From Octopus vulgaris (lineage: Eukaryota), in assembly GCA_951406725.2 (NCBI GenBank), contig OX597820.1:22196001-22260000 (forward strand): a stretch of DNA of 64,000 bases. The letters run 5' to 3'. The position numbers were made by a program, and so were the translations under genes. Shown here in pieces: positions 1-64,000 of the stretch. Each line of letters begins with the position of its first letter. The stretch's first letter is position 1. The notes below the pieces were generated by a model that saw only the letters and a program-made list of their open reading frames with translations, did not search any database and was not told the origin of the DNA.

Positions 1-15
1 ATATATATATATATA

Positions 16-70
16 TTAGCAGAGATAACCGGCGTTGCTCGTGATTAAAATGGTATTGACTTATTTCCCC
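16..70 (-). mobile_element. Helitron 3'-end remnant
   Basis: Reverse complement reads CGAGCAACGCCGG..CTGCTAA, like the 3' ends at 4295 and 31698. Confidence 0.45.
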
Positions 71-260
71 AGGATTTATTCTTTGTAAGCCTAGTACTTA
101 TTCTAAGTTACGGGGACTTAAACTCAGCAACATCGGTTGTCAAGCAATATTGAGGGTACAAACACAGACACCCACACAAATATACACATATACGACAGTC
201 TTCTTTCAGTTTCCTTGTACGAAATCTACTCAGAAGGCTTTGGTGGGCCTGAGGCTATAG

Positions 261-404
<144 letters not shown>

Positions 405-450
405 TGTATGTATGTATGTATGTATGTATGTATGTATGTATGTATGTATG

Positions 451-482
<32 letters not shown>

Positions 483-692
483 TCATGTACCTTGAACCCA
501 CAAGAATAAACAAGAGACACAGAGAAAGGCAGAAACAAGGAAAATGCCACTTATATTTGAAAAAACTTTTCTTTTAATTTTTCTAAATTTAATTATTTAA
601 TTGTTATAGTTGAAAAGGTCTCAAATGACCGAAACCGGTACTGAAATGTTCTTTATAAAATTATTTTAGCATTTTCTATCTTGACTTGTATT

Positions 693-747
<55 letters not shown>

Positions 748-753
<6 letters not shown>

Positions 754-1518
754 CAAGGCAAAATTGTAAAAAGGCAGAATGCTAAATTAAAAGAAAATTT
801 TAATGAAAATGGGTGTATGGAAAATTTTGAAAAAATTGATAAAATATATATATATTAATTCATACCGGTTTTCGTCACAATGTGACTTTTGAAGAATTGT
901 AAAGAAACATTTTTTTTTAATTTGAGGAGGGGGAAAAAAGAAAATTACATTGTTTTTTGCAAAAAAATAATAATAAATATATACAAAACTTTAAAAATAG
1001 GTACACCGATACATTGTAAAGTCTTTGTGTATCTTGAGTTTAATGATAGTTCACGAAAAAATTACCTTGAAGTATTGAGATCCATGGGATTAAATCCATG
1101 TGTTGTTTAATTTAATTAAGGGTGTCTCTTAATTTGATTTAATTAATTTAATTAAATTAAACAACACATGGATTTAATCCCATGGATCTCAATACTTCAA
1201 GGTAATTTTTTCGTGAACTATCATTAAACTCAAGATACACAAAGACTTTACAATGTATCGGAGTACCTATGTTTTAATTTTTGTATATATTTATTATTAA
1301 TTTTTTGCAAAAAACAATGTAATTTTCTTTTTTCACCCTCCTCAAATTAAAAAAAAAATTTTTCTTTACAATTCTTCAAAAATCACATTGTGACGAAAAC
1401 CGGTATGAATTAATATATATATATTTTATCAATTTTTCAAAATTTTCCATACACCCATTTTCATAAAAATTTTCTTTCAATTTAGCATTCTGCCTTTTTA
1501 CAATTTTTCCTTGCCTAT
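748..1518. repeat. Fold-back palindrome with two ~370-bp inverted arms (probable Penelope-like inverted pLTR structure)
   Basis: 748-1119 is the reverse complement of ~1148-1518, with scattered mismatches and a ~28-bp spacer. Each arm carries a degenerate hammerhead-like motif (GTCAC-ATT-GTGAC-GAAA in arm 1). Flanked by (TA)n. Confidence 0.85.
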
Positions 1519-1536
1519 CATTTCTCCACGTGCGGT

Positions 1537-1607
<71 letters not shown>

Positions 1608-1666
1608 CAGACATACATACATACATACATACATACATACATACATACATACATACATACATACAT

Positions 1667-2097
1667 ACTCTTTTACTTGTTTCAGTCATTTGACTGTAGC
1701 CATGCTGGATCACTGCCTTTAGTCGAGCAAATTGACCCCAGGACTTATTCTTTGTAAGCCTAGACCTTATTCTATTGGTCTCTTTTGCTGAACCGCTAAG
1801 TTACGGGGACGTAAACACACCAACATCAGTTGTCACGCGATGTTGGGGGCACAAACCCAGACACACAAATGTATACACACACACACACGCACATATATAT
1901 ATATGTATATATATACATATATACATATATACGACGGGCTTCTTTCAGTTTCCGTCAACCAAATCCACTCACAAGTCTTTGGTCGGCCCGAGGCTATAGT
2001 AGAAGACACTTGCGCAAGCTGCCACGCAGTGAGACTGAACCCGGAAACATGTGGTTCGTAAGCAACCTACTTAACACACAGCCACTCCTACGCCTAC
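1667..2097 (-). mobile_element. tRNA-derived CORE-type SINE, family A (internal microsatellite, CR1-like tail)
   Basis: Family head GGCGyAGGAGTGGCTGTGTGGTAAG..GGTTCAGTCyC, CORE-like GGCAsCTTGsGCAAGTGTCTT, tail CCAGCATGGCyrCAGTCAAATGACTGAAACAAGTAAAAGAG; many near-identical copies in the window. Confidence 0.85.
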
Positions 2098-2214
2098 GCC
2101 TATGCATACATACACACATACATGCATACATACATACATACATACATACATACATACATACATACATACATACATACATAAATAGCGGCCCTCTCAGATA
2201 TGCCCTTAGCTGCC

Positions 2215-3180
2215 CGGATAGCTACCCTTGCTAGCTACGCAGACGATAAGAAAGTCTCACAGAAAATACAAAAACCTAGCGATGCTGTACGTCTGCAGCA
2301 GAAGTTGAACTCAATTTACAGATGGGCTGAGGACAATAATATGAAATTTAATGCTGGAAAGTTCCATGCCCTACGCAACCAGCACCCAAAACTGAACGTA
2401 GATCCCAGAACCTATATCAGTGCGGGACCTGGGTATCGACATGAGTGATGATACCGCTTTCCAAGTGCACATTACCAAGATGGTGACAAGGTGCAGACGG
2501 CTGGCTGGCTGGATCCTGAGAACCTTCAGAACCAGAGAGAAGGAAACCATCATGGTCCACCGGAGGACATTCGTTCTCAGCCGCCTGGACTACTGTTCTC
2601 TGTTATGGTCACCCCACAGTGTAAAATAAACATCGGGTCTTGAAGTAATGCAGCGAAGCTTCACAAAGAAGATCGTCTCATTGCAACAGCTCAGCTACTG
2701 GGAAAGGCTGAAACAGCTAAAACTATACTCCCTGCAGCGAAGGCGGGAGAGATATGCAGTAACATACACCAGGAAGATCCTGGAAGGGATTGTGCCAAAT
2801 TTTGGTATTGAAAGCTACACAAATGCAAGGACGGGTCAACACTGCACAGTGCCAAAGATCCCAACAATGCCAATGCGCTTCAGGACCAGTTACTACAACA
2901 GCCCGGATTCCAGGAGAGCACAGATTTTTAAAATTCTCCCAAAGAGCCGGAGGGACCTACACAAAGTGGATATTGATGCTTTCATACCAAGACTGGATCT
3001 CTTCCAGTCGAGATTCCCAGATGAACGTACCTCGCGGCAGGAGGCGCAAATGAGGACAGCGTCATCAAACTCCCTTATTCACCAAATGCCACATCTCAGA
3101 GGAAGCTCTCAATAATAACAGTGTAGCAAAACAGTGGTACCCCAGCATGGCCACAGCTTTCAGCTGAAACTTATAAAATG
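2215..3180 (+). mobile_element. 5'-truncated, frameshifted CR1-group LINE (RT C-terminal region plus 3' tail)
   Basis: Fragments SYADDKKV..LQQKLNSIYRWAEDNNMKFNAGKF, RDLGIDM..ILRTF..SRLDYCSLLWSP, QRSFTKKI..SYWERLKQLKLYSLQRRRERY..SNSLIHQ. Confidence 0.85.
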
Positions 3181-3195
3181 AGAAAAACAAATGCG

Positions 3196-3294
<99 letters not shown>

Positions 3295-3723
3295 TTATAT
3301 ATATACATGTATATACATATATATATATACATGTATATATATATGTATATTTATATATATATACAAATGTATATATTTACATGTATATGCAAGTATATAT
3401 ATATGTACATATATACATGTATATAACTCTGTTGAAGCTCCGCGTTCTAGTTCGAATGTCCTATGAAGATGAATATTATTTTTGAAATTCTATGTAGTTA
3501 GTGAATGCCGTCGGAAGCGGAAACGGCTGTAAGAATTGTTATGTCACATAAATGTTATGTCATGTTTTGTATTAAATAATTAGCTTTAGATGTGGTCCAA
3601 TTGATTTGTTTGTTGATCTGATTCTTTCTCTATTTTCTGATTATTTACGTATGTATATATACATATATATAGATACAGATATATATATATATGTATATAT
3701 ATGTATATGTATATATATATATA

Positions 3724-4134
3724 CAGGAGTGGCTGTGTGGTAAGTAGCTTGCTAACCAACCACATGGTTCCTGGTTCAGTCCCACTGCGTGGCACCTTGG
3801 GCAAGTGTCTTCTGCTATAGCCCCGGGCCGACCAATGCCTTGTGAGTGGATTTGGTAAACAGAAACTGAAAGAAGGCTGTCGTATATATGTATATATATA
3901 TAAGTGTGTGTGTATATGTTTGTGTGTCTGTGTTTGTCCCCCTAGCATTGATTGACAACCGATGCTAGTGTGTTTACGTCCCCGTCACTTAGCGGTTCGG
4001 CAAAAGAGACCGATAGAATAAGTACTGGGCTTACAAAGAATAAGTCCCGGGGTCGATTTGCTCGACTAAAGGCGGTGCTACAGCATGGCCGCAGTCAAAT
4101 GACTGAAACAAGTAAAAGAGTAAAGAGTAAAGAG
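3724..4134 (+). mobile_element. SINE family A, near full length
   Basis: Same head/CORE/tail as 1667-2097; (GAGTAAA)n tail. Confidence 0.85.
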
Positions 4135-4234
<100 letters not shown>

Positions 4235-4239
4235 TATGC

Positions 4240-4271
<32 letters not shown>

Positions 4272-4294
4272 GTATATATACATATATATACATA

Positions 4295-5140
4295 CTAGCA
4301 GAATTGCCCGGCGTTGCTCGGGGCTGAATTGCTTGAAAGTACTGTTAATGATTGCACTGAATTATGATGATTATTCAGGCAAATATTGAAATAAGCTTAC
4401 GGTGGGAGATAAGGACTTAACGCCAAACGTGTGCCATTGCATTGTTTTGGGGGAACCAAATTTCTGATGAGCATTATAGGGGCACTAACTTTAAGTTTGA
4501 GAAAGTGTGGTGGTAGTCCGGGGTGCTCAAAGGAATTGAGTACCTCTATTGGATAGTTGATGACGTCCTCTGGGTCAGGAGTTGTATCGATAGACTGATA
4601 TACATCGACTTCCCCAGGAATGAGTTTTAGCATTTCATCATTAATATGGTGAACAGTTTTATTCCTCGGGGCCAGTATAGCCTTTTTGCCAATCCAATCC
4701 ATATTCTGATAATTAGCTTGTAAATCTGGGAACACTGCATCTCTGAGATCAGAAGGCGTCTTAACAATGGTACAAATGGAATCGATGGCAATATTACCAT
4801 TTTCATCCCCCGGTATTTTGCCTTCGCCAAGTGCAAGGAGAGTGTGAGGAAATGCTGGTGATGTGATATTACGTCGCATATGAGCACGCATATTGGTGTG
4901 AAGTTTGAGAGTTACTTCCGTTTATTTTTTAAAATATGCATTAAAATGGAAAAAAATGATGGTAAATTATTTGTAAAATCATAGACTCATCGTAGACGCG
5001 CGCTAATACCCAGAAGGGCTCGATATGAATCACGACTATAAGATACCCGGTTTTGGTTAAACTGCATCGCAAAATGTGGGAGTAGTTAGGAATCTAAATC
5101 GGAGTAGACAGACACACAACCTTTCTTTTATATATAAATA
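4295..5140 (-). mobile_element. Internally deleted Helitron retaining both termini and a PIF1-family helicase fragment
   Basis: ORF 4397-4891 has Helitron helicase motifs (KAILAPRN..INDEML..PG..YQSIDT..YPIEVLNS..PGLPPHFLKLKVSAPIMLIRNL..CNGTRL). 3' hairpin CCCGAGCAACGCCGGG plus CTAG|T. The 5' ~220 bp match the element at 31324. Confidence 0.85.
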
Positions 5141-5204
5141 CATACATACACACACACATACATACACACACACACACATACATGCATACATACATATACA
5201 CATA

Positions 5205-5793
5205 AACCGAGTGAAAAATTTCAGTTATCTCTCTCTTTCACACATTACTCTCTCTGTCTCTTCACACACACTAACAGAAGCACTTCACTTACACAACATA
5301 CTGTCTGTCTCCCACACTCCATCAAACACACACACACACACACACATGTACATCAATGAGTCCCATGCACGGTAACTTCAAAGGAACTTCCCTCGTCATA
5401 CAATCGCTTTCTCTTAGTCTCTTTCGCTCTCATTACTTATGTAAAAAAATAAAAGTTTTTTCTATGTGTGTAAATAGGAAGTAGGAGGCAGAGTGAAAGA
5501 ATCACTCACTACAGTAAGTGAATTACTTTCATTTTATTCCTTGCCCACTGTGTGTGTGCGTTTGCGTGTGGTGTAAACCAGACTAAGAAAAGCATTTGAC
5601 ACACACACCAGAATGTGAGTTTTCTGTAAATTTTGCTTAATTGGAGTTTAAATTTTAAAAACTGGACCTGGCATGACGCGATGCATTGTACTCTCAAAAC
5701 TGCTAGGTAAATTGTAATTGAAGAAATCCTATATTGTAGATTTGTATAACTCCCAAAGGGAGGCAGATAAAATCTGCCTTTTATAATAAGAGA
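5205..5793 (-). mobile_element. Possible Helitron-like non-autonomous element (5' part)
   Basis: Minus strand begins TCTCTTATTATAAAAGGCAG with an adjacent palindrome AGGCAGATAAAATCTGCCT; no 3' CTRR end identified. Confidence 0.3.
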
Positions 5794-6310
5794 TAAATTT
5801 ATATATATACATGTATATATATACATATAGATTTATACATATACATCTATACATATATATGTATACATACATATCTATGCATATACATCTATATATATAT
5901 ACAAACATATATATGTACTGATATATACACACACACACATATATATATATATATACTTGCAGAGATACGCAGCCTTGCTTGAGATTAAAATAGCAAAGAA
6001 TTTTTTTTTTAGTTAGCACTGGTCTATCAGAAGACATGAGAAAGGCCGAGAAGGTGAAAGCAAAAACTGGAGTGAGAGAATGCGGAACGGGAAAAAAAAA
6101 CCAGAAGGTGGAATGGTAAGAAGGAAAAGAAAGGGAAAAAAGAAAACAAGAAAAGGGAAACAATAAAAACAAGAGCTGCATACCCTTCATCTGACAAATT
6201 CAGAATTAAAATGGAAGGTCTTCGAAAAAAGAAGTAACGTAGCAAGTGTAAAATGATTCAACGGAGAGAATGTCAAAGTCCTCCAATCTAACAAAAACAA
6301 CTTGTCTGTA

Positions 6311-6533
6311 TACTCTTACACTTTACTCTTTTACTTGTTTCAGTCATTTGACTGCGGCCATGCTGGAGCACCGCCTTTAGTCGAGCAAATCGACCCCAGG
6401 ACTAATTCTTTGTAAGCCTAGTACTTGTTCTATCGGTCTCTCTTGCCGAACCGCTAAGTTACGGGGACGTAAACACACCAGCATCGGTCGTCAAGCGATG
6501 TTGGGGAGACAAACACAGACACTGACACACACA

Positions 6534-6617
<84 letters not shown>

Positions 6618-6795
6618 CATATACATATATACGACGGGCTTCTTTCAGTTTCCGTCTACCAAATCCACTCACAAGGCTTTTGTCGGCCCGAGACTATAGT
6701 AGAATACACTTGACCAAGGTGCCACGCAGTTGGACTGAACCCGGAACCATGTGGTCGGTAAGCAAGCTACTTACCACACAGTTACTCCTGCGCCT
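6311..6795 (-). mobile_element. SINE family A
   Basis: Full head-to-tail match; internal (CA)n/(TA)n. Confidence 0.85.
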
Positions 6796-7044
6796 CTAAA
6801 AGTTTTGGATCTGCAATTAAGCAGTGCCGTGGGGCTCTTGGGTTTATGTTGTGGTTCCGTAATAATTAACTTAAGTTATATTGCTTTAAAGTTAAATAGG
6901 GTATTTATTAGAACAGCTGTATTGATAAGTTTTCTTATTTACTGTACTACGTAACAAACGTCTCGAGCTTTTTTTTTTTTTTTAGTGATCTTACGATAAC
7001 ATTTATATATTAAGGGAAATTTAAATCATGCAATATTCCTGATC

Positions 7045-7990
7045 ACGCTATTTAATTTCCTCTTTTTTATTCGGTTAATTTGATATTCATACCTGTCAAA
7101 TACGGCTTGTACTCTCTGCCAATGTTTTTTTTGTTTTTTTTGCAGTACTATCAGCCGTCACGCAGAAGCGAGTAAGGCTTAGTAATATGAACGATTTAAT
7201 TGCCTAAGTAGTTGCAAGCAGACACGTTTTCAGCCTTTGCACCTTTGACCCAGTGGCATATCCAGAATCTGATAGCTGGAAGGAGGGGGAGCTGGCCGCA
7301 CCTGCACACAGGTAGCTCTCAATAACAGCCACGTTATTTAATTTCCTCTTTTTTTCCCGTTAATTTGATATTCATACCTGTCAAATACGGCTTGTACTCT
7401 CTGCAGTACTATCGGCCGTGGAGGCGCAATGGCCCAGTGGTTAGGGCAGCGGACTCGCGGTCATAGGATCGCAGTTTCGATTCCCAGACCGGGCGTTGTG
7501 AGTGTTTATTGAGCGAAAACACCTAAAGCTCCACGAAGCTCCGGCAGGGGATGGTGGTGATCCCTGCTGTACTCTTTCACCACAACTTTCTCTCACTCTT
7601 ACTTCCTGTTTCTGTTGTACCTGTATTTCAAAGGGCCGGCCTTGTCACTCTCTGTGTCACGCTGAATATCTCCGAGAACTACGTTAAGGGTACACGTGTC
7701 TGTGGAGTGCTCAGCCACTTACACGTTAATTTCACGAGCAGGCTGTTCCGTTGATTCGGATCAACCGGAACCCTCGTCGTCGTAACCGACGGAATGCTTC
7801 CCCCCACACTATCGGCCGTCACGCAGAAGCGAGTAGGGCTTAGTAATATGAACGATTTAATTGCCTAAGTGGTTGCAAGCAGATACGCTGTCACCTTTTG
7901 CGCCTTTGACCCAGCGGCATATCCAGGATGTGATAGCAGGAAGGAGAAAGAGCTGGCCGCACCTGCACACAGGTAGCTCTCAATAACAGC
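7045..7990. repeat. ~285-bp tandem duplication; second copy interrupted by a SINE
   Basis: 7045-7330 is repeated at 7331-7419 plus 7808-7990. Confidence 0.8.
7418..7801 (+). mobile_element. tRNA(Arg)-like SINE family C with RTE-like tail, 12-bp TSD ACTATCGGCCGT
   Basis: A-box TGGCCCAGTGG, anticodon-like TCG, B-box GTTTCGATTCC; TSD at 7408-7419 (overlapping the first 2 nt) and 7808-7819. Confidence 0.88.
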
Positions 7991-8106
7991 TGAATAGATG
8001 GGAGTAATTTGAAATGAATTTCATTGCTCAAGGGTACATCGCGCTGCCCGGTCCCGATATTGAACGCACGACCTTGTGATCGTAAAGCGAACACTCTAAC
8101 CACCTA
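7990..8106 (-). mobile_element. Old tRNA-derived CORE-like SINE head
   Basis: GGTGGTTAGAGTG..GTTCAATATC..CCTTGAGCAA. Confidence 0.5.
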
Positions 8107-8546
8107 GTCTTGATATCGTTTTATTACTGTTCGATTTGAATTTGTCTCTGGTCACTGAATATTGATTTTAATTGATCAGCATTGAGTGGGCCATAAACTA
8201 TGTATCTAAAACATTATTTGCCACGACAGAGGAAAATATTTGTACGTTATTGATTCATACGATAAAATTATATTTAAACGCAATAAATTTCAAAGTTCGT
8301 ATCCGTGTATGTGTGTCGGAAAGCGAGGGAGGAAGAGAGGGGGTGACAATGGTGGGGGGAGACAGACAGACAGAGAGTTAGAAAGCGAGGGAGAAAAAGG
8401 AAGTAAAAAATAGGAGAGAAAGATAGAGCTTTAAATTTATTTGATTTTACCTTTTTAAATAAGGTTTTCAGGCTTTGTTTTGTTTCGTTTTTCATTGGGT
8501 TTTTTCAATGAAAAGAACCCAATGTCATTAGCTCGGCGTTCCCTGT

Positions 8547-8961
8547 CTGTGTGGTAAGTAGCTTGCTTACCAACCACATGGTTCCAGGTTCAGTCCCACT
8601 GCGTGGCACCTTGGGCAAGTGTCTTCTATTATAGCCTCGGGCCGACCAAAGCCTTGTGAGTGGATTTGGTAGACGAAACTGAAAGAAGCCCGTCGTATAT
8701 ATGTGTGTGTATGTGTGTGTATGTGTGTGTATGCGTGTGTGTGTGTGAGTATGTTTGTGTGTCTCTGTGTTTGTCCCCCCAACATCGCTTGACAACCGAT
8801 GCTGGTGTGTTTACGTCCCCGTAACTTAGCGGCTCGGCAAAAGAGACCAATAGAATAAGTACTAGGCTTACAGAGAATAAGTCCTGGGGTCGATTTGCTC
8901 GACTAAAGGCGGTGCTCCAGCATGGCCACAGTCAAATGACTGAAACAAGTAAAAGAGTAAA
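8547..8961 (+). mobile_element. SINE family A (slightly 5'-truncated)
   Basis: Match to family A consensus. Confidence 0.85.
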
Positions 8962-9277
8962 CGTTTTGTTCTTGAAATATGTTCCATGTCTCAAGGATGC
9001 TTTGCATAAAAATTATTTCATATCTTCATTTTTAACTTCTTTCAGTTTTTGGACTGCGGCCATACTGGGGCACCGCATTGGAGAGTTTAGTCGAACAAGT
9101 CGACCCCAGTTCTTATTTTTAAGTCTGATACTTATTCTACTAGTCACTTTTTGCTGAACCGCTATGTCACGGGGACGTAAACGAAGCAAGCGAAGTTTGG
9201 GGAACACAAACACACACATACAAGTATCTATATGTATATCTATATATCTATATGTATATGTATATTATAAATGTATA

Positions 9278-9351
<74 letters not shown>

Positions 9352-9394
9352 ATGTATGTATATGCTCATAAGTGTGTGTGTGTGTGCGTAGTCA

Positions 9395-9580
9395 TTAAAA
9401 AACACAGAGAAAAGAAAAAGAAAAAACAAAGGAACGTATAGGCGTAGCACAAGCAATGTATTAATAAGACGCTCTGAGAAAGACAAGAGTAGTAGTTTTA
9501 CGTTTCGAGCATAGCTTTTCTTCGGAAACAGGGAAAACAGGAAAGTCCAAGACGAAGGAGAGATAAAAATCGCCAACAAT
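9395..9580 (-). repeat. Short hammerhead-motif-bearing repeat (Penelope pLTR/retrozyme-like)
   Basis: Homologous to 63580-63770; CCGAAGA-AAAGC-TAT-GCTC-GAAACGTA at 9499-9525. Confidence 0.55.
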
Positions 9581-10599
9581 CATGTTTTTGAAGCGATACA
9601 CACACATACACACACATACACACACATACACACACATACACAAACACATGCACACACATACACACACACACTCACACATACATACACATAAGACGGGTTC
9701 TTTCAGATTCCGTCTATCAGATTCATTCGCAAGGCTTTGATCGATCCGGGGGCTATAATGGACATTTTCTCAAAGTGTCACGCAATAGAACTGAATCTAA
9801 GGCCATATGGTCGGAAAGGTCGATAGACTCATATGGCACTATGTACTTGTTCTTGTGATGTTCAAAGTGCTTAATTCTTACCTGTAATCACCTGATGAAA
9901 ACAGTATTTTTTTTTTTTGCAAGATGTTACACTTCTGTTCATCAATATAAAAAATCACTTCAGAAATAGCTGCAATGAACTACAATGCATCTTTTGCCAT
10001 TTGTCTATCCTTCATCTAACTCGAAACCTGCAATCCGTTTGGATCTAGGGTCGATAGACGATGGTACAATAGGTGCAGCAAGTGTACCCATGCGTGACAT
10101 CGATGATTTGTTATGTACTCAGTCGACCATTTGTGAATGCATACGTAACCGGAGTACAAATCCGGGTTTACTTTAGTAACTACGAATTTGTTTGAATATC
10201 GTTTGTATACCAAAAAAATTATATATATATACACATGAGTGGGTGGAGATGTATTGTCTATTTTCAGTGTAACCGACTTTGGCCAGAGCAGTGACTATAA
10301 TAGAAGGCGTTATGTAATAACATTTTTATTAGCAGATAGTTTAATGATTTAGTATGAGACACACTAGATTTGTTGGCTACATATGGAGGATTAGAATTAC
10401 AGCCAATGTAGTGTAGATTCTAGACGTAGTGTAGATTCTCTGGAGGTTTATGATAAGTTTGGCATAGACCTGGGCTTAGATCTTGCTATACATCTAGAAA
10501 AATCGAGGTTTTAGAGTTAACACCCAACGAAATATGTCTCAAATTTTTAAAGAATTTAATAAGTTTCTTCCTATATCTAACTCTACGCCGAAGACAGGT

Positions 10600-10752
10600 G
10601 GTGTAGACAACAAACAGATGTAATAGTATAACACTCGGGAAGTGAAAAAGTCTTTAACGTTTCGAGCCTACGCTCTTCCACAGAAAGGAACACAGAAAGA
10701 AACAAGGAGAGAAAATAAAGAATGTGTAGTGGCTTGCGATCTATCATGGCCA
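10600..10752 (-). repeat. Short hammerhead-motif-bearing repeat
   Basis: CTGTGGA-A-GAGC-GTAG-GCTC-GAAACGTTA at 10655-10683; next to (TACA)n. Confidence 0.5.
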
Positions 10753-10842
10753 TATACATACATACATACATACATACATACATACATACATACATACATA
10801 CATACATACATACATACATACATACATACATACATACATACA

Positions 10843-10879
<37 letters not shown>

Positions 10880-11273
10880 AGAGAGAGAGAGAGAAATGGT
10901 AAATGAGAGACGGAAGATGGAATATATGGGAATTTATTATTAATAACGACAATTGTTTCGACACATCCAGAATCGATACCTCATGGGTAGGACAGATGTG
11001 CCTCATCGTGTGACAAACTCGTTAAACTAACAGTTCCGCAATGTATCTTCTCATTTTGAAGAAAGAAAAGCAGCAAAACGAAGTAAATATCTTCATTTAC
11101 ATAGAAGATCAAAAATATAATCACAGATGCAAAATTGAAATGAACACGCAATACAGCAAGAAAAGTATTTATATATATATATATATGGCCGTTTTAGCAA
11201 CATTATACTCCCCAGGGCAAATGAACGAACTAGGCTCTGTGGTATTTACCTATTGATAACAAGCCACAACATA

Positions 11274-11769
11274 CCGTAAATCCTCAAATATAGTCCGCCC
11301 TTGAGTATAATACGTAGGGGATTTTTAGGGGGCTGTACTTCTGAAAAACCTAAACCTTGTGTATAATTCGCACCCCTTCTCTAACTTGAGTCGTGCGTAA
11401 TTAAGCCAGCAGCACCCAGAATAATGGTGGTGTTTTCTTAACTGTTATATGGGAATGTAAATATGTTTGCAAATTGATTTTTTTTTTACATGTTATTCTG
11501 TGTTCTGAATACTTTTATTTTAATAAATGTTGCTTACTGCAAGTTATGGATGATTATTTTATGACTTCATTGCTTTCAGGCTTAGCTTAAGGTATTTTCG
11601 CACCCAACATCACAAAATGCATCTAAATAAATATTGCCGGACAGCAAATATAGAGTCGGACCTTGCTGAGAAAATATTTTTCATTTTTAACCTCGTATAT
11701 AGTACGCACTAGGGATTTTGATCTTTAAATTTTGGGGAAAAAATGCGGATTATACTCGAAGATTTACGG
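11274..11769 (+). mobile_element. pogo/Tc2-like (Tc1/mariner superfamily) MITE
   Basis: TIRs CCGTAAATCCTC..GAAGATTTACGG after a TA; sub-terminal repeats GTATAATwCGyA; second copy inverted at 56662-57171. Confidence 0.75.
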
Positions 11770-12281
11770 TGGATGGATTAGAATTGGGGCCCGAAAACCT
11801 TGAGACCTGTAGGCGACAGCGTAGGGTACTTATGTCTTAAGAGAGTAGTGTATATATATACGTTAGCTGTATCAGATACTTTATGTGCGTGTGTGTGGTA
11901 AAATGTAGTTTTCGTTTTGCTTTTTTTTTTTCTAAACATACATAAATATTGTGAATTCATCCCCTCACCACCACCTCCAAATCTTCTCTTACCCCACTCT
12001 AAACCCTCTCTTAAGCCTCCCTTGTTATTTACAAATCGAACGTTATCGTTTCAAATAAACATACAAAGCATAAACCCTGTTAGAAACCAACCAATCAATT
12101 GCTATTTACGATATGAATTCGTTCAATGAAAAACGAGAATTTTCTTTACTTTATCTTTCTCTTTCACAGCTGAACTATACACATCCGGTTTCGTATGTTG
12201 TCTTTTTTTCTTTCACTGCATTTAAACATACGTTTATTTAGTTGAACAAGATTATTTTTATTCATTTTATCATTACCATTA

Positions 12282-12327
<46 letters not shown>

Positions 12328-12344
12328 CATTATTATTATTATTA

Positions 12345-12394
<50 letters not shown>

Positions 12395-12418
12395 CATTAT
12401 TATTATTATTATTATTAA

Positions 12419-12450
<32 letters not shown>

Positions 12451-12604
12451 TGCTTATCAACTCGCGACTGATTACATTAAACTGTCAGAAGACAGTTATC
12501 TATCAAAGCTTACATGAGCTGATAAGATTATGTAAATCAAAGGAATTATTGTCAATAGCAGTTAAAGATCTATGCTGTCGCTACTGCTGTTGCTGTTGTT
12601 GTTG

Positions 12605-12980
12605 TTGAGCGAAGTGGTCTTCATTCCAGAGCTCACAAGATCGCGCCTCTGTAGTGGGAGAAGTCCGAAACGTGGTCCTTTGCTATTCGTAAGATCCGCA
12701 GAAGAGAAAGCAGGTCAACCCCCTGACACCGAGAGCATCGGCGGATGGATGAATGCGCATCCAGGCTCAGCGGTTGCGTAGGAAGGAAGTCGGGGACAAG
12801 AATCAGGAAGAAAGAGTGAGAGAAAGTTGGGGCGAAAGAATACAACAGGGGTCGCCACCACCCCCTGCCGGAACTTCGTGGAGCTTTAGGTGTTTTCGCT
12901 CAATAAATACACACAACGCCCGGTCTGGGAATCGAAACCGCGAGACCGCTGCCCTAACCATTGGGTCATGGCGCCTCCAC
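12605..12980 (-). mobile_element. SINE family C head with alternative tail 2 ending in (CAA)n
   Basis: Head and first ~170 bp match 7418; the distinct 3' half ends GAAGACCACTTCGCTCAACAACAAC. Confidence 0.8.
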
Positions 12981-13482
12981 TTATTGTTGCTGCCGCTGCT
13001 GCCTTGCCGATTATCTTTTATCTTCTATATTTTACTTGTTTCAATCATTGAAATGCGGCCATAATGGAGCACTTCCTGGAAGGGTTTTGGTCGAACAAAT
13101 GGACTCTAGTACCTTTATTCTATCACTCTCTTTTACCGAACCACTAAGTTGTGGGTATGTTAACAAACCAACATCGGTTATCAAGCCGTGTGAATGGGGA
13201 CAAATACAGACACTAAGACACACGCATACACATACGTGTGGGGGTAGGTGGGGTGGGGTGCGGTTGGGTGAGTGTGTGTGTATGTCTATATGTTTGTGTT
13301 TCTCTTCCCCACAATCGGCTGACAACCGATTTTAGTGTGTAACTTAGCGGTTCGGCAAAAGACCCCCGATAGAATAAGTACTAAACTTAAAAGAATAAGT
13401 CCTTGGGTCGATTTCTCCGACTAAAAAAAAAACCTTTAAAGTGCTCCAGCATGACCGTAGTCATGACTGAAATAAAAGAATA

Positions 13483-14160
13483 CAGGAGCGGCTGTGTGGT
13501 AACAAGCTTGCTTCTCAACCACATAATTCCGGGTTCAGTCCCACTGAGTGGCATGGTGGGTAAGTATCTTCTAATATAGTGTCGGGCCGACCAAATCCTT
13601 GTGAGTGGGTTTAGTAGGCGGGAACTGAAAGAAGCCCATCGTATATATATATGTGTGTATATACATATATATATATATGTGTGTGTGTGTTTGTACCCAC
13701 CCCCTCACCACTTGATAACCGGTGTTGATGTGTTTACGTCCCTGTAACATAGCAGTTCAGTACAAGAGAGTTGCTGAAGCATGGAACAAACTGCCGGCAT
13801 CAGTTGTTAGTTTTCGGAGCACTGCATCCTTCAAAACTTCCATGCTTCCTGAGATTCGCCAACACTACACTTGATTTTCTCCCCTCCATACACACACAAG
13901 CATGTATCTGACTCATACACTGTTCACTTTCCAGACATTTCTACATTACTGCATGTACTTTATATGCACTTTCTGACAAGTTGTGGAGCACCTGAGCACT
14001 GTATACAATAATTTCATTATTATTATTATATAAGAGGCTCATAGAATAAGTACCAGGCTTAAAAACTAAGTACCGGGGTCGATTCATTTGGCTAAAAATT
14101 CAAAGTGGTGCCCCAGCATGGCCGCATTCTAACGACTGAAACAGGTAAAATAAAAAGAAT
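13483..14160 (+). mobile_element. Diverged SINE family A interrupted by a CR1 3' end
   Basis: Head at 13483, tail at 14040-14160, CR1 fragment inserted at 13768-14030. Confidence 0.7.
13768..14030 (+). mobile_element. CR1-group LINE 3' end
   Basis: RVAEAWNKLPASVV..ASFKTSMLPEIRQHYT* plus 3' UTR CACCTGAGCACTGTA and (ATT)n tail; related to 43560 and 61452. Confidence 0.85.
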
Positions 14161-14177
14161 TACGTATATAATTCTAT

Positions 14178-14580
14178 AGGCGTAGGAGTGGCTGTGTGGT
14201 AAGTAGGTTGCTTACCAACCACATGGTTCCGGGTTCAGTCTCACAGCGTGGCACCTTGGACAAGTGTCTTCTACTATATATTTCTTTACTACCCACAAGG
14301 GACTAAACACAGAGGGGACAAACAAGGACAGACAAACGGAATAAGTCGATTACATCGAACCCAGTGCGTAACTGGTACTTTATTTATCGACCCCGAAAGG
14401 ATGAAAGGCAAAGTCGACCTCGGCGGAATATTGAACCCAGAACGTAATGGCAGACGAAATACCGCTAAGCATTTCGTCCCGCGTCCTAACGTTTCTGCCA
14501 GCCTCGGGCCGACCAAAGCCTTGTGAATGGATTTGCTCCAGCATGGCCACAGTCAAATGACTGAAACAAGTAAAGCGTAA
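14178..14580 (+). mobile_element. SINE family A split by an antisense Meta-type SINE (14281-14500)
   Basis: Family A sequence breaks at CTTCTACTATA and resumes at GCCTCGGGCC after the insert. Confidence 0.75.
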
Positions 14581-14662
14581 ACCCAACGAAACCCTAGCAC
14601 GAGTTTAGTAGCAACGCAATGCAGGGTAACTTGTAACTGGTTAAGAGTCTAAATGCACCATA

Positions 14663-15036
14663 GGAAGCACTCCGTCGGTTACGACGACGAGGGTTCCGGT
14701 TGATCCGAATCAACGTAACAGCCTGCTCGTGAAATTAACGTGTAAGTGGCTGAGCACTCCACAGACACGTGTACCCTTAACGTAATTCTCGGGGATATTC
14801 AGCGTGACACAGAGAGTGACCTTTGAAATACAAGTACAACAGAAACAGGAAGTAAGAGTGAGAGAAAGTTGTGGTGAAAGAGTACAGCAGGGATCACCAC
14901 CATCCCCTGCCGGAGCCTCGTGGAGCTTTAGGTATTTTCGCTCAATAAACACTCACAACGCCCGGTCTGGGAATCGAAACCGCGATCCTATGACCGCGAG
15001 TTCGCTGCCCTAACCATTGGGCCATTGCGCCTCCAC
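14663..15036 (-). mobile_element. SINE family C with RTE-like tail, 12-bp TSD AAATGCACCATA
   Basis: Near-identical to 7418-7801; TSD at 14651-14662 and 15037-15048. Confidence 0.88.
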
Positions 15037-15316
15037 AAATGCACCATATGCACATTAATACTCATTTGTCTTCGTCAAAAATTGACCGGCCACAGATGTT
15101 AGTGACAGTTATAAAAATGCAATTTCTTTTATTTTACGTAGAATTTACTTTCAATCGTATCTTTCCTTAGCGACCAGCAATAAAAAGGAAAAAAATCTTG
15201 TTCTGTTAGATTTGCAAATAATTCAATCTGCTAAATTTTATAACCGAAAAGCTTCTACTGCGAGCGCACGTGTGTGTCTGTGTGTGTGTACATGTGTATG
15301 AACATATATACATATA

Positions 15317-15421
<105 letters not shown>

Positions 15422-15551
15422 TTAAGGTGTGCTCTGTTAACGTATGAGTACAAGTAGAGCTCGTTCACACTTAGAATTCTCAAATAGTGATTAAAAAGCT
15501 ACCAAACCATACTTACTCTTCCTTATGGCTCTTTTGCTTTTTACTTTATAC

Positions 15552-15650
<99 letters not shown>

Positions 15651-15912
15651 TGTATGTATGTATGTATGTATGTATGTATATGATGTGTGTATGCGTGTGT
15701 GTGTCTGTGCAAATGTCGAACGATGAGATGTGTACTCAACACCGTGTTGGTGGATAAATATTCTTTGTTTGTGTATTAAGGCTACCATCGGTTTCATGCT
15801 GAGAAAATAGCTTAACAATTTTTCAAGCCGATCACATAGAGAAGTTGCGTTCGTCTCCATTTTGGATTAAAGCACGAAAAAAATAGACACACAAACACAT
15901 AAAAATACGATA

Positions 15913-16670
15913 GACTCTCCCGTCGGTTTCGATGTATGAGGATCCGGTAAACTACACTTTTTTGTTAGTCATAATGCTTATGTCGAATGTGACATTTAAG
16001 GTCTGCCAATGATTTACAAAGAAGCCTGCAGACATTGCAAGTACGAAGATTACTGGTCAGTGCAGGCGGTGTATTTGCTGTCGCTTCTCTCCTTAGTCTC
16101 TTGCATCACTTTGACATTTTCTTCGCTCCGGGATTGTATGCTCAAAGGTGCTGTGAGCTATATTGACTGCTGAGAGGTTACTCTTCAGCTTGTCCTTATA
16201 TCTAAGTTATGGTCGACCAACATTCCTGTGTTCACTGTCAAACTGATTGTACATGAAGACTTTGTGTATTCTTTCGTCATTCATTCTGACGACACGATCA
16301 GCCAAGTACAATTGCGACTGCGCAAGGAAGCTTTCGATTCCACCAATCTTACACTTGCTAAACAGGTCGACATTAGACACTCCGTCTTTCAGCATATAAC
16401 CGCGGATTGTCCTGAGACAGCCTTTGTGGAAGACATTTAGTTGGTTAATGTGTCACTCATAGGGTGTCCACGATTCCGAGCCATACAGGAGAGTAGTAAA
16501 AATGGAAGCTTTATAGACATGTATTTTGGTGTCAAGTTTAATACCTCTTTAATTCCATAGGCGATGACGTAGTTTGCCAAACGCGCTGGTAGCTGTCGCA
16601 AGACAGTTGACGATTTCATCATCAAGGGTTCACTTTACTACCAGGAGATGTAAATGATTTCACATACTTT
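15913..16670 (-). mobile_element. Degenerate RTE-clade LINE 3' portion
   Basis: Translates to SAFGKLRHRLWN..TKIHVYKASIFTTLLYGSESWT..VSNVDLFSKCKIGGIES..VVRMNDERIHK..RNVGRP.LRYKDKLK, typical of the RTE/BovB RT C-terminus. Confidence 0.8.
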
Positions 16671-16696
16671 AGAGTTTTCCTATCAATTTGTATAGG

Positions 16697-17060
16697 AATT
16701 TCGTCTGCCGTTACGTTCTAAGTTCAAATTCCGCCGAGGTCGACTTTGCCTTTCATCCTTTCGGGGTCGATTAAATAAGTACCAGTTACGCACTGGGGTC
16801 GATATAATCGACTTAATTCATTTGTCTGTCCTTGTTTGTCCCCTCTACGTTTAGCCCCTTGTGGGTAGTAAAGAAATAGGTATTTCGTCTGACGTTACGT
16901 TCTGAGTTCAAATTCCGCCGAGGTCGACTTTGCTTTCATCCTTTCGGGGTCGATAAATAAAGTACCAGTTTCGCACTGGGGTCGATGCAATCGACTTAAT
17001 CCATTTGTCTGTCCTTGTTTGTCCCCTCTATGTTTAGCCCCTTGTGGGCAATAAAGAAAT
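16697..17060 (+). mobile_element. Head-to-tail dimer of Meta-type SINE (family B)
   Basis: Two ~183-bp units joined at AAAGAAATAG|GTATTTCGTCTG; Meta-like core GTCGACTTTGCCTTTCATCCTTTCGGGGTCGAT..AAGTACCAG. Confidence 0.85.
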
Positions 17061-17379
17061 ATATATGTATATATCCACATGTGCGGGTCTTTGTGTCTCT
17101 CAACACCGCTTGACAACTGGTTTGTTTTTGTGCCCGTAACTTAGTGGTTCGGTAATAAGAAACTGCTAGAATAAGTTCCAAACTTTAAGATAGGTCCTGA
17201 GGTCGATTTGTTTGACTGAAAACCTTGAAGGCGGTTCCCATGCACGACCACAGTTCGATGGCTGAAACAAATAAATTACAAAAGTATGGATATAACAAAA
17301 ATAGGCTGGAGAGTTTTAAATCATAGGTTTATCCAAACAGAGCTAAGATACATCTAAACAAAAACAACGAACCTAATAA

Positions 17380-17750
17380 TTCTTTCTGTTAATGGCACAA
17401 GGCCAGAAATTTTAAGGAAGGAGACTAAGTTGATTACATCGACCTCAATGCTCAATTGATACTTAATCTGTTGACCCCGTAAGTATAAAAGACAAAGCTG
17501 ACCGCGGCTGAATTTGAACCCAAGACATCAGGAACCGGAAGAAATATAGCTAAGCATTTTATCCGACTCGCTAACTATTCTGCCAGCTCGCTACCTTTTC
17601 AATAATGACAATAATCCTTTCCACTATAGGCACAAGGCCTGAAATTTGGGGAGAGGGGTATAATCGATTATATCGACCCCAGTACACAACTGGTACTTAT
17701 TTCATCGACCCCGAAAGGATGATATGGCAAAGTCGACCTCGACGGAATTA
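17380..17750 (-). mobile_element. Two diverged Meta-type SINE copies
   Basis: GACCCCGAAAGGATGA..AAGTCGACCTC cores and GGCACAAGGCCwGAAATTT tails. Confidence 0.6.
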
Positions 17751-17820
17751 ATTAATTAATTAATGGATAGATAGACAGACAAACAGACAGACAGGCTGAC
17801 AAGCAGACAGACAGACAGAC

Positions 17821-17919
<99 letters not shown>

Positions 17920-17924
17920 CAGAC

Positions 17925-18028
<104 letters not shown>

Positions 18029-18712
18029 GGACGGACGGACGGACGGACGGATGGATGGATCGATCGATCGATTGATAGGTGCATAGGTGTGTGAATTGGT
18101 GAATAGATGATGGTTTTACATCAGTGACCGTACTTTTACGAGTAAATTCTCTCATCGCCATTTCAGCAAGCACGATAAAAACTACGATTCATTGAAGATC
18201 TCTAATTATTTGGGACACATGTCTTAATACCATCTTCTACATGTCGAAATCATTTTAATAAAAGTCATTGCGCTAGTGGTGTGTTTTCCTCAACACAAAA
18301 ATCTTTTTTAAGGAGTATTTAATGCTCACACCAGCATCAATGAGATTTCAAAAAAGAAAAACGAAAAATACCAAGGGAGGCTATTCAAGAATTATAATAC
18401 TGAGTAATGTCCCTTATACCTGCATCGGTAACTTTTTTTTTACATATATATACGTCCGTAAAACATACTACTTGTATATTTTTAGTACCACGCCATCAAA
18501 TTAAACTGCGTTTCGTGTGTATTTTTTGTAAAATTGAATTTGCCTGATTAAACAAAGGTGCTTATTTTGTTATTTTACTTCTTTACTGCGAGTGACGTAA
18601 TAAACATTAAAATAGTGCCTGAAAGTTGGTAAGAAATAATATACTTAAACACACACACGTACACAAACACACATACATACATGCACACACACATATACAC
18701 ACCTATATATAT

Positions 18713-18797
<85 letters not shown>

Positions 18798-19514
18798 CAT
18801 ATGTATATATCTGTGTGTGTGTATGTACATGTATGTATAATGTTCTTGTCTTTTTACTCCGTTTTTTTAATCAACAATGTACATATCGTTATATATATAT
18901 ATATATATATAGTTCTAAAATCTCTAAATGAGATATAAGTTGTAACAATACTAGATGCTAACGTTTTTTGTTTTTGTGGCAAAAAAAAACAAAACAAAAA
19001 ACAAAGAAGTGTGTGTGTGTGTCTGTCTGTCTGTCTGTCTGCTTGTCTGTCTGTCTGCCTGCCCCCCCCCCCCACCATCGCTTGATAACCGATGTTGGTG
19101 TGTTTACGTCCCCGTAACTTAGCGGTTCGACAATAGACACCGATAGAATAAGTACTAGGCTTACAAAGAATAAGTCCTGGGCTCGATTTGCTCGACTAAA
19201 GGCGGTGCTGCAGCATGGCCACAGGCAAATGGCTGAAACAAGTAAAAGAGTAAAAAGAGAGAGAGGATATTTTTTTTTCTTAACATGAAATGGTTATGTG
19301 GATCCAGGAGGGTGAAATAGGAATCAAAGAGATCCACGAGCAAAAACTGATTGAGAACTACTGGTTTAACTCTTAGCCTGTTCTGTGTATTATATGTGAT
19401 ACACACGACATATTTCCTGGCATCGTGCATCATGTGATACACATTCCCAACTTTTTTCAACACAGTACGTGGTAGAAATTTTGTTTTAATTTCAGAGCAG
19501 TATTCAAACCAGAT

Positions 19515-19765
19515 GTGGAGGTGCGTGGCTTAGTGGTTAGGGCGTCAGCACCATAATCGTAAGATTGTGATTTCGATTTCTGGACCGGGCGATGCGTTGT
19601 GTTCTTGAGCAAAACACTTCATTTCACGTTGCTCCAGTCCACTCAGCTGGCAAAAATGAGTGACGCTGCGATGGACTGGCGTCCCATCCAGCTTAGGAAC
19701 ACATACGCCATAGGAACCGGGAAACTGGGCCCATGAGCCTGGTTAGGCTTTAAAAGGGCGCATTT
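19515..19765 (+). mobile_element. tRNA-derived SINE family D (CORE-like plus V-like domain)
   Basis: tRNA head, TTCTTGAGCAAAACACTT, then CTGCGATGGACTGGCGTCCC..AACCGGGAAAC; near-identical copy at 54606. Confidence 0.82.
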
Positions 19766-19918
19766 ATTATTTTTTTTTATTCAAACCAGATATGAATTTT
19801 AATACATGAGTGAAACCACATATGAGTTTTAAAACATGAGTAAACTATAATCGACATTTCTTTCTTTTTTTTCTTTGGTTGGCTTCTTTTTGTTTCATTT
19901 TTTGTTGTTTTTTTCTTG

Positions 19919-19991
<73 letters not shown>

Positions 19992-20386
19992 ATATGTATG
20001 TATGTTTGTATATATATCTGATTTTATTTGTTATTCCCCGTATATCCTAGTTATTCAGTGGGAGTATTTGAAAGGAAATAGTTTCGAAATTGGAAAAAAC
20101 CCAAAGAAAAATCGCAATATTATTACTCTGATGTCTGTAAATGTATGAACCAGCGAAATGCCATAAGAATATTATACAGAATAATAAGGAAACTATTGTA
20201 ATGGATGTTTCTTTGTTAGATTTGCCAGCAGACAAATTATAGAAATTCCAACAGAATTATTTACCATCGACCTAAAATAATATGTAATATATCTTTTACG
20301 ATCCGGTTTTAACGTTCATATACAGATAGCTGTGTTGTATGTCTACATATATAAGCACGTATGTATGTGTGTTTGGCGTGTATGTA

Positions 20387-20441
<55 letters not shown>

Positions 20442-21189
20442 GTTAAGGTGTTGCACTCACGATCTCTAGATCGCAGGTCGTGAGATCGATTCCTGGACCG
20501 GGCGGCGCGTTGTGTTCTTTAGCAAAACACTTAATTTCACATTGGTTTAATCCCCGTTTCGATCGGAAGTGACTGGGGTGATGTTGGCCTGTTCGCCTAA
20601 TCAGTGGTATGGCGTCTTTCTATGGAGACAAAAGGGTGTATAAGACTGAAAAAAAGTGCTCAAATAAAATTGACACAGAGGTAAAAAAAGAAAAAAAAAG
20701 AACATTGGTAAGAGGACAAACATGAAATTCGGGCTAACGAATTTATATAACACCACGCTTCCATACATTTGATCATATATAAATATTACCATGGCTTTTA
20801 ACATATAAAAATAATACATATATAAAAAAACACAGGCGATAAAAAATATATATGCAAATAAAAATACAAATAAACAGAACGGCCTATCAAGAAGGTACAT
20901 ACAATCGACTAAAAATAAAGCAATCCAAATGAATTACTAAAGCGTGTCAGACGACTAAAGATCTAAATAAAAATATGAATCGACTAAAAATTTTTCTACT
21001 CCCCTCAAAAATATGCCAAAAGTTCGTTTCATAAAAACCATGGTAGGTTGAAGTCCGGGGCGTAAGAGAATTCCACAAAATCAAGTCAAAACTCAAAACA
21101 CATCTATCACTGCCGCGATTCGATTACGAGTTAAGGTGCATCTCGGCAATGACCCCCTCTTCAGGATGAACAGGAATCACAATTAGTCG

Positions 21190-21249
<60 letters not shown>

Positions 21250-21250
<1 letters not shown>

Positions 21251-21847
21251 GTGGAGGCGCAATGACCCAGCGATTAGGGCAGTGGACTCGATTCCCAGAC
21301 CGGGCGTTGTGAGTGTTTATTGAGCGAAGACACCTAAAGCAGGAGGGGGTGATCCCTGCTGTACTCTTTCACCACAACTTTCTCTCACTCTTTCTTCTAT
21401 TGGCCTGCTCGCTTAGCCAGCGGAGTGGCGTCATTGAAGGCTAAAACAATGTGAAGTGCATTGTGACCAGCGATGTGTAGCAACATCTGATTGCCTGGTC
21501 GGTCACGTGATATTATTCACGTGATATATATATATATATATACTTAACTCGTATATATACATATATATAAAGGTGGAGGCGCAATGGCCCAGTGGTTACG
21601 GCAGCGGACCCGCGGTCGGAGGATGGCGGTTTCGATTCCCAGACCGGGCGTTATGAGTGTTTATTGAGCGAAAACACCTAAAGCTCCACGAGGCTTCGGC
21701 ACGGCGTGGTGGCGATCCCTGCTGTACTCCTTCGCCACAACTTTCTCTCACTCTTTCTTCTTTTGTCATTTGACGGCTAAAACAATGCGAAGCGCATTGT
21801 GACCAGCGATGTGTAGCAACATCTGATAGCCTGGTCGGTCACGTGAT

Positions 21848-21855
<8 letters not shown>
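21250..21855 (+). mobile_element. Two tandem SINE family C copies with alternative tail 3, embedded in (TA)n
   Basis: Copies at ~21250-21525 and ~21572-21855, both preceded by TATATAAAG and ending GGTCGGTCACGTGAT..(TA)n. Confidence 0.8.
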
Positions 21856-21891
<36 letters not shown>

Positions 21892-22475
21892 ATTAAAAGT
21901 AAAAGAATAAAAGATACATACATACATACATACATACATACATACGACAGGCTTCTTTCAGTTTCTATCTACCAAACCAACTCACAAGGTTTGCTATAGC
22001 AGAAGACACTTGCCGAATGGACCACGCAGTAGTATTGAACCCAAGATCATATGGTTAGGAAGCAAGCTTCTTGACCACACAACCATGCCAATAGCCACAT
22101 GTTCATTTGCATTCCTCGTTGTTAACATTTCAGCATTCATTTTACCTTCCATGCTAAAACGTATCAGCCGAAATAATATTCTAAGGAGTGTCTGCGAACT
22201 TGACATCGTGCCAAAATAACATCCAGGCTGTTATCATCATATGCTGCGAAGAACAAGTTCAGACAACAAATGCTAGCACTGAAATCGCTTCCTAAAGTAA
22301 AGTAGACCATCGTGAGATGTTTTTGTAATGTTAAATGATAACCAGATATGCTTACGCTAGAATGAACGTGAAAACAAGGCGCTAAAATAAGTCAATTTAG
22401 AATGGAGAAATGAAAACATACCCAACATCAACTATCACTAAAATAGAATAATATAACACACATAACACACACACT

Positions 22476-22545
<70 letters not shown>

Positions 22546-22663
22546 CACACACCTAGAAACACAGACAAAAACAAACCCACACACCCACGCATACAACCAC
22601 TCTACAAACACACACCTACACACGCACTTACACGTACTCACTCTTACAAACATGGAAAAGCTC

Positions 22664-22730
<67 letters not shown>

Positions 22731-22731
<1 letters not shown>

Positions 22732-23288
22732 GCCTTGATGCAGTACCAGGCAGTGGCTCTCATGGCTTCTGATCTTAACTGATTGGAAGTGTTATCATGT
22801 ACATTGTTTTGTCTTGGTATAAAAGATGGGCTACAGCAAATATTCTGCTCAATACCACAGATTTGCTTGTCAGTTGTTTGACCTTAACCAGTTGAGCATG
22901 TCCCTTAGTGGCTGACGATATGTGCATCTCTGATCACGAGCAGAAGTAGTGGGGGAGCATCATAGCCATGTGTTGAGAGGGATTCTTTGGGGTTTGAATA
23001 GTTCACCTCTGGAAACATGGGTGGTTCTTTCAACATCCTTAAACAACCCTTATTCAGGGACCGTTTGAGCGGGATGGACTACTCAACCTGAAGAAAATTC
23101 TAACTGGGCCCCACCTGCAAGGTCATGTGCTGTTTATCTTGATATGAGATCACCATGTCGCGCACATATGGTTGTGATGCATGTGCCTGGTGTACCTTTA
23201 TCAGACGGGTAATCATGATGGGTATATTGGGCTTCATATATTTTACCCCAGTGTCACTTTGATGGTATGAACTGCTCTCTCACTCAAT
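22731..23288. mobile_element. ~555-bp non-coding element inserted in a (TAA)n tract (possibly R4/Dong-type LINE 3' region)
   Basis: Complex sequence bounded on both sides by pure (AAT)n; no ORF. Family assignment is inferred from the target only. Confidence 0.45.
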
Positions 23289-23334
23289 AATAATAATGAT
23301 AATAATAATGATAATGATAATAATAATAATGATA

Positions 23335-23652
23335 ATAATGAAATTATAGTATACAGTGCTCAGGTGCACCACAACTTGTCAAAAATGCGTATAAAGCATA
23401 TGCGGTAATGTGCAAATGTCTGGAAAGTGAACAGTGTATGAGTCAGATACATGCTTGCGTGTGTATGGAGGGGAGAAAATCAGGTGTAGTGTTGGCGAAT
23501 CTCAGGAAGCATGGAAGTTTTGAAGGATGCAGTGCTCCGACAACTAACAACTGATGCCGGCAGTTTGTTCCATACCTCAGCAACTCTTGGCGTGAAAAAA
23601 TGTTTCCGAAAGTCATGGGAGCTGTGCTGTTTTCTGACTTTGTAAACATGTC
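23335..23652 (-). mobile_element. CR1-group LINE 3' end
   Basis: HVYKVRKQHSSHDFRKHFFTPRVAEVWNKLPASVV..IRQHYT*, 3' UTR and (ATT)n tail. Confidence 0.85.
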
Positions 23653-23967
23653 TTAATATTGATTTAACTCCAGGCCAGAATGAATGAATTTCTGTATGGT
23701 CACTCGAACTACTAGAAATAACAGTAAAATGATCCTCAAACTGCATCTTATGAAGTATTAAAAAACAAAAGAAGAAAACAGCAACGAACGTATTGGGTGA
23801 TGTAGTCTTTAATACACGGTGTCCGCAAAATTAAATGAATTCGACCGGTTGGTGATGTGTAGGATATCTTTGATCGTGGATCTGCTCCATAAGGAGTCAG
23901 GTTGGGCTAAACAACAGCAATCACAGCAACAACATAATATTGGTTTCACTACACAGTCTTTATTAGA

Positions 23968-24405
23968 GGGGGGAAGGGGAAGAGGAGGACGTGGTGGTGG
24001 TGGTGGTGGTGGTGGTGGTGGTGGAGAAGGAGGGGAGGAGGGGGAGGAGGAGAGGGGAAGAGGGAAGGAGGATAGGCAAGTGTGGAAAGATGAACAAGAG
24101 AAGCAAAAGGGGTAAGATGGAGAGCATGAGGAGGAGGAGGAGGAGGAAGGGGGCGGAGAGGAGGAGGAAGGGGCGGAGAGGAGGAGGAGGACAACGACGA
24201 CGACGACGAGGACGATGACGATCAAGAGGAAGCAGCGGATGAAGAGGAGCAAGAGAAGAAGAAGGAGCAAGATGAGAAGGATGAGTAGCAAGAGGAAGGG
24301 CAGGAGGAGCAAGAGCAAGAGGATGAGAGGCAAGAGCAAGAGGAGAAGCAAGAGGAGAAGCAGGAGAAGAAGGAGAGTGAGGAGAAAGAAGACCAGAGAA
24401 GGAGA
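23968..24405 (+). repeat. Purine-rich compound triplet tract (GGT/GGA/GAC/GAA/CAA)
   Basis: Low-complexity sequence. Confidence 0.8.
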
Positions 24406-25315
24406 GAACTTAATGTTTAAACGTTTCGCTAACGTTCAGCCTCCATACTTTTTTTCGTTGACACAAGACGACTGACTGAAGATGGAGAAGGAACGGAGTG
24501 ATTTTTACCACAGTCCTCGGAGCGGCACCAAATGATGCAACTTGTGACGCTCTGAGAAAAAGCAGCAGCTGTTTTTTTTTGTTTTGTTTTTTTGCTTCCT
24601 AAGATGCAAAATCGCTTTTTCTCTTTCTCTGCCTTTCCACCTCCTTTGGACACAAAACCCTGAAATAAAACTTACCGCTACACTTGTAATAGCTGGACTT
24701 TCAGCTTCACACTGCCAGTTTTTTTCACAATGAAGAACAGCTCTGGAATACTTTAGTAGTCTTTCTGGGTCATTAATGCTTGCATGTCTAATTAACGGAC
24801 CGAACTCGACCTCCTGCAATTTTTTATCACTTCGACACTCACCTTTTATCTGTACTGAAAAGATAATGTCGACCCAAAGGTTAATGCCGCAGGCAATGTT
24901 CTTTGCTGTGACGGTCATGTTGTGTCTTTCCATGTATTGTGGAATTAGTTTATGGACACTAGACATACGCTTTGCCCTCAATTTCCTGGTCACTGTCTTC
25001 CTGGTTATCTTAGTCAATGGTTTCCTGATCGTCGTCTCAAGATAGTATGGACGGTGTCCTTCGCTGAGTCCGGAGTTGCTACTAGTATTTCTTCGTGAAC
25101 AGCAGTGAACAGTGTCTCACCACAACGTCCTGCTATTACTGTTGCTGTCTGTATTGTTCCTTACCTTTCAGCTTCTTTAACACTTCTGAGCAGAAAGCAC
25201 TTAAGCGGACATTCCTGACGTATATATACTAACTAGACTATTCCTCCTACTCTGTATGTAGTAACTGCTCTATTCCTCTAATCTTAAACAGTAGCATAGC
25301 TAGGGTGGATACAGG

Positions 25316-25550
25316 AGGGCGGCGAGCTGGCAGAATCGTTAGCACACCGGGCGAAATGCTTAGCAGTATTTCGTCTGCCGCTACGTTCTGAGTTCAAATT
25401 CCGCCGAGGTCGACTTTGCCTTTCATCCTTTCGGGGTCGATTAAATAAGTACCAGTTACGCACTGGGGTCGATATAATCGACTTAATCTGTTTGTCGGTC
25501 CTTGTTTGTCATCTCTGTGTTTAGCCCCTTGTGGGTAGTAAAGAAATAGG
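25316..25550 (+). mobile_element. Full-length Meta-type SINE (family B) with probable TSD AGGGTGGrTACAGGA
   Basis: Head GGCGGCGAGCTGGCAGAATCGTTAG, B-box GAGTTCAAATTCC, Meta core; AGGGTGGATACAGGA (25302) and AGGGTGGGTACAGGA (25548) flank it. Confidence 0.88.
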
Positions 25551-26364
25551 GTGGGTACAGGAAGCCGTCTGCCCCAGGAGATGCTTCTATAGGGCAGCTC
25601 TTTTGGATCTACTGTATAAGCCTGTATAGGCTCGAGGGCCCGGAAGGGAGGATAACTCAAGGGCTGCCTCTGGCGGCACATTATCTACGCCATTGATCTT
25701 AAAGTTTTTCTCTCCAAAATCGAGTTGTTGTCTTCGTGTGCTATCAGAACTTATATGTCAGTAGAAAGCCCTACACCAGCCCTCACCACCTGCCCATATT
25801 GTGTGACAAACTTGACAATGGACTAAGAGTAACGTCAGCCCGACGACTATCACGGCGACTCGTATTTCTTCGCTTCGTATTTTGGTGGATTAGTTTATGA
25901 ACAGAATCCTGACGTCCATGCTCACCTTGCCTCATGAACACGTTCTCGGTTTTAAACAGGACACAAATAAATCTATATAACAAGCCCTACCCAGTAGACG
26001 AGATCTCGTGTCACGTATCAGCAAAGCTGTCTTTAACTGACCTTTTGATAACACAAAGAAGGGCTCTATATCATTAGAAATACACAATTAAGTCGCTTCC
26101 CTCTGTCGTTTCTCACGCTTGTGTGATGGCTTCAGGTAAAACGCAGTTGTTTGTTTTGGTAGCAAAGTGTTGGCAAACACTCTCGTCTTTCAGTTACATG
26201 GGCCATATCTAGAGTTCGTCTCTTGCTTGTAATGTCAGCAACGCTCGCTTCTAGGTTACTGAAATTGTGTGACTGACATCAGAAATTTCAGGAATATTCT
26301 CATAAGGCAAAATGCATGCGTCTAGTGGTAATAGCTGCAGTAGTAGCAGCGACAGCAGCAGCTC

Positions 26365-26788
26365 TTTTACTCTTTTTTTTTACTCTTTTACTTGTTTCAG
26401 TCATTTGACTGCGGCCATGCTGGAGCACCGCCTTCAGTCGAGCAAATCGACCCCGGGACTTATTCTTTGTAATCCCAGTACTTATTCTATCGGTCTCTTT
26501 TGCCGAACCGCTAAGTTACGGGGACGTAAACACACACCAGCATCGGTTGTCAAGCAATGCTAGGGGGACAAACACAGACACACAAACACACACACACACA
26601 CATATATATATACATATACATATATACGACAGGCTTCTTTCAGTTTCCGTCTACCAAATCCACTCACAAGGCATTGGTCGGCCCGGGGCTATAGCAGAAG
26701 ACACTTGCCCAAGATGCCACGCAGTGGGACTGAACCCGGAACCATGTGGTTGGTAGACAAGCTACTTACCACACAGCCACTCCTGCGT
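26365..26788 (-). mobile_element. SINE family A
   Basis: Full match to consensus. Confidence 0.85.
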
Positions 26789-27177
26789 TTACTATATCAT
26801 TGCAAATGTTCAAGTAAACATCACTTCCACTTTGAAACCAATTTTTTTTTTTATCCTTATGAAAACTTTACGTTCTTCTATGTAGTTATTAGATTTTTGT
26901 CTTAATGTATTCAAAGGGGATGTTGTCTTTATGGCTTGACGCCATCTTGCTTTGAGCGTAAACACAAATGAAATTATTTTTAAAATTCTGTAATATTACA
27001 AGTCTTGTTTTTCATTCGATATGTGGGTGGAGGGTGGAGGGTGGAGCGACGACCGTAATATTCTAGATGTATTCTCTGATGAAAATATTTAAAACTTAAT
27101 GAGTTTTTCTTCAGTTATTGGTAAATATCCAAATTCTGCAGAGCGATAAGTCGGCAAACAGCAACACCAATAAAAAT

Positions 27178-27495
27178 CCTTTCTACTAAAGGCACAAGGC
27201 CTGAAATTTTGTGGGAGGGGACTAGTCAATTACATCGACCCCAGTGTTTCACTGGTACTAAATTTATCGACTCTGAAAGGATGAAAGGCTAAGTCGACCT
27301 CGGCGGAATTTGAACTCGTCTGCCGTTACGGTCTGAGTTCAAATTCTGCCGAAGTCGACTTTGCCTTTCATCCTTTCGGGGTCGATAAATTAAGTACCAG
27401 TTACGCACTGGGGTCGATGTAATCGACTTAATCCGTTTGTCTGTCCTTGTTTGTCCCTTCTGTGTTTAGCCCCTTGTGGGTAGTAAAGAAATAGG
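27178..27495. mobile_element. Head-to-head fusion of two Meta-type SINE fragments (hairpin)
   Basis: Minus copy 27178-27317 abuts plus copy 27317-27495; inverted arms about 90 bp. Confidence 0.75.
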
Positions 27496-27509
27496 TGTAT
27501 TTGTGATTA

Positions 27510-27757
27510 GGTGGAGGCGCAGTGGCCCAGTGGTTAGGGCAGCGGAGTTGCGGTCGTAGGATCGCGGTTTCGATTCCCAGACCGGGCGTTGTGAGTGTCT
27601 AAAAAGCTCCACGAACTCCGGTAGGGGGTGGGGGTGATACCTGCTGTACTCTTTCGCCACAACTTTCTCTCACTCATTTGAAGGCTAAAACAATGCGAAG
27701 CGCATTGTGACCAGCGATGTGTAGCAATATCTGATGGCCTGGTCGGTCACGGTGATA
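27510..27757 (+). mobile_element. SINE family C with tail 3
   Basis: Same tail as the 21250 and 21572 copies. Confidence 0.8.
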
Positions 27758-27859
27758 TATGCGATTAGATCGAATTATCGTCTCCGTTGTACTATTGACA
27801 AGGCCTTTACTCGAACGCAGAATGATGAAAGATAAAGTTGGCTCAACAACAGAACTCAT

Positions 27860-28222
27860 AATAATGAACCACCTTGATCTCATTCTCGCCCACAACATCA
27901 TAAGCGGAAAGTGTAACCTCTCGAAAGAGCTGTTCTTCACTCCTGCTCCAGAGCGTCGGCTGCGGATCATTCCGAAAAGCTCTACCTGCGACGATTTCAT
28001 CTCAATCGAAGGAGAGGAGCTTTCTCCGTCCGGGTAGCGGATCCGTGGAACAAGCTGCCAGACGAGATGGTGAAGATGCCGACGACCGCTTTGTTCAAAG
28101 CCTCCCTTGACCTCAAGTGGCCTGAACTCTTTACATGAACACCACCCTGTACTTAACTCCATGTCCCCCTACATGGCCTTGCTATTTGATTTTGAGCCAA
28201 ATTAACTAACTAACTAACTAAC
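27860..28222 (+). mobile_element. CR1-group LINE 3' end with (CTAA)n tail
   Basis: DLILAHNIISG..FFT..RLR..RRGAFSVRVADPWNKLPDEMV..FKASLD; tail AACTAACTAACTAA. Confidence 0.8.
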
Positions 28223-28529
28223 CTTACTTGTAGCGAACCCAGTAGTTTATCAAAAGGTTTGGTAAAAAGCGAGTGACATACAACTGAATAGCAGGACAAT
28301 GGGGTGACAGCCGATTAAATGTCAACCAAATGGGCGAAAGCCAATCATAGCATCGATTTTCTTCTCTATATCATTCAGATTCCAAGGCAAGCCTATCCCT
28401 ATGAGAGGTCTCCGAAAAAATTCGAAAGATTTTATAGGCAATTTCTGCTACTTCCAAGACACGATCCCACCAACTTGGTGTTTGAGGACGAGTGTATTAC
28501 CACTGAGTCATGCTTCCGACTGCAGAATC

Positions 28530-28965
28530 CAGGGCGTATATTTTAAAATGATATTTAAGTCAAAACTCTGGAAAGGATACAAATCATATTTTTCTTCAGT
28601 TGAGTGCTCATGTCACAATAACTACAAGATTAAAACTTATGCTGCCGAGACAATAAAAACATATATCGGTCTGGTCGCAAATATCTTCAGGGTCCACTTC
28701 ATACAATACATTTGGTTTCAATGGTAGCGAACAACAAGTCTACCTCACTTTCAAAAATCATTTGGAACCTGAAGGTTCGCGTCGTCACGAAACCAATTAT
28801 CTGATGGAGAGTTGCTGTAAGAGTAAAACAGTACAGTGGGCGAGGTAGGGTATGCAGTCTGTGCACCATGGAAATGCTGACGATGTTAAGTTTACAAACA
28901 GACATCCTTAACAAAGGGAAAGAAACATTTCTACTTGTCTGTGCACAAAACCCTTCAAAGTACAA
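28530..28965 (+). pseudogene. Degenerate Penelope-like GIY-YIG endonuclease remnant
   Basis: Pieced across frames: YKIKT..KTYIGL..STSLSKIIWNLK..WRV..Y..VCSLCTMEM..ILNKGKE..C. Confidence 0.6.
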
Positions 28966-30425
28966 GCCTTCAGGAACATCCATGTTCCGACCAAACACCA
29001 AATTCAATCCAACTAAATCACTTCTCCGCTTGATCCACTCCATCCTTTTTCCCTGTCGCCAATCTCTCGCTACATACAACCATTTACATCGCTGCATCAT
29101 TTATAACTTCAGAAAACCGGCCGAGAGCAGTTTACAAAATCACGCACTACTACACTAAATACACAAAACACGATTGTAGGCATCAGTTAATGTTACATAT
29201 CATCGAAGATAAGCCACAGAATTTCCCTGCACAAGGGATGCTTGTCAAAACCTATTAATATCCAGTCTCCCAATTCTGACAAAGGTTAAACACAGCCCTC
29301 GAACAATAAAAATATAAAAAAACAAAAGGGAAAAAAGAACACACTGCTACGGGATATGGCGCCGCAAAAGCGTACACTGTACATTCCACCTACGAAAAGA
29401 TGTCGTGCATACCTCGGCAGTTAGCTCTTGGATGTTGTTCAGGCATTATTTGTGGTTGTTCACCCAGTGTCTATACTTAACTATTTATAGTTGCGTCCAA
29501 AGCAATGCGGTCATTATTATTTATTATTTAACTGGGCGTGCATGCGCATTTAATGTGTTGCAGTTATTACTACTCCACCCTGTCTACAGTTCTAAACATT
29601 TTGCAACTGTTTTGACATCTGTATTCATCGAAGGGGAAATGAAATTTCTATCCTTTTCATGAGTTAATTTCCGTAAAAAGAAAAACAAAACAGAACCAAA
29701 TATAAGTTGGAAGTTTTTATTTTATTTTTGTTTTGGTTTGTGAGCGCGTGTTTTAAGCCAGGAGATAAAAACATTTGAAAATTAAATGTAATAATACAAA
29801 ATAAGTTGAAGAGATTTGTGATGTATTTACGAAGGAGATATGATTTATTGTTGAAACGAAAATAAATTTAAATACTTTTTCAACGAAACATGTCTTCAAC
29901 CGTAATTTTGGCTAACCACTATATATTTTGGCGAGCAGTAGTTTAACTAATACTACTGACGAAATGTTACCAAATCTGTTCCACTGGCAGGAAACCCAGA
30001 GTATCGGTTGTGGTACACTAAATGGATGCACATAATATACGTGTGTATGTGTGTCTGCCTGTCTATCTGTTTGCCTGTCTGTATGAGTGTGTGTAAATGT
30101 GTATGGGTGTATGTGCATTTGCGTGTGTACACGTTTGGTGGTATAAACAAGAGAAACAAAAACTCAATAAACAAACAGAATTAAACTTCATAGCTAATGA
30201 GTACTCAATGATCGTTGGACAGTTTTATGTTATTTATTATAAACTGAAAACCTCACTGGCTGTTATCCAGAGTTTCATGTTTCCGATCTTCGGACGATAG
30301 GAAATGAAAGATTCAACGTAGTAGTTAGTAAAATTTATACATACATACATACATACATACATACATACATACATACAATCATACATACATACATACATAC
30401 ATACATACATACATACATACATACA

Positions 30426-30459
<34 letters not shown>

Positions 30460-30849
30460 CATGCATACATACATACATGCACACATGCATGCATACATGA
30501 CTTGTTTCATATTTTTAGACAGCAGCCATGCTGGGGCGCCGTCTTGAAGGGCTTTAATGGACCAAATTTTCTCCAGTACTAAAGTTGAGCTCTTATTTTA
30601 TTGCTCTCTTTTGTCAAACTGCTACATTACAGGAGCGCAGATATACAGACACTAGTTGTCAAGTGGTGAGAACAGAACGTAAACACAAAGATACACACAC
30701 ACAAACACACACACACATGCGCGCGCGCGCACACACACACACATACATACATACATACATACATACATACATACATACATACACACATACACACATACAC
30801 ACACACATACACATACATACATACATACATACATACATACATACATACA

Positions 30850-30910
<61 letters not shown>

Positions 30911-31323
30911 TTTCCTTTGCCTTTCATCCTTTCGGGGTGGATAAATTCAGTACCAGTTGCGTACTGGGTCGATTCAATCGACTGGCACCCTCCCCAAAAA
31001 TTTTTGGTCTTGTGCCTAGAGTATAGAAAGGAATACAAACAATTATACAAAAAAAATGCAGAGTTATTTCCCTTGGTTTATTTTATTTTCTAACTTTTTA
31101 TGACATCGCAAATTTAGGTAAGGAGAAACGGTTGATTATATCGACCTTGGCACCTGACTGATATCAATTTTATCGACCTCTTTCTTCGCAAGAATGATAA
31201 TTTAACTTGACCCCGACAGAATTTGAATTTCGAAAAATAATGAAATGTAACTAATTTCCGCAGAACTTTTTGCCGGTGATCTCCTAATTCTGTTATTCAC
31301 AGAATTATTATTGGTGATGAAAA

Positions 31324-31698
31324 TCTTTATATATAAAAGTCAAGTTGTGTGTTTGTCTCCTACGATTTAGATTCCTAACTACTCCCACATTTTGCGGTGC
31401 AGTTTAACCAAAACCGGGTATCTTATAGTCATGATTTATATCGAGCCCTTCTGGGTATTAGCGCGCGTCTACGATTTAAAAAACAATTTACCATCATTTT
31501 TTTCCATTTTGATGCATTTTTTCGTTATTTAATAAGGGAAGTAACTCTCTAAAAGTGTCTACGATGAGTCAACGATTTAAAAAAAAATTTACCATCATTT
31601 TTTTTCCATTTTTAATGCATTTTTTGGCTATAACTCTCTAAAAATGCTTTATAGTTATTTCCCTTACAAACCCGAACAACGCCGGGCGATACTGCTAG
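31324..31698 (+). mobile_element. Non-autonomous Helitron (375 bp) at an A|T site
   Basis: 5' TCTTTATATATAAAAG, 3' CCCGAACAACGCCGGG..CTAG followed by T; internal ~90-bp duplication; absent from the paralogous position near 46950. Confidence 0.85.
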
Positions 31699-32318
31699 TG
31701 ATTAATAAAACACGAAAAGGGCAACGTAAATTTTATGACAGCATCGGTTTCCTCGTCTCCGTTTTCCCCTACCTTATATAGCTGGCATGCATCTACCACC
31801 TTCTGTTCACCCACAGCTACATCAAGCTACACTCAACTTACACACCTACTTCTACCGCTTCCTTATATTTCTTACCATCACCACCACCACCACCACCAAC
31901 ATTATAGTCTTCCATATTTTCTTACTTTGGTCGCTCTTTCCTCGAATATCATCGCATTTCTCACCTCCTCCTCCTCCTTCCACTCCGTCTTCCTCTCTTC
32001 ATCCTTTTCCCCCACTCTTGAATTTCTTCCTCATTTTTCTTACCTATTTACTTCCCTTTTCCTTCCTAACATGCCTTTCACCCTCCCGCCCTCTCTCTCT
32101 CTAAAACTATTTCTTGTCTTACTTTCTCTCTCCTTTTCTCTTCTTCTACTTCTAATTTATATCGCTTGTTACTCTCTCCAATATCTCTCTTTCTTTCTCT
32201 CCTCCTCCTCCTCTCTTTCTCCTCCTTTCTCTTTTTCTGTCTATCCGTCTCCTATTATCTATCTATCTATCTACCTATCTTTCTATCTATATATCTATCT
32301 ATCTATCTATCTATCTAA

Positions 32319-32372
<54 letters not shown>

Positions 32373-32385
32373 ATCTATCTATCTT

Positions 32386-32417
<32 letters not shown>

Positions 32418-32483
32418 CCTATTTATCTGTCTATCTGTCTGTCTATCTATCCCACACACACACATCTTCTCTCTCTCTCACTC

Positions 32484-32548
<65 letters not shown>

Positions 32549-32818
32549 ATCCTTTCATCTCAATTCACCTTTCTTATGTCGTTATTACACCTTACTCAAT
32601 CATTATTTTTCTTTGCTTATTTTCATATATACTTCAGTTTTTATCGGTTGGGGCAGCGCCTTCCTACTTTTGATGCAGAAATATTTAATCTTGCCAGTAA
32701 TAAGTGGAAACTTATAGCTTGTTACTCTTGTCTATTTCAGCTACCACCCTGCAAGAATGCAAACCTGCAAACTCGCATACACATATCCAAATGCTCAAAC
32801 TGATATGTATACTTATAA

Positions 32819-32876
<58 letters not shown>

Positions 32877-32965
32877 GGATATATATAAATTTATACATAT
32901 GCATATATATATATTTATATATATATATATATATTTACATATTTATATATACATACACATATATA

Positions 32966-33018
<53 letters not shown>

Positions 33019-33125
33019 TTATGAGTACATATATTTATACAAATTCACAGAGATATGTTTCATGTAGCCAAGATAGTTGCTCTAATTAATGGCATATGTC
33101 ACGAAAATCTACATGAATCTCTGTA

Positions 33126-33203
<78 letters not shown>

Positions 33204-33207
<4 letters not shown>

Positions 33208-33363
33208 AAAAATACAGAATATACACACACATATGGACATACACACTCGCACGGACACACACACACACGCACGCACGCACGCATGCACACACACATGTAC
33301 ATGTATGTATGTATATATATATACACACACATGTATATGTAAGTATGTATATATATATATATG

Positions 33364-33401
<38 letters not shown>

Positions 33402-33510
33402 CACGTAATTATATATCAGGATTGCTAATCACAACTACTGGACCTACACTGTGTAAATAATACAACCCGAACAGACACGCGTGCATACACACATACACAC
33501 ACAGATATAG

Positions 33511-33541
<31 letters not shown>

Positions 33542-33551
33542 CTCACACATC

Positions 33552-33625
<74 letters not shown>

Positions 33626-34050
33626 ACAGATCGTGTGAGACAATGAAAAGAACGATAAACTAAAGTGACCCCATAGGCAAAGAATTGTATGACAGTTTAA
33701 TTTGATTCACTTTCGTTTCTGTAGCATAAACTATTTCTATGAGCAGCAAACTTTCGTTGCAAATTTTTCAAATTTTTCAAAACCAAATTTATGCGTACTT
33801 TGCCAGGAATCGATCACAGTAATTTTTTTACTGTGGACAGTTTGTTTGGTTGACGCTGTGGCGTAAAGGAATTACAAAAATACAGAATATACACACACAT
33901 ATGGACATACACACTCGCACGGACACACACACACACGCACGCACGCACACACACATGTACATGTATGTATGTATATATATATACACACACATGTATATGT
34001 AAGTATGTATATATATATATATGCGTTTGTGTGTGTGTGTGTGTGTGTGT
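33204..34050. repeat. Near-identical ~185-bp direct repeat (33204-33390 and 33872-34050)
   Basis: TTACAAAAATACAGAATATACAC..ATGCGTTTGTGTG occurs twice. Confidence 0.8.
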
Positions 34051-34192
34051 ATGTGTGTGTGTTTATATATGTATGTGTAAGATGCGTATGAATATACATA
34101 TAATGTGTGTGTAATTACATACACACACACATATATATACATATATACATACACATATATATGTATACATTCATATATATATATATATATGC

Positions 34193-34223
<31 letters not shown>

Positions 34224-34233
34224 TGTATGTATG

Positions 34234-34293
<60 letters not shown>

Positions 34294-34494
34294 TACACAC
34301 ACACATACACATACACACGGGCACAGATATAAATGGCTGGGTAGGTGTACGTATAGGTGTGGTACATCTGGCTGTATTATGGCGAGCAGTATTTATAGAT
34401 AACACGTAAATGCTGCTGTGTGTTCAACTCTGTACTTGAAAGTGTGCTTCGGTGTATGTATGACTGCATTTCACAACTGATCTCCAATTAAACC

Positions 34495-34613
<119 letters not shown>

Positions 34614-34943
34614 ATATTAATGTAGGATATAGCATATATAGCATATATAGTAAAATGAAATGAACTACGGTTGAAACATTCCTGTCACAACCTGGGACCT
34701 TGAAGACCTTGCTTAAATGCAAGAAAGTATACTAGTCCTTTAATATTTGATATTCAATATTTCATCTATTCAATAAGACAATCAATACTTTATTTCATTT
34801 TACCATGTATACTAAATATACTATATATACTATATATCTATATCCTACATTAATATTATAAGAATATAAATAGAACATGAAAAACAGACAGAGTTGGAAT
34901 TCCTTTGAATAATATATTCCTCTATATACAATCATACAAAGCC

Positions 34944-35029
<86 letters not shown>

Positions 35030-35298
35030 GTTATAAATTCTGATCGAACCACCGATTGTCGGAAAAGTTTCTGAAACCATTCTGAAACGCATACTGACTC
35101 GAAATCAAGTTATTTCATAAGCTTGTGTGCCTTGTGTGCCTTGTACCATTTTCGGTGAATTCCAGATAGTTGTAGAGTTGTTGCTGCGGCAGTCGAGAGG
35201 TGAAATGCGTAAATAAGTTAATCAATCTGTCTCAGTTCTTGCACATTTTATTTAAAGAAATGTTAGTGTAAAGAGCTAATAAGAATGGTTTGAGCCTT

Positions 35299-35346
<48 letters not shown>

Positions 35347-35907
35347 CGTTTTCGAAAATGTTTGTGTATTAATTTCCACATACTTTTCAGTTATTTCTAC
35401 ATAAAACGAAATAAACAAATAAAGTTAATACAGACGATAAGAACTGGTAGATTCTAAGTTTACTTCGAATAAAAATATTCGTTGAAGATATTTTTTTTCT
35501 CGTTATTAAAACTTTTTTTAAAAATTGGACGTTTATATATAGAAACCAAAAATGTTCTTCTTCATTTAAGAAATATTCATTATTGACAGTATTTTTTTTT
35601 TTCTGTTTTCTGTTCATATTTGCAAAACATGCGTAGCTGCTTATGAAAGTTCAAATATATAAACACTTTGAAAAGCAGGACAAACATGCATGTTTACATA
35701 TGTAAATACATACATAAATAAATAAATACCTGCATGCATGCACGCATTACTGTAATTTGTTGTAAGTTAATTATAATTATTTAACATTTAATTATAATTT
35801 AAACAAGCAACAAAAAAGTTCGAAATGTCTGGGCGGTAAAATTTCAGAATATAAACAAAATATTTTCGTAACTCACAGTATAATAAATAACTCCATACAC
35901 ACACACA

Positions 35908-35994
<87 letters not shown>

Positions 35995-36076
35995 CGAAAC
36001 ATTATCAACAGATTTTTTTCTACATATAATATAATGCAAACAACTGAATTAATTGTTTTTAATTAACTAAAATATC

Positions 36077-36135
<59 letters not shown>

Positions 36136-36531
36136 CAACAACAACAACAACAACAACAGCAACAGCAGCAACAACAGTAGACGTTCCAAATTTTGGGACA
36201 AGGCCAGTAAGTCTTTTTAGGGGAAAGATATTAGTCGATACCGTCGACCCCAGTACTTCCCTGGTACTTTATTTTATCGACCCTGTAAGGATGAAAGGCA
36301 AAGTCGACCTCGAAGGGGAGATACTTGAAATGTGGTGGATAACAAATAAGTTTTATAAGAAATAAAATTACAAACCAGTACAAGAATAGGTGTTTTCACA
36401 GTGTTAAGCGGCACCGAGAAGCCATAACATGAAATTTTTGCGGAAATAGTTTTTTATTTGTCTTTACGTTTTTATTCTTACAAAAGTTTGTTGTTGTCGT
36501 TGTTTTGTCATTTTTCTTCGTTTTCCCGGTT

Positions 36532-37047
36532 TTAATCAACCATTTGGTTGCAGGCCTCTTCTAAATCATCACACATAGTTTTATATTTCGCCTGTTCATC
36601 TCCGAGTTCTTTTGTAAGTTTGTCGATATCATTCTCAAGTTTTTCGACATTTCGTTCAGCCTCTAACGCCCTGCTTTCAGCTGATTGAAGCTTTGTAGAA
36701 TCATCCTCGGCTTGTACTCTTTTCTCTTCTAATAAACCTTCTGATCGGGAAAGATCCGATTCTAAAAGATTGATTTTACGGTTTAGATCTTGGGTCTCGC
36801 TCTCCGTCTCGGACAGTTTCTCTTCTGTATATCGTAATAAGTCCTGTGTTTTCTCCAACTGACCAGTTAATTCATCAAAATCTCTTTCTAAATTTCCATG
36901 CTTCTTCTGAAGCCACGCCAGTTCGTCATCAACTTTCTTTTTCTCTTCTTCCAACTGTTGGTATTTGTTCGAAATGTCTTCAGCTTTTTCCAAAGCGTTT
37001 ACTCGCTCCAGAATCAAAGCATTCATTTTTTTCTTGCACGCTTCCAT
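36532..37047 (-). CDS. Tpm: Short, intronless tropomyosin-like protein (171 aa; about 4 actin-binding periods)
   Basis: Uninterrupted ORF. N-terminus MEACKKKMNAL..ERVNALEKAE resembles canonical MDAIKKKM..; internal LQKKHGNLERDFD and LNRKINLLESDLSRSE; C-terminus AESRALEAERNVEKLE..KYKTMCDDLEEACNQM resembles the tropomyosin C-end. Continuous heptad pattern with no Pro; AAAC-ATG start context. Confidence 0.9.
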   Translation of the reverse strand: MEACKKKMNALILERVNALEKAEDISNKYQQLEEEKKKVDDELAWLQKKHGNLERDFDELTGQLEKTQDLLRYTEEKLSETESETQDLNRKINLLESDLSRSEGLLEEKRVQAEDDSTKLQSAESRALEAERNVEKLENDIDKLTKELGDEQAKYKTMCDDLEEACNQMVD

Positions 37048-37297
37048 GTTTACTTATATATTCTAATATAAGAGCCACGCGTTAACTTTCAAATCTAAAG
37101 TTAAGATATTCCGGTAATATATTCCAAAATATATATATATGATTTATTAAGCACAGTCGAAGTGCTTCTTTGACTCCGAGGAGAACAACTTAATGAATCT
37201 GTAACAGAGCCAGAAGTGGTTGTAACTGCTTGATCAACTAACGTTAGCTACTTCTGTGTATCACTAACGTATGAGAGTTACCTACCTTGATTTATAC
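37048..37297 (-). promoter_or_regulatory. Conserved 5' UTR/core promoter of the 171-aa tropomyosin
   Basis: Blocks shared with 50953-51207 (plus-strand text): CACGCGT, GCTTCTyTGACTCCGwGGAGAA, AACAGAGCCArAAGTGGTTGTAACTG, ATCAACTAACG, GAGAGTTACCTACCTT. Inr-like GCAGTT on the sense strand near 37227. Confidence 0.55.
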
Positions 37298-37522
37298 AAA
37301 TTCATCAATGTCATGATGAAATATATGAATGAACTATGGCGAGATATTTTTCCAGGATTTTTATCGCTTTCTTTGACTTGTTTGTGATTTTCCCATTCTA
37401 TATCGCTTTATCTCTGTAAATAGTTGTCGACACTAATAGTAATCCACGCCATATATATGCGTCTATGTGTAAATGCACATATGTGTGTGTGTGTGTGTGT
37501 GCATTGTGCAGGTATATATTTT

Positions 37523-37810
37523 TCTATAATATAAATTGAACATGGGCTATCGTTGTATTCTTTCTTGTCTTGAGGGTCACACCCAAACGGCTGGGTGGAT
37601 TTGTGTGGGAAATAACACACACGTGGAGACGGATGCATAGATTGGAATGTGGTTTGTACTTTTTTCCTAGCCCCCATAGTTACCGAAAAAATCTATTCAA
37701 GAGACCCGAAATGATAAGGTTGAGAAACGCTGTTATAGATTATACCTAACCGAAAACGATCCCACCCACATCATCCAAACAAACCGGGTGAAACCGGGCT
37801 TAGCTGCTAG
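37523..37810 (+). mobile_element. Probable non-autonomous Helitron upstream of tropomyosin 1
   Basis: TCTATAATATAAA start, CCGGGTGAAACCGGG hairpin-like motif plus CTAG|T end. Confidence 0.5.
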
Positions 37811-37838
37811 TATGTATATATATATATATATGTATGTG

Positions 37839-37902
<64 letters not shown>

Positions 37903-38072
37903 CTGTAATTATAAACATAATTATAATTAGGGGTCAGCTAATCGCTTCACAACATACCGAATTTAGAAATAGGAGTTAAAAATTCCTTTTCTACCTAACT
38001 CCTATTTCTAAATTCGGTATGCTGTGAAGCAATTAGCTGACCCCTAATTATAATCATGTTTATAATTATAGA
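37903..38072. repeat. Inverted repeat with ~76-bp arms and ~17-bp loop
   Basis: 37903-37978 is the reverse complement of 37996-38072 with a few mismatches. Confidence 0.85.
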
Positions 38073-38219
38073 ATATTTGTATAATAAAGGTTAGTTTAAC
38101 GTACCGATCTACTTGGTAAAATCATTAATTAATTAATTGATTAATTAATTTAATTAATTAATTTTACCCTTTTATTATTAATATACGTACATATATGTAT
38201 ATATATATATATATATATA

Positions 38220-38630
38220 CTCATTTACTCTTTTGCTTGTTTCAGTCATTTGACTGCGGCCATGCTGGAGCACCGCCTTTAGTCGAGCAACTCGACCCCG
38301 GGACTTATTCTTTGTAAGCTCAGTACTTATTCTATCGGTCTCTTTTTGCCGAACCGCTAAGTGACGGGGACATAAACACACCAGCATCGGTTGTCAAGCA
38401 ATGCTAGGGGGACAGACACAGACACACAAACATACACGCACACACACACATATATATATATATATATACATATATACGACGGGCTTCTTTCAGTTTCCCC
38501 CTACCAAATCCACTCATAAGGCTTTGGTCAGCCCGAGGCTATAGTAGAAGACGCTTGCCTAAAGTGCCACGCAGTGGGACTGAACCCGGAACCCTGTAGT
38601 TCGTAAGCAAGCTACTTACCACACAGCCAC
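38220..38630 (-). mobile_element. SINE family A
   Basis: Consensus match. Confidence 0.85.
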
Positions 38631-38663
38631 GTATGTATGTATGTATGTATGTATGTATGTATG

Positions 38664-38704
<41 letters not shown>

Positions 38705-38901
38705 GAATGGAACCTTAACCTCCATTATTCTTAGACGCAATGTATTATACTACTCGAGTAATAAATTATCTAAGGAATTTCAGTTTGTATAAATTGCTTC
38801 CTAAAAGGAAATCTATCCACTTGTATTGACCTCTGTTAACCGTTATTCAAAGGAGTGCTGCCCGGCAATACTGCCCAGATTTATAAATCCCATTTCATCT
38901 G

Positions 38902-38978
<77 letters not shown>

Positions 38979-39037
38979 CGTGTGTGTGTACGCGTGCATG
39001 GGAATGTATAAGTGTACGTATACGGGTGGGGGTATGC

Positions 39038-39107
<70 letters not shown>

Positions 39108-39222
39108 GTATGTATATACGTATATATGCACGCGCATCTATATATCTATCCATCTATATACATGCATATGTGTGTGTGCACACATATACATACATACATA
39201 CATACATACATACATACATACA

Positions 39223-39255
<33 letters not shown>

Positions 39256-39772
39256 CTTTCATCTTTTACTTGTTTCAGTCGTTGAACTCCGGCCATACTG
39301 GGGCGTCTCTTTGAAGAATTTTTAGTCTAATGAATCGACTTAATATCTTTCTAAGCCTGGTACAAATTCTAACGATCTCTTTTGTCGAACCGCAAATTTC
39401 TGGGGGCGTAAATACACCAACACCGGTTGTCAAGCGGTGGTGTGGGACAAACCCAAACACGATGGACTTCTTCCAGTTTCCTCCTACCAAATCCACCCAC
39501 AAGGCTTTGGCTAAACTAGGCTATAGTAGAAGACACTTGCCCAAGGTCCCGTGCAATGGGACTAAACCCAGAACCATGTGGTTGGGAAGCAAGCTTCTTA
39601 CCACACAGCCATCCCTATATATTTATAAGTACATATATATGTATTTATATATAAATATACATACATAGAAACACATATATGTACTTCTATATATGTGTAT
39701 ATATATATGTAAACATACATACATACATACATACATACATACATACATACATACACAGACACACAAACATAT

Positions 39773-39805
<33 letters not shown>

Positions 39806-39963
39806 CATACATACGACGGGCTTCTTTCAGTTTCCGTCTACCAAATCCACTCACAAGGCTTTGGTCGGCCCGTGGCTATAGTAGAAGACACTTGCCCAAG
39901 GTGCCACTAAGTGGGACCGAACCCAGAACATGTGGTTCATAAGTAAGCTACTTACCACATAGC

Positions 39964-40035
<72 letters not shown>

Positions 40036-40063
40036 ATACTAATTGTTCCACGTCCTGCATTAT

Positions 40064-40129
<66 letters not shown>

Positions 40130-41311
40130 TGAATTGAAAACGTGAAACTATCGCATGTTTATTTAACATTCAAAACCCTTCACTGTAACTATTTTTGCCC
40201 GCCATAACCTATTGATGGTATTTTAAGCTTAAAAGATTAATATTCAGGGAAGTTATTTCTAAACTATAATTTAACTATTATTTATTAAACTATTATTGCA
40301 ATATAGAGTAACTTCCCCTTCACTACGTAACTACATGCAACAATGCATTTTTGACTGCAAAAAAAACTGCGTTTCAAACTTTACTTTTTGTATTACTCAG
40401 TCAAATGGAATGAACTTATTCTAAGATTTACTAGAATTTTCTTTCTTAATTTTTTTTTTGTTTATTTCTCTGTAGTGTCTAGCGCAATAATTATTAATAC
40501 GGTATTTCGACTTACATGACAGAAATATCGGCAAAAACTAATCAAAAAACGGAAACAGGAAATATAAGGTATTAATTAGCTTGGCATCCTTTGGAAAATG
40601 CCGATTTGTTTTGCTTTTTATTTGCGAGGCTGATTTTCTGCATTCTTCGTTTAGTCTTGAATTTTGCTTCATGTGGTAAAACAATAGAAATTATTTAAAT
40701 TCTTTAAATTCTACTAATATTACCTCATTTACTTTTTTTTTCTATTTCGTTTTTTGCATTTGGTTTGCAAGATTCATGGCGGGAACTCATGAGTTAAAAC
40801 CTATTTTGCTGTACCTCAGGAGGGTCAATATCATAGGCTCGAGGATAGGCGGTGGAGTGGTTGCAAATGCACCTCCTAAAACTTTTTGTAGAGCAATAAA
40901 TACGCTTTGAACAGCTTCGGTTGGACCTGGGTTTGCACCCGCTAAGCAAATTTCATTCCAGCACCTATGTTCATTATGCCAATAATAAACATACGCACAG
41001 TTTCTATTTCACTTCTTTCTTTTTTCTTTATTTGGTTAATTACATAACTAATTAACTAACCGATTTTTTTACTAACCGTTCGTTCAATTAATTAAAGTCC
41101 TTTTTAATCGCCATTCGTGACCCTATCAGTCCAAGTCTGCTTCCTAACTGCTTAAAAAATTAACCAATTGACAAAAAAAAAGATAATGAAGTGGAATATA
41201 ACCAATGCGTGTATTTATTTTTAAGATAATGTCCCTTCTGAGATACAACCAAAGACCTCACTTTGCTCGTTGAAAATCTATTTCATGATAAAAATGATAA
41301 TACCTTTGAAG

Positions 41312-41562
41312 CAGTGGTTCCCAAAATTGGTGGTGGAAAGATCCGGGGGTATTGAAGAAAATGGGGGTGGGATGACAAAAGCAGGGAAATGGATGTAAAA
41401 AAAAATCAAACAAAATAAAGGGTTAATTAGTTTGTTTTATTTGTAAAATACTGTTATTTTGAATTTGCTGCAGAAAATGGTCTATGTCTGTGATGGTGAG
41501 TGGGGGGGGGACACTTGGAATGAAACAAGGGGGCGGCAGCCTGAAAAAGTTTGGAAACCCCA
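41312..41562. mobile_element. hAT-like MITE
   Basis: Imperfect TIRs CAGTGGTTCCCAAA..TTTGGAAACCCCAG. Confidence 0.45.
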
Positions 41563-41689
41563 GACTTAAAATAAGGGTTCTCAAACTAAGTCTCTCATAC
41601 CTCTAGGAGTACGCAAGAGAAATTGCGGAGGCGTGTGAGATTTGTAAAAGACTTGCAAAAGACTTTACAAAAAGATTTGTAAAAGACTT

Positions 41690-42048
41690 AGGCGCAGGAG
41701 TGGCTGTGTGGTAAGTAGCTTGCTTACCATTCACATGGCTCCGGGTTCAGTCCCACTGCGTGGCACCTTGAGCGAGTGTCTTCTACTATAGCCTCGGGTC
41801 GACCAAAGCCTTGTGAGTGGATTTGGTAGAGGGGAAACTGAAAGAAGCCTGTCGTATATATGTACATATATATATATATGTGTATGTTTGTGTGTCTGTG
41901 TTTGTCCCACCAACATCGTTTGACAACTGATGCTGGTATGTTTACGTCCCCGTAACTTAGCGGTTCGGCAATAAGCGCTTCCAAAGAATAAGTCATGGGG
42001 TCGATTTGCTCGACTAAAGGCGGTGTTCCAGCATGGCCGCGGTCAAAG
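41690..42048 (+). mobile_element. SINE family A (internal deletion)
   Basis: Consensus match. Confidence 0.8.
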
Positions 42049-42308
42049 TACAAAAGCATTTTGAAGTAATCACAACTCACTAAAATGCAACTCGTCTACC
42101 TATAAAATGTGAAGAACCCCTTACTATTCACTTCTTGGAACGGACGAGGTATTCAGGTGTGTTTGTAACGAAACACAAAATTCATATAAGTCTGATAAAT
42201 GATCAACAGGTTTCTTCCCTGAAACTGTGCCTGGAATTGTATTACGTCTTAGATAGAACCAAGCTAATTAATCTCACTAAGATGTAATACTCAACTGAAT
42301 TAATGTCA

Positions 42309-42356
<48 letters not shown>

Positions 42357-42359
<3 letters not shown>

Positions 42360-42873
42360 TTTTACTCTTTTATTTGTTTCAGTCATGTGACTATGGCCAT
42401 GCTGGAGCACCGCCTTTAGTCGAGCAAATCGATCCCAGGACTTATTCTTTGGAAGCCTAGTACTGATTCTAGCGGTCTCTTTTGCCGAACCGCTAAGTTA
42501 CGGGGACGTAAACACACCAGCATCGGTTGTCAAGCGATGTTGAGGGACAAACACAGACAAACATATACACACACATACATATATATACATATACATATAT
42601 ACGACGGGCTTCTTTCAGTTTCTGTCTACCAAATCCACTTACAAGGCTTTGGTCGACCTGAGGCTATAGTAGAAGACACTTGCCCAAGGACTGAACCCGA
42701 AACCATATGGTTCGTATATTACTCTCTTTACTCTTTTTACTCTTTTACTTGTTTCAGTCATTTGACTGCGGCCATGCTGGAGCACCGCCTTTAATCGAGC
42801 AACTCGATCCCGGGACTTATTCTTTTGTAAGCCCAGTACTTATTCTATCGGTCTCTTTTGCCGAACCGCTAAG
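42357..42873 (-). mobile_element. Two adjacent truncated SINE family A copies
   Basis: 42357-42716 and 42720-42873. Confidence 0.75.
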
Positions 42874-43559
42874 TATATATATATCATTATTTTCTTAAAT
42901 TAAAATTATCTGTTATACAAAAAGAATCTTAAAAAACAGAATGACACAAACCTTTTGGAAAGGAGTTTATGTATTGTGATAAGTGCTTTCGCTGTTTATA
43001 GCTTTTCATGCACACATATAACTTTCGCAGAGTATTCTTTTAATCGAAGTTGGGTGTGGGACAAAAATGATGGAGAAACATTGGTCTAATATCTCTGAAT
43101 ATCTACTTTTGTGGTAATCTTGCCAGCTTGCAATCAACTAACAGAGAGAATCACTCCAAGTAAGACATTGTGTCTAAAGCCGTATCGAGTCAACCAATCC
43201 AGGAACCCTGGTCACTTCAAATTGAAAACTGCCTGCGCAGGGTTAAAAAGGTCTTGCATCCTGTGGGGCAGCCTCTCTCCAATGCTTCTACTACAAAATA
43301 AACGCCGTAGCTTTTTTCATTGTCATTCCGATTTTTTCTATTCCAAATCTATTTCTGGTTTTAGTAACAGCACCTGATCATTGGGTGCCGTTAGTGTGGA
43401 CACTCTTTAACAAGCAACTGAACCCGGTTTCGAGTTTGAGGATAAATTTATATCCTGATGCGTTGCTTATCGCTGTCCCTTCTCTTGCTTAGAGCCGTTG
43501 TTTGTCAGAGAAAGTCATTCTCTGATAAGAAAGAGTACCACTAGATATGGCAGGGGCGC

Positions 43560-44488
43560 AATAATAATAATAATAATAATAATTGTGTACAGTGCTCAGG
43601 TGCACTAAACTCATCTAAAGTGTATATATAATCAGGTGTAGTTTCGGCGGATTTCGGAAAGCATGAGGGCCTTAAAAGATGCAGTGTCATGGCAGTCAAC
43701 AACTGACGCAGGCAGTTTATTCCATGCTTCAGCAACTCTGAGCGTGAAAAAATATTTCCGAAAGTCATGGGAGCTGTATTGTTTTCTGACTTTGTAGGCA
43801 TGTCCACGTGTGTTAGACACATGGAGATCAAAAAGGTGTTCAGTGTTGTTGTTGGTGAGGTGGTTGATAACTTTGTGGGTGTTTACCAAGTCCGTCGCCA
43901 AACGCCGGAGCTTCAGTGAATCCATGCCCAGGGAAACAAGGCGCTCAGAATATGGTAGGTGTCTGATGGAGGGTATGCGTTTGGTTGCACGTCTCTGGAC
44001 AGATTCCAGGAGGTCAATGTTCTGTGCAAGATAGGGGTTCCAAACTGATGATGCGAATTCCAAGTGTGGTCGTACCATAGCTGTATACAGTTTTAAATAG
44101 ATGGCTGGAGAGCGGCTAACAAAAGACCTGCTGAGTGATGCCAAGACACCCTCGGCCTTCCTGACAATCTTAGAGATATGCTTTGACCAACGCAAATCAC
44201 TGCTGACAGTGATGCCTAGGTCACGCTCGCAAGAGGATTTCTTGATATCAGTGTTGTGGAGGGAGTAAGTGAACGCAGGGTTTTTTCTCCCAAAATGCAT
44301 GGTGGTACACTTGTCCACAGCCAGTTTCAGTTGCCAGTCTGTGATCCATTGCTGCATTGTGTCTAGGTTTGATTGCAGGAAAGAGTTGTAGACATCAGGA
44401 TCTGTCCTCTTGATTTCAAGGTACAGCTTGATGTCGTCTGCATATTTCAATACTGTGGCATTCTTTAAATTGGCATCTATGTCGTTAT
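43560..44488 (-). mobile_element. 5'-truncated young CR1-group LINE (open 272-aa RT C-terminal frame)
   Basis: NDID..LKYADDIKLY..WQLKLAVDKC..ERDLGITVSSDL..VRPHLEFASSVWNP..LESVQRRATK..RVAEAWNKLP; (ATT)n tail. Confidence 0.92.
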
Positions 44489-45556
44489 GTGAGAAACGCT
44501 TCGGAAGTCTGTTCTATTTGTCTGGCAGGCCCTCATTCGGCTACTGACCGTACCTCTGAACTACAAGGGTTTCTAATAATTCTCATTAGGTTTTCATTTT
44601 CTTTCTCCAACTCAGATGTAACTTTGAATTAATCAAACATTCTTTTTTCATGCAGGATTGAATTAGTCGTTTGTCTTGATCAGGGCCTAAAAGAGGCGAG
44701 AGTTCAAGCAGTTGCATCGGTCCAAGGAAGCAAGGAGGGACTCGTAAATATCTGGTAGAACCTTCTTGATTCTTACCTGAAGAAAAAACGCACAACCACC
44801 CCACCTTTGAATTTTAAGAGGGTCCTCTACCATTAACACCCTCCGGAGATTCGTCAGCAGTTTTAGCCCGACTAAAAAATTTATCTGAGAAGCCCTTGCA
44901 ATGAACCTATGAGTTATGGATTCTTCTTCATTTACTTCTATTAGTCTCTGGAGTCCTTAAAAGGTCCAGCGTCCAACGTGGTCGCTCTACATGCTAGAAA
45001 TAACTGCCGAATCTTCCTCAGATGACTTGGGCTAAACAGCAACAACCTGCTAGCATATCGATCTTAGCTCAAATGTGTTCGTCCAAAATACTACCTGGTC
45101 ATGAATTGTTGTCGTTGTTGTTGCTGCTGCTACAAATGCTGCTGCCGCTGCTACTGCTGTTGCCGCTGCTGCTACTGTTTGCTACGGGTCACTTCTAATC
45201 GAGTAGACTTATTTATAAAAGGTGGTTCATCTCACCTCTATCAATTTTGTTTCGTTTTTTTTCCTACTTGTTTATTGTTTTTAAACCACGTGTATCAAAG
45301 AATACATTATACTATGTATCTTTCTCGTAACGTTTTTCGGGGGGGGGGGTCTCGATCCCCGAGTTTTCAGCAACGATGATTACGATTTTGTATAAAACGA
45401 GAAAAAAAAATAATAATAAAGTGTAGCTTTTCAAATTTTTGATTCCCAACATCAAATGTTTTTGGTTTTAACATTCTTTCTTTCGAATATTTTCTTCAGT
45501 GTGGATGTGTGAGTGTGTGCGCGTGTGCGCATGTATGTATGTATGTATTTATGTAT

Positions 45557-45958
45557 ACTCTTTACTCTTTTACTTGTTTCAGTCATTTGACTGTGGCCAT
45601 GCTGGACCACCGCCTTTAGTAGAGCAAATCGACGTCAGGACTTATTCTTTGTAAGCTTAGTACTTATTCTATTGGTCTCTTTTGCCGAACCGCTAAGTTG
45701 CGGTGACGTAAACGCACCAGCATCAGTTGTCAAGCGATGTTGGGGGTACAAACACAGACACACACACACAAATATATATATATATACATATATATGACGG
45801 GCTTCTTTCAGTTTCCGTCTACCAAATCCACTCACAAGGCTTTGGTCGACCCGAGGCTATAGTAGAAGACACTTGCCCAAGGTGCCACGCAGTGGGCCTG
45901 AAACCGGAACCAGATGGTTGGTAAATAAGCTACTTACCACACAGCCACTCCTGCGCCT
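45557..45958 (-). mobile_element. SINE family A
   Basis: Consensus match. Confidence 0.85.
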
Positions 45959-46243
45959 ATGTATGTATGTATGTATGTATGTATGTATGTATGTATGTAT
46001 GTATGTATGTATGTATGTATGTATGTATGTATGTATGTATTTATGCGTACCATACTTAATGTAAATATATCGCGAAAAGAAGATTTATTGCTGTATTCAT
46101 CCGGGGATAGTATCTCTAATGGACGTGGACGTGCTATGTATAAAAGTACAATATATATCAGGAGCAAGTAACGGCCGGTGAGAACTGGACAGCATTTCCG
46201 CCTACTGCGGGTTCTCAATAACATGCTAAGAGGAAATCAGTCC

Positions 46244-46334
<91 letters not shown>

Positions 46335-47632
46335 CGTGCGTGAGAGAGAGTGAGAGAATGAGAAGGTGAATGAGTGAGTGAGTGAGTTTCTTTTAGATTA
46401 TCGCTATAATGTATAAATAAAATATATCATAATCTGTGTTACTTTCTTTAATTTCCTGCCTCACAATTTGACAGACATACCTCACATATTTACTAATTTG
46501 CTATATTCCTATGTCTAACTAACAAATTGACTAAAGCAATGTATTCAGCATATAAAAAAAAAAAATACCTCTACCGCCCACAAGAATTTCAAAACTATTT
46601 CCTCTGCATTTGTTCATCACCTACACTAAACTCGCAGTCGCCCACTTGTGCTAAATATCGCCCGGGGTTGACAAAATCCTGAGTTAAGAGCATTGGCAAA
46701 CATTTGAGTTATTTCCCCTTAGTTCATATTTTACGAAGTTTCTATTATCTCAAATTTAGGAAAAGGAATTCTATCGATTATCTCAAACTTTGCTAGTGCA
46801 AACTTTATTAATTTCATGCCTCTTCTTTCTTTCTCAGGAACGGTGAAATAAAAGATGATTCGGCCGGATAGGGGCCTTGTAATTAAAGATATATTACTAA
46901 GTACTGCTGAATTTTCTTATCAGACGTTCTTACATGCATCAAATAATGTAAGTAATTGATAAGACGCGAAAAGGAGCAACATAATTGCTATGACAGCATC
47001 GGTTTCTTCGTCTCCGTTTTCCCCTACCTTATATAGCTGGCATGCATCTACCACCTTCTGTTCACCCACAGCTACATCAAGCCACACTCAACTTACACAC
47101 CTACTTCTACCGCTTCCTTATATTTCTTACAATCACCACCACCACCTCCACCACCAACATTACAGTCTTCCATATTTTCTTACTTTGGTCGCTCTTTCCT
47201 CGAATATCATCGCATTTCTCACCTCCTCCTCCTCCTCCTCCTTCCACTCCTAAACGCCACTCCGTCTTCCTCACTTCATCCTTTTCCCCACTCTTGAATT
47301 TCTTCCTCATTTTTCCTACCTATTTACTTCCCTTTTCCTTCCTAACATGCCTTTCATCCCCCCCCCCCCCCGCCCACTCTCTCTCTCTCTCTCTAAAACT
47401 ATTTCCTCTCTCTCTCTTACTTGCTCACTGATGTTAGAATCTCAGTTTATTTTCTTTCACACGTAACTTAAATTTCTTATTTCCCCCACCAGCATTCTCT
47501 CTCTCTTTCTCTTTCTCTCTCTCTCTTTCTCTCTATCTATCTATCTATCTATCTCTATCTCTCTTTCTTTCTTTCTCTTTCTCTTTCTTTCTCTCTCTCT
47601 AATTTTCTCTTTCTTTCTGTCTCTCTCACTCT

Positions 47633-47764
<132 letters not shown>

Positions 47765-48463
47765 CATTTCTATTAAATGTTATATCTTCATTTTCTTATT
47801 CTTTGAGTATATGTATATGCGTGTATGAGTGTATGTGTGCGTGTGTGTGTGTGTGCCCCTTCCTCTATCTATCTATTTGTCTATCTATCTATCTATCTAT
47901 CTATCTATCGAACAATCTATCTATCTATCTATCTATCTTATTCTCGTTCTTTTCAACTTACCTTTCCGTTGTAGTAATTACACCTTGCTCAAAATATTTC
48001 TTTCTTTCAGATGTTTTTCTTACTTTTTCTTTTTTACATCAGGAGGGCCATCTTTCTAGTTTTTAATGCGAAATCTTCAATCGTCCCACAAAGAAGTAAA
48101 AACGTATAGCTTATAGCATTCGTCTGTTTCAGCTACCACCCAGCGAGAATAGGTTTAAAGGAGCGACGAAGAAAGCGCTTTCCAGAATTTATAATTTCTG
48201 ATCTTATTGATACTAACTTTCATCCCTCTGGAATCGGTAAAACAAAGTAGGAGTCAAGTATTAGGGTCGATGGTATCAACAGGCACTCTCCCTACAAAAT
48301 TGTTAGCTTTGCGCCAAAATTAGACAGGGCCATCATAATCATCATCATTATCAACATCATCATCATCATTATACATTAATCTATGTAGGCAGGTATGTAT
48401 AATTGCATAAGTATGCATATGTGTGTATATATGCGTACGTGTGTGTGTCAGAGAGAGAGAGAG

Positions 48464-48551
<88 letters not shown>

Positions 48552-50322
48552 TGTACGTGAGAGCTATACTTAATTGTATTTTGACGGCAGTATTTATAGA
48601 TATCGTGCAAATAGCGCGGAGAGTATAATCCTTCCTGTATTTGGGAAAAGTCGTCGTCGTCGTCGTCGTGGTTGTCGTTGTTGTTGTTGTTGTTGTTCTA
48701 ATGAGCGTCTCTTGTAACTTTTCTCCAATTAAATGTTTAAAAACCACCAAAGAGATTTCAGCGGAACACAAGTTGTTTTAGGAAAATTTTTTTTCGAAAT
48801 CTCTTTGAAAAAGTAAACCACAGCCAGAAATGAGGTTATTTTCTTAAGTGTTGCGTTTCTTGGGCCATTTTAGCCATTTTTCAGTGAATTCTAATCAGTT
48901 GTTGCTGCTGCAGCCGATATATACAATGTATAACCAAGATAAGCAATCCTTCAAACATCTTGTGTATTTTAAGTTGAGAAATGTTGGAATAAAGAGCTAA
49001 TAAAAACGTTTGTATGTTTGTTTGTTTTCAGAAATACATGCACATTGGCTTCCAGATAATTTTCTATTTTCTTGTTTTGTTTTTACCATAAAAATATAGA
49101 AAGAAAGTTAATACTGTCCAAAGTGAGTAGTCGTTTTATGTCAGAGCATAAGTTTACTCGGAATAAAATATTTTCGGAAGACATTTTGATGGCTGTTTCT
49201 CTGTTGATGTTCATTTTTTTAAAATCCAGTCGATATTTAATGTTTTAATGGGAAACAAATACGAGCTTTTTTTTCAAACAAGGAAGATTTATTGTTCACA
49301 GAATATGGCCATTGAAATTATTTCAGATTTGTTTGTAAAAAACATACGTAGCTACATACATAATTTCAAAAGATTAGTATACACGCATATATACGTGCAT
49401 ACATATGTTCATACATACATACATACATACATACATACATACATACATACATACATACATACATACATACATACATACGTACGTACGTACGTACGTACAT
49501 ACATACATATATACATACATGCATACATACATAGGTGTTAAATTACATACATAAATATATGCATACATATATACACATTCGTGCTTACATATGTTCATAC
49601 AAGCATACTGGTATGAGCATACAAACATATATGCATACACGCGTGTGCAATTATGTACATAAAACATACATACATACATACATACATACATACATACATA
49701 CATACATACATACACCTTCCTTTATGTATGTATGTATGTATGTATATATACATACATGCATGTATGCATATATGCATAGATACATGCATGTATGCATATA
49801 TACATACATGCATACATACGTATATGCAAACATAACCTTCCTGTGTTAAGTTTAACATAGTTATTTAACAATTAACAATAATTTAACAATTAACAAGCAA
49901 ACAAGTTGAGAACGATTTGGGTGGATAAAAGTTCAAAATATCAGCAAAAGCTTTCATAATTTAAAAGCAAATGAAAGAAATAATTAACTTAATTTTCATA
50001 TATTTTTTTAAAAATTAACCTACCACTAACAATAATAATAAAAGCTGCTTGAATTGTGTAGCGTAAGATTTGAGTGTCATAAGAAAATGTAATACGAACC
50101 AGTACAAGATACAATAATTGGGTATTAACACTGTCAAATAATGACAATGAGTAAATCGTAACATTTTTAAAGCAATTACTTAGATTTGTCTTTATGCATT
50201 ATTCTTGCGTGTTTTTCGTTTGTTTTTTTTTTCAGGGAGTGGGGGAAGATTGTTTTGTTTTTGTTTTTTGTTTTGATTTTTGTGGGGTGGTTAGATAAGC
50301 TCAGCTCTTAATCATAACTGTT

Positions 50323-50952
50323 CTAATCCATCATTTGGGAGCACGCTTCATCCAAATCTTCGCACAAAGTTTTGAATTTTTTCTGTTCTACTTCGAGCTC
50401 TTTCGTGAGCTTTTCGATATCATTCTCAAGTTTTTGGACATTTCGCTCAGCTGTCAATGCCCGATTCTCGGCAGACTGGAGCTTCTCGGAATCCTCTTCG
50501 GCTTGCACTCTTTTCTCTTCCACTTGACTTTCAGATCGGGTAAGATCTAATTCTAAAAGATTGATTTTTCGGTTTAAATCTTGTGTTTCGCTCTCTGTCT
50601 CCGATAATTTCTCTTCTGTATATCTCATCATGTCCTGTGCTTTATCTAATTGGACAGATACTTCATCAAATTCTCTTTGTAAATTACTATACTTCTTGTG
50701 CATCCACACCAATTCCTCATCAACTTTCTTTTTGTCTTCTTCCACCAGCTGGTATTTAGCTAAACTTTCGTTCAAATCATCGTTCTCTTTCTCCAGAGTT
50801 CCATACTTTTTCTGTAAAAACATATAATCGTCTTGAATTTTATCGCGTTCTTCTTCAACCTGCTTTAGCCTTAATTCCAGTTCCTCGGCTTTTTCCAGAG
50901 CATTTACCCGATCTGCGACTAAGGCATTCATTTTCTTCTTGCACGCTTCCAT
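50323..50952 (-). CDS. Tpm: Short, intronless tropomyosin-like protein (209 aa; about 5 actin-binding periods), paralogue with a 38-aa internal duplication
   Basis: Intact ORF, 82/105 identical to the 171-aa copy over the C-terminal part by manual alignment. A 25-aa identical run (RYTEEKLSETESETQDLNRKINLLE) is encoded with many synonymous differences. aa 29-66 and 67-104 are tandem 38-aa repeats. Confidence 0.9.
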   Translation of the reverse strand: MEACKKKMNALVADRVNALEKAEELELRLKQVEEERDKIQDDYMFLQKKYGTLEKENDDLNESLAKYQLVEEDKKKVDEELVWMHKKYSNLQREFDEVSVQLDKAQDMMRYTEEKLSETESETQDLNRKINLLELDLTRSESQVEEKRVQAEEDSEKLQSAENRALTAERNVQKLENDIEKLTKELEVEQKKFKTLCEDLDEACSQMMD

Positions 50953-51207
50953 GTTTATTTGTGTATTTTATATATAAGTGAATCACGCGTAAAAAGTCTT
51001 GGCTCAAATGGGAAAATAATCCGGAAGTTTATTCTGATATATATTTTGGAAAGCACGACTTGGAAACAAGAGCTTCTCTGACTCCGTGGAGAATAGCTTT
51101 GTGAGTCTGCAACAGAGCCAAAAGTGGTTGTAACTGAATAATCAACTAACGATAACCTCTTCAGTGGTTCTCTAAATTTTGAGAGTTACCTACCTTTGTG
51201 TGTATAC
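50953..51207 (-). promoter_or_regulatory. Conserved 5' UTR/core promoter of the 209-aa tropomyosin
   Basis: Same conserved blocks as 37048-37297; Inr-like TCAGTT on the sense strand near 51137. Confidence 0.55.
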
Positions 51208-52138
51208 ACTACACCTTTTCACTCAATTTTTTTTAAATAAAGCTCAACTCAGTTTCAAATTAAAATAAATTTGATCATAGATTAAAACAACTGGGCACTG
51301 ATTTAGATAACAGGGTGTTCGGGTTAAGATCTGACAGCTTTTATACCCCATCCAAAAATAAAATCCTTTTTTTTTAAAATCAAAATGTGTCAACTAGGTT
51401 CACACACACACACACATACATACATACATACATACGAGGAGCTTTCATGCAGTTTCTATTAATCAAATTCACTGAAAACAGTAGAAGGCACTTGACCAAG
51501 GTTACGTGCAGAGGGACTGAAACCGAAACCTCGTGGCTGCAAAGCAAACTTCATAACCACACCGCCACGAACTTCAATTTAAGTCATATGAATTCTCATT
51601 TAAATCAAACGAATAACAATTTAAAATAAATTAAAGTCAATTTAAAACAGAGCAAAATTTATTTTAAACAAATCAAAGTTATCATTAAAAAAATACATGA
51701 ATTTAAATCTATTGAAAGTGAAATCTATTCATAAATAAATGGAAAGGTTTGAAAAATAGCACCGATATTACTAATTAGTGTATCCAGTACGTTCGTCCGT
51801 ATTTTAATTAATCGGGTAAACTTTGAAGATTTAGCTGCTCTTTCTAGCAGTTGGAACAACCTCGAACAACACGTGTATACAGACGTCTCAACATGTCCAC
51901 ATCTCTTGATTAATGTTGGATCAGTTGTAAGAGGAAAGAGACTGTCGCTAATTATAAGTATTACGAATGGGGGTAATTCTATGAGACTGTCCGAACTGCT
52001 AGAAATAGCCACCGAATCTTCAAATTTTACCCTATAACGGATGAACGTATGGGATAACTTAATTAGTAATTTCTTCGCTAAAATTCGCACCTTTCTCTTT
52101 TATTAATGGATAAATTCCATTCTCAAAATATTTAATCC

Positions 52139-52187
<49 letters not shown>

Positions 52188-52193
52188 GGACAG

Positions 52194-52255
<62 letters not shown>

Positions 52256-52540
52256 GAACGGACGGGTGGATATAATTTCATGTGTCGTTTTGTTCAGACT
52301 AGATAATTATTGTAAATAAAGCTGCGAACTGACAGAACAGTGAAGCACGCCAGACAAAATGCTTAGCAGTATTTCGTCTATTTTTACATTCTGAGTTCAA
52401 ACTCCGCCATGGTCGTTTTTGGCTTTCATCCTTTCTGGCTCGATAAAATAAAGTGCCAACTGGGCGCTGCGGCTGATATGATCGACTAGTTCCTTCCTCC
52501 ACACAAAATTTCAGGCCTTGTGTCTATTAGAAATGACTAT

Positions 52541-53298
52541 TATTACATCCGCCTTAACGAAGGCGAAGGTATTGTTTTCAGTCGTGCTCGTTTGTTTGTT
52601 TGTTTCTTCGACGAAATATCTCAAAAACCGCTGGATGGATTCGGGTAAAACTTTCAGAGATGTTTGACCTCCTGACTGGCACGAACTGATTAAATTATGG
52701 GGACGATCCGGTACTGGACAAGGATTCTGGATTATTTTTCCGAGTTTTTTTACTCAATTTAGGCGTAGGAGTGGCTGTGTGGTAAGAAGCTTGCTTACGA
52801 ACCACATGGTCCCGGGTTCAGTCCCACTGCGTGGCACCTTGGGCAAGTGTCTTCTACTATAGCCTCTGACCGACCAAAGCCTTGTGAGTGGATTTGGTAG
52901 ACGGAAACTGAAAGAAGCCCGTCGTATATATGTGTATATGTATATGTATGTGTTTGTGTGTTTGTGTTTGTTCCCCCAACATCGCTTAACAACCGATGCT
53001 GATGTGTTTACGTCCCCGTAACTTAGCGGTTCGGCAAAAGAGACGGGTAGAATAAGTACTAGGCATGCAAAGAATAAGTCCTGGGGTCGATTTGCTCGAC
53101 TAAAGTCGGTGCTCCAGCATGGCCACAGTCAAATTACTGAAACAAGTAAAAGAGTAAGTTCATTTTTAGTATTCTCGTTTGCGAGAGCAGTCGAGTTTAT
53201 TCCAGATATTCTCATTTTAAAAATCATCTCTGACTAATCGTTGAGAGGACGTTGGTGTCGCTTTGGCGAAGGTTTGCGCTCTCTCTGAGTGCTCTTAT
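52541..53298 (+). mobile_element. Helentron-associated non-autonomous element (HINE/DINE-1-like) with nested SINE
   Basis: 5' subTIR ACATCCGCC with nearby inverted GGCGAAGGT, (TTTG)n microsatellite, 3' subTIR TTGGCGAAGGT, terminal stem-loop GCGCTC-TCTCT-GAGTGC, T-rich flanks. Confidence 0.7.
52761..53157 (+). mobile_element. SINE family A nested in HINE
   Basis: Full-length consensus match. Confidence 0.88.
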
Positions 53299-53829
53299 TG
53301 TAATACAGAAAATTTAATTTGTTCATTCTTAAAAAGCACTTTGCTATAAAACAGAATAGTATGAGTCAACACTTTTGCTATATGTCTGTATACATTGTAT
53401 AACTGTGAACATAAAAAGAAAGGAATATCCTTGCTGTATTTGCTTATGAACAATGAAAGTCTGAGTTCAAATCCTTTTTGCGGGGGTCATTGAAATAAAT
53501 ACCAGTTGATCACTGGATCAGTGTCATTACTTCTTTATAAGTAACTCTACAAATTCAATCCATTTTGTTTATGATATAAGCAATATTAGGAATCAAAAGT
53601 TACAGAATAATTACTATTTTGCATAAAGGCAGTACCATAAACAAATGATATTTGTTATATGACCAGCTGAAAAACGTCAACATTAGTTTTCAAGAGAGAT
53701 AACTCTTGACAACTTGTACGATCAAATCTAAAGAGATGCTTTTTCTATTCAAAGCGATTTTAACTTAATATTCATACGCCATCATCATCGTCGTCGTCGT
53801 CGTCGTCATCATTGTCATCATCATCGTCG

Positions 53830-53896
<67 letters not shown>

Positions 53897-54605
53897 TATC
53901 ATCATCATCATTATTTTACTGTGAGTGTTCGTAGAAATTTGCTTGCGTACACATTTTATCTTTCTTTGCACAGTTCGTGTGCACCTATGCGAGCAACCAT
54001 CATTCAAATGCTATATTGACTGCCTAAGTAATTGCACTCTATTTTTATTTAAAATTTCGGTAATGTTTCGGTATTTGTACATACGCCAGTCGTCAATGAA
54101 AGTGTGTGCGAGTGTGCGTTAGGCTGTTCAGCTTCGTCTTGCAGATGAAAGACAACGTCATATACTCACTCATGGCGTCATAGACTTTTACCGTAAGATT
54201 GCTAAAAATTTTATTGAGAAAATAGACGATTAATCTCTTCAATTAAAAAAAATCGATTTCATCTAGAAAACCTTGTGTACGCACATCTTGTGTGTGAGTG
54301 CGCGTGCACACGCGACGTAGTTCTTATACGTGCAGGCGCACACAGGTGCTCAGTCTAGATACAGCATTGTAGACCAACATGACATTGCTGAGCTATAAAT
54401 ATTCTAGACTACGTCTAATTGCCAACACGTCACTCACCAACATTCTGCAACAAGCTAGTCTCTAGCCGAGAGAGGGAAGCCGCTTTATTTAGCCTGCTAG
54501 AATTAGAAGCTTATCATGCTCAGTTCACATTCGTCAGCTGTAAAAAAAAAAACGATGAGGGCGCAGTTGATAATACAGCCCTAGATATATAAAAAAAAAA
54601 AATGA

Positions 54606-54855
54606 GTGGAGGCGCGTGGATTAGTGGTTAGGGTATCAGCCTCGTGATCGTAAGATTGTGGTTTCGATTCCTGGACCGGGCGACGCGTTGTGTTCTTGAT
54701 CAAAACACTTCATTTCACGTTGCTCCAGTCCACTCAGCTGGCAAAAATGAGTAACGCTGCGATGGACTGGCGTCCCGTCCAGCTGGGAGACACATATGCC
54801 ATTGAAACCGGGAAACCGGGCCCATGAGCCTGGCTAGGCTTTAAAAGGGCGCATT
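54606..54855 (+). mobile_element. SINE family D
   Basis: Near-identical to 19515-19765. Confidence 0.85.
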
Positions 54856-55961
54856 TATTTATTATTTATACAAAAAGAAGCCATCATAATCTATAATGGA
54901 ATATCTTTGATAATATATCTGCCCGTTCAGAACTCTAACGTAGGGTTCAACAACACAAAGCTTGCCGGAATCTTGCTCACCGCGACCTGTGTCTATCATT
55001 TCTATAATGACTTTTGCTCGTCTAACACAGCGTGTACTGCAACTACTATCACCACCTTCTCCTCTATTTGTCATCCTCATTTTGTATTTGTTGTCATAAG
55101 GACAGTGCCAGACACGATCATTTAACCAATTTAAAAGACATTAAAGGCGGCGAGCTGGCGGGATCTTTACCGCAGTGGGGAAAATGCTTGATGGCATTTA
55201 CTCTGACTTTACCTTCTTAGTTCAAACTCCGCCGGGGTCAACTTTGCCTTTCAAGTTTTCAGGATCGATAAAATAAGTGCCAGTTGAACACTGGAGTCGA
55301 TGTAATAGACTTACTACTGCCCATAAATTCACTGGCTTTGTGCCAAAATTTGAAAGCAATTTTAGAGACATATCGTCTGCAAACTATAGCTTGTGTTGTG
55401 TTGAATCGTCTGCAACTATAGCTTACAGAAGATGTAAGGGACATAACTTTTATAGATTAAACAGCTACTGTAACATTTTTCCCTTCGGTACTATATTGCT
55501 AGCCATATACATATAATCAATAGGCAGACGGGCAACATGGTGGTTAGAGTGCTGGACACACGATCATAAAGATGTGAGTTCGATTCCTGCACCAAGCAGT
55601 GTTTTGTGTCCTTGAGCAAGGCACTTCATTTAACGTTGCTTCAGGTTGCTCAACAGAAAATTAGCAACAGTTAAGTCTGGCGCAGCCAGTTGCGCAGCTA
55701 GAGTGCATGCTGCCTGAGGCAACCCTTGAGCTACTCCCGCCCTGCACCCGATACAGACTGATGCATTAGACCCAAAAGTGGCGCCCCTTACCCATCCAAT
55801 TATGCTGCCTGTTGCACCCTTCTCTCCTTCGGCTGTATGCTGTTTGATATACCTTATTTGTCTATGTTATTCATATACATACTATTGGCTACTCTGAGTT
55901 GTCTCGACTCGGCTCGTTTTCGTTTCACTTCCGCAACTTACTTGGGCCATAAATGTGTTCT

Positions 55962-56055
<94 letters not shown>

Positions 56056-56661
56056 TGCGTGTGGTTCTTCAGCACACAAGTTAAGCAAATGCTGTGTTGA
56101 TGATAACTATCGAGGCAGAAACACGAATCCACAGCTGTTCCCTTATTTCCATATAATCCAACTATCCTATCCTTAACCGCATGCCAATTTTGGAGAATCC
56201 TTGATTCCCAAAACTATCTCCCCTTCTCATTTGGCTTCAGGTCCAATTGCCACCGGGCGACTAGAGATAATTTCAATAAACCAAGAATTTAACCTGTATG
56301 GTGTTTAATATACCCTTTTTTCGACTTTAGGGATTACTAGTCGCGTGTAAGTGCAGCCCTCTTCTCTTTCCGACTGTCACAATCCGCGATGTTCCGTTGG
56401 GTTTTGGATGAAAGGGCCGAGAGAATATCAGTCTGTTTACAACTACGTAAGCACTTAAAACAACTAATAAAGGCATGAAACATGCTACCGAGTCACACTC
56501 ACTTGAGAGCTGTGCCTATGGTTCTCCTCTTTATACATACATTCTTTTACAGTCTTTATCCATTAATTAAATATTAGGCCTGTTTTATATAGAGATCGGT
56601 GCTACTTTGGTATGTGATCTACAACTTAAAGGGCCATTACTTTAGGTTACTTTTTAGTTTA

Positions 56662-57171
56662 CCGTAAATCCTCGTGTATAATCTGCCTTTTTTTCCAAAA
56701 ATTTAAAGGTCAAAATCCCTCGTGCGTACTATATACGAGGTTAAAAATGAAAAATATTTTCTAAGCAATGTCCGAGTCTATATTTGCAGTCCGGCAGTGT
56801 TTATTCAGACGCATTTTGTGATGTCGGGCGGGAAAATACTTCAAGCTAAGCCTGAAAGCAATGAAGTCATAAAAGAATCGTCCATAACTTGCAGTAAGCA
56901 ACATTTATTAAAATAAAAGTATTCAGAACACAGAAAAAGATGTAACAAAAACAATTTGCAAACATATTTACATTCCCATATAACAGATAAGAACATCACC
57001 ATTATTGTATTACGCATGCACGAAAGTGTTTGCTCGACTAGGTGCTGCTGGCTTAATTACATACGACTCAAGTTAGAGAAAGGGTGCGTATTATACACAA
57101 GGTTTAGCTTTTTCAGAAGTACAGCCCCTGCGTATTATACTCAAGGGTGGACTATACTAGAGGATTTACGG
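56662..57171 (-). mobile_element. pogo/Tc2-like MITE with TA TSD
   Basis: TA-CCGTAAATCCTC..GAGGATTTACGG-TA; homologous to 11274-11769. Confidence 0.8.
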
Positions 57172-57418
57172 TACTTTCCAATTTCTAAAAGCCCTTAGGA
57201 CATTGGCTCAAGATTTTTTACAATAAATTCTTTTGTACATACTTAGCGTTGTAAATTATTTTTTTCAAAATTCTTACTATTTTAATAATAATAAAACCAT
57301 ATTTCATTTATGTCTTAGTAAATAATAATATGAAACCAAGAATAACTAATATGATAATTAAAATAAACGCGTGTTTTGCAACGTAAAGAAACTAAAAACT
57401 AACTTAAAGTAATTAATA

Positions 57419-57666
57419 GTGGAGGCGCAATGGCCCAGTGGTTAGGGCAGCGGACTCGCGGTCGGAGGATCACCGGACGTTGTGTGCGTTTATTGAATGA
57501 AAACACCTAAAAGCTTCATGTTGTACTCTTTCACTCACTCTCTCTTCCTGTTTCTGAAGTAACGCTGCGATAGATTGGCGTCCCGTCCAGCTGAGGGGAA
57601 CACATACGTCACAGAAACCGGGAAACCGGGCCCACGAGCCTGGCTAGGCTTGAAAAGGGCGCATAA
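57419..57666 (+). mobile_element. Chimeric SINE: family C head plus family D (V-like) tail
   Basis: GTGGAGGCGCAATGGCCCAGTGG head and AAAACACCTAAA body, then GTAACGCTGCGATAGATTGGCGTCCCGTCCAGC..AAAAGGGCGCAT. Confidence 0.75.
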
Positions 57667-57739
57667 AAAAAAAGTAATTGCCTTTGAAGTTGTAGATCAC
57701 ATGTCAAAGCAATACCTAAAAATTTCATTCCTGAGTCAT

Positions 57740-57965
57740 ATAGACTCATAAGGCCGGTTTCCAGGTTTCTAAAGCGTATATATTCTCTCCATGGACGGGA
57801 CGCTACTCAGTCTCAGAAGCATTCGTTTACAGTAGAATGGATAGGAGCAACATGAAAGGAAGTGTCTTGCTCAAGAACATAATGCACTGTCCGGTGAAAG
57901 AATCGAAATCGCAATTTTACTATCAGGTATTCAGCACCTTTAACCACTAAGCCATGCGCCACCAC
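57740..57965 (-). mobile_element. Old family-D-like SINE
   Basis: Degenerate tRNA head, TTCTTGAGCAAGACACTT, GCGTCCCGTCCA..GAAACCGG. Confidence 0.55.
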
Positions 57966-58061
57966 CTTATTTTGTATGCGTAATATAAATTTAGAGACTT
58001 CGAAAAGTATGGAATAAATCATTTTTAACTGCAGAACTTTAAGTATATAAAGCTATAAATA

Positions 58062-58620
58062 ACCCTTTCTATTATAGGCACAAGGCCTGAAATTTTGGAG
58101 GGGGGGAAAGTCGATGACAGCGATCCCAGTGTTTCACTGGTACTTAATTTATCGACCCCGAAAGGATGAAAGGCAAAGTCGACCTCAGCGGAATTTGAAC
58201 ACAGAATGAAGGCGGTAGACGAAATACCTATTTCTTTACTACCCACAAAGGGCTAAACACAGAGGGAACAAACAAGGACAGACAAACGGATTAAGTCGAT
58301 TACATCGACCTCAGTGCATAACTGATACTTATTTAATCGACCCCGAAAGAATGAAAGGCAAAGTCGACCTCAGCGGAATTTGAACTCAGAACATAGCGGC
58401 AGACGAAATACCTATTTCTTTACTATCCACAAGGGGCTAAACACAGAGGGGACAAACAAGGACAGACATAGGTATTAAGTCGATTACATCGACCCCAGTG
58501 CGTAACTGGTACTTAATTTATCGACCCCGAAAGGATGAAAGGCAAAGTCGACCTCGGCGGAATTTGAACTCAGAAGATAGCGGCAGACGAAATACCGCTA
58601 AGCATTTCCCCTGGTGTGCT
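58062..58620 (-). mobile_element. Head-to-tail trimer of Meta-type SINE
   Basis: Three units with junction AAAGAAATAG|GTATTTCGTCT; only the first carries remnants of the tRNA 5' half, and the last has a different tail. Confidence 0.85.
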
Positions 58621-60424
58621 AAATAATAGCTTGTGTAAATATTGAGCTTAAAAAATCCTTTCAAATGGAAAAAAAGTCGAAAGCTTCCCAGCTTTCGACT
58701 TTTTTCCATTCAAGGGATTTCTTTAAACCAAATATCTACAGGGTGCAGTATGGCCGAACATTGGTTCCTGATGCTTTATTTTATCGGCCGTAAAAAGACA
58801 AAAGACAAGGTTAACCTCGAAAGAATTTGAACTTAAAGCATGAAGAGCCGGAACAAAGGCATCAAGTCACTTTAACCGACGTTTTAACAATTCAGCAAAC
58901 AATGAAAGAGTTCTGTGTCTGAATTTTCGTATCTATTACTGAGACTACAAAAGCGTTATTATACATAGGCTTGGTAATGGAGTGAGCTGACTGAACATCT
59001 GGCACGTCAAGCAAAATATAAAGCAGCATTTCGTCCGTCTTTATGTACTGAGTTCAAATTCAGCGGAGGTCGACTTAGCCTTCCATCTTTTCGGGATCGA
59101 TAAAATAAGAACCAGTTGAACAATGGGGCCGATGTAATCGACTTACCCACCTCCTCCGAAATTGCTGACCTTATACCAAAATTTGAAATCATTATTATAC
59201 ACAGATTTGTTGGAGGAGTGAGCTGACAGACCTTGCAAATACGTTGGGTAAAAAACTTGGCTGCATTTCTATTGGTTCTTTACGCGCTGAGTTCAAATCC
59301 TACCGAAGTCGACTACTTCTTTCATCGCCTTTGGTGTCGATGGAATAATTACAAGCTGTGCACTGGAGTCGATGTAATTGACTAGTTCACCAATATTTCA
59401 CGCCTTGTGTCTATAGCAGGAACGATTAAATATATACAGACTTGGTGAAGAAAGGACACCTACGAATATCGTTCTTGTAGTAGCTTAAGCGACACCAGTG
59501 ATTGATTATTCAGTGTTTTCCTATATCGGTGGGACAGATTTATTTTTAGCATGAGATTGGCTTTGAATACCTGCTATTGACGACACTCAAATAGACGGAA
59601 ATGCATCTGGCATTCTCACTAGGCCCTGCCGGATGGGTTTTCCTTTTCCACCCGGTGTATACTGCTGCGCTTTTAAACACAGCAGATCCATAATAAATAT
59701 TATCTCCGGACTAATACCGCAGTAAATTTGCCTTTCAAAGATTAAGAGACGATATCAATAAAGTACAAAGAGAGAGATATTTTTACCCACGAGAGTTCCG
59801 GACTCATTTGCATACATTAAATATGATACGAAAACGGCTATTTTAGTAGCTTGTTTTAAGTGTCCACTAATAATGTTTTCATTTACGACGCTAACATATT
59901 TATAGCCTTCTCATGAATTACGACGTAATTATGGGTGTACTTATAACTTTGATGAGAGAAAGTAGACAGGAAGTTGACACCAAGACCGATTCAAACAACC
60001 AGTGCTTATTCTGGTTAATAATATTGAGCTCATTATATTCTAGAGACCGTTGTAAGTGACCAAATTTAACTAACGATTGCTACCATAAATATTACTGGAG
60101 CACGCCTTTCAAACGATAACAGCGACAGTAAACGTGACTTTGATTTTGCGGTTTTGCTCTTGTCTACTACTGAGTCACTAACATAACCTTGGCGGTTTCT
60201 ATAGACTATCGATAAAAGAGTTCATTGCTAGAATAAACGAAGTACAAATTGACTGTTATTTGGGGGGATATTCTTGTAGACAACGACTGTTTCTGAATGT
60301 GGCGGCTTGTTTTTTGAGTCTCAGGTCTTAGTCAACTTTCAAATGGCATTAACTGTAAACATGGTAATTGGTCCGCAACGACTGGTTGGCGGCGTCGAGG
60401 CTCCACCACACGACATACGAGAAG

Positions 60425-60660
60425 CTAAGAAGAAAAAGAGGAGGAGAAGAAGAAGAAGAAGAAGAAGAAGAAGAAGAAGAAGAAGAAGAAGAAGAGGGGA
60501 GGAGGAGAAGAAGAAGGAGGAGGAGGAGGAGGAGGAGGAGGGGGGGGAAGAAGAAGAAGAAGAAGAAGAAGAGGGGAGGAGGAGAAGAAGAAGGAGGAGG
60601 AGGAGGAGGAGGGGGGAAGAAGAAGAAGAAGAAGAAGAAGAAGAAGAAGAAGAAGAAGAA
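60425..60660 (+). repeat. Polypurine (GAA/GGA)n tract
   Basis: About 235 bp of pure purine on one strand. Confidence 0.85.
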
Positions 60661-61451
60661 GCTGACGTGATATGTATCAACAAATTGCTAAATGCAACGC
60701 GCTGAAATAACAGCCTCGATTCGCAAGTATGCGTTCAAGATGACTTGTTTTAAAGATCAACAAAGATTAAGAGATGATATCAATAAAGTACAATATCAAA
60801 TTTTTTCACCCACGAGAGTTCCGGACCCAGTAATGAACTCATTTGCATACAGCCAATCAGAGCTCACCTTGAAAATTCACATACTGTGTAGCCAGTCAGG
60901 CATAGAATGGTGTATGCCACTCGCTGAGTACAACACCTTTTATTTCTTAACTTATTTCAGCCATTGGACTGTGGCCATGCTGGGGCACTGCCCTGAAGAG
61001 TTTTACTAGAACAAATCGACCCCACCAATTATGCTTTATTTTATTTTTAATCTGGTACTTATTCTATAGTTCTCTTTTACTGAATTGCTATGTTCGGGGA
61101 AGAAAACAAACCAACACCAGAAGGTGAGTTACAAACACAGACACACAAAAATGTGTGTGTGTGTGTACGTGCGTGTGTGTGTGTGCGTGTGTGTGTGTGT
61201 GCACGTGTGTGTGTGCACGTGTGTGTGTGCACGTGTGTGTGTGCACATGTGTGTGTGCACGTGTGTGTGTGCACGTGTGTGTGTGCACGTGTGTGTGTGC
61301 ACGTGTGTGTGTGCACGTGTGTGTGTGCGTGTGTTTGTATACACATATATAGATGATGACCATGATGATATCCACACGACGGGTTTCCACACAGTTTCTA
61401 TTTATCAAACTCACTCACGAGACATTGGGGCCCGGGGTCATAGCTTCTTAA

Positions 61452-62287
61452 TGATGTCTACAACTCTTTCCTGCAATCAGACCTAGACACAATGCAGCAA
61501 TGGATCACAGACTGGCAACTGAAACTGGCTGTGGACAAGTGTACCACCATGCATTTTGGGAGAAAAACCCTGCGTCCACATACTCCCTCCACAACACTGA
61601 TATCAAGAAATCCTCTTGCGAGCGTGACCTAGGCATCACTGTCAGCAGTGATTTGCGTTGGACAAAGCATATCTCTAAAATTGTCAAGAAGGCCGAGGGT
61701 GCCTTGGCATCACTCAGCAAGACTTTTGTTAGCCGCTCTCCAGCCATCTATTTAAAACTGTATACAGCTATGGTACGACCACACTTGGAATTCGCATCAT
61801 CAGTTTGGAATCCCTATCTTGCTCAGAACATTGACCTCCTGGAATCTGTCCAGAGACGTGCAACCAAACACATACCCTCCATCAGACACCTACCATATTC
61901 TGAGCGCCTTGTTTCCCTGGGCATGGATTCACTGAAGCTCCGGCGTCTGGCGACGGACTTGGTAAACACCCACAAGGTTATCAACCACCTCACCAACAAC
62001 AACACTGAACACCTTTTTGATCTCCATGTGTCTAACACACGTGGACATGCCTACAAAGTCAGAAAACAACACAACTCCCATGACTTTCGGAAACATTTTT
62101 TCACGCTCAGAGTTGCTGAAGCATGGAATAAACTGCCTGCGTCAGTTGTTGACTGCCATGACACTGCATCCTTTAAGGCCCTCATGCTTTCCGAAATCCG
62201 CCGAAACTACACCTGATTATATATACACTTTAGATGAGTTGTAGTGCACCTGAGCACTGTACACAATTATTATTATTATTATTATTA
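61452..62287 (+). mobile_element. 5'-truncated young CR1-group LINE, near-identical to 43560-44488
   Basis: ORF 61500-62216 matches the 272-aa frame after a 1-nt slip in an A-run near 61565; same 3' UTR and (ATT)n tail. Confidence 0.92.
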
Positions 62288-62948
62288 AGCCAGGCCAGCG
62301 CAAGGAATTTTATATTTTAAACCATTGCATGTAATCCCAAGCTGTTGATGATTCATTTCCTATTCGCTCGCAAGTCACTGGTTTTACTGGAGTATTTTAT
62401 AACCTTTTAATGTGAACGACTAAAATGTGTCTATGTAATTTGTCTATAATATAAGTCACTTCGAAACATTACTGATGTGTTTTTCATACCTTGTACTTCT
62501 GTAAAAATGAACATGGATTTCCTCTTTTGGTTGTGGCCGTATTTAGAAGTAATACGTATGATATTTAGCGGGTATTTTTCTTCCATCTCAGTTCTGTTAT
62601 ACGATATTCAGAGAGCAATTTTTTGTTTTTGTGCGATGTTACGACTGACATGATGAGAAAAACATAATTTATACAGGAGACTTCTAACGCACTTCTAAAC
62701 ACCGATGTACATCGAAAAGATATGAAAATACCCAAAAAATGTCAACTGATTGGGGTAGTTAAAACATTAGCAGAAACATTATCGTTGATGGTTTATGCAA
62801 AATCTTTCAAGAGTGAAGAATGGGTTTGTTTAAACTTTCTCTAACACAAGTAATAGAGGGAACATTTGCATTGCCGATTGACCTACTAGAAATAGCAACC
62901 AAATAACACGCATTTCAAATACTACCGTCTTCAAAATACGTGGTGTGT

Positions 62949-62987
<39 letters not shown>

Positions 62988-63059
62988 CGTGCATGTGCTA
63001 CGGGCTTCTACATAGTTTTATATATATATATATTCAACATGTAGAACCGTTAATCCCGA

Positions 63060-63212
63060 CACGTTTTTCCTCACTCCGTTTTTTCATTCTCTCTCATCCC
63101 TTTCTGCTGAAGAGCGTAAGCTCGAACCGTCCCATTCTTCCAGAGCGTCAAACCAATATACCTGTCCGGTGTTCCTTCCTTCTCTGTCTTTTGTTTTCTG
63201 TACATTTGAAAA

Positions 63213-63215
<3 letters not shown>
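63060..63215 (+). repeat. Hammerhead-motif-bearing repeat (degenerate core)
   Basis: CTGCTGA-A-GAGC-GTAA-GCTC-GAAC at 63104-63127, followed by CAGAGCGTC as in the other copies. Confidence 0.45.
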
Positions 63216-63267
<52 letters not shown>

Positions 63268-63579
63268 AATATATATATATGTGACATCTTGTAGGCTTTC
63301 AGGCTTTGGTCGACGCGAAGCAATAGTAGAAAACACTTGCTCAACGTGCTGCGCAACGGGACTGAACCTGAAGCCATGTGGTTGGGAAGCGAGATTCTTA
63401 CCAATCAACCCTAGCACTTATTGTTTAAGTTTGATAATTATTCTATCAATCTCTTTCGTTGAACCACTAAGTTGCTGGGATTAAACAAACCTACACCGGT
63501 TGTCAAATGAGTGGGGACGAGTGGCAAACACAAACACACATGCATATATATATATGTCATTCAATATGTGACCGTGTGT

Positions 63580-63770
63580 GTATCGTTGGCGATTTTCTTT
63601 CTCCGTCTTCCCTTCCTTGGACCTTTCTTTTTTCTATGTTTCTGACGAAGAGCTCCGCTCGAAACGTTAAATCCCCCTTCTTTCATTCCTTTCCTGAGCG
63701 TCCAATAACATTATACTTGTTCCACGTTTCGTGTTGTTTTCTCTTTGTGTTTTCATGTTTGGATTAACAA
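63580..63770 (+). ncRNA. Repeat containing a minimal hammerhead ribozyme motif (63642-63669)
   Basis: CTGACGA-A-GAGC-TCC-GCTC-GAAA-CGTTA: intact CUGANGA/GAAA core, 4-bp stem II, palindromic AACGTT stem III. Confidence 0.55.
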
Positions 63771-64000
63771 TATATATACATATCTCGTATAAATATGCGG
63801 CAGGCTTCTACACAGCCTCCTTCAACCAAATTTACTCACAATGTGTTGGTCAACCTGAGATCTACAGTAGGAGACACTTCCCACGCGGTATGACTAAACC
63901 CGAAACCACGTGGTAATAAAGCGAACTCCTTAATCACACAGTTATGCCTGCACCTTAATATAAAGAAAAGTTTTAAGGCTATACATTACAAGCTTTATCT

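Follow-up and report, generated by a model that had tools for sequence, protein, structure and literature searches.

We identified two short, intronless tropomyosin-like genes in a 64,000-nucleotide window of Octopus vulgaris DNA. We consider it probable that they are a retrocopied, tandem-duplicated pair lacking 112 residues of the canonical protein, in which the 209-aa member carries a stammer-bearing 38-residue duplicate, the 171-aa member has lost repeat 1 by recombination between the copies, and the products would span five and four predicted actins, respectively.

50323..50952, minus strand: intronless 209-aa tropomyosin-like gene with five predicted actin periods (open reading frame, Pfam PF00261, contigs)
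36532..37047, minus strand: intronless 171-aa tropomyosin-like gene with four predicted actin periods and an unbroken heptad register (open reading frame, Pfam, register)

By all sequence tests run, the short genes belong to the tropomyosin family. PF00261 scored 67.6 bits on the 209-aa protein and 70.4 bits on the 171-aa protein (curated cut-off 38.6), and the two aligned over their full length with a single 38-residue gap. Proline is absent from both, the hydrophobic fraction at a/d positions is 0.76–0.84, and a monomer model consists of one helix (residues 2–208, pLDDT 94.9). Among the N-terminal 24 residues, 12–13 match the canonical 284-aa protein; the C-terminus is in register with it and one residue shorter, and overall identity is about 40%. 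The short genes already carry a "tropomyosin-like" annotation in three octopods, and the closest named proteins are counterparts of the 171-aa gene in Argonauta hians (171 aa) and Octopus bimaculoides (193-aa model). The latter model (P0003) has an unrelated N-terminus ahead of the unit and probably a mis-predicted or broken start. At least half of the query words were present in 20 of 24 sequencing runs from nine studies (coded organisms A, B and C; 0/24 recorded as RNA). Own-genome searches with the 209-aa protein, PF00261 and the marine-catalogue protein P0058 as queries, whose counts are lower bounds, returned the two genes, the canonical gene on contig C4 and stop-ridden repeats, with no third short copy, and the 144 kb surrounding the window contained none. 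Among the protein candidates scored (8000 in part of the searches), no other named species showed a 209-type protein, and a metagenome contig scan confirmed 0 of 598 pattern matches.

The 38 residues by which the proteins differ belong to a tandem repeat.

50755..50868, minus strand: repeat 1 (aa 29–66), the more canonical-like and more diverged copy (alignment, canonical mapping)
50641..50754, minus strand: repeat 2 (aa 67–104), corresponding to the one unit of the 171-aa gene (92 of 114 nt identical to that unit)
36850..36963, minus strand: single unit of the 171-aa gene, aa 29–66 (unit comparison)
50765..50885, minus strand: 114-nt block missing from the 171-aa gene, best-supported position, about aa 24–62 (DNA alignment and breakpoint scan)

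When the 209-aa protein was compared with itself, an offset of 38 gave the best match (BLOSUM score 75 over 38 aa; next 56), as did an offset of 114 in the gene (65/114 nt), and 3 of 500 heptad-preserving shuffles scored 75 at any offset. For both repeats, the best window of the canonical 284-aa protein begins at residue 29, with scores of 79 and 77 against 43 and 32 for the runner-up windows, placing both on canonical residues 29–66. Because the copies share one canonical window and score above anything obtained by matching the canonical protein's ordinary periods with one another (best 59), the extra segment is a duplicate rather than retained canonical sequence. The first-pass annotation had proposed tandem homologues at aa 29–66 and 67–104, and this proposal holds together with its coordinates and sequences (aa 29–104 = 50868–50641); the scores contradict the two objections it had raised against itself, that the 38-mers are no more alike than any tropomyosin periods and that the extra segment is retained canonical sequence. 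Its term "exact" is correct for the length of the repeat but not for its sequence, as the copies are identical at 12/38 aa and 64/114 nt, and by these comparisons they are old, diverged copies. It had also seen features of both repeats in the 171-aa unit. The unit is no even blend, being closer to repeat 2 (23/38 aa, 92/114 nt) than to repeat 1 (17/38 aa, 65/114 nt). Most of the features it has from both are ancestral (L46, Q47 and E54 are canonical), although D41, G51, L60 and E35 are common to repeat 1 and the 171-aa unit only. The best single junction for the missing block lies after nt 67–74 (aa 23–25), a few residues upstream of the frame previously assigned.

The genome's canonical tropomyosin was found on contig C4 by a Pfam search of the genome as a multi-exon gene, whose nine exons with AG/GT ends encode 284 aa without stops and are bounded after residues 38, 80, ~125, 164, 188, 213, 234 and 257; the 284-aa reference takes one chosen copy each of alternative exons 4, 6 and 9. 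This gene (106533891–106540230 and 106548434–106550018) apparently has exon 4 in four tandem copies, exon 6 in three and exon 9 in two, with strong divergence among several of the copies, an internal exon paralogy above what we expected of a single gene. Both short genes lack 112 central residues of the canonical protein, with an in-register join at about canonical 118/231 (range 112–119).

50482..50505, minus strand: joining point of the 112-aa deletion, which is in register (two-segment fit to the 284-aa protein)

This deletion was the best two-segment fit in all four short proteins (171-aa, Argonauta, 209-aa and P0058; 339 vs 269 for the 171-aa protein). It spans 16 heptads, and with it go the three basic f-position sites at 125, 167 and 209, leaving a 42-residue spacing. 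As three actin periods are thus lost in register, the short genes are predicted to be four- and five-period tropomyosins, below the usual animal six or seven; Tpm is described as a protein that "generally has 6 or 7 actin-binding domains" (PMC10512467). Exon skipping was rejected as the source of the deletion, exons 4–7 amounting to 109 aa. All four parental intron positions spanned by the short genes (38/39, 80/81, 234/235 and 257/258, each a GT-AG intron in the C4 gene) are empty. Because these introns are absent and the short genes lie on another contig, C7, unlinked to the parent gene, we infer retrocopying, and both genes likely derive from one old retrocopy. Their flanks gave no unique match to the 120 kb of C4 compared, and synonymous sites are saturated.

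A block of at least 4–6 kb was duplicated in tandem. Collinear low-copy matches connect 46943–51196 to 31689–37288 and include an element upstream of each gene, likely a promoter or 5′ leader.

51068..51196, minus strand: upstream element of the 209-aa gene, 81% identical over 129 nt to that of its paralogue, with two matches in the genome (DNA alignment; contigs end at 51165 and 51112)
37160..37288, minus strand: upstream element of the 171-aa gene (DNA comparison)

Another paired non-coding element (46943–47310 and 31689–32030) sits 3–4.5 kb downstream of each short gene; its copies are 89% identical over 358 nt with gaps, have a nearly identical core and are the only two full matches in the genome. 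That they are far more alike than the coding sequences (79%) suggests gene conversion or strong constraint. An Rfam search of 30000–53000 returned no match. Elsewhere in the window, the open reading frames 43632–44357 and 61500–62216 (241 and 238 aa) are near-identical and gave no Pfam match; we take them to resemble the C-terminal part of a LINE reverse transcriptase, and a 164-aa frame at 4397–4891 presumably resembles a PIF1-like helicase fragment of a Helitron.

The a/d core of the 171-aa protein is unbroken throughout. In the 209-aa protein, register scores place the core in phase 0 through residue 64 and in phase 3 from residue 67, in agreement with the earlier argument that 38, being five heptads plus three, brings in a stammer.

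50731..50763, minus strand: stammer region, aa 64–74 (core L64, Y67, V70, K74; register scores and dimer model contacts)

Contacts in a homodimer model of the 209-aa protein step through 63–64, 67–68, 70–71, 73–74 and 77–78, a 3-3 stammer pattern, with at least 98% of contacts agreeing between runs (pLDDT 86). The model scored 0.48 and the best of three controls 0.00, a score that may reflect memory of solved tropomyosin dimers; the score mark was reached by 21 of 30 solved microbial pairs and 0 of 23 singles, and by 17 of 29 eukaryote pairs, 7 of 16 animal pairs and 0 of 30 singles. With an assumed overlap of 9–11 residues, the 209-aa protein has 39.6–40.0 residues per period over five periods and the 171-aa protein 40.0–40.5 over four. 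This arithmetic gives the longer protein the one extra actin period claimed for it, but the evidence presented below favours loss in the 171-aa gene over addition. Twist bookkeeping that assumed 3.63 residues per turn and aimed at about 154 degrees for each period yielded 156–158 degrees for the 209-aa protein, 147–149 for the 171-aa protein, 144–145 for the canonical protein and 151–153 for Cdc8. These values suggest that 38 residues with a stammer would be a geometrically fair way to hold an extra period.

Both proteins quite probably coat actin as cables, covering five and four subunits; retained termini, whole periods, basic f-sites and a dN/dS near 0.08 speak for this, the loss of periods 4–6 and of some acidic contact positions against it. 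Basic f-sites are kept at 6, 48, 86, 128 and 170 in the 209-aa protein (5/5) and at 6, 48, 90 and 132 in the 171-aa protein (4/4). Acidic contact positions are acidic at 9 of 15 sites (209-aa), 6 of 12 (171-aa) and 15 of 21 (canonical), following a pattern extrapolated from period 5, whose residues 167, 177, 181 and 184 are described as contacting actin in a model (PMC4714992). The lost acidic equivalents are V100, T138, S142 and K184 in the 209-aa protein and G62, S100, G104 and K146 in the 171-aa protein.

Two partial marine-catalogue proteins, P0004 and P0058, show the same 38 spacing. P0058 also has the same 112-aa deletion and aligns without gaps to the 209-aa protein from residue 37, with about 43% body identity. 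Both start with Met near 209-aa positions 35–36, with a one-residue offset; the records may be cut short, or the shorter start may be genuine and would then form another route to four periods. In the family tree, which leaves out P0037 and P0061, the short family forms one side of a branch (89/83), within which the 209-aa and 171-aa octopod genes form a clade (100/99) that excludes P0004 and P0058; grouping the 209-aa protein with P0004 and P0058, that is, all two-repeat proteins, was rejected (p-AU 0.02). The 171-aa proteins of Octopus and Argonauta are 86% identical to each other and 75–79% identical to the 209-aa protein, and the gene pair therefore likely predates the Octopus/Argonauta split (clade support 75/55 only).

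The two-repeat form is likely the older, and the 171-aa gene would have lost a copy. Relatives that are only about 43% identical carry the 38-residue repeat, and the one whose sequence extends far enough also has the same deletion, which points to this order. Repeat 1 and repeat 2 differ by a dN of 0.57, and from the canonical sequence by 0.59 and 0.61, respectively; repeat 2 differs from the 171-aa unit by 0.19 and repeat 1 by 0.49, with 0.12 over the shared body of the two genes. Nucleotide quartet site patterns were 11:2:2 for repeat 1 splitting first, as expected under loss, a count that could be raised artificially by attraction between the long branches of repeat 1 and the outgroup. Nucleotide likelihood gave this split a RELL weight of 0.71–0.89 and rejected neither alternative. 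Synonymous dating was unusable, as the body is close to saturated (pS 0.65) and intervals from 38 codons are wide; repeat 2 and the 171-aa unit showed an oddly low pS of 0.32.

The opposite order, in which a 171-type gene is ancestral, the 209-aa gene gained its repeat after the tandem duplication and the marine lineage gained a 38-aa repeat independently, appears unlikely to us. A gain in the 209-aa gene alone was rejected by no topology test (p-AU 0.30, 0.09–0.27 and 0.155; RELL 0.05–0.13), the 171-aa unit lies near the centre of a unit tree that is a polytomy and in whose best version the three repeat-1 copies are not a clade, V32, Y50 and E56 are common to both 209-aa repeats and absent from the 171-aa unit, one-unit forms are the only ones found among O. 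bimaculoides and Argonauta proteins, and two gains take as many steps as one gain plus a loss. Such a gain, however, has 2 quartet patterns against 11. It would also mean that repeat 1 evolved roughly four times as fast as repeat 2 (0.86 vs 0.21) and reverted to canonical L29 and D42, and that one and the same duplication happened twice at a single position. When four histories were tested together, those implying loss in the 171-aa gene (three of the four) jointly took 0.87 of the RELL weight, which left 0.13 for a gain restricted to the 209-aa gene (p-AU 0.155). The tree of repeat copies with outgroups proposed in the first-pass annotation thus favours loss without rejecting gain, and its equation of the octopus difference with the step from yeast Tpm2 to Tpm1 runs against the quartets, the RELL weights and the two-repeat relatives.

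We propose the following history under loss. The spliced mRNA of the multi-exon gene would have been retrocopied to another chromosome. Mapping shows that 112 residues (16 heptads with three actin sites) are missing in register and that the canonical segment ~29–66 is doubled, changes that may have come in either order, and a block of at least 4–6 kb was duplicated in tandem. One copy likely went on to lose 114 nt near codon 24, so that one period and the stammer would have gone together. Both products quite probably form parallel dimers arranged head-to-tail on F-actin as cytoskeletal-type stabilisers, probably of weak affinity, with the stammer acting as a flexible, over-wound point in the long form; for this last step our confidence is good rather than high.

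Two further readings question the products or the repeat itself. The genes may be real without their proteins being actin-binding cables any longer, that is, generic acidic coiled coils in which repeat number is tolerated drift and not length tuning. We regard this as quite unlikely: identity to the canonical protein is low, periods 4–6 are missing, including period 5 with its actin contacts in the published model (PMC4714992), and several acidic sites are eroded, but each length change corresponds to a whole number of periods, the two termini and every basic f-site are retained, the shared body has a dN/dS of about 0.08 (0.12/1.49), and engineered tropomyosins with deleted periods are described as still binding actin (PMC2814127). 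It is very improbable that the repeat reflects faulty assembly, an intron left unspliced or the ordinary periodicity of tropomyosins. The low identity between its copies and a CAG/GT and a CAG lying 111 nt apart inside the block, noted by eye, speak for such an origin; against it, both copies map to one canonical window and relatives encode the same repeat. Moreover, single contigs from two of four runs, belonging to separate studies, run through the whole 209-aa gene and its block free of gaps, joints and coding differences, which excludes an assembly artefact for this gene.

Profile comparison gave E-values of 6e-23 to vertebrate Tpm1 and 0.53–0.69 to the 161–162-aa tropomyosin chains 9ff9 and 8puz, which we take to be Cdc8. 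The octopus proteins map residue by residue on the animal 284-aa protein, against descent from a fungal gene, and their feature-space neighbours, fungal clusters of 154–173 aa, fit a shared length; as judged from sequence, the resemblance to yeast lies in length and not in shared ancestry. The yeast figures cited in the first-pass annotation agree with published descriptions, in which S. cerevisiae Tpm1 (199 aa) and Tpm2 (161 aa) differ by a 38-aa internal duplication (PMC12440208) and span five and four actins (PMC2120352). Going by these descriptions, the octopus paralogues resemble the yeast pair in differing by a 38-aa internal repeat with a predicted five- and four-actin span. Unlike the yeast pair, they derive from a 284-aa animal protein and have a period of about 40, not 38, and their direction was probably from long to short, whereas yeast Tpm1 is described as the duplicated form. 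The match at 38 would be a modest coincidence because there are few lengths (35, 38, 39, 42) by which a further period can be supplied.

S. pombe Cdc8 (161 aa; PMC11626781) is described as having four pseudo-repeats, as in the octopus four-period protein, and a stammer at which local curvature is raised and the pitch shortened; Cdc8 thus combines four periods with a stammer, whereas the octopus stammer lies in the five-period protein and the four-period protein has none. With metazoan tropomyosins of 284 and ~248 aa, the pair shares N- and C-terminal sequence, heptad phase and basic f-sites, and it differs from them in lacking introns and the 112 central residues and in its ~40% identity. Known metazoan internal duplications are described as whole exons used alternatively (PMC3342872), whereas the octopus repeat crosses the exon 1/2 boundary with both copies in one reading frame. 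The engineered delta2, delta3 and delta23 proteins, in which whole periods were removed as 35, 42 or 77 residues (PMC2814127), resemble the octopus deletion in removing whole periods in heptad multiples; the octopus change is natural, takes 112 residues from periods 4–6 and comes with a non-heptad 38 added.

Short or intronless cephalopod tropomyosins had no description in the openly accessible main-text literature searched. What appears to be new here, beyond the existing annotation, is the architecture, that is, yeast-length tropomyosins in an animal. A broader and rather doubtful proposal is that an animal lineage rebuilt the yeast four/five-period system from a seven-period muscle gene, in an old retrogene family whose paralogues have a 38-residue stammer module switched in or out and thereby mark two kinds of actin filament; the length of 38 would have been chosen for correcting both excess length and under-twist. 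If gain were instead the true order, the 38-aa repeat of the marine lineage would be a case of true repeated convergence. As a natural four/five-period pair, nearly isogenic except for one period and one stammer, the octopus genes would offer a ready test of the effect of a stammer on binding, cable stiffness and the gating of myosin or cofilin, and also of whether periods 4–6 are dispensable, which has so far rested on engineered deletions and yeast proteins.
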